Origin: a virus
Direction: 5' to 3' (one strand)
DNA: 11,682 nucleotides
Virus genome (UHGV): UHGV-0087143
Made by a program: the position numbers and the translations under genes
The notes under the pieces: generated by a model
What the model was told of the DNA's origin: nothing
Databases searched by the model: none
The model's input: the letters and a program-made list of their open reading frames with translations, nothing else
Part shown: in pieces, positions 1 to 11,682 of the stretch
Layout of the letters: every line of letters begins with the position of its first letter
Position numbering within the stretch: position 1 is the first letter of the stretch

Positions 1-219
1 CTGATCCTGATCGTCTTGCCTTATTGAATATGATTGCTATTTGCATTTAAAATCGAGACCTGGTTTTTCTACTGAAATGATTATGACTTCAATGACCCTT
101 GAATGAAGTCTATTCGGTTTTCTTTAGATGTTCGCCTCACATAATCTTCAAGTGATGTTCCTTACATCTCCCTAGAGCGTTAAGATAGTTAACTGATTGA
201 GTTTTCAGGGTATGAAAGG

Positions 220-885
220 ATGAGCAACACTACCGACATCTTAAGCACGATAGCTGATATCACTATGGCTGGTACTGCTGTATGGGCTGCATTCAAAGCT
301 AATGATTGGTTTAAAACCAAGCGTCTTGAGAGTGCTGAAAACTTCTATAAAGAAGTACACAATCTCCATAAACGTTACTATTCAGCTATCCAATACGTTG
401 AGGATTCAAGAAGAATATTTGATAGTCAGTATGGGTTGCATTCGCCAATATCTGAACCTAAAGACAAGTCATTGCAATGGGGGGTTAAATCGAACTCTTA
501 CAAAATCATCGCTGAACTAGATTATCTGGCATCGTCACTACAAATGATGGATGCAATGGGTAACAAACTTAGCCCTAAATCGGCTTCACTGGTTAATGAT
601 ATGATGGAAGCACATGGACGATTCTGTAATGATGTGATGAACTTCAATGACTCAGTTTGGAAGGTTATAAGGGCAGGTATAACTGAAGAGAACATCCCAC
701 ATACGCGAGGCTATGTGAACGGCGATTACATGACTATCCTTACCAGTATGGATGAACCTGTAAGAATATCTTTTAGGTTAAAAGAAATCAGTTTTAAAGA
801 TTTTTACCTGCATGAAACTACTATGCAGTCAGTAATAACGAGGCTGAAATCGCTTATCGCCAGAACAGGTAAAAACAGGACATAA
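220..885 (+). CDS. Hypothetical protein, 221 aa, with N-terminal hydrophobic segment (ILSTIADITMAGTAVWAAF)
   Basis: Long ORF from ATG 220; weak SD-like AGGG 9 nt upstream; no domain recognised by eye. The 302-520 track ORF is nested in another frame and treated as spurious. Confidence 0.6.
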   Translation: MSNTTDILSTIADITMAGTAVWAAFKANDWFKTKRLESAENFYKEVHNLHKRYYSAIQYVEDSRRIFDSQYGLHSPISEPKDKSLQWGVKSNSYKIIAELDYLASSLQMMDAMGNKLSPKSASLVNDMMEAHGRFCNDVMNFNDSVWKVIRAGITEENIPHTRGYVNGDYMTILTSMDEPVRISFRLKEISFKDFYLHETTMQSVITRLKSLIARTGKNRT

Positions 886-897
886 ACAGGTTAGTAC

Positions 898-1015
898 CTA
901 TGCAATTTAAAGGCATTTTCCCAAGTATCTATGCAATCCTACACAGATTCTATGCAGTATCGATATAGTCTCTTTTTAGCGTAACCTATTGAAATATATA
1001 GAGAATCTATGAAGT
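898..1015. repeat. Cluster of four CTATG(C/A)A(A/G)T motifs (898-906, 929-937, 950-958, 1007-1015) plus a diverged ~22-bp direct repeat (965-986, 1011-1032)
   Basis: Read directly: cCTATGCAAT, tCTATGCAAT, tCTATGCAGT, tCTATGAAGT, all same strand; atagtctctttttagcgtaacc vs gaagtctcttttcagggtaaac. Confidence 0.5.
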
Positions 1016-1496
1016 CTCTTTTCAGGGTAAACTGTATCGTGTTAGTCGTCCCTCTCCAGACACTACATACAGTGCTATATACAGGGATATATAACGATAT
1101 ATAGTTGTTTGACCACTACCAATATTCCCTCAAAGTGACTATCAAGCTGCTTAACAGTTTCCCATGTGAAAGTTAGGAGGTGATGGTTATAGTTCCTTCG
1201 TAGTTCCTCTTAAAAAATCACTTGCAGACACCTTAATCTCTATACAGATTTCATGTAGAACACGATTAGTACGTAGAAGAGTCATTATGTTAAAAACACA
1301 CTGTGTTTATATCAGTACTGATTTATAAGGGTTTTGTGTATTGGGTGATAAGAGGCTATACAGCACCTTGAGAGCATGTCTTCTAAGTCATTGACATATA
1401 AGGTCACAGAAGTTTGTGTCTGTTACAGAGAAAACTGGACAGGACTTCACAGAACTATAAAATGTTACAGCTATTGATAGGTGAAATCTTCTTGAT

Positions 1497-1553
1497 AGAT
1501 GCTATGAAGTGTGATGAAGGCTTCTTGAGGTGGAGTTAACAGATGCTATGAAG
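1497..1553. repeat. Two perfect copies of 13-mer AGATGCTATGAAG, 44 bp apart (1497-1509, 1541-1553)
   Basis: Exact 13-bp direct repeat; shares the CTATGAAG core with the 898-1015 cluster. Confidence 0.6.
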
Positions 1554-2028
1554 AAAGTCAATAGTTGGTTATAGATATTTTAACTGCTTTTGCAAAGGGG
1601 GGTGCTATATCGTGAATCTGGGGTACTTAACAGCCATCAATCATGAGGTAGATTAGGGGTTGGTACAAGCCCAACTAACCGAATCAACTGTGTAGATATT
1701 TTTTAAGATTATCGGTGAAGGGGGAATGCAGAGGGGGTACTATGATTTTTATAAAAATTTTCAGAAGCCAAATAACCATTGTACAGATTTTATACAATCC
1801 TACCAAGCCTCATAGTTGATTCGATTAGGTGATTCAGTAATGAATTACTTCATGAAGCTAATCTCATAGAAAGCTCTGTAGCGAGTTTTAACCCCATTTT
1901 TAGGGGTAGTCTATAGGGATGTACCACCCACCTTAAAATAAAGGGGTAAAATCGCTTAGAATGCGTTACAGAGCGTCTGAGAAGCTATATTCACAGATTT
2001 TACTAAAGTCTCAGACTTCTAAGTAGTC

Positions 2029-2338
2029 TTTTTAACAGGAGGGGTTCCCCTATGGTCACATATCCCCTCTCTCGTTTAGTGGCCCTTGATAGCACCCGAT
2101 TAATAACCTAGAGAGTATGCCTGTAAAACTTCTGTATCAGGTCAACTATAAGAGGTCTGGATATTACCTTGTAAGATTCCTGGTAGTGATTATGCAGAGG
2201 GCTTGATAAGAGTGTTTAACGGGAGGAAGAGATATCTTTTTAACAGGAGGGTTCTTTCTCATGTATCACCCTCTCTTCCCGCTAAGTAAGCTACACAGAC
2301 CTAGAGAACATGCCTTCACAGCATCTATATCAGGTCAG
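2029..2338. repeat. Two diverged ~100-115-bp modules (about 2029-2145 and 2237-2338), each beginning TTTTTAACAGGAGGG
   Basis: Shared blocks in the same order: TTTTTAACAGGAGGG, CCCTCTCT(C)..TTAG, CCTAGAGA(G/A)(T/C)ATGCCT, TCT(G/A)TATCAGGTCA. Related CTCT(C)TCCCG(C/T)T(A/T)AG boxes recur at about 2727-2740 and 2910-2923. Confidence 0.6.
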
Positions 2339-2425
2339 ATTTAGAGGGTTTTGATAGAGTCTGTAAAGGTACTTGACAGGTAACTATGAAGTTGCTAGGA
2401 AGAGCTGTTTAACGGGAGGAAGAGA
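2213..2425. repeat. Perfect 20-bp direct repeat TGTTTAACGGGAGGAAGAGA (2213-2232 and 2406-2425)
   Basis: Exact match read in sequence; a related GTTTAACGGGGG lies at 3239-3250. Confidence 0.8.
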
Positions 2426-2847
2426 ACCATGAAACCGAAGGTAGGTTCTGTCTTAACAGTGAAGTCTTAAGAAATGTCTTGAGAGTTACCTAAACAAGCC
2501 TCTTAAGTAAAAGACAACACTCCAGAAAGAGTGTCTGTTTAACAAACTTCTCAAAAGCTCTTAAAAAGTCTGTTAAGAGAGGGCTATGTGAACATATCAT
2601 ACCATTTTGTCAATGCTTTTGTCTTTGACCTAAATCAATAAAATGTATCGTTTGATATGGTTTTAAGCAAGACGGCTAAAAAAATCTTTTTAGAGGGGCG
2701 CTTCGCTTGGGGTCACTATGTTCTTTCTCTCCCGTTAAGAGGGAAGTTACAGGGACATTTCAAAGCCCTGATAAGGTAAGCCCGATGATAACAGAAACAG
2801 AGGGCAAAACCACTTATCAACACTGTGAACGAATAACGTAAAGGGCT

Positions 2848-2884
2848 GGTTAAGAAGGTCGGTTAAGAAGGTCGGTTAAGAAGG
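2848..2884. repeat. Tandem array, about 2.8 copies of 13-bp unit GGTTAAGAAGGTC
   Basis: Copies at 2848-2860 and 2861-2873, partial copy 2874-2884; related TTAAGA(A/G)GG boxes at about 2464, 2570, 2735 and 2932. Confidence 0.8.
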
Positions 2885-2950
2885 GAGCTTCCCTTTCTTG
2901 GGTGTCGCTCTTCTCCCGCTTAGTGGATAGCTAAGAAGGCTTGAAGTTAT

Positions 2951-3126
2951 CTGTGAAGGTACTGGACAGTCTTATATATTGGGTGATTACAACTCGTTGA
3001 AAAATAAGTATTTTTAGAAATCACTGTTAAGGTTACAGAGTCAACTGTGAAGAGACTTGTCAGTTCTCTATATTGGGTGATTACAACTTATTGAAAAGTA
3101 AGAACTTTTAGAAATTACTGTCAGAG
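2951..3126. repeat. Two copies of a ~82-bp direct repeat (2951-3032 and 3045-3126), period 94 bp
   Basis: Identical 20-mer core TATATTGGGTGATTACAACT at 2975-2994 and 3069-3088 with ~85% identical flanks; partial third copy TATTGGGTGAT at 1339-1349; CTGTRAAGGTACTTGACAG-like heads also at 2361-2379. Confidence 0.8.
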
Positions 3127-3240
3127 AGGTGAATACTTGATAGATACAGCTTTCCGGTTCTGTCAAGCTATTTTTTAATAGATAGCACAAAATGCTAAAG
3201 ATACCCCTATACCATCTCGTACAGGGGGGGTTGAAGGAGT

Positions 3241-3429
3241 TTAACGGGGGTCTGTGTGGTTATCTGTTCTGGTCCTGTCCTTGAGGTCAAACGACCATTC
3301 ACGACCAAACAATCTGAACACGATAAACACTCTGACGATGAAATAGCGAAGTAGTAAGCCTGCAATCAGCCCAACACCTCCACCAGCCCATACATCAGGT
3401 GACCCCAGCTCAGGAGGGAGATTTACCAT
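3241..3429 (-). CDS. Small predicted membrane protein, 62 aa (one hydrophobic helix GGGVGLIAGLLLRYFIVRVFIVF, charged C-terminus)
   Basis: Track ORF on minus strand, divergent from the 3633 gene; weak SD GAAGG upstream; candidate promoter upstream. Could still be a chance ORF. Confidence 0.3.
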   Translation of the reverse strand: MVNLPPELGSPDVWAGGGVGLIAGLLLRYFIVRVFIVFRLFGREWSFDLKDRTRTDNHTDPR

Positions 3430-3514
3430 TCAATGTACCTTCTGTGTGCAATGCAAAAAAACATGTGACCATTCTCGATAGCCACGCTTCATATTTTCCC
3501 TCTCCCATAAACCC

Positions 3515-3544
3515 ATTATACCATAAATGTTAATAAATTGTTAA
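3515..3544 (-). promoter_or_regulatory. Candidate sigma70-type promoter (minus strand): TTAACA, 18-nt spacer, extended -10 TGGTATAAT
   Basis: Minus-strand -10 TATAAT is the complement of 3515-3520, TG of the extended -10 at 3522-3523, -35 TTAACA is the complement of 3539-3544. Confidence 0.4.
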
Positions 3545-3551
3545 AAAATAC

Positions 3552-3580
3552 TTGACATTAGTCTTTGAAACTGCTAGTAT
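3552..3580 (+). promoter_or_regulatory. Candidate sigma70-type promoter (plus strand): TTGACA, 17-nt spacer, TAGTAT
   Basis: TTGACA at 3552-3557 and TAGTAT at 3575-3580 with exact 17-bp spacing, ~50 nt upstream of the 3633 start codon. Confidence 0.5.
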
Positions 3581-3632
3581 TGTATATATAGTTAACAGGA
3601 AATTAACAAACACTAAGAGGGTCAGAATATGA

Positions 3633-4187
3633 ATGCAGGATTCAGAATTTAGAGCGATGCTTCAGGCATCAAGAGAACGCAACAAGCACAACTCCTACGC
3701 TTACACAGACACCCCCACCAGCTACGAAGTACCAGCCTTTTCCAAAACCGAACGTAAAAACATTGAAGCGGTCATTCGTAGCATTACGCCACGAGACAGA
3801 TTTATGCCAGTACGCAAAGAAAAAGAGAATACTTTAAAAACTTTCTTGATGAGCTTTGATTCTTACGAGCAACTACCATCAAAAATTGAAGATGTAATTA
3901 TCGGTACTTGTCGCAGTCTTGGAAGAGATAATTATCACCGGAAGGTTTTTTATTTACTGCGAAGTCTTGATGAGATTAGTTCAAGCACAGTGACGAGCCA
4001 TCTTCAAAGACAAGCAACCAGACTTAGCTACGAATTACCAAGTGATAAATATTGCGCTAACTTAGCCACTATTTGCATGAAAGTTATTGAGACAATTAAT
4101 CATCATGCGGAAGTTGGAAATATCAGCCTTACAACCAGTGAACCAGACTTTGAATTTGACGTATACGCACAAGCAGAGGAATTTTAA
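3633..4187 (+). CDS. Hypothetical protein, 184 aa, first gene of a rightward operon
   Basis: ORF with SD AAGAGG (3615-3620) upstream of ATG 3633; no domain recognised. The antisense track ORF 4062-4442 is treated as spurious. Confidence 0.65.
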   Translation: MQDSEFRAMLQASRERNKHNSYAYTDTPTSYEVPAFSKTERKNIEAVIRSITPRDRFMPVRKEKENTLKTFLMSFDSYEQLPSKIEDVIIGTCRSLGRDNYHRKVFYLLRSLDEISSSTVTSHLQRQATRLSYELPSDKYCANLATICMKVIETINHHAEVGNISLTTSEPDFEFDVYAQAEEF

Positions 4188-4188
4188 A

Positions 4189-4476
4189 ATGGAAAATAAA
4201 CACACACTAACCAGAGTTACAAAGACAGCCTTTGAAGAACTTAACCGAATCAAAAACATTACAGGTCTGCCACACTCAGCAGTGATGAAGCTTGCAATTA
4301 ACCGTGATATTAACGAACAAGATTTGCTTAATAGTCGCTTAGAGGCTGCAAGACACCATATCAGGATTAAGCAAGATGACCTTGATAGTCTGAAATCTTT
4401 AAATGCTTTTGGACTGGATTTAGCAAGGTTGCTAAGCATCAAAATTCACAAGTTAAAGTTAGAGATGGAGGTTTAA
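4189..4476 (+). CDS. Small putative DNA-binding protein, 95 aa, ribbon-helix-helix-like N-terminus plus C-terminal coiled coil
   Basis: Start chosen at ATG 4189 (GAGGA SD 8 nt upstream, directly after the upstream stop) instead of the overlapping in-frame track start 4087; N-terminal TRVTKTAFEELNRIKNITGLPHSAVMKLAI resembles a strand-helix-helix fold. Motif-level only. Confidence 0.5.
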   Translation: MENKHTLTRVTKTAFEELNRIKNITGLPHSAVMKLAINRDINEQDLLNSRLEAARHHIRIKQDDLDSLKSLNAFGLDLARLLSIKIHKLKLEMEV

Positions 4477-4862
4477 TGTATGACTTTTATAAACATCGTG
4501 ACCATTTGGTAAGATTTGACGGTAAAGTCTGGAAAGACGTAACACAAACCAATAAACCCAAGTTTACCCACCAGCAATTAGCCTCAAGATTTGATATCTG
4601 GACTGAAGCACAAAAAGATAATGGTGATTTCGAGTTTATCAGGGGTTTTGATTATGCTTACGAAGACGACCTTAAAGACGCCATTAAATTAATTGAGAAT
4701 TTCAACTCTATTAAAAATGGTGACAAGCACAAAGCCAATGGCAACAGATACGATAAAGATTTAATCATTGATGCAATCACCAAAGGACAATCACAAAGTT
4801 ATATTTCTGAGAAATACGGTTTATCACGCAGTCAATACTACAAGATTAAAGCGTCTGTGTAA
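4476..4862 (+). CDS. Putative helix-turn-helix DNA-binding protein, 128 aa
   Basis: Start ATG overlaps upstream stop (TAATG, translational coupling); C-terminal IDAITKGQSQSYISEKYGLSRSQYYKIK looks like a resolvase/sigma-region-4-type HTH. Confidence 0.6.
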   Translation: MYDFYKHRDHLVRFDGKVWKDVTQTNKPKFTHQQLASRFDIWTEAQKDNGDFEFIRGFDYAYEDDLKDAIKLIENFNSIKNGDKHKANGNRYDKDLIIDAITKGQSQSYISEKYGLSRSQYYKIKASV

Positions 4863-5000
4863 GCCTGTGAGAATGAGTGAGACTCAAAGATGAGCTACCC
4901 TATTACTAAGGTGTCTCACTCCCTCTGTAACCCGCATGGTTACTGGCCTCAGAATGGCTATTTTGGCAGATTTAAGATGTGTTTTTAGAGGATTTTAAAA

Positions 5001-5324
5001 ATGAACAATTACCCGCTACAGATTTTCGTTGATAGCGACACCGCTCTGATGATTCAGGCTTTCAGTGATTCCGGTGTATCAATTGACTTTGACAGGCTGT
5101 TAAGGCTAATGGCTAATAACTCAGAAACAATTGAAGATTTTATTCAGTCGGTGGAGTTTAACGAGCCTCGAATGATGCTACCAATTAAAGACAGCAACAT
5201 GAAAAGATTGGTTATCGAGCAAACGAACAAATACAGCGTTAGCCCTGAAAGATATCTCAAGGCAGCTATAGCAATTTTGTACGCTGACAATATTTTGGTG
5301 ACGGATTCGAAGGTGGTGCATTAA
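5001..5324 (+). CDS. Hypothetical protein, 107 aa
   Basis: ORF from ATG 5001; no domain recognised. Confidence 0.55.
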   Translation: MNNYPLQIFVDSDTALMIQAFSDSGVSIDFDRLLRLMANNSETIEDFIQSVEFNEPRMMLPIKDSNMKRLVIEQTNKYSVSPERYLKAAIAILYADNILVTDSKVVH

Positions 5325-5389
5325 TGGAATTGGTGATTATCTGTTTTGTATTGATTGGTATGATTGCAGGTGCATCTATTAAAGTATAA
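5324..5389 (+). CDS. Possible 21-aa hydrophobic peptide (MELVIICFVLIGMIAGASIKV)
   Basis: ATG overlaps stop of the 107-aa gene (TAATG); strong SD GAAGGTGG 7 nt upstream; entirely hydrophobic. Below the track length cut-off; speculative. Confidence 0.25.
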   Translation: MELVIICFVLIGMIAGASIKV

Positions 5390-5454
5390 ATGTTACCAAT
5401 CTGTTAAAAAGCTGTTGACAAATAACCTTAAGCATGACATAATTTTAATTATGG

Positions 5455-5481
5455 GAGAGTAATTCTCTCTTATATTTTTTT
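5455..5481 (+). terminator. Candidate rho-independent terminator for the 3633-5389 operon
   Basis: Stem GAGAG/CTCTC (5455-5459 / 5465-5469), loop TAATT, followed by TATATTTTTTT. Confidence 0.4.
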
Positions 5482-5659
5482 CAATAATCCGATGGATGGA
5501 TGGATATTCTGAGTTGGTGAGGTATGTTCTATACCGAACATTCTGAAAGGTGCAATGCTTTTCGCTACATGGCCTCTTATATAACCTGAGAGGTCATCTC
5601 GAAAAGTACTCTTGTTCATTCGTTTGAATCCTTCAGAAGTTTTAATTTCTTCACCTTAT

Positions 5660-5702
5660 GAATAGCCCTTTATAAGAAATTATCTAGGGCTATTCAGTTT
5701 TT
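5660..5702 (+). terminator. Candidate stem-loop/terminator: 10-bp stem GAATAGCCCT / AGGGCTATTC, 16-nt loop, then AGTTTTT
   Basis: Perfect 10-bp inverted repeat at 5660-5669 and 5686-5695; T-run only on the plus strand. Confidence 0.35.
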
Positions 5703-5776
5703 AAAAAGCATACTTGGCAAACCGCCTTTTAAGCCTCTTCTAAGTTCGAGGATGTCAGGTGTGCTTTTTAAAAACT
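5696..5776. promoter_or_regulatory. Perfect 15-bp inverted repeat pair AGTTTTTAAAAAGCA (5696-5710) / TGCTTTTTAAAAACT (5762-5776), 51 bp apart; operator-like
   Basis: Exact reverse complements; each contains the palindrome TTTTTAAAAA; ends 36 bp upstream of the 5812 start codon. Confidence 0.4.
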
Positions 5777-5811
5777 GAAACATAAATTATCTTAGAAGAG
5801 GAAAGGTATTA

Positions 5812-6516
5812 ATGGCTATCCGTGATGAAAATGAAATGATTATTGAAAGCCGACCAAGTGCACTTGATATTCACGAATTAACTTTGCGTGAATCTTTTGA
5901 TAGAGCTTGGCGGGAATCACACGAAGTAAATAAAGGTCCATATATTCCACCAGAACCACTCGAGATTCCAAGAGTTGAAATTGATTTTTCTATGAACGAA
6001 CAGTGTGAACTTGATTTGAAGTTGAAGCTACAACGCCGATATTTCCAAGCTATTAAAGACTCTCAAGAAGCAATGAGAAGTGTTTACGAGAAAATTCAGT
6101 CCAAGCTTGAAGACGAAATCGACGAAATGGCTATTTTGATGGAGCTTCAAACCAATTCTTATGCTTATTTCTCTCGACTAGACCGTGACGGTTGGGGGTA
6201 TGACCCTGTAGAGATTGGTAAAGTGATTGCAGATTTACCAGAAGGTCAAAGGGTTATTCGTACGGAAAGGGCCATCAGAGCGCCACATCGACTGTCTCTA
6301 ATTGTTGCTGATAAATCACAAGCTGAGCTTGAAGAAATTGCCAAAGAGAAACTGATGAAAGCAAGAGAAAATGAGATTAATTTGCTGAAATCAAGACTGG
6401 CTAAGCTGATTAGTGACCATCAAGCGCTGGCTAAGGAGTACCGTCAAGAGTTGGCACAGATTATCAGCTTCAATGATTTTCTGAGTGTTCCACGAGAATT
6501 TAGCAAGGCTGTTTGA
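5812..6516 (+). CDS. Hypothetical acidic protein, 234 aa, with C-terminal coiled-coil-like region
   Basis: ORF with SD GAGGAAAGG upstream of ATG 5812; no domain recognised. Confidence 0.65.
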   Translation: MAIRDENEMIIESRPSALDIHELTLRESFDRAWRESHEVNKGPYIPPEPLEIPRVEIDFSMNEQCELDLKLKLQRRYFQAIKDSQEAMRSVYEKIQSKLEDEIDEMAILMELQTNSYAYFSRLDRDGWGYDPVEIGKVIADLPEGQRVIRTERAIRAPHRLSLIVADKSQAELEEIAKEKLMKARENEINLLKSRLAKLISDHQALAKEYRQELAQIISFNDFLSVPREFSKAV

Positions 6517-6539
6517 TTATGAATTAAAAGAGGTGATTA

Positions 6540-6752
6540 ATGTTTGAAGAACGTTTAGAGACTATTCGGTCTGTTTGCGAAAGACTCCAGCTACAACCAA
6601 ATAGACAAAAGCTACGAATTAAGAATAACCGTCATTACATCACCTCACACAAACCAAAAACACGCAAGATTCCAAAGTGGTGTCTTGATAAATTACCAAG
6701 TGATTGTCAGATTGTCGGTGAAGATGGTAATTATTATCTTGTCAGACATTAA
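6540..6752 (+). CDS. Small basic protein, 70 aa (three Cys, Lys/Arg-rich centre)
   Basis: ORF with SD GAGGTG (6530-6535) before ATG 6540; function unknown. Confidence 0.5.
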   Translation: MFEERLETIRSVCERLQLQPNRQKLRIKNNRHYITSHKPKTRKIPKWCLDKLPSDCQIVGEDGNYYLVRH

Positions 6753-6802
6753 AAAAGAATTGGTTGGGTATATGAGATAGGTTCTATCGAATCTATAGTA
6801 CG

Positions 6803-6844
6803 GGGAGAGATTATCGATATTATTCGGTAGTTTCTCCCTTTTTT
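6803..6844 (+). terminator. Candidate terminator: stem GGGAGA/TCTCCC around a 24-nt loop (containing palindrome TATCGATA), followed by TTTTTT
   Basis: GGGAGA 6803-6808, TCTCCC 6833-6838, T6 at 6839-6844; loop unusually large so strength uncertain. Confidence 0.4.
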
Positions 6845-6893
6845 GTATATGAGGATAGTCTTCTATCCGAAGTCTATGAGGTGAAAAATATGA

Positions 6894-8978
6894 ATGAGCA
6901 AATTTACAGTTGATAGTTTTATTGTTGAGCTGGGCTTCAGTGAAAACGTTATTAAGGGATTGCAAAGAGTTGAAAAGGCAGCTTTGCAGTCAGCACAAAG
7001 AATTGAACGTAATTTGAATAGAGCGTTTAAGGTCGATACCAAGCAACTTGACAGCAATTTAACGGCTTCTTTAAAGTCAATGGAAGGGAAAATTAATAAG
7101 ACCTTTGACAAGATTGAGCAGCGTCTTAAAAACACTAGAGCGTTTAAGATTAAAACGGAAATTGAGGATACTTTAAAGCCACTTAGACAGCCAAGACAGC
7201 CACGAATTAGCGGCAACAGAGCAATCACAGCAGCTTATTCAGCGAATATGAGCAAGTTAAAGGGCTTTGACCCTATTTTGCAGAAATACATCAAATCTCA
7301 GTTTTACGGGCTATCTGCTAAAGCTGGGTCAATGGATAATTCAAAATTCAATGAGAAGTTAGCTCAGCTAAATGCTTCAGTCAGAGAAGCAATCACTAAA
7401 GCCAGAGGTCATACATCCACCAGCAAAAACAATCACAGTGAAAATGCTTCAAATGGTTTAGATGTATTAGCTACAAGTGCAATCAAAGCAGGTACAGCCA
7501 TTTATAGTTTTCAGACAGCCTTAGAAGCTTATAGGAAGGTTATGGAAGTTGGTCTGAAAAAAGAAGCATCACAACGAGCGGCACAATTCGTTTTAGGTGA
7601 TGAAGGTGCTAAACGAGCTACAGAATTTGTTAAGAATCTTGCTGATAGTAGTGGTGTAGACCAGATTGAAACATTAAGCAGTTTTGCTAAGTTTTCCGCT
7701 GGTGCTGGTGATATGAATGCAGACCAGAAAGAATCCTTATTTTCTAATGTGATTGGTACATCCCGACTAATGGGTTTAAGCACTGATGAGATTAACGGGA
7801 TTCTAAAAGCTTTCGAGCAGATGGCGAGCAAGGGCAAGATTCAAGCTGAAGAATTACGCGGTCAGTTAGGGGACAGAATGGCAGGTGCTTTTCAGTTATT
7901 TGCCAGAAGTCTTGGGATGACTACAGAAGAATTAGACAAGGCCATGAAGGACGGTAAGGTTCTTTCTAAAGATGTTCTTCCTAAAGTATCCGCTGAAATG
8001 GGAAGGATGATTGATAAAGCTGGTGGATGGGAAAAGATTATTAACTCTACTCAGACGCAGTTAGGCCGCCTTTCTAATTCATGGAATAATAATCTGGCCT
8101 TAATGTTCGACGGTTCACAGGAAGGTTTAACAGACTTTACAAGGTCACTGACTAATTTACTTAATTCACTAGGTGGTCAATCTAAAAATCTTGGTGAACA
8201 TTTTGGCGACTTGATGAAAAGCATGTCAAACGGTGTTGATGATTTAACCACGATTAGCTACCGAGCACAGGGATTCTTTGACAGAGTGACCCTTGCTTAC
8301 AGAGAATTAAATGACACTCAAAAAGCTGTAGCTGATGGTATCGCAAATGGCCTGTTAAGTGCATTAAAGGGGCTTGCTGGTATAGTCGCTGTAAGGTCTG
8401 GGATTGGTGCTGTAGGTGGTATCTGGAACTTAATTAGGGCTATTTCCACGCTTGGAAATGTAGCAAATACAGCAGCAGGAAGAATCAATTCACGTTCTGC
8501 TGGTAGTGTTGAAGGTGGTAAAGGAAAATTATCTGTAGCTGATGCAATTACCAAAGTAATGATTGTCGGTATGGCAACTGATGTGATTAACTCCATTGTT
8601 AAACCACTCTATGAACGCCAGATGAGTAAGTCAGATAATCCAATTGATAAAGTTGTAAGGTCAAAGGTGGAACCCACAGACCAAGCATTGACTGGTGACA
8701 TGAACTCTTTAGCTGCTGTTTTATGGGCTATGGTTCAGGGCAAATCAAAAGATGTTCCACAGTTTTCACCGGAAGCATTAAATAATCTGAAAGGTCGAGT
8801 GGAAACATTCACACAAGATTTAAAGGTTATCAAGCCGTCAGTAAATATTCAGCCTCAGACAATCAATATCACAACTCAGACGGTACTTGATGGAAAGGTT
8901 ATTGATGAAAGAACCACATCGCATATTAATCGTATGCAGGAAGATACCTTGATTAGCTCAGCTTACCCAGAGGAATAA
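6894..8978 (+). CDS. Phage tail tape measure protein-like, 694 aa
   Basis: Internal segment ...GLSTDEINGILKAFEQMASKGKIQAEELRGQLGDRMAGAFQLFARSLGMTTEELDKAMKDGKV... matches the conserved tape-measure core (ELRGQLGERLPGA-type motif); helical N-terminus and Gly/Ala-rich hydrophobic segment (GIANGLLSALKGLAGIVAVRSGIGAVGGIW) typical of tape measure proteins; SD GAGGTG (6878-6883) before ATG 6894. The four antisense track ORFs inside it are treated as spurious. Confidence 0.8.
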   Translation: MSKFTVDSFIVELGFSENVIKGLQRVEKAALQSAQRIERNLNRAFKVDTKQLDSNLTASLKSMEGKINKTFDKIEQRLKNTRAFKIKTEIEDTLKPLRQPRQPRISGNRAITAAYSANMSKLKGFDPILQKYIKSQFYGLSAKAGSMDNSKFNEKLAQLNASVREAITKARGHTSTSKNNHSENASNGLDVLATSAIKAGTAIYSFQTALEAYRKVMEVGLKKEASQRAAQFVLGDEGAKRATEFVKNLADSSGVDQIETLSSFAKFSAGAGDMNADQKESLFSNVIGTSRLMGLSTDEINGILKAFEQMASKGKIQAEELRGQLGDRMAGAFQLFARSLGMTTEELDKAMKDGKVLSKDVLPKVSAEMGRMIDKAGGWEKIINSTQTQLGRLSNSWNNNLALMFDGSQEGLTDFTRSLTNLLNSLGGQSKNLGEHFGDLMKSMSNGVDDLTTISYRAQGFFDRVTLAYRELNDTQKAVADGIANGLLSALKGLAGIVAVRSGIGAVGGIWNLIRAISTLGNVANTAAGRINSRSAGSVEGGKGKLSVADAITKVMIVGMATDVINSIVKPLYERQMSKSDNPIDKVVRSKVEPTDQALTGDMNSLAAVLWAMVQGKSKDVPQFSPEALNNLKGRVETFTQDLKVIKPSVNIQPQTINITTQTVLDGKVIDERTTSHINRMQEDTLISSAYPEE

Positions 8979-9212
8979 ACAATGTTAGAGCTACTAATAT
9001 TTATTGCCACACATGGCAACCTATTAATCTTTATCTAGTATGACGACTCAACTATGAATAGTCGAATGCTACGTGAAATCTCCTGAACAGATATACCCAC
9101 TGAAAAATAGAATTTACGTAGCTCACGCTTAACAGAGAAAATACTTATATATCAAAGGCTTGGTTAAAAATGACTGAAATACACTAAGTCTTTGAAATCA
9201 AAGGAGAATTTA

Positions 9213-9986
9213 ATGATTTACTCTAATCAGATTCGTTACAGTGGCAAAGATGGCATCTATTTCCACTTAAGAGATAATGTAGATGCCTTCTTAACTTTAT
9301 CAGCAACTGAGAACATGGAATTTGATAGCCCTATGCAGGTGACTACACAGAACATGCAATCAGGGCAAACCGTCACAGATAATGTGCAAAGAGCACCCAG
9401 AACAATCACTATTAGTGGTGTCGTTGTAGTTGGCTATGAAGGAAGCTTATTATTAACTCGTCAGGGTCAATTAGTAGAAAACTTCATCGACACCCTTGAA
9501 AGCTGGCGTGACCAGAAGCAGATTATTTCGGTCATCTGTAAAGATGGTATCAAGATTGATGACTCCATTATTACAAGTTTTAAAGCCTCTAAAGATGTTG
9601 GTATTTCAAATGGTCTAAGAATCCAGCTAACTTTTCAGGAAATTAACTTTAAAGCTGTTGTGGGGCAGACTGATATCTCGGCTGCAACTGGAAAAGCCGC
9701 GACTACGAATGATGGTGGTGTGACCAGTAAAAAGAATGCGGGTAACGTGACCACTGAACGCAATAACGCACCTATGCTGATGTGTCAGGAACTGTACAGT
9801 TACTCAGCATCTGAGCTATCTGATGAAGCGCTAAGGGTCCGTAGCAATTGCTCTAAAAATGTCACGGTGAAAGATGGTGTAAGCACCTTCACAGCCTCAG
9901 CTAATGAGCAGGCTTCAAAAGTGCTTAAGTCGGGTAATGCTTTACGGAAGTTTTCTGTGAATCCGAATAAGAAGGGCACTTATTGA
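9213..9986 (+). CDS. Hypothetical protein, 257 aa, downstream of the tape measure gene (possibly tail-associated by position only)
   Basis: Start chosen at ATG 9213 (SD AAGGAG 6 nt upstream) instead of the in-frame track start at 9192, which is a TTG codon; no domain recognised. Confidence 0.65.
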
Positions 9987-9990
9987 GACA

Positions 9991-10013
9991 TAAAAAGGGG
10001 CTTCATAGCCCCT
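9991..10013 (-). terminator. Rho-independent terminator for the recombinase gene, shared between convergent genes
   Basis: GC-rich stem AGGGGC/GCCCCT (9996-10001 / 10008-10013), 6-nt loop; on the minus strand the stem is followed by a U-run (complement of A-run 9992-9996); lies between the 9986 and 10019 stop codons. Confidence 0.6.
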
Positions 10014-10018
10014 GAAAA

Positions 10019-11539
10019 TTACAGTTGATAAGCGTCAATATCCAGTAGCTCTTTATCAGCAATTTCAAAGATTGGTGACCCATCATTTAGCGGTAACGGG
10101 TTTGTAGGTATGGTGATTTCAGTGTCGTTCTGTAGCGTTACAGTTACCGAATCCTTACCCAATGTAAGCCCTTTTAGATGTTTGGACAAAATCAACTGAC
10201 ACTCGACACGACCCGCTTTAGTTGTCAGGTCAATATCTTTAAGCTGGGGTAGTTCCTTATCAGTGAGTGAAGCCTTACGCCTCATGTTATCAATAGTAGT
10301 CTGTAGTTCTGTGCGCTTCTGGTTAAGTCCCTTCACCTGTGCTTTCAACTCTGTAATGTCATCCATTTCAAGAAGTAGGGCGGTAGCTTTCTTGATTCTG
10401 GCTGTGACAATTTCAACCTCATGCTGTAGAGATGCAATCTTCCCCTCTGCTTCTCCATCATTCCCCACGTCAATCATCCCCAGAAAATTATCAATCATCC
10501 ATCGGTCAAACGGTTTACGCTTCAACGGTGGAACATCACAGCGACCGTCTAAGTGGTTATTGCACCTGTAGACCCCTGCATACTTATTCTTGGTTCCGGT
10601 AGGATGGACACTAGCCCCACACTGACACCGGAATAATCCCTTGAAGATGTTAATCGTTAATGGGTTATCACTTGCAGGTGTGCGGCCTTTACGATTCTTG
10701 TCGAGAATCTCTTGAGCTTTATTGAACGTTGCAGCATCTATAGCGGCTTCGTAGTAGTTCGGTATAGCGGGGCGGTCATTACGCTGTGATGCTGGTAACG
10801 TGCCTATTGTTGTCTCCGACCTTAAGATGGTGCGTACAGAATGGACGCTAAACCCATTAGCATCTTTACGGCGACTAAACGACTTTATACCGTTGCTTTG
10901 AAGGTGACGGGCGATGTTATGCAGACTTTCACCACTTAGCAGCAGCTTGAAAATCAGTCTTACAGTCTCAGCGTGTTCATTGAGTTTGAGAGTATCGGGG
11001 TCAATCCATCCGGGAACCATCTTTGTTAAACGTTGTTTACCAGCAAGGGCAAGTTTTGCACGTTGTTTCCACTTCTCGCTAACACGGAAAGACTTCTGCT
11101 TACTCTCCTGATGCGCTAGGTAGCTTTTAACCCGCTGAATGATTGAGATTCCTAAATCATCGGATAGAGCATCCCTTGTGTAGATTAGCCCATCCTGTAG
11201 AGTGTGAATCTCGATACCATGAGCAATAATGCGATTCATCAAGGCTTCTGTTTCAAGATGCTCTAATCGGCCTATACGGTCGATACTCTCAACTAGCAGA
11301 ATTGTACCTCCTGGAAACTCCCCAGCCTCAATACGGGCTAACATGTCACCAAACTGACCAGTAAGGTGTTTACCTTTGTAACCGGATAGACCCTCATCAC
11401 TGAAAGACGCTACTACTTGAGCATCGCTATTCTTCTTCAACCATTGTTTGAACAGGTCGTTTTGTCGTCTGGTTGAATCAGCACCTTCAGCACCTTGTGT
11501 GGCTGATGAGAATCTCAAGTATGTTATTACGGTTCTCAC
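10019..11539 (-). CDS. int: Large serine recombinase (serine integrase), 506 aa
   Basis: N-terminal resolvase-type catalytic domain with the serine nucleophile motif (YLRFSSATQ) and downstream LLVESIDRIGR; central recombinase region; Cys-rich zinc-ribbon-like segment (CQCGAS...YRCNNHLDGRCD); C-terminal coiled-coil-like region. GTG start with SD GGGAG 9 nt upstream. Antisense track ORFs 10263-10571 and 10914-11111 treated as spurious. Confidence 0.9.
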   Translation of the reverse strand: MRTVITYLRFSSATQGAEGADSTRRQNDLFKQWLKKNSDAQVVASFSDEGLSGYKGKHLTGQFGDMLARIEAGEFPGGTILLVESIDRIGRLEHLETEALMNRIIAHGIEIHTLQDGLIYTRDALSDDLGISIIQRVKSYLAHQESKQKSFRVSEKWKQRAKLALAGKQRLTKMVPGWIDPDTLKLNEHAETVRLIFKLLLSGESLHNIARHLQSNGIKSFSRRKDANGFSVHSVRTILRSETTIGTLPASQRNDRPAIPNYYEAAIDAATFNKAQEILDKNRKGRTPASDNPLTINIFKGLFRCQCGASVHPTGTKNKYAGVYRCNNHLDGRCDVPPLKRKPFDRWMIDNFLGMIDVGNDGEAEGKIASLQHEVEIVTARIKKATALLLEMDDITELKAQVKGLNQKRTELQTTIDNMRRKASLTDKELPQLKDIDLTTKAGRVECQLILSKHLKGLTLGKDSVTVTLQNDTEITIPTNPLPLNDGSPIFEIADKELLDIDAYQL

Positions 11540-11611
11540 GGTGATAAACTCCCATGCAATTGATTATCATTTAAAGATGAACTTATAAACGTTATGGCTA
11601 ATGCTACAATG

Positions 11612-11640
11612 CCGAATAGCTACAATACAATGACCCTTGA
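11612..11640. other. Candidate recombinase attachment-site junction (right end), partner of 90-117
   Basis: CCGAATAG, 8-nt spacer, CAATGACCCTTGA, ~75 bp upstream of the recombinase start; sequence beyond 11640 turns GC-rich (CCTCGCCGCTTCCCCTGGCCGACG). Confidence 0.3.
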
Positions 11641-11682
11641 TTTACCTCGCCGCTTCCCCTGGCCGACGTTACTTTCGGTCTG

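What the first reader, a model, noticed from the sequence alone, without database searches (positions are those of the whole stretch)
4189..4862. Translationally coupled RHH-like and HTH-like gene pair
Two small putative DNA-binding proteins are encoded back to back with overlapping stop and start (TAATG at 4474-4478), directly after the promoter-proximal 184-aa gene. Such pairs commonly act as repressor/antirepressor, as a toxin-antitoxin-like regulator, or as a recombination directionality factor for a serine integrase. None of these roles can be assigned from sequence.
Basis: partly seen in the sequence, partly recalled or inferred. Interest (0 to 1): 0.45.

Follow-up and report, generated by a model that had tools for sequence, protein, structure and literature searches.

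The report
Conserved RHH–HTH regulator pair in island
Two small overlapping genes for DNA-binding proteins are real and conserved as a pair; they sit in the early operon of an E. coli chromosomal island that looks like an undescribed phage satellite, and the first is the best candidate for the protein that binds repeats found at the island's promoters.

Summary
ORF A (4189-4476, 95 aa) and ORF B (4476-4862, 128 aa) overlap in TAATG, each has its own Shine-Dalgarno sequence, and both evolve under purifying selection.

A is a CopG-like ribbon-helix-helix (RHH) protein. It probably has two RHH units in one chain, as in TraY and DndE. B has an unassigned N-terminal domain and a resolvase/invertase-type HTH.

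Both families occur only in one mosaic island family of Escherichia and Citrobacter. These islands have large serine integrases, at least four insertion sites, and tape-measure and Dit genes related to Felix-O1-like phages. A-B adjacency is ancestral: it persists where A falls to 27-30% identity and B to about 50%. B is dispensable, being sometimes replaced, split by an HNH gene, or frameshifted.

TGTTA-N6-TGTTAA occurs three times in the window (0.02 expected), only at promoters P1 and P2. It recurs at those positions in 11 of 14 sister-island loci. Only A is present in every motif-bearing island. The likeliest reading is that A is the island's promoter regulator and B a co-expressed accessory DNA-binding protein.

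An invariant 21-nt element always follows B. The excision-factor and toxin-antitoxin readings have no positive support. The pair is ordinary in kind; the context is more interesting.

The parts
4189..4476 (+). Gene A, 95 aa. CopG-like ribbon-helix-helix protein, probably two RHH units in one chain: strand 5-10, helices 12-25 and 29-37; strand 57-61, helices 62-70 and 78-93.
   Evidence: ORF and SD. hhalign of N-half against CopG: P=1.4e-5. N-half against C-half scores 17.9-18.8, above all 100 column shuffles. Sub-threshold Pfam DndE hit in 12 of 17 members. dN/dS 0.22-0.53. AF2 model is poor, pLDDT 46.6.
4476..4862 (+). Gene B, 128 aa. N-terminal alpha/beta domain (residues 1-78) of unknown family, disordered linker (80-91), and C-terminal resolvase/invertase-type HTH (94-127) preceded by a G-N-R-Y arm.
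4474..4478 (+). TAATG stop/start overlap of A and B. B's own SD (GGAGG) lies at 4467-4471.
   Evidence: Read directly from the sequence. A 1-nt or 4-nt overlap also occurs in L003, L005, L008, L009, L013, L015 and L020.
3633..4187 (+). 184-aa gene, first gene of the rightward early operon. No family assigned.
   Evidence: Replaced in clade-II islands by a 322-324 aa protein, which in L015 has a weak HTH_36 hit.
3552..3580 (+). Promoter-like site P1 (TTGACA, 17 nt, TAGTAT, with TG), upstream of the 184-aa/A/B operon.
   Evidence: Consensus scan, 10 of 12 matches. Conserved in L001-L004.
3515..3544 (-). Leftward promoter-like site (TTAACA, 18 nt, TATAAT). Its -35 hexamer is one of the TGTTAA repeats. 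It points at a conserved 62-aa membrane-protein ORF (3429 to 3241).
   Evidence: Consensus scan, 11 of 12 matches. ORF conserved in Citrobacter.
3528..3544 (+). Candidate operator O1: TGTTAATAAATTGTTAA. Two TGTTAA units 11 bp apart, ending 7 bp before the P1 -35.
   Evidence: Pattern found 3 times against 0.02 expected. Same position in 11 sister loci.
3592..3608 (-). Candidate operator O2: the same repeat pair in inverted orientation, just downstream of the P1 -10, so that O1 and O2 bracket the core promoter.
5391..5407 (+). Candidate operator O3: TGTTACCAATCTGTTAA, ending 7 bp before the -35 of P2 (5415-5443). P2 precedes the 234-aa/70-aa/TMP/Dit genes.
   Evidence: (repeat D3).
4918..4938 (+). 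Invariant 21-nt element ACTCCCTCTGTAACCCGCATG, physically linked to gene B. It is preceded by a 9-bp stem (4884-4892 with 4912-4920) that shows compensatory changes.
   Evidence: Occurs once after every B-type gene in 10 of the 15 loci then fetched, and again in L017 and L020. Absent from B-less islands and from the phage locus. Stem covariation at 3 pairs.
5001..5324 (+). 107-aa gene, next gene after the B module. Followed by a 21-aa hydrophobic mini-ORF (5324-5389) with another TAATG overlap.
   Evidence: The left boundary of sequence shared with B-less islands is at 4991.

Best explanation
A and B are the second and third genes of the rightward early operon (P1, then the 184-aa gene, A, B) of an ~11.4-kb island. 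The island is integrated by a large serine recombinase between yciI and tonB.

A is a small ribbon-helix-helix protein, probably with the two-RHH-in-one-chain architecture of TraY and DndE. That architecture would let a monomer read a non-palindromic site.

Inference: A binds the 11-bp-spaced direct repeats TGTTA(A)-N5/6-TGTTAA. These bracket the core of P1, coincide with the -35 of the divergent leftward promoter, and abut the -35 of P2, the promoter of the tail-gene operon. A would thereby autoregulate its own operon and gate the late operon, most likely as a repressor, because both promoters are near-consensus.

B is made from the same mRNA, with its start overlapping A's stop. It is an accessory sequence-specific DNA-binding protein with a resolvase-type HTH on a novel N-terminal domain. 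It is ancestral to the island family but dispensable. Its most plausible target is the invariant 21-nt element that always lies just downstream of its gene.

Shown: gene reality, overlap, fold assignments (moderate for A, good for B's HTH), conservation and mosaic distribution of the pair, and the statistical and positional specificity of the repeats.

Inferred: who binds what, and the sign of regulation.
For: Fold of A:
- hhalign to CopG, P=1.4e-5 to 1.2e-4, covering strand, helix and helix in register.
- Weak RHH-family hits: DndE in 12 of 17 members, plus single members hitting VAPB_antitox, RHH_3 and Omega_Repress.
- An internal repeat is supported above all shuffles.
- DndE and TraY are documented tandem-RHH monomers (PMC10853773).

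Fold of B.

The pair is conserved. Every B-type gene is preceded by an A-family gene in islands with four different integrases and insertion sites.

Operator:
- The 17-mer pattern occurs 3 times against 0.02 expected, only at P1 (twice, inverted) and P2.
- The 16-mer occurs only at these positions in 11 of the 14 sister-island loci then fetched.
- In L013 and L015 the repeats fill the spacer and -10 of the promoter directly upstream of A.

Distribution across islands: islands without B (L001, L002) and islands without the 184-aa gene (L013-L015) keep the motif, and only A is common to all of them.

The most conserved polar residues of A lie in the two predicted strands: H5, T6, T8, R9 and R59, I60.

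L011, whose A has altered strands (HTNTK; VQI), lacks the motif. At the same distance from its -35 it has TATAAG-N5-TATATA instead.
Against: - No binding data exist.
- The AF2 model of A is unreliable (pLDDT 46.6), and no RHH family reaches its Pfam threshold.
- The internal-repeat signal is modest (P~1e-3).
- The repeats lie in AT-rich DNA upstream of the -35, where UP elements or a host or helper-phage factor could equally act.
- L005 has a clade-II A but has lost the upstream motif.
- The motif stays constant while A diverges to 30% identity, so the co-variation evidence rests on one lineage (L011) in AT-rich sequence.
- For B there is no evidence of what it binds. Its N-terminal domain has no informative match. 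B-less islands appear intact.
Confidence: 0.45

Rival explanations
1. A and B act together as a DNA-processing accessory module rather than a transcription switch. A would be a TraY-like architectural tandem-RHH protein. B would be a site-specific HTH protein that marks the island's DNA at the invariant 21-nt element next to its gene, for replication, packaging into helper-phage capsids, or recombination.
For: TraY and DndE, the known tandem-RHH proteins, work in DNA processing rather than as simple repressors. B is always linked to an invariant cis element that is far more conserved than B itself. B's recognition helix (S-x-x-Q-Y-Y-x-I-K) is conserved. The alternative occupants of the slot include HNH endonucleases; from general knowledge, such enzymes accompany terminases in some cos phages. 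A and B co-diverge at the deep clade level.
Confidence: 0.2
2. One or both proteins are the recombination directionality factor (excision factor) for the island's large serine integrase.
For: They are small proteins in an element that has a serine integrase and no recognised excisionase. From general knowledge, RDFs of serine integrases are diverse in sequence and hard to recognise.
Against: A and B alleles are shuffled relative to integrases. L013 and L015 share 95% and 86% identical A and B but have integrases 27% identical. Among integrases 84-96% identical, A ranges from 30% to 96%. Known serine-integrase RDFs act by binding the integrase, not DNA. In the Vibrio satellite PLE the RDF is supplied by the helper phage (both from general knowledge). 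B is absent or frameshifted in many islands. Caveat: cross-acting RDFs on divergent integrases are known (phiC31/phiBT1 gp3, from memory), so allele shuffling is not decisive.
Confidence: 0.08
3. B is a selfish or decaying passenger, a relic related to homing endonucleases, that merely occupies the hypervariable slot after A and contributes nothing to the island. Only A is functional.
For: The slot after A also holds HNH endonuclease genes, and an unrelated 59-71 aa gene replaces B in some islands. Frameshifted B alleles exist. The weak Foldseek hits of the whole B model include NUMOD4 and HNH homing endonucleases with C-terminal HTH.
Against: B is under purifying selection (dN/dS 0.03-0.28). 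It is retained with A across lineages down to about 50% identity. It is present in 128 of 5426 complete E. coli genomes. No nuclease motif was found, and a GIY-YIG comparison was negative.
Confidence: 0.12
4. A and B form a type II toxin-antitoxin-like pair, with A as an RHH antitoxin and B as the toxin.
For: RHH gene first, stop/start overlap, autoregulatory-looking operator in L013 and L015, orphan A genes without B, and inactivated B alleles.
Confidence: 0.05

Closest known systems
CopG/Arc/MetJ-type ribbon-helix-helix transcriptional repressors (e.g. CopG of pMV158)
   Same: A's N-terminal 38 residues align to the whole CopG RHH unit, including the G-L-S/P turn before helix 2. It is a small protein encoded next to its candidate operator. 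Repeats one helical turn apart on one DNA face are typical of RHH operators (general knowledge).
   Different: A is about twice the size of CopG and seems to carry a second, divergent RHH unit. The candidate site is a non-palindromic direct repeat. No RHH Pfam model reaches threshold.
Tandem-RHH monomers: F-plasmid TraY and DndE
   Different: No relaxase or oriT context, and no DndD/ABC-ATPase partner. A is 95 aa against ~110-130 aa. It scores below Pfam's cut-off (15.4 against 25 bits). The internal duplication is only moderately supported.
C-terminal DNA-binding domain of small serine recombinases (gamma-delta/Tn3 resolvase, Hin, Bin3; Pfam HTH_7)
   Different: B has no serine-recombinase catalytic domain, and its N-terminal 78 residues match nothing informative. 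The Pfam HTH_7 and HTH_28 scores are below threshold.
PLE of Vibrio cholerae, a satellite of the virulent myophage ICP1 (context of the pair)
   Same: A chromosomal island of ~11-18 kb integrated by a large serine recombinase. It is full of ORFan genes and shows signs of exchange with a virulent myophage: the Dit-like gene is 95% identical in DNA to Felixounavirus genes.
   Different: No sequence homology to PLE genes was found or tested. This island carries its own tape-measure and Dit genes. Induction, replication and transfer have not been shown.

Membership tests
Ribbon-helix-helix (MetJ/Arc/CopG) superfamily: protein A | A strand-helix-helix unit detectable by profile comparison with a solved RHH protein | tested here: met
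   hhalign of A's N-half against CopG: P=1.4e-5, probability 80%, 37 columns in register. The 40 shuffled controls score at most 14.3 against 26.6. With the broader alignment P=1.2e-4.
Ribbon-helix-helix (MetJ/Arc/CopG) superfamily: protein A | A confident 3D model or structure showing the paired beta-ribbon | tested here: inconclusive
Ribbon-helix-helix (MetJ/Arc/CopG) superfamily: protein A | Score above the curated threshold of an RHH Pfam family | tested here: not met
   Best hit is DndE at 15.4 bits against a cut-off of 25. RHH_3, Omega_Repress and VAPB_antitox appear only at E of 0.1 or more.
Tandem-RHH architecture (TraY/DndE type): protein A | Two RHH units in one polypeptide | tested here: inconclusive
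   The N-half aligns to the C-half (residues 8-37 with 58-86). Scores of 17.9 and 18.8 exceed all 100 column shuffles (maxima 15.5 and 14.9), P about 1e-3. The C-half alone does not match CopG.
DndE family | Operonic pairing with a DndD/CxC ABC ATPase and the Dnd modification genes | tested here: not met
   No such genes occur in the window or in any of the annotated sister-island loci.
TraY family | Conjugative transfer context (oriT, relaxase, tra operon) | tested here: not met
   No relaxase or transfer genes. The island is chromosomal and integrated by a serine recombinase.
Resolvase/invertase-type HTH (Pfam HTH_7): protein B, C-terminus | Three-helix HTH with a preceding basic/glycine arm, structurally matching the resolvase DNA-binding domain | tested here: met
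Resolvase/invertase-type HTH (Pfam HTH_7): protein B, C-terminus | Score above Pfam's gathering threshold | tested here: not met
   HTH_7 scores 14.6 bits against 23.8. HTH_28 scores 18 bits against 25.
Small serine recombinase | N-terminal Resolvase catalytic domain with the active-site serine | tested here: not met
Type II toxin-antitoxin system | A recognisable toxin domain in the second gene | tested here: not met
Type II toxin-antitoxin system | Toxicity of B that is neutralised by A | not testable with these tools
   Needs expression experiments.
Recombination directionality factor of a large serine integrase | Co-inheritance with the cognate integrase | tested here: not met
   A and B alleles are shuffled relative to integrase types (identity matrices).
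Recombination directionality factor of a large serine integrase | Stimulates attL x attR recombination by the integrase | not testable with these tools
   Needs a recombination assay.
GIY-YIG or HNH homing endonuclease: protein B, N-domain | Catalytic-domain motifs or a profile match | tested here: not met
No Pfam hit. Only weak whole-chain Foldseek resemblance to HTH-bearing homing endonucleases.
Phage satellite (PLE-like): context | Integrase-bearing island of ~10-20 kb with genes exchanged with a helper phage; helper-dependent induction and transfer | tested here: inconclusive
   Size, the integrase and Felixounavirus-related TMP and Dit genes are shown. Induction, replication and packaging cannot be tested here. 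No publication describing the island was found.

The most novel reading that the evidence does not exclude
The pair is the control and hijack module of a previously undescribed, common family of E. coli/Citrobacter phage satellites. These islands are integrated by large serine integrases and carry their own tape-measure and Dit genes taken from virulent Felix-O1-like myophages. A, a rare single-chain double-RHH protein, would be the master switch acting at TGTTAA repeats on both the early and tail-gene promoters. B together with its invariant 21-nt site would be a new type of DNA-marking module (packaging, replication or recombination specificity) that is interchangeable with HNH-containing modules.
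Probability: 0.2. Interest if true: 0.75.

Novelty: new member of a known kind. Interest (0 to 1): 0.42.

Why it matters
Taken alone, the pair is an ordinary small RHH + HTH DNA-binding module of a mobile element, with two lineage-restricted protein families.

It matters mainly as the likely regulatory entry point to an island family that:
- may be present in up to ~9% of complete E. coli genomes, a figure that counts short partial matches (only 117 genomes hold most of the probe);
- carries tail genes shared with virulent Felix-O1-like phages;
- was not found described in the searched literature.

If A controls both promoters through the TGTTAA repeats, it gives a simple handle (one protein, three sites) for testing how such an island stays silent and how it is switched on. 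The B-plus-21-nt-element module is a concrete, testable candidate for a cis/trans DNA-recognition pair.

Tried and rejected
- 'B is simply variable cargo unrelated to A.' This was my first reading from L001, L002 and L004. I rejected it after finding A-B adjacency in divergent islands at three other insertion sites.
- Profile searches of A against PDB sequences gave only CopG at E=0.68, which was lost with broader alignments.
- An exhaustive HMMER search with the A profile found only 10 representative clusters, all in the same family. A profile search for B found only Escherichia proteins.
- The B-region DNA (window 3400-5400) and the B protein have no match in 50,697 phage records.
- PADLOC, NCBIfam and PHROGs gave nothing for A or B.
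- Rfam found no family and ARAGORN found no tRNA.
- The intergenic region after B does not fold significantly better than shuffles (z=-1.25).
- The afdb50 fold library was unavailable.
- Eight literature searches found no description of the island.

Full report
**Observation**

The coordinates are exact.
- The 184-aa gene ends with TAA at 4185-4187.
- Gene A starts at ATG 4189, with GAGG at 4177-4180, and ends with TAA at 4474-4476.
- Gene B starts at ATG 4476, giving TAATG at 4474-4478, with its own GGAGG at 4467-4471. It stops at 4860-4862.

Both are real genes.
- A has 27 related clusters and B has 25, all from Escherichia or Citrobacter.
- An exhaustive HMMER scan of 1.84 billion representatives with the A profile found only 10 representatives, so the family is very narrow.
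- Where synonymous sites are not saturated, dN/dS against sister alleles is 0.22-0.53 for A and 0.03-0.28 for B.

**Context**

The window is an ~11.4-kb island inserted between yciI and tonB of E. coli. Its parts, in order, are:
- a 221-aa gene;
- 2.7 kb without any ORF longer than 62 aa;
- a divergent promoter region;
- the operon of the 184-aa gene, A, B and the 107-aa gene;
- a second strong promoter-like site, P2;
- the 234-aa and 70-aa genes;
- a tape-measure protein;
- a Dit-like protein;
- a 506-aa large serine recombinase on the other strand.

The Dit-like gene is 95% identical in DNA to Felixounavirus phages over 9237-9746. Its protein is 78% identical to wV8 gp74. The tape-measure protein is 33% identical to wV8 gp73, with a much more similar N-terminus. 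gp73 and gp74 are adjacent in the phage.

Related islands occur at three or more other chromosomal sites, with integrases only 27-39% identical to each other. Sequences related to the 234-aa/70-aa segment are found in 474 of 5426 complete E. coli genomes. Only 117 of these hold most of the probe, and many of the rest are short partial matches.

I found no paper describing this island. Structurally it looks like a phage satellite of the PLE kind. That is an inference.

**Protein A**

No curated family reaches threshold. The best hit is DndE, at E=0.024 and 15.4 bits against a cut-off of 25.

The AF2 model is poor (pLDDT 46.6). Its helices (12-25, 29-37, 62-70, 78-93) nonetheless fit two strand-helix-helix units.

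Profile-profile comparison aligns residues 1-38 with the entire RHH unit of CopG. The result is P=1.4e-5, probability 80%, score 26.6, against at most 14.3 for 40 shuffled controls.

The N-half aligns with the C-half in the expected register (T8-R9-V... with I58-R59-I...). The scores of 17.9 and 18.8 exceed all 100 column-shuffled controls.

Twelve of 17 diverse family members hit DndE weakly. Single members hit RHH_3, Omega_Repress and VAPB_antitox.

A published analysis shows that all DndE proteins, like F-plasmid TraY, contain two tandem RHH domains and act as monomers (PMC10853773).

I therefore read A as a CopG-like RHH protein, probably of the tandem TraY/DndE architecture. It is not a member of either family, because the genomic context and the score thresholds are not met.

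**Protein B**

The AF2 model (pLDDT 74) has three parts: an N-terminal beta-beta-beta-alpha-beta-alpha domain (1-78), a disordered linker (80-91), and a three-helix C-terminal domain (94-127).

The N-domain has no informative match. A GIY-YIG idea was tested and rejected. One unnamed 127-aa viral protein matches the full length (Foldseek E=2.6e-6), and weak hits include HTH-bearing homing endonucleases.

**Is the pair a unit?**

At first B looked like cargo.
- L001 and L002 have A followed by an unrelated 59-71 aa gene plus an HNH endonuclease.
- L004 has an HNH gene inserted between A and B.
- L006 has a 274-bp gap between A and B.
- Some B alleles are frameshifted.

However, every B-type gene examined is preceded by an A-family gene, usually with a 1-nt or 4-nt overlap. 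This includes lineages where A is only 27-33% identical and B 37-54% identical to the window's alleles or to one another, and islands at other insertion sites.

So the pairing is ancestral, and the two genes co-diverge at the deep clade level. There has been recombination between them: comparing the window with L008, A is 55% identical and B 92%. B is dispensable.

**Candidate operator**

The pattern TGTTA-N6-TGTTAA occurs three times in the window, against 0.02 expected. No shuffle out of 200 reached three. The sites are:
- 3528-3544 (+), ending 7 bp before the P1 -35 and overlapping the -35 of the leftward promoter;
- 3592-3608 (-), just after the P1 -10;
- 5391-5407 (+), ending 7 bp before the P2 -35.

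Among the 14 sister-island loci then fetched, the 16-mer occurs in 11 and only at these positions. It is absent from the phage wV8 locus.

In L013 and L015, where A is promoter-proximal, the two repeats fill the spacer and -10 of that promoter: TTGACA-ATATGTTAAATAGATGT-TAAGAT.

The motif persists in islands lacking B (L001, L002) and in islands lacking the 184-aa gene (L013-L015). A is the only early protein common to all of them.

The most conserved polar residues of A are in its predicted strands.

L011, whose A has different strand residues, lacks the motif. It has TATAAG-N5-TATATA at the same distance from its -35. This is weak evidence because the DNA there is AT-rich.

A non-palindromic unit in direct repeat is what an asymmetric, single-chain double-RHH reader would be expected to bind. 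That is an inference.

**Rival readings**

The RDF reading is disfavoured for three reasons. A/B alleles are shuffled relative to integrases. RDFs of serine integrases act on the integrase protein (general knowledge). B is dispensable. It is not excluded.

The toxin-antitoxin reading has no positive evidence.

A DNA-processing role for A+B remains a serious rival, because of the B-linked element. The sequence ACTCCCTCTGTAACCCGCATG (4918-4938) occurs exactly once after every B-type gene. It is absent from B-less islands and is invariant where B itself is 37-50% identical. It is preceded by a stem with three compensatory pairs.

**Verdict**

The pair is a conserved but separable module of an island-specific early operon. 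A is the best candidate for the island's promoter regulator. B is an accessory resolvase-type HTH protein whose target is unknown.

In kind this is ordinary: new members of known DNA-binding classes. The surrounding element is the more interesting object.

Noticed in passing
window 1-11682 (island about 150-11540): The whole window is an ~11.4-kb island between yciI and tonB with a 506-aa large serine recombinase. Related mosaic islands sit at three or more other sites (dinB/yafK, msyB/lpxL-like, rut/wrbA) with integrases only 27-39% identical. Core genes match in up to 474 of 5426 complete E. coli genomes, though many of those matches are short and partial. No publication was found. It looks like an undescribed PLE-like phage satellite.
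   Followed up: partly
window 6894-8978 and 9192-9986: The island's tape-measure and Dit-like proteins are homologues of two adjacent Felixounavirus (wV8) tail genes, gp73 and gp74. Dit is 78% identical in protein and 95% in DNA over 9237-9746. TMP is 33% identical, with a much more similar N-terminus. This implies recent DNA exchange with virulent Felix-O1-like phages.
   Followed up: partly
window 4918-4938 (with stem 4884-4892 / 4912-4920): An invariant 21-nt element, ACTCCCTCTGTAACCCGCATG, lies ~55-80 nt downstream of every B-type gene. It is absent from B-less islands and far more conserved than the flanking genes. It is preceded by a 9-bp stem with compensatory changes. Its function is unknown: it could be B's binding site, an RNA leader of the 107-aa gene, or a packaging or recombination site.
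   Followed up: partly
window 886-3632: A 2.7-kb stretch has no ORF longer than 62 aa and is rich in internal direct repeats (83-nt, 58-nt, 20-nt and 17-nt families) and in TGTTAA hexamers (10 of the window's 23). Its segments are conserved in sister islands as spacers between variable cargo genes (small serine recombinase, Dam methylase, AP2/HNH). Here the cargo positions appear empty. No Rfam family matches.
   Followed up: partly
window 5415-5482: The near-consensus promoter-like site P2 (TTGACA, 17 nt, CATAAT, with TG) is followed immediately by a hairpin and T-run (5450-5482). The transcript would therefore start inside a terminator-like stem-loop. The hairpin sequence differs between islands but stays palindromic. 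It could be an attenuator or antitermination site, a 5' stabiliser, or a palindromic operator.
   Followed up: partly
window 5693-5719 / 5753-5779: A 21-bp inverted repeat with a ~33-nt spacer lies just upstream of the 234-aa gene's RBS. It is conserved in seven islands, with compensatory changes at 9 of 21 pairs. It is present in islands without B.
   Followed up: partly
window 5324-5389: A 21-aa hydrophobic mini-ORF (MELVIICFVLIGMIAGASIKV) overlaps the stop of the 107-aa gene in another TAATG. Other island lineages carry a different but equally hydrophobic mini-ORF at the same place.
   Followed up: no
window 3241-3429 (-): A 62-aa ORF with a predicted transmembrane stretch is transcribed leftward from the divergent promoter, whose -35 is an operator half-site. 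It is conserved in Citrobacter (L020) and annotated in L001 and L003.
   Followed up: no
L001 7482-7945; L002 7279-7778; L004 8174-8446; L011 4560-4760: The slot after A is a hot spot. It holds HNH endonuclease genes and an unrelated 59-71 aa protein (MLC..KMIRYISDLL...) as alternatives or additions to B. Some B variants share the MLC-x-F-x-YH N-terminus of that small protein, which suggests recombination junctions at the start codon.
   Followed up: partly
L011 and L012 (Logan contigs of 12.9 and 9.6 kb): A more distant relative has a permuted layout: the integrase lies in the middle and the TMP and Dit genes are on the opposite strand. Its A-type gene has altered predicted strand residues, and the TGTTAA repeats are absent.
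   Followed up: no
window 5812-6516 compared with sister loci: In the eight loci compared, the identity pattern of the 234-aa gene mirrors that of gene A: (window, L003), (L006, L008), (L005, L013, L015). The integrase, TMP and 107-aa genes do not follow this pattern. This may be a functional link or a sampling artefact. RefSeq annotates some homologues as 'transposase'.
   Followed up: no

What the first reader, a model, noticed from the sequence alone, without database searches (positions are those of the whole stretch)
5696..5776. Perfect 15-bp inverted repeat pair, 51 bp apart, just upstream of the 5812 gene
AGTTTTTAAAAAGCA and its exact reverse complement flank a 51-bp spacer and end 36 bp before the start codon of the gene block that leads into the tape measure gene. 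Two identical palindrome-containing sites at this spacing suggest a looping operator or a transcription-factor site gating the late module.
Basis: seen in the sequence. Interest (0 to 1): 0.5.

Follow-up and report, generated by a model that had tools for sequence, protein, structure and literature searches.

The report
RNA hairpin that masks a ribosome site
The inverted repeat is real, but it is not a pair of DNA operator sites: it is the 27-bp stem of a conserved RNA hairpin in the leader of a phage-satellite tail operon, and its loop is complementary to the ribosome-binding site of the next gene, and possibly to helper-phage mRNAs.

Summary
The repeat is confirmed and exceeds chance. It is 18 bp perfect (5693-5710/5762-5779); 300 shuffles reached at most 14. 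It extends to 27 bp if G.U pairs are allowed. The window is a ~11.3-kb satellite-like island of E. coli with tail genes related to Felix O1-type phages. In 55 distinct relatives the stem occurs in six different sequences but stays paired: 93.7% of cells paired, 17 of 27 pairs with compensatory changes, 0/500 shuffles. Upper-stem mismatches are all G.U on the + strand. It follows a strong promoter, a ~250-nt non-coding leader and a terminator-like hairpin. In every variant the apical loop carries an anti-Shine-Dalgarno stretch (5734-5744) complementary to the RBS of gene 5812 (5791-5801). Loop and RBS co-vary in three specificity groups. Best reading: an RNA-level translational gate, probably RNase III-processed, not a looping operator. 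A further lead is that the loops also match helper-phage translation starts. This is significant for type B (scaffold start, 23/26) and type C, but only borderline for this window's type A (tape-measure start, 14 nt). No Rfam family matches.

The parts
5415..5443 (+). Sigma-70 promoter of the leader: TTGACA, 17-nt spacer, CATAAT, with an extended -10 TG
   Evidence: It matches 11 of 12 consensus positions and is the best promoter-like site in the window. TGTTGACAAATAACCT is conserved in all 61 related loci.
5450..5702 (+). Non-coding leader RNA of about 250 nt. It has a 5' hairpin at 5453-5469, an invariant motif AAGGUGCAAUGCUU at 5547-5560, and a hairpin at 5571-5595.
   Evidence: The region is conserved across relatives and its hairpins show compensatory changes. 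A 28-nt indel rules out the 49-aa minus-strand ORF at 5470-5619. There is no Rfam match above threshold.
5659..5702 (+). Terminator-like hairpin T2 (GAAUAGCCC...GGGCUAUUC) followed by a U run. The U run is the start of the left arm of the long hairpin.
   Evidence: Found as I3. It is present in every variant as AGCCC...GGGCU plus U4-6. L001 shows a compensatory A-U to G-C change. Many relatives carry an extra upstream terminator, T1.
5693..5719 (+). Left (5') arm of long stem S1.
5720..5752 (+). 33-nt apical region of the hairpin. The anti-Shine-Dalgarno element CCUCUUCUAAG lies at 5734-5744, and the extended pairing segment is 5724-5748.
   Evidence: I8 is an 11-nt exact complement of 5791-5801. 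The duplex with its own RBS is -22.1 kcal/mol, and 0 of 1000 loop shuffles reached that.
5753..5779 (+). Right (3') arm of long stem S1.
5791..5806 (+). RBS region of gene 5812 (CUUAGAAGAGGAAAGG), the target of the loop
5812..6516 (+). First gene of the block: a 234-aa, mostly helical protein of unknown function that is specific to the element
   Evidence: Homologs are mainly in Escherichia, with a few in Shigella and Citrobacter. There is no phage homolog and no Pfam, PADLOC or NCBIfam family. The AF2 model has pLDDT 56 and consists of long helices.
6802..6845 (+). Strong terminator-like hairpin (16 pairs plus a U run) between the 70-aa gene and the tape measure gene
   Evidence: It implies that expression of the tail genes needs read-through of several terminators.

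Best explanation
The repeat is the 27-bp stem (S1) of an RNA hairpin in the 5' leader of the satellite's tail-module operon. A strong constitutive promoter (5415-5443) makes a ~250-nt structured leader that mostly stops at terminator-like hairpin(s) (T2, 5659-5702). Transcripts that read through fold S1 straight away. S1 displays a 33-nt loop whose anti-Shine-Dalgarno stretch (5734-5744) pairs with the RBS of gene 5812 (5791-5801). That pairing blocks ribosome entry, so the first gene of the block is locked after transcription as well as by termination. The stem is long and nearly perfect in every variant (22-28 bp). This makes it a likely RNase III substrate, and cleavage would release the loop-bearing hairpin as a small anti-RBS RNA. 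Shown here: the hairpin, its covariation, its strand, and the loop-RBS co-variation. Inferred: repression of translation, RNase III cleavage, whether pairing occurs in cis (pseudoknot) or after processing in trans, and what releases the lock.
For: The repeat is beyond chance. Covariation of S1: 93.7% of cells paired, 17 of 27 pairs with double changes, 0 of 500 shuffles, slid controls 35-49%. Strand: 63 G.U against 20 A.C cells overall, and 57 against 0 in the upper stem. The + strand folds more stably in 51 of 55 variants. Context: promoter, leader, terminator, hairpin, RBS and ATG all lie on the + strand and occur in all 55 distinct variants and six stem types. Loop-RBS duplexes are -13 to -22 kcal/mol in all 53 variants where the parse isolated the loop (for the window). 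Cognate loops beat non-cognate ones in three specificity groups, and loop shuffles reach the observed energy in 0-16 of 1000 trials. Single A-to-G changes in the RBS (L086, L154, L028) give G.U pairs. The type A hairpin-plus-RBS module is kept upstream of proteins only 23-27% identical to the window's. Further terminators within the operon fit a multi-lock design.
Against: No expression data exist, so the transcript, its ends, RNase III cleavage and repression are all unproven. Standard folding leaves the SD largely unpaired, because loop-RBS pairing is pseudoknotted with S1. In types C, E and F the linkers are very short: 6-13 nt must span a 22-24-bp stem. A cis pseudoknot would therefore need partial opening of S1. 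Two of eight representative hairpins (types B and D) fold slightly better as the minus strand. Many type A relatives have a C.A mismatch in the lower stem. An anti-SD-like CCUC motif pairs with any SD to some degree.
Confidence: 0.68

Rival explanations
1. The hairpin is mainly the precursor of a trans-acting antisense RNA aimed at helper-phage late mRNAs. Its match to its own RBS is a second target, or a mimic that lets helper mRNA titrate the loop and unlock the satellite operon.
For: The type B loop is 23/26 complementary (14+9 bp, -35.7 kcal/mol) to the SD, AUG and first five codons of an in-frame internal start in the prohead protease gene. This holds in both wV8 and Citrobacter phage Mijalis, with 0 of 400 shuffles. 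That 14-mer occurs in satellites only as the loop itself. The type C loop matches 21/23 at the 5' end of the leader of the gene-46 homolog in Mijalis (0 of 400). The window's type A loop matches 14 nt of the wV8 tape-measure start region (43230-43243). That sequence is conserved in 21 of 25 Felixounavirus loci. Type A also pairs 10+10 bp with the gene-46 leader. These duplexes (-24.8 and -24.0 kcal/mol) are at least as strong as the one with its own RBS (-22.1). The PLE sRNA SviR is a precedent.
Against: For the window's own type A loop the phage matches are only borderline genome-wide: 20 of 400 shuffles did as well. CTTAGAAG occurs 10 times per strand in wV8. By permissive duplex energy many other wV8 sites score better. 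Types D, E and F have no significant match. Loops that carry an anti-SD are biased towards matching translation starts. The helper has not been identified experimentally.
Confidence: 0.3
2. The long stem is only an RNase III processing or stability element that separates the leader RNA from the mRNA. The loop-RBS complementarity has no function.
For: The stem is 22-28 bp and nearly perfect in all types. From established knowledge, E. coli RNase III cleaves double-stranded RNA of about 20 bp or more, and phage lambda N and T7 early mRNAs have such sites between leader and cistron.
Against: This does not explain loop-RBS complementarity of 8-13 bp in every variant, which co-varies in three groups and includes matched indels.
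Confidence: 0.12
3. The arms are two DNA operator half-sites bound by a satellite or helper protein, as a looping operator.
For: In the window the two arms are identical and each contains the palindrome TTTTTAAAAA. The upstream genes include weak HTH candidates.
Against: The arm sequence is not conserved, but arm complementarity is. The palindrome is absent from types B to F. There is a G.U asymmetry between strands. 27 contiguous complementary positions is unlike a protein half-site. The interleaved loop-RBS complementarity has no meaning in DNA.
Confidence: 0.04
4. The hairpin is an intrinsic terminator or attenuator: upper stem plus the UUUUU at 5766-5770.
For: In type A the G+C-richer upper stem (5708-5719/5753-5764) is followed by U5 and preceded by A5. 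It sits directly after another terminator.
Against: The apical region is 33 nt, far larger than terminator loops. The U run is not conserved in types B to F, for example GUACUUCACGAAAA and GGUGCUCUAUUAAG. The consensus scan did not call it.
Confidence: 0.06

Closest known systems
P1/P7 immI: the c4 antisense RNA, co-transcribed upstream of its target icd/ant (Rfam C4, RF01695)
   Same: An antisense element is encoded upstream of, and on the same transcript as, the RBS it blocks. Target recognition is by loop nucleotides. Loop and target differ together between related elements, which gives specificity groups. C4 regulation of Ant is cited in PMC8201110; the other details are from my own knowledge.
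   Different: There is no sequence or structure match to Rfam C4. c4 is a tRNA-like RNA released by RNase P. Here a single long perfect stem suggests RNase III instead. The gated genes are tail and morphogenesis genes of a satellite, not an antirepressor.
SviR, the trans-acting sRNA of the Vibrio cholerae satellite PLE (bioRxiv 10.1101/2022.04.08.487710)
   Same: It is a satellite-encoded RNA that pairs at RBSs of both its own transcripts and helper-phage transcripts, and lowers translation of a helper structural protein. The present loops match their own RBS, and for types B and C also helper start regions.
   Different: The host, helper and satellite are different, and no homology is shown. 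SviR is a separate sRNA gene with two seed regions. Here the element is a hairpin inside the 5' UTR of the operon it would regulate. Helper targeting for the window's type A is unproven.
Leader hairpins processed by RNase III that control translation (lambda N leader, T7 early mRNAs), and loop-to-RBS pseudoknot operators (E. coli rpsO/S15)
   Same: A structured 5' UTR element lies immediately upstream of an RBS. The stem is long enough for RNase III. A hairpin loop is complementary to the downstream SD region, as in the rpsO pseudoknot. These comparisons are from my own knowledge.
   Different: Those elements are not homologous to this one. In lambda N the sequestering partner lies outside the hairpin. 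rpsO needs a protein ligand. Here no ligand or cleavage is known, and the stem is far longer than in known pseudoknot operators.

Membership tests
Any Rfam family, including C4 antisense RNA (RF01695) | A covariance-model match at or above the gathering score | tested here: not met
   cmscan of the whole window at E<=1 gave only two sub-threshold chance hits: rhtB at 29 bits against a threshold of 55, on the T2 hairpin, and a plant miRNA precursor on the minus strand.
Cis-acting anti-Shine-Dalgarno leader element | A sequence in the 5' UTR complementary to the SD/RBS of the downstream gene and conserved by covariation | tested here: met
   11-nt exact complement in the window. All 53 variants where the loop was isolated give -13 to -22 kcal/mol. 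Three cognate specificity groups.
Cis-acting anti-Shine-Dalgarno leader element | Demonstrated reduction of translation that depends on the pairing | not testable with these tools
   This needs reporter fusions with disruptive and compensatory mutations.
RNase III substrate | A double-stranded RNA helix of about 20 bp or more | tested here: met
   27 bp in the window. 22-28 bp in all six types, with 93.7% pairing.
RNase III substrate | Actual cleavage, and absence of antideterminant base pairs at the cleavage site | not testable with these tools
   No cleavage data are available and there is no reliable predictor.
H-type pseudoknot translational operator (rpsO-like) | A hairpin loop pairs with the downstream RBS while the stem stays formed (steric feasibility) | tested here: inconclusive
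   In the window the two connecting segments total 19 nt to span a 27-bp stem, which is feasible. In types C, E and F only 6-13 nt span 22-24 bp, which requires partial opening (my own geometric estimate from the sequences).
Intrinsic (rho-independent) terminator | A G+C-rich stem with a short loop followed by a conserved U run | tested here: not met
   The loop is 33 nt. The U run is present only in type A. The scan did not call it.
DNA operator pair or looping operator | The half-site sequence is conserved among relatives that share the regulator, with no requirement for arm-to-arm complementarity | tested here: not met
   The arms differ completely between types but co-vary to stay complementary. 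There is strand-asymmetric use of G.U pairs.
Satellite trans-acting sRNA of the SviR kind | Base pairing with helper-phage mRNA start regions beyond chance | tested here: inconclusive
   Significant for type B (0 of 400 shuffles in two phages) and for type C in Mijalis. For the window's type A, 20 of 400 shuffles in wV8 and 3 of 400 in Mijalis did as well.

The most novel reading that the evidence does not exclude
The hairpin is an RNA sensor-effector of helper infection. Its loop keeps the satellite's own RBS locked. Helper late mRNAs carry equal or longer complementarity: the tape-measure start and late-leader 5' end for type A, and the scaffold internal start for type B. These mRNAs capture the loop. 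That would unlock the satellite's tail operon and, at the same time, block translation of the helper's competing structural proteins. It would be a second, independently evolved satellite antisense system after PLE SviR, in an apparently undescribed family of E. coli satellites of lytic Felix O1-type phages.
Probability: 0.25. Interest if true: 0.85.

Novelty: new variant of a known kind. Interest (0 to 1): 0.6.

Why it matters
The leader region of this element matches in 477 of 5,426 complete E. coli genomes. I found no description of a satellite of Felix O1-type phages in the searchable literature. If the hairpin is an anti-RBS gate, it shows how a satellite of a lytic phage keeps borrowed tail genes silent with stacked RNA locks: terminators plus a masked RBS. 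It also gives a compact, mutable element of about 120 nt for testing how helper infection opens such locks. If the loops also target helper mRNAs, RNA-level sabotage of helper structural genes would be a general satellite strategy rather than a peculiarity of Vibrio PLE.

Tried and rejected
Rfam at a permissive threshold and a tRNA scan found nothing.

blastn of 5400-5900 against phages found no match. Short-query blastn of the loops against the 2.3-Gb phage set cannot reach significance.

The genome-contig scan with the 234-aa protein family gave only two loci.

The 16-mer promoter pattern in metagenomes returned mostly chance matches and had to be filtered with a second motif.

The AF2 model of the 234-aa protein had low confidence (pLDDT 56), so I ran no fold search. 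PADLOC and NCBIfam gave nothing.

A genome-wide RNAduplex scan of wV8 was too permissive to rank targets: many sites score -25 to -33 kcal/mol. I replaced it with gapped alignment plus shuffles.

The leader RNA (5450-5702) against the two phages gave only chance-level 12-14-mers.

I considered and rejected a terminator, an attP/pac/ori DNA hairpin, and a conserved small ORF in the leader. For attP/pac/ori, the sequence is not conserved between types, and the attachment sites lie at the element ends inside yecE. For a small ORF, a 28-nt indel and the non-conserved MNSPL mini-ORF argue against it.

Full report
OBSERVATION. The repeat is larger than reported. It is 18 bp perfect (5693-5710/5762-5779) and extends to 27-nt arms (5693-5719/5753-5779) with three DNA mismatches. 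All three mismatches are T:G, which are G.U pairs in + strand RNA. It is the longest perfect inverted repeat with a gap of 100 nt or less in the window. 300 dinucleotide-preserving shuffles never exceeded 14 bp. As RNA the region folds at -57.3 kcal/mol, z = -6.6.

CONTEXT. The window is essentially one integrated element. In E. coli 2013C-4830 the same ~11.3 kb sits inside yecE (a DUF72 gene). It carries a large serine recombinase (10019-11539, minus strand), a tape measure protein (6894-8978) and a Dit-like baseplate protein (9192-9986). The Dit-like protein is ~76% identical to gp74 of Felixounavirus phages. Window 9237-9746 is 95% identical in DNA to phage wV8. The G+C content is ~39%. This looks like a satellite or defence island tied to lytic Felix O1-type phages, and I found no paper on such an element.

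The hairpin lies in a 487-nt intergenic region. From 5' to 3' this region holds:
- the best sigma-70 promoter of the window (5415-5443);
- a conserved non-coding leader of about 250 nt with its own co-varying hairpins;
- a terminator-like hairpin T2 (5659-5696 plus a U run), whose U run is the beginning of the left arm;
- the long hairpin, an 11-nt linker, the RBS and the ATG at 5812.

Another strong terminator-like hairpin (6802-6839) precedes the tape measure gene.

COMPARATIVE EVIDENCE. The leader region matches in 477 of 5,426 complete E. coli genomes. I collected 61 loci from E. coli, E. albertii, Citrobacter, viral contigs and metagenomes. These gave 55 distinct upstream sequences. All have the same order: T2, long hairpin, short linker, RBS. 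The stem occurs in six sequence types, A to F; the window is type A.

On a 23-sequence alignment the 27 pairs are 93.7% paired. 17 pairs show changes on both sides. 0 of 500 column shuffles reach the observed values, and sliding the partner by 1-3 columns drops pairing to 35-49%. Non-Watson-Crick cells are 63 G.U (+ strand) against 20 A.C. In the upper stem the count is 57 G.U against 0 A.C. The + strand hairpin is the more stable in 51 of 55 variants, although types B and D are exceptions when trimmed exactly. The palindrome TTTTTAAAAA exists only in type A.

These results rule out two sequence-specific DNA half-sites. They support a + strand RNA helix.

THE LOOP. The apical region contains CCUCUUCUAAG (5734-5744), the exact complement of CUUAGAAGAGG (5791-5801). 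That target overlaps the SD of gene 5812 (I8). Every variant has such a match: -13 to -22 kcal/mol with 8-13 contiguous pairs, in all 53 variants where the parse isolated the loop, and -22.1 for the window. The sequences differ between types:
- A pairs with CUUAGAAGAGG;
- B and D pair with GAGGUGAA;
- C, E and F pair with CACUUAGAGG or CACACUUAGAAGG.

Cognate pairs are much better than pairs across groups. Loop shuffles reach the observed energy in 0-16 of 1000 trials. Single A-to-G changes in the RBS give G.U pairs, and a 2-3-nt length difference in the RBS is matched in the loop. The type A hairpin-plus-RBS module is retained upstream of proteins only 23-27% identical to the window's, so the module travels as a unit.

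MECHANISM. Shown: a conserved + strand hairpin whose loop is kept complementary to the adjacent RBS. The rest is inferred. The loop masks the RBS, so read-through transcripts of the tail block are not translated by default.

Loop-RBS pairing is interleaved with S1, so ordinary folding leaves the SD free. In the window the connecting segments (8 + 11 nt) could span the stem and form a pseudoknot. In types C, E and F they are too short without partial opening of the stem. This points to pairing after processing, or in trans.

A 22-28-bp near-perfect helix kept in every type is what E. coli RNase III cleaves (established knowledge). Cleavage would release a hairpin of roughly 55-60 nt carrying the anti-RBS loop. 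This recalls how P1 c4 RNA is cut out of the transcript that it then represses. What opens the lock is unknown. Several terminators in the operon suggest that antitermination on helper infection is part of the answer.

HELPER LEAD. I scanned the complete wV8 genome and 50 kb of Citrobacter phage Mijalis with the six loops.

The type B loop is 23/26 complementary (14+9 bp, -35.7 kcal/mol) to the SD, AUG and five codons of an in-frame internal start in the prohead protease gene, presumably the scaffold. This holds in both phages, with 0 of 400 shuffles. The 14-mer is otherwise absent from the satellites.

The type C loop matches 21/23 at the 5' end of the leader of the gene-46 homolog in Mijalis (0 of 400).

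The window's type A loop matches 14 nt just upstream of the SD of the helper tape measure gene (wV8 43230-43243; 15 nt for subtype A2). That sequence is conserved in 21 of 25 Felixounavirus loci. Type A also pairs 10+10 bp with the gene-46 leader. These duplexes (-24.8 and -24.0 kcal/mol) are as strong as the one with its own RBS (-22.1).

For type A this is only borderline genome-wide: 20 of 400 shuffles did as well. The core 8-mer CTTAGAAG is common in wV8. A permissive energy scan finds many better sites. Types D, E and F show nothing.

So a dual own-and-helper targeting role, like PLE SviR, is a real possibility. It is supported for types B and C but not established for this window.

COMPARISON AND NOVELTY. 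No Rfam family matches. By function the element is closest to three known systems: co-transcribed antisense repressors (P1 c4), RNase III-processed leaders or loop-RBS pseudoknot operators, and the satellite sRNA SviR. It is not a member of any of those families by sequence or structure. I rate it a new variant of a known kind (an RNA-level anti-RBS gate) in an apparently undescribed satellite family.

VERDICT. The operator interpretation is replaced by an RNA hairpin with an anti-RBS loop. Confidence is ~0.68 for the RNA gate, ~0.3 that it also or mainly acts on helper mRNAs, and less than 0.05 for a DNA operator.

Noticed in passing
window 885-3633: About 2.7 kb with no ORF longer than 62 aa on either strand. 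It is conserved at 80-98% identity in 527 E. coli genomes, mostly without an annotated gene. It is full of degenerate direct repeats: 94-nt units at 2945-3121, repeats spaced 193/208 nt at 2024-2425, and 44-46-nt units at 951-1033 and 1492-1553. It may be an origin with iterons or a long non-coding RNA array. In NZ_CP027325 the same position holds a Dam-like methyltransferase and an HTH gene instead.
   Followed up: partly
whole window; L001 6988-18263: The window is a ~11.3-kb island integrated in yecE. It has a serine recombinase and only two phage-derived tail genes, from Felix O1-type lytic phages: a tape measure only ~29% identical to the phage protein overall, and a gp74-like gene with a 510-nt stretch 95% identical in DNA to wV8. 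I found no paper on a satellite of Ounavirinae.
   Followed up: partly
window 5450-5702: The leader behind the strongest promoter looks like an sRNA of about 250 nt ending at T2. It has an invariant motif AAG(G)UGCAAUGCUU (5547-5560) that does not co-vary with the hairpin type, and a single-stranded anti-SD-like stretch AAUUUCUUCACCU (5644-5656) just before the terminator. Matches of that stretch to phage start regions were at chance level.
   Followed up: partly
window 6802-6845: A 16-pair terminator-like hairpin with a U run lies between the 70-aa gene and the tape measure gene. The tail genes therefore sit behind at least three terminator-like structures, which suggests control by processive antitermination.
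   Followed up: no
L168 (phage wV8) 36798-36822; L207 (Mijalis) 25063-25087: The prohead protease gene of Felix O1-type phages has an in-frame internal ATG (wV8 36808) with a good SD. It would give a 156-aa helical C-terminal protein, probably the scaffold. This start region is the 23/26 complement of the type B satellite loop.
   Followed up: partly
L168 (phage wV8) 23800-23957: The leader of phage gene 46 starts behind a promoter, TGTTGACAAAG, that resembles the satellite's TGTTGACAAAT. It folds into a long imperfect hairpin in which CCUCU pairs with an AAGAGG next to the RBS. It shares the motifs CUUAGAAGA, CUUAAAAGG and CCUUUUAAG with the satellite loop. The satellite leader may imitate a helper late leader.
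   Followed up: partly
L004 1977-2684, L007 1899-2609, L008 1927-2637: Distant homologs (23-27% identity) of the 234-aa protein at the same position are annotated 'transposase' in RefSeq. Nothing seen here supports that name: there is no Pfam transposase domain in the window protein, and its predicted structure is long helices.
   Followed up: no
window 5470-5619 (minus strand): The 49-aa ORF on the minus strand of the leader is not conserved as a reading frame. Relatives have 28-nt and other indels that are not multiples of three.
   Followed up: yes

Follow-up and report, generated by a model that had tools for sequence, protein, structure and literature searches.

A putative integrative satellite of Felixounavirus phages in Escherichia coli that carries its own tape measure and tail tube initiator genes

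The locus studied here raises the question of why a DNA element should carry a gene for a phage tail tape measure protein apart from a tail-assembly cluster. The window, by which we mean the whole stretch of 11,682 nucleotides that was analysed, contains a 694-aa open reading frame (ORF). The earlier note on this DNA had taken it for a tape measure gene without recognisable tube, sheath, chaperone or baseplate partners, and had proposed that the element could re-size the tail of a helper phage or that the domain had been co-opted for something else. The ORF and the hairpin next to it are as follows.

6894..8978, plus strand: tape measure protein of Felixounavirus type, 694 aa (Pfam, NCBIfam and PHROG profiles)
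6802..6839, plus strand: terminator-like hairpin just 5' of the tape measure gene, a 16-pair stem followed by a T run, kept in the closest island

The tape measure identity of the ORF was borne out by profile searches. The protein matched Pfam PF20155 TMP_3 (74.2 bits, cut-off 41; E 1.5e-20), NCBIfam TIGR02675 (60.7 bits, cut-off 21.35; E 1.2e-16) and PHROG 4036 'tail length tape measure protein' (8e-99, residues 153-694). A denial of tape measure homology by such searches had been set beforehand as one refuting outcome, and the profiles scored above their curated cut-offs. These results demonstrated that the 694-aa ORF is a genuine phage tail tape measure protein. Its best phage relatives were all of Felixounavirus type, with genomes of 84-90 kb and 31-33% identity. 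In comparison with gp074 of phage wV8, a presumed helper, the protein was 33% identical overall. The N-terminal 45 aa were about 75% identical, the core was conserved, and 10 of the last 13 residues were identical; divergence from the helper was greatest outside the termini and the core. The C-terminal residues kept in common with the phage correspond to spike/hub contacts in phage Bas63. The dN/dS of the gene was 0.25-0.34 against other islands. The proposal of co-option found no support, given the helper-like N-terminus and core, the retained hub-contacting C-terminus and the purifying selection.

The gene downstream, which had been described as lacking tail features, proved to encode a tail protein after all.

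9213..9986, plus strand: tail tube initiator, 257 aa, Dit_like, orthologue of Bas63 gp18 (profiles, orthology and DNA identity)
9993..10018: terminator hairpin (terminator scan); the genes for the tube initiator and the recombinase converge on it from either side

The 257-aa protein matched Pfam PF21821 Dit_like (73.5 bits, cut-off 24.2; E 2e-20) and PHROG 3721 (1.7e-133), and was 77-78% identical to the product that Felix O1-like phages encode directly after their tape measure protein, with 77% for Bas63 gp18 (bas63_0018). Cryo-EM has assigned Bas63 gp18 the role of tube initiator in the baseplate hub (PMC12609058), and RefSeq labels homologues of the 257-aa protein 'phage baseplate protein'. 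Residues 1-190 were near-invariant and the baseplate-spanning C-terminal arm was island-specific; the dN/dS of the gene was 0.05-0.24 against other islands. At the DNA level, window positions 9237-9746 (510 nt) were 95% identical to 219 phage records, essentially all of them Felix O1-like. Judged by this identity, the island and Felix O1-like phages were shown to have exchanged DNA recently. Over 26 nt, the hairpin after the gene shared 92% identity with the terminator that follows the tail-fibre gene of wV8. A TTACGTA palindrome and a 71-nt element 5' of the tube initiator were considered as a shared late promoter and rejected, with no counterpart in wV8.

The tape measure gene followed by the tube initiator gene is the gene order of the helper (wV8, Bas63). 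Because the next gene is a tube initiator in helper order, the premise that the tape measure gene has no baseplate partner was wrong. The remainder of that claim stood: searches of the whole window by tblastn and tblastx against a whole Felixounavirus genome, and with Pfam and PHROGs, revealed no homologue of the tube, sheath, hub or chaperone proteins. Both genes are homologous to Bas63 gp17 and gp18 in the same order, with the tape measure termini and the tube-like domain conserved (PMC12609058). However, in the phage the two genes overlap and are part of a virion module of 25 genes, among them those for chaperones, spacer, hub and spike, whereas the island pair stands alone with a 234-nt spacer between its genes. 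The island tape measure protein is also 48 aa shorter and 67% diverged, and the baseplate-spanning arm of the initiator is replaced. In summary, the tape measure gene is no orphan but one half of a deliberate tail-core module, of which the tube initiator gene is the other half.

The boundaries of the element were defined from the following features.

90..102: attL, the left-hand CAATGACCCTTGA of a pair of 13-bp direct repeats
11628..11640: attR, the right-hand counterpart CAATGACCCTTGA, which includes the tonB start codon
10019..11539, minus strand: large serine recombinase (integrase), 506 aa, with Resolvase, Recombinase and Zn_ribbon_recom domains; PHROG 95 'integrase' 1.4e-81

The window holds the island in full: it is 11.5 kb long, encodes a large serine recombinase and lies at the start codon of tonB. 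The empty site of K-12 contains a single CAATGACCCTTGA copy that overlaps the tonB ATG, and K-12 matched window positions 1-102 and 11628-11682 at 100%, the flanks overlapping by 13 bp. The general hallmarks of a satellite were found, namely an integrase, the 13-bp att repeats, an empty site and an incomplete, helper-related set of virion genes. Relatives of the island share one gene order at tonB, yecE and wrbA with different serine recombinases, and the layout was identical in all four sampled loci, which covered the three insertion sites. Independent gene calls in public assemblies reproduced the ORF set (221, 184, 95, 128, 107, 234, 70, 694, 257 and 506 aa). Among island-carrying strains, the assemblies GCA_022941905.2 and GCA_039647835.1 have the exact protein, and NCTC9082 and TB182A are relatives. 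Matches to the tape measure gene occurred in 470 of 5426 complete E. coli genomes (about 1 in 12), at up to 3 per genome, and island relatives were also present in E. albertii, Citrobacter and Enterobacter. The mobility apparatus, together with several att sites and several host species, implied horizontal transfer. Copies of the island in IMG/VR came mostly from isolate genomes; no virome or concatemer signal was found, the one long metagenome contig (33 kb) having a single island copy, and this counts against the satellite reading set out below. Among all island genes, only those for the tape measure protein and the tube initiator had homologues in the 88-kb helper genome (wV8), and the left 6.8 kb had no alignable homology to any phage.

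These data bear on whether the two tail genes are functionless leftovers of a conventional tail module in a decayed prophage. A minority of island copies are indeed disrupted, riddled with insertion sequences and with truncated tape measure genes. However, the same compact arrangement of 10 genes is seen at three insertion sites, each time with a cognate recombinase, all island genes show purifying selection against other islands (dN/dS 0.05-0.56), and the exact 694-aa protein was found in 65 blocks of public assemblies. Moreover, Felixounaviruses are virulent, no integrase is annotated among the features listed for the wV8 record, and comparison with wV8 revealed no further helper gene fragment in the window. 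A complete conventional tail module in a degraded prophage had also been set beforehand as a refuter, and what was found was only two tail genes under purifying selection. The decayed-prophage reading is thus already largely refuted, and we regard it as highly improbable.

The reading that we favour, with a probability of roughly 0.6, is that the island is an 11.5-kb integrative satellite of virulent Felix O1-like myophages (genus Felixounavirus), and that its own tape measure protein and tube initiator would be swapped into the helper's tails. Upon helper infection, the two island proteins would displace their helper counterparts in the hub complex, on which polymerisation of the tube is nucleated. 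Tails built in this way would be chimeric, with the helper hub, spike, wedges, tube, sheath and fibres assembled around the satellite ruler. We infer that the island would be induced, replicated and packaged by the helper, and that both of its proteins would be incorporated into tails, with a benefit to the satellite. Mobilisation by the helper has indirect support in the recent DNA exchange with Felixounavirus and in the words shared with its terminal-repeat region (see below). The satellite family would, on our best reading of these sequences, be an undescribed one in E. coli, while the strategy itself is already known from the PLE of V. cholerae.

The estimate of a tail of about 100 nm held, as 694 aa at 0.15 nm per residue predict 104 nm. 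By the same proportionality, the 742-aa tape measure protein of the helper predicts 111 nm. The island protein is 48 aa shorter than this, so the chimeric tails would be about 7 nm shorter than helper tails, or roughly two tube rings of 3.8 nm each. Differences in tape measure length ranged over 17-55 aa. Since these differences are small, re-sizing is unlikely to be the selected function, and the module may serve another purpose than a change of tail length. The proposal that an element with its own ruler re-sizes a helper tail agrees with the favoured reading, and such re-sizing was later demonstrated in V. cholerae PLE (PMC12987554).

In both island proteins, helper-like contact surfaces (both termini in the tape measure protein, the tube-like domain in the initiator) lie beside island-specific middles. 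This arrangement would also suit a decoy, in which the pair would enter the helper hub complex through these surfaces as dominant-negative parts and stall or misdirect helper tail assembly, protecting the bacterial population without serving transfer of the island. The helper-like interaction surfaces do adjoin divergent middles and a divergent baseplate arm, and no packaging or capsid gene was recognisable in the island with Pfam or PHROGs. A block of tail assembly is, furthermore, an established defence of satellites and prophages, as exemplified by Tai (PMC11364771) and by Rta of PLE11 (PMC12987554). Both of these are encoded by mobile elements and aimed at helper tail assembly; however, they are small inhibitors rather than structural homologues of tail proteins, and the island, which was compared with them via PADLOC only, gave no match. 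No PADLOC model of any defence system matched the island. A poison, moreover, would need neither a full-length 694-aa ruler under purifying selection throughout nor intact hub-contacting and head-proximal ends. The PLE inhibitor is a separate small protein and not a tape measure protein, and the horizontal transfer implied above also speaks against a purely defensive role. We consider the decoy unlikely and continue with the satellite reading.

The two genes upstream of the tape measure gene were examined for a role in tail assembly.

5812..6516, plus strand: 234-aa acidic protein (pI 5.1) with long helices; no recognisable tail chaperone
6540..6752, plus strand: 70-aa basic protein (pI 9.7), confined to this island family (homologue search)

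The acidic and basic character of these proteins was confirmed, and neither resembled a tail protein by profile or fold, in agreement with their earlier description. The reported lack of a G/GT frameshift arrangement was likewise upheld: the frame of the 70-aa ORF has a stop at 6534-6536, 3' of the stop of the 234-aa ORF at 6514-6516, which leaves no overlap between them. The G/GT pair, however, belongs to the tail module and is not a criterion for the tape measure protein family. For the 234-aa protein, Pfam, PHROGs and tblastn against phages gave no family or phage homologue, and hhalign against the helper chaperone gave a probability of 0.3%. Its AlphaFold model had a pLDDT of 56.6, with helices at 60-114 and 170-224, and Foldseek returned only generic coiled coils (E > 0.2); owing to the low confidence of the model, this fold search was uninformative. 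Identity of the protein between island lineages was 27%. The 70-aa protein had 103 homologues, of which those with a named source came from Escherichia, Shigella or Citrobacter, and was present in every island lineage with 57% identity between lineages. Its model (pLDDT 77.7) showed one helix and a small sheet and had no Foldseek match at E <= 0.001, and no similarity to helper chaperones was detected by BLASTP or hhalign. A tail chaperone identity of either protein was rejected, as BLASTP and hhalign against wV8 chaperones, a PDB sequence search, Foldseek and tblastn against phages revealed nothing. With no chaperone recognisable in the island, the tape measure protein would need those of the helper, despite being only 33% identical to the helper protein, a point against the satellite reading.

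Alternatively, the 70-aa or 234-aa protein might inhibit the helper tape measure protein or hub assembly in the manner of Rta of PLE11, and the divergent island pair would be resistant replacement parts, so that tails formed for the satellite only. A small protein found only in this island family does stand directly 5' of the tape measure gene in every lineage. It can be likened by description to Rta, which has 80 aa, lacks recognisable homologues and occurs in satellites only (PMC12987554), and the strong divergence of the tape measure protein outside its termini and core would fit resistance. However, sequence and fold searches of the two proteins gave no functional lead. In addition, Rta is dispensable for the chimeric tails of PLE and most PLEs lack it (PMC12987554). 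We regard such a block as quite improbable and retain the satellite reading, in which the pair would displace its helper counterparts.

The remaining genes of the island are as follows.

220..885, plus strand: 221-aa protein with a hydrophobic N-terminus, first island gene (ORF; also in related islands)
3241..3429, minus strand: small membrane-type ORF, 62 aa (gene-called in RefSeq and other assemblies)
3633..4187, plus strand: 184-aa protein (dN/dS 0.19-0.29 against other islands; a single weak phage match)
4189..4476, plus strand: 95-aa basic protein (gene call; sub-threshold DndE and P27 small-terminase matches only)
4476..4862, plus strand: 128-aa protein, helix-turn-helix near the C-terminus (HTH_28 0.003, below cut-off), located in a slot whose cargo varies
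5001..5324, plus strand: 107-aa acidic protein, conserved in all examined islands (dN/dS 0.22-0.56)

The 221-aa protein had no match in Pfam, PHROGs, NCBIfam or PADLOC. The 95-aa protein is possibly a small DNA-binding regulator. In related islands, the slot of the 128-aa protein is occupied by an HNH endonuclease or a DNA methyltransferase instead. No replication initiator, terminase subunit, capsid-size factor or chaperone was recognisable in the island with Pfam, PHROGs or NCBIfam, and this counts against the satellite reading. Markers of cf-PICI and PICI (capsid, terminase, AlpA, Pri-Rep) and of P4 (Sid, Psu, Delta) found no Pfam or PHROG match in any island protein.

A long stretch between the first genes was of a different kind.

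886..3240: ORF-free, repeat-rich 2.3-kb region, candidate cis-acting packaging/replication mimic
2848..2886, plus strand: three tandem GGTTAAGAAGGTC copies, iteron-like (TRF score 74, 100% matches)

ORFs in this region did not exceed 44 aa on either strand, and the region was 88% conserved between islands with different recombinases. The core GTTAAGAAGG of the tandem repeat recurs at wV8 positions 15305 and 15448, beside the terminal repeat. As specific signals, both GTTAAS and GTTAAGAAGG were rejected: the enrichment of the former in the window was not significant, and the latter was over-represented across the phage genome generally. Owing to this lack of specificity, an unbiased k-mer scan with controls was used instead. 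Within wV8, sharing with the region peaked nowhere but at 14.4-15.8 kb, where z reached up to 7.4, and it exceeded that of all 60 dinucleotide shuffles. This stretch of wV8 includes the 580-bp direct terminal repeat of phage E9. Within the limits of a word comparison, the region was thus shown to share short words specifically with the terminal-repeat region of the helper. The likeness could reflect sites for host proteins rather than for helper proteins. For the exact terminal-repeat boundaries of phage E9, match scores were at chance level only. Rfam (E <= 1) gave no family in the region and two sub-threshold matches elsewhere in the window. In an RNAalifold analysis of 2535-3240 from nine islands in two haplotype groups, the covariation term was only -1.44 kcal/mol; because the sequences fall into these two groups, the few compensatory pairs amount to one or two events. 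An antisense RNA against the starts of helper tail genes, modelled on SviR, was rejected, as duplex energies lay within the shuffled background.

Experimental proof of satellite tape measure proteins and chimeric tails exists for V. cholerae PLE only (PMC12987554). PLE encodes its own tape measure protein, chaperone and baseplate hub; its tails are chimeric and 10 nm shorter, and the helper tape measure protein is excluded (Mathur, Boyd et al., Nature 2026, PMC12987554). Compared by description, PLE and the island are alike in their small size and chromosomal location, in having a large serine recombinase and a long stretch of non-coding DNA, and in the exploitation, presumed in our case, of a virulent myophage. 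Both carry a tape measure gene and one baseplate-core gene without tube, sheath, wedge or fibre genes, and in both the satellite tape measure protein is shorter than that of the helper. They differ in the partners, V. cholerae and ICP1 there and E. coli and a Felixounavirus here, and the searches made with the island revealed no relationship to PLE in sequence. PLE is about 18 kb in size, compared with 11.5 kb for the island. The tail operon of PLE has a chaperone and, in some, the hub BhuB, whereas no chaperone was found in the island and the position of the hub is taken by a tube initiator. PLE also has a RepA_N initiator, and neither this nor another replication protein was detected here (Pfam, PHROGs, NCBIfam); its capsid-remodelling gene has no recognisable equivalent in the island. 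Finally, PLE tail proteins are 20-41% identical to those of ICP1, whereas the tube-like domain of the island initiator has about 95% DNA identity to the helper.

The putative E. coli satellites of Barth et al. 2023 are also islands defined by bioinformatics. They lack a full tail module but have a baseplate component and a protein predicted to be a tape measure, and a subset has serine recombinases. However, those elements have major capsid and decoration proteins and a RepA_N initiator, none of which was detected in the island with Pfam or PHROGs. They mostly carry tyrosine integrases beside tRNA genes and are tied to a different phage subfamily (Barth et al. 2023). Four accessions of the tonB, yecE and wrbA islands were not found in the accessible part of the supplementary text of that study.

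A fuller version of the satellite reading, in which we place less than even confidence, is that E. coli harbours minimal, widespread satellites of virulent Felix O1-like phages. Each would combine a serine recombinase, a tail-core pair that re-programmes the helper tail from inside and a 2.3-kb protein-free mimic of the terminal repeat, and would be copied and packaged by helper enzymes without an initiator, terminase or capsid factor of its own. The mimicry of terminal-repeat words, if real, suggests a route by which a satellite that lacks genes for replication and packaging could be mobilised. The pattern seen in both proteins, with ends like those of the helper and middles peculiar to the island, indicates which interfaces are important for assembly of the tail core, and with helpers for which a full cryo-EM atlas exists (Bas63), the question is testable in the best genetic system available. 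Felix O1-like phages serve in Salmonella typing, biocontrol and therapy, and the island could explain differences between strains in susceptibility to Felixounavirus therapy phages. If the satellite reading is true, a second, unrelated family with a satellite tape measure protein would be added to PLE, and virulent coliphages would have dedicated satellites.

The genes that the analysis concerned were located as follows:

5812-6516, gene of the 234-aa protein
6540-6752, gene of the 70-aa protein
6894-8978, plus strand, tape measure gene (694 aa)
9213-9986, tube initiator gene (257 aa)

The 694-aa reading frame was a genuine ORF, and the ORF set of the window was reproduced by independent gene calls in public assemblies. 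Its product matched Pfam TMP_3 (74 bits against a gathering threshold of 41, E = 1.5e-20) and NCBIfam TIGR02675 (1.2e-16). A further match, to PHROG 4036 ('tail length tape measure protein', 8e-99), covered residues 153-694. These matches bore out the tape measure assignment that the earlier note had made from the sequence alone. The protein was 33% identical overall to gp074 (742 aa), the tape measure protein of wV8, a Felix O1-like reference phage that represents the putative helper. Its best relatives in the phage collection were all of the Felixounavirus type (31-33% identity), and no match there reached 60%. A five-way alignment revealed that 34 of the first 45 residues were identical to those of the helper and that a core at about residues 290-400 was conserved. 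The C-terminal end was also conserved (QEDTLISSAYPEE vs QEDILLSSSYPEE), with 48% identity over the last 40 residues. The island tape measures formed two length classes, 687-694 aa and 725 aa, both shorter than the 742 aa of the helper. Directly 5' of the gene, a terminator-like hairpin of 16 pairs was observed at 6802-6839.

The downstream gene started at the ATG at 9213, after an AAAGGAG ribosome-binding site. The earlier note had found no tail features in its 257-aa product; this was incorrect, since the protein matched Pfam Dit_like (2e-20) and PHROG 3721 (1.7e-133) and was 77% identical to gp18 of phage Bas63. [quoted passage not shown] When the whole window was compared by megablast with 50,697 phage records, 9237-9746 was the sole matching segment; it was 90-96% identical to 219 records, virtually all of them from Felix O1-like phages that infect E. 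coli and Salmonella. The matching wV8 gene, gp075 (265 aa), lies immediately after gp074, and the Bas63 counterparts of the island pair are bas63_0017 and bas63_0018. When the whole wV8 genome (88.5 kb) was searched by tblastn, tblastx and blastn, it had homologues of the tape measure and tube initiator genes and of nothing else in the window. Cryo-EM has shown that the tube initiator of Bas63 is gp18, which forms a hexamer, has a tube-like fold and carries a C-terminal extension of about 100 aa that crosses the baseplate alongside the spacer protein, and that the last 25 residues of the Bas63 tape measure protein touch the spike and hub (PMC12609058). Residues 1-190 of the tube initiator, the tube-like domain, were near-invariant among the islands and the phage; in the baseplate arm, about 65 residues were specific to the islands, and the last 12 were conserved again. 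This pattern was complementary to that of the tape measure protein. The tube initiator alleles of the islands ranged from 95% down to 72% DNA identity with known phages, and the allele of the window is evidently the product of a recent exchange with a Felixounavirus. A 234-nt spacer (8979-9212) separated the two genes, unlike in the phage, and contained a 71-nt element (9067-9137) that in the closest island was also found upstream of the tape measure gene. A hairpin terminator at 9993-10018, which separates the tube initiator gene from that of the recombinase, shared 92% identity over 26 nt with the wV8 terminator behind the tail-fibre gene.

The upstream proteins were acidic (234 aa, pI 5.1) and basic (70 aa, pI 9.7), as the earlier note had described, and its reading that a G/GT frameshift arrangement was missing was confirmed, because a stop codon located behind that of the 234-aa gene closes the 70-aa frame. 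Neither protein had a significant match in Pfam, PHROG, NCBIfam or PADLOC or a sequence relative in the PDB, and the 234-aa protein had no phage homologue. Tail chaperone identity was rejected, as BLASTP and profile comparison revealed no relation to the two chaperones of the helper. AlphaFold predicted two long helices at low confidence for the 234-aa protein (pLDDT 56.6) and a helix with a small sheet for the 70-aa protein (pLDDT 77.7); Foldseek searches of both models against the PDB returned nothing at E <= 0.001. Both families were found only in these islands, in Escherichia, Shigella and Citrobacter. Between island lineages the 70-aa protein was well kept (57% identity) and the 234-aa protein diverged fast (27%). 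In summary, these two genes are not recognisable as hidden tail genes. The leader of the 234-aa gene (5445-5800) was strongly structured, with a terminator-like hairpin right behind the promoter (5450-5474), a 17-nt hairpin (5659-5696), 27-nt inverted repeats (5693-5719 and 5753-5779) and a weak, sub-threshold Rfam match to the rhtB sRNA (E = 0.086); it may control the late operon by attenuation or antitermination. A 43-nt element preceded both rightward operons (3515-3557 and 5378-5420; copies 74% identical), with a TTGACA -35 box at its end and TGTTA-type words inside, as in the helper terminal region, and may be a common operator. The second of the two promoters, at 5415-5443, fitted the sigma-70 consensus at 11 of 12 positions.

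In the established pathway of contractile tail assembly, of which Bas63 is a specific case, the tape measure protein is held at its C-terminus by the hub and spike, and the tube initiator ring rests on the hub. Tube subunits polymerise on this ring and surround the tape measure protein as far as its N-terminal end. The conservation observed here fits two proteins that would plug into the hub, spike and tube of the helper and differ elsewhere. Therefore, substitution of the helper's two proteins by those of the island is the most likely mechanism. Upon Felixounavirus infection, the two island proteins would displace their helper counterparts in the nucleation complex, and chimeric tails would result; we infer induction, packaging, incorporation into tails and a benefit. 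It is rather unlikely that the same pair acts as a dominant-negative decoy that blocks helper tails, and slightly less likely again that the two are replacement parts resistant to an Rta-like inhibitor that an upstream gene would encode. Under substitution, a tape measure that lacks 48 residues relative to the helper's would shorten the tail by about 7 nm, or about two rings, where the ring estimate uses the Bas63 helical rise of 38.1, taken as Å though printed as degrees; the 725-aa class predicts a difference of less than one ring. With so small a shortening, re-sizing itself was probably not selected. The interpretation in the earlier note, an element that brings its own ruler, was partly supported.

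The window comprises a complete mobile island. Both ends of the window were 100% identical to sequence between yciI and tonB in E. coli K-12 and overlapped there by 13 bp; this overlap, CAATGACCCTTGA, contains the tonB start codon and forms a direct repeat at 90-102 and 11628-11640, so the island measures 11,538 bp. Its last gene encodes a large serine recombinase of 506 aa. The same gene order recurred inside yecE and beside wrbA with different serine recombinases: a 221-aa gene or small recombinase, a long ORF-free stretch and four to five small genes, and at the end a gene of about 235 aa, one of about 70 aa, tape measure, tube initiator and recombinase. The tape measure gene was matched in 470 of 5426 complete E. 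coli genomes, at most three times per genome and always on the chromosome; all four loci inspected among these matches belonged to this family, which also had relatives in E. albertii, Citrobacter and Enterobacter. Pairwise dN/dS was 0.25-0.34 for the tape measure gene, 0.05-0.24 for the tube initiator gene and 0.15-0.56 for the other genes, indicating that the genes are maintained. A dead prophage remnant, a very improbable reading, was largely excluded by these selection and architecture data, although some copies had decayed through insertion sequences. Between the window and the related island L019, dS was 0.04 for the 234-aa gene, 1.27 for tape measure and 0.63 for tube initiator. In comparisons of the window with L002, L005, L006, L013, L016, L018 and L019, synonymous divergence between the same two islands differed more than 30-fold among modules, which indicates frequent recombination among islands; the islands are mosaics.

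Several further features of the islands were observed. The insertion point coincided exactly with the start codon of tonB; the native promoter region of this gene remained left of the island, and tonB now had island sequence with TACAAT-like boxes upstream, so that tonB expression and Fur control may be altered in carriers. A variable cargo slot (4300-4990) held a 128-aa helix-turn-helix protein here, and an HNH endonuclease with a small ORF or a DNA N6-adenine methyltransferase in related islands (L002, L005, L006). Some islands carried a small resolvase-type recombinase within the 'non-coding' region. At the edge of that region, a 62-aa ORF with a hydrophobic segment (3241-3429, minus strand), a gene in several annotations, was followed by a terminator-like hairpin (3227-3204) and may encode a small protein of the membrane, toxin or lysis type.

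From 886 to about 3240, no ORF longer than 44 aa was found on any strand, and the region had no Rfam family match. It was modular, rich in short repeats (including GGTTAAGAAGGTC three times in tandem) and more conserved between islands than most of their genes, with 88% identity against far greater divergence of the recombinases and several other genes. The helper has its own ORF-free stretch of 1.6 kb, wV8 13885-15530, packed with YTGTTAAG-type words; it makes up 1.9% of the genome, yet holds 24 of the 69 plus-strand copies. A term search of the Felix O1 genome paper (PMC3185647) found mention of neither this stretch nor a replication origin. The genome ends of the related phage vB_EcoM_E9 have been determined with PhageTerm (PMC11737134); its first and last 580 nt were identical, forming a direct terminal repeat that mapped to wV8 14351-14953, within the ORF-free stretch. 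We scored every 600-nt wV8 window for k-mers common with 886-3240, and at k = 8, 9 and 10 the top eight windows all lay at 14.4-15.8 kb (z 3.9-7.4). In four other islands, the ORF-free regions likewise peaked in this stretch (14.3-15.7 kb, z 3.4-6.0), and island coding DNA gave no such peak. Sharing exceeded the maximum of 60 dinucleotide-preserving shuffles both at k = 8 (173 vs 115) and at k = 10 (40 vs 19). There was no alignable homology between the two regions, and matches to the exact E9 repeat boundaries were at chance level. The likeness lies in short repeated words, the type of signal expected of arrays of protein-binding sites. That the island imitates the terminal packaging or replication region of the helper is a lead that falls short of proof; the shared words might just as well be due to a DNA-binding protein of the host.

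Among known systems, the island would resemble the V. cholerae satellite PLE in the one respect at issue here, the use of its own tail core. For PLE, it has been shown experimentally that the satellite tape measure, chaperone and BhuB enter particles, with the helper tape measure excluded and tails 10 nm shorter; what PLE gains from this is described there as still unknown (PMC12987554). Nevertheless, the island does not belong to PLE: RepA_N, chaperone and hub genes were not detected in it, and host and helper differ. The E. coli elements of Barth et al. are linked to Justusliebigvirus phages and carry capsid, decoration and RepA_N genes and mostly tyrosine integrases (PMC10055350), traits that set the island apart; Pfam and PHROG searches of its proteins ruled out a PICI, cf-PICI or P4-like element. 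In the literature searched, whose coverage was incomplete, no paper joined Felixounavirus or Felix O1 with phage satellites, and the family thus seems not to have been described before. What the present study established is the identity of both proteins, their gene order and interfaces, the selection on the genes, the signatures of mobility and the sequence links specific to the helper. Collectively, this is an apparently new satellite family following a recently discovered, already published own-tail-core strategy. With a tractable host and structurally characterised helpers it is clearly worth experiments, though the central idea has precedent; its unexpected feature is a candidate non-coding mimic of the helper genome end.

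Follow-up and report, generated by a model that had tools for sequence, protein, structure and literature searches.

The right end of an integrative element at the start of Escherichia coli tonB, a probable attachment site of an Ec03-type large serine recombinase

Introduction

Positions 11593-11660 of the 11,682-nt DNA analysed here (UHGV virus genome UHGV-0087143; the whole stretch is called the window) constitute, with high confidence, the attR site of an 11,525-bp integrative element, which occupies 103-11627 and was inserted by its own recombinase. The site is composed of the P arm, the core and the B' arm. Because the integrase and its attachment sites have already been published as Ec03, this finding is correct but not new; the promoter separation of tonB by the element, and the likeness of the element to a Felixounavirus satellite, were not found in the literature searched.

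Classical serine integrases such as those of Bxb1, phiC31, A118 and SPbeta recombine simple attP and attB sites, which have an imperfect dyad and a non-palindromic 2-bp crossover. They integrate in one direction, and excision needs a separate directionality factor.

Results

Empty site and host target

The insertion is delimited by the empty site of E. coli DH1, in which window positions 1-102 correspond to positions 312-413 and window positions 11628-11682 to positions 401-455. The two flanks are contiguous there and overlap by the 13 bp CAATGACCCTTGA. Because this empty site joins 1-102 to 11628-11682, the intervening 103-11627 (11,525 bp) is an insertion, and the exact joining of the flanks bears out the proposal, made in a sequence-only reading of this DNA, that an att junction beside the integrase marks the element-host boundary. 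All strings that this reading had named are present at the coordinates it gave. CCGAATAG, the distal motif of the P arm, lies on the plus strand at 11612-11619 and is followed by the 8-nt spacer ctacaata (11620-11627) and by CAATGACCCTTGA, the right copy of the 13-bp core (plus strand, 11628-11640); the left copy of the core is at 90-102 on the same strand. CAATGACCCTTGA occurs twice in the window and CCGAATAG three times, while 0.01 and 0.15 copies, respectively, were expected from shuffles. The CCGAATAG copies at 110-117 (minus strand) and 11612-11619 (plus strand) form an inverted pair, one at each end of the element.

The boundary itself had been placed at 11640/11641, where the sequence switches to a GC-rich flank, and has to be moved leftwards: host identity begins at 11628, the 13-bp core is common to element and host, and the exchange would have occurred at the AC of 11633-11634. 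The jump in GC content from 33% in 11540-11627 to 59.5% in 11641-11682 is real, but it is simply the entry into tonB coding sequence (57% GC). Since 11630-11680 translates to MTLDLPRRFPWPTLLSV, which is the N-terminus of TonB with its ATG at 11630 (MTLDLPRRFPW...), the GC-rich flank is tonB.

We searched the query 11380-11682 against 5,426 complete E. coli genomes and obtained full-length matches in 225, each with one chromosomal copy. In the genomes with an empty site, among the matches listed, the match starts exactly at query position 249, which is window position 11628. The integrase end adjoins an annotated 720-bp tonB in all 8 complete genomes whose annotation was fetched, and RefSeq places tonB at this site in both occupied and empty genomes. 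The contigs encoding exactly this recombinase are E. coli chromosome; their integrase side carries trpEDCBA, yciG, yciF, yciE, ompW, yciC, yciB, yciA and a 239-aa gene, which is tonB in the RefSeq annotation, and yciI is upstream of the left end in the longer contigs. The extension of the sequence rightwards, which the earlier reading had offered as a check, leads beyond 11682 into tonB, yciA, yciB, yciC and ompW with no further element DNA. It also settles which kind of target is used: a gene, namely the first four codons of tonB, and neither an integron repeat nor an intergenic site. The window holds no tRNA or tmRNA target.

On the left side, 1-94 (plus strand) is host DNA identical to DH1 312-405 and represents the B arm of attL, that is, the yciI-tonB intergenic region up to the crossover. 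On the right side, the start of the tonB coding sequence lies at 11630-11682 (plus strand; from translation and RefSeq), and its part from 11635 is the B' arm of attR. A stub frame, ATG ACC CTT GAA TGA (MTLE*), remains at the left junction, and the right junction restores the complete tonB reading frame. In-frame ATGs at 11594 and 11609 precede the tonB ATG with no intervening stop, and some gene callers therefore give a 251-aa TonB with the 12-residue N-terminal extension MANATMPNSYNT; RefSeq keeps the 239-aa form.

Recombinase and its published counterparts

The gene adjoining this site (10019-11539, minus strand) encodes a large serine recombinase of 506 aa, an allele of Ec03 according to Pfam, PHROG and sequence identity. 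The start codon of its ORF is GTG in the window; relatives have ATG there. Three Pfam domains, PF00239 Resolvase (4-162), PF07508 Recombinase (187-282) and PF13408 Zn_ribbon_recom (298-342), were found, and the protein is assigned to PHROG 95, integrase, with an E-value of 1e-81. It shares 476 of 506 residues with Ec03 (WP_096306698.1; 94% identity, 30 amino-acid changes) and is 62% identical to Kp03 over the 399 residues compared. Among solved structures, phmmer gave no match to the integrase at E 1e-3.

Ec03 comes from E. coli NCTC9082 (NZ_LR134080.1) and is contained in a list of experimentally characterised large serine recombinases, which also contains the 13-mer (Durrant et al., 2022, Nat Biotechnol 41:488; PMC10083194, supplementary file 4). 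It was published as a tool in human cells, where it integrated into landing pads (PMC10083194, supplementary file 5). We found no mention of tonB in the supplementary files of that study (PMC10083194). The published Ec03 attB agrees with our reconstructed attB at 105 of 105 positions and the published attP with our reconstructed attP at 108 of 112; inside the core region of attP, the present allele differs from Ec03 by one base (G instead of A at +10). The natural context of Ec03 is also the same, since its gene adjoins tonB and is followed by baseplate-like and tape-measure genes. From the 94% identity, we predict that the present allele catalyses recombination between attP and attB.

In Kp03 of Klebsiella pneumoniae, AC is the native core dinucleotide according to a core-substitution assay (PMC10083194, Supplementary Fig. 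2f legend), this core can be exchanged, and 26 bp of attB are enough (PMC10083194). Kp03 uses the same target, the K. pneumoniae tonB start (CAATGACCCTTGATTTACCTCG), and an attP of the same form, CCGAATAG-13-AC-13-CTATTCGG, which differs outside CCGAATAG, including TGCTACCTC in place of TGCTACAAT. By protein identity and by the same attB and attP, the recombinase of the window and both its sites fall within the tonB-start clade of Ec03 and Kp03.

Architecture of the attachment sites

Joining of the right end of the element to its left end gives the reconstructed attP ...TGCTACAATG-CCGAATAG-CTACAATACAATG-AC-CCTTGAATGAAGT-CTATTCGG-TTTTCT..., in which two inverted 8-mers, CCGAATAG and CTATTCGG, are each separated from a central AC by 13 nt. 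This symmetry becomes an inverted repeat only once the two ends are joined. When dyad centres were scanned over +/-26 nt, AC was the best centre of attP with 16 of 26 complementary positions against 11 for the runner-up, and about 5% of shuffles reached at least 15. The proximal half-sites of attB around the same dinucleotide, TCAATG|AC|CCTTGA, are nearly palindromic. In the tonB half-sites inspected by eye, a CCGAATAG-like motif for the zinc-ribbon domain, displaced 5 bp inward in attB, was represented only by a weak CGA match in B'.

The P arm of attP survives in attR at 11593-11632 (plus strand), where it was recognized as a conserved block and by the published Ec03 attP. The block reads TATG.CT.ATGCTAC.ATGCCGAATAGCT..AATACAATG and covers invariant columns 64-92 and 95-103 of our cross-clade alignment of the region between integrase and tonB (A1). 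The P' arm is at the left end of the element (97-123, plus strand), contains CTATTCGG at 110-117 and lies inside the published Ec03 attP. The element of strain ET120 is identical to the window up to 123, and its homology resumes at 862; because the homology ends there, we bounded the P' arm at 123, which makes the half-site about 27 bp. This length is a typical dimension of large serine integrase sites.

Diverged relatives locate the exchange more closely. Those with recombinases of 57-74% identity keep the geometry of distal motif, 13 nt, AC, 13 nt and distal motif, and in the clade of about 60% identity (P0034) the dyad centre is also AC, with 18 of 26 positions. The two ends of an element of this clade (L013) read ...cttCAATGAC|tattggttgtagtCTATTCGG at attL and CCGAATAGctcaaataCAATGAC|ccttgattt at attR, with only CAATGAC common to both. 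In a second clade (P0043; L032), attL reads CAATGAC|cattgag...CTATTCGG and attR CCGAACAGcttcaataCAATGAC|ctttgat, and the common stretch is CAATGACC. Because the two ends of these relatives have only this stretch in common, the exchange should fall within CAATGAC(C), the right edge of which coincides with the symmetry centre AC. From the symmetry, the relatives and the Kp03 experiments, we infer that the crossover is at or just left of AC, and that the crossover dinucleotide is AC at 11633-11634 in attR (plus strand) and, within the left core, AC at 95-96 in attL (plus strand). The AC core of Kp03 agrees with this assignment independently. The junction combines a three-domain recombinase encoded at the edge of the element, flanks that are contiguous in empty genomes, and an imperfectly inverted attP of about 50 bp.

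The 13-bp direct repeat could also be read as the target-site duplication of a transposase or as the overlap region of a tyrosine integrase. It is long for attP-attB identity of a serine integrase, and in some genomes PGAP gives the label 'transposase' to one protein of the element (5812-6516), but we give this reading a negligible probability: among the proteins of the element, Pfam recognizes neither a DDE transposase nor a tyrosine recombinase, all genomes examined, from several genera, have the insertion at one and the same site, and the 13-bp sequence was present in the element before insertion, as seen in the published attP (PMC10083194). Furthermore, the shared stretch shrinks to 7-8 bp in relatives that keep the inverted geometry around AC, which is unlike a target-site duplication. 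A tyrosine-integrase att site was tried as a separate candidate and rejected, with no PF00589 in the element and with GCTACAAT repeats that are at chance level and not conserved.

These GCTACAAT repeats, at 11603-11610 and 11619-11626 (plus strand; exact string matches 16 nt apart), had been taken as local symmetry of the kind found in recombinase binding sites. That interpretation was given up, because such a pair does not exceed chance and relatives do not keep its second copy; the relevant symmetry is that of CCGAATAG and CTATTCGG. At least two copies of GCTACAAT appear in 13 of 200 shuffles of the whole window, and an 8-mer direct repeat within 30 nt appears in 4.7% of local 101-nt shuffles and in 9.5% of the 101-nt windows of the element. 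In relatives the second copy becomes GCTTCAAT or GCTCAAAT by changes in its two completing bases, and the first becomes TGCTACTAT in the L012 clade and TGCTACCTC in Kp03. Because both copies vary in relatives using the same site, the repeat is incidental. That two exact 8-mers inside the att region are accessory, arm-type binding sites of the recombinase is thus very improbable. Large serine integrases act on simple, imperfectly inverted sites of about 40-50 bp and are not known to use arm-type direct repeats. The 26 bp of attB with which Kp03 works (PMC10083194) also argue against such sites.

Control region between integrase and tonB

A promoter-like site of native tonB, TTGAAT-18-TAAAAT, is at 24-53 in the left flank and now lies 11.5 kb upstream of the gene. 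Since tonB is cut off from its own promoter, it would have to be transcribed from the right end of the element. The site at 24-53 points into the first ORF of the element (220-885), which is on the same strand with no terminator-like site in between, and this ORF may have been placed under the captured tonB promoter and may be expressed under iron limitation. The ORF encodes 221 aa with no family match, and is absent from the otherwise similar ET120 element (L011).

Genomes of the EHEC O111:H8 type support transcription of tonB from the element end. All that is left of the element there is a 291-nt integrase remnant and the attR region, which adjoin an intact tonB, and the 100 nt directly preceding the tonB ATG match those of the window exactly. 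In one of these genomes, E. coli RM9131 (L010), IS elements and a type III effector island (nleG, espM1, nleH) have taken the place of the rest of the element.

The same genomes can be taken as a sign that the island is a fossil, fixed and no longer excising, whose right end has been kept only as the carrier of a tonB promoter: the element has decayed in them, yet the 100 nt preceding tonB are unchanged. In addition, no attP junction was found in any collection searched. The excised or circular junction is absent from IMG/VR and from JGI metagenomes, the integrase itself is absent from IMG/VR, and the 24 longest contigs with the left-end gene contain no attP junction and are all integrated next to yciI. 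We nevertheless consider a fossil unlikely, because the window encodes a full-length integrase with 94% identity to a demonstrably active enzyme, and both att arms are intact and essentially identical to functional published sites. Many unrelated lineages of E. coli, as well as Citrobacter, also carry the element, with an end that is 87-100% identical, and the occurrence of the same core element with a different integrase at wrbA points to recent mobility.

The putative divergent control region between integrase and tonB covers 11540-11592, as delimited from alignment A1 and from loci L031 and L032. Three candidate tonB promoters, all consensus matches only, are TTGATT-18-TATAAA (11560-11589), TGCTACAAT (11602-11610) and GTGATA-18-TATCAT (11541-11570); a promoter scan tool reports only the last, as a weak site. 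TGCTACAAT resembles an extended -10 promoter element, and the attP of Kp03 reads TGCTACCTC at its place. Assignment of a single tonB promoter was dropped, as none of the three candidates is conserved in every clade.

Another motif in this region, A.GCAA.TGATT.TCA at 11554-11569, is conserved across clades and precedes the integrase start by 14-30 nt; its minus-strand sequence is GATAATCAAT in the window and GATAATCATT in the clades of 57-62% identity. The overlapping positions 11556-11574 (minus strand) match the Fur consensus at 13 of 19 bases, which puts this match in the top 9 among some 23,000 window positions and is also reached by about 4% of the 88-nt windows of the element. The native tonB promoter region, which we take to be the site of the known Fur box, scores 11-12 of 19. 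The core GATAATCA(A/T)T is kept in the 57-62% clades, and many Ec03-type copies read GAGAATCAAT, in which the C weakens the Fur match. Besides its likeness to a Fur box, the motif looks like a -10 hexamer and could as well be that of the integrase promoter.

Cargo and sister elements

Besides the integrase, Pfam recognizes only two proteins of the element, namely a tape-measure protein of 694 aa (6894-8978) and a Dit-like protein (9213-9986). The latter has 78% amino-acid identity to gp74 of the virulent Felixounavirus wV8, and over 510 nt the two genes are 95% identical at the nucleotide level. In wV8 the tape measure (742 aa) is encoded just upstream of gene 74; the tape measure of the element is about 30% identical to it, and the order of tape measure and gene 74 is the same in element and phage (L029/L030). 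This kinship is suggestive of a satellite or parasite of Felix O1-like phages. For seven small ORFs, PADLOC, Pfam and PHROGs gave nothing significant, and no candidate recombination directionality factor emerged from these searches. An inverted repeat of 27 nt with 89% complementarity and a 33-nt loop is at 5693-5779, just upstream of the ORF 5812-6516. Weak sub-threshold Rfam matches (rhtB and a microRNA family) at or beside it are probably due to chance, and Rfam over the whole window gave nothing credible.

The region 886-3206 (about 2.3 kb), as well as 3430-3632, has no ORF of at least 50 codons, yet its conservation in sister elements, among them that at wrbA, is 70-95%. Repeat modules abound in it: two of 83 nt (2945-3027 and 3039-3121), two of 58 nt (2106-2163 and 2299-2356), the 20-mer TGTTTAACGGGAGGAAGAGA, which recurs exactly at 2213 and 2406, and three copies of GGTCGGTTAAGAA near 2848-2886. 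Possible roles are those of an iteron-bearing origin, a packaging region or a source of non-coding RNAs.

The sister element at wrbA is found in E. coli FAM21845 (5900-17650; L017). It has the same core, corresponding to window positions 899-9986, and a different, Ec04-type recombinase of 547 aa. It is inserted in the 5' end of wrbA and supplies a new Shine-Dalgarno/ribosome-binding site, start codon and N-terminus, so that WrbA starts with MSVKARILVLYYS instead of MAKVLVLYYS. Together with the likeness to wV8, this suggests a putative family of satellite-like islands that would interact with virulent Felix O1-like phages and swap modules for integration into gene 5' ends. The length of 11.5 kb, the integrase, and the recognition of only tape-measure and Dit-like structural genes are consistent with a satellite.

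Recombinases of 57-74% identity are located immediately upstream of tonB in other Enterobacteriaceae together with quite different cargo. The elements with recombinases of 57-60% identity (L013-L016 and L032) carry unrelated cargo of about 6-8 kb with a small resolvase, DUF4145 and helix-turn-helix proteins, which may be a defence island.

Discussion

The integration would proceed as follows. The recombinase would join an attP of about 54 bp to an attB spanning the tonB start codon; dimers bound to attP and attB would synapse, and the catalytic serine, predicted to be S11 in the motif YLRFSS, would cut all four strands at the central AC, leaving a 2-nt stagger. Half of the complex would then rotate by 180 degrees before the strands are religated. 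Synapsis, staggered cut, rotation and religation are the established mechanism of serine integrases. Because attP also has CAATG to the left and CCTTGA to the right of AC, a 13-bp direct repeat is found at the ends of the element, and the tonB frame is therefore rebuilt intact at attR. Excision would need a recombination directionality factor.

The three-domain enzyme is shared with Bxb1, phiC31, A118 and SPbeta. Compared with these classical systems, the attP-attB identity of 13 bp is unusually long, and the crossover falls within the opening codons of a host gene that is rebuilt by the element.

PLE of Vibrio cholerae is a satellite of the virulent myovirus ICP1 and carries a large serine integrase. 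The element in the window is likewise a small island in which a large serine integrase occupies one end and capsid and terminase genes are absent. It also resembles PLE in its large conserved stretch with no ORFs and in signs of genetic exchange with a virulent myovirus, here the 510 nt shared at 95% with wV8. Unlike PLE, it carries tape-measure and gp74-like tail genes, and any dependence on a helper phage is putative. Our literature searches on tonB with serine recombinase or satellite, and on Felixounavirus satellites, gave no description of the element or its target gene.

It is possible, though at present rather doubtful, that the insertion affects the host, with TonB expression uncoupled from its iron-regulated promoter and set by the control region of the element, with the ORF 220-885 captured by the tonB promoter, and with the element being an undescribed Felixounavirus satellite of E. 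coli, comparable to PLE and ICP1 in Vibrio, whose integration modules are those known as Ec03 (tonB) and Ec04 (wrbA).

The present analysis adds the natural background of a published tool: the tonB start codon is the target of Ec03, Kp03 and their relatives, all of which rebuild the gene, and this targeting spans E. coli, Citrobacter, Klebsiella and other Enterobacteriaceae. The enzyme-site pair is already in the genome-engineering toolbox as Ec03, and the example demonstrates that a true boundary of a mobile element can be found from raw sequence. About 4% of complete E. coli genomes have tonB preceded by DNA from the element. Iron uptake, several colicins and phages such as T1 and phi80 depend on TonB as their energy transducer. 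A change in its expression, should the element cause one, could have effects on iron physiology and on the sensitivity to phages and colicins. The cargo points to a possible satellite of virulent Felix O1-like phages, a group used in phage therapy and biocontrol.
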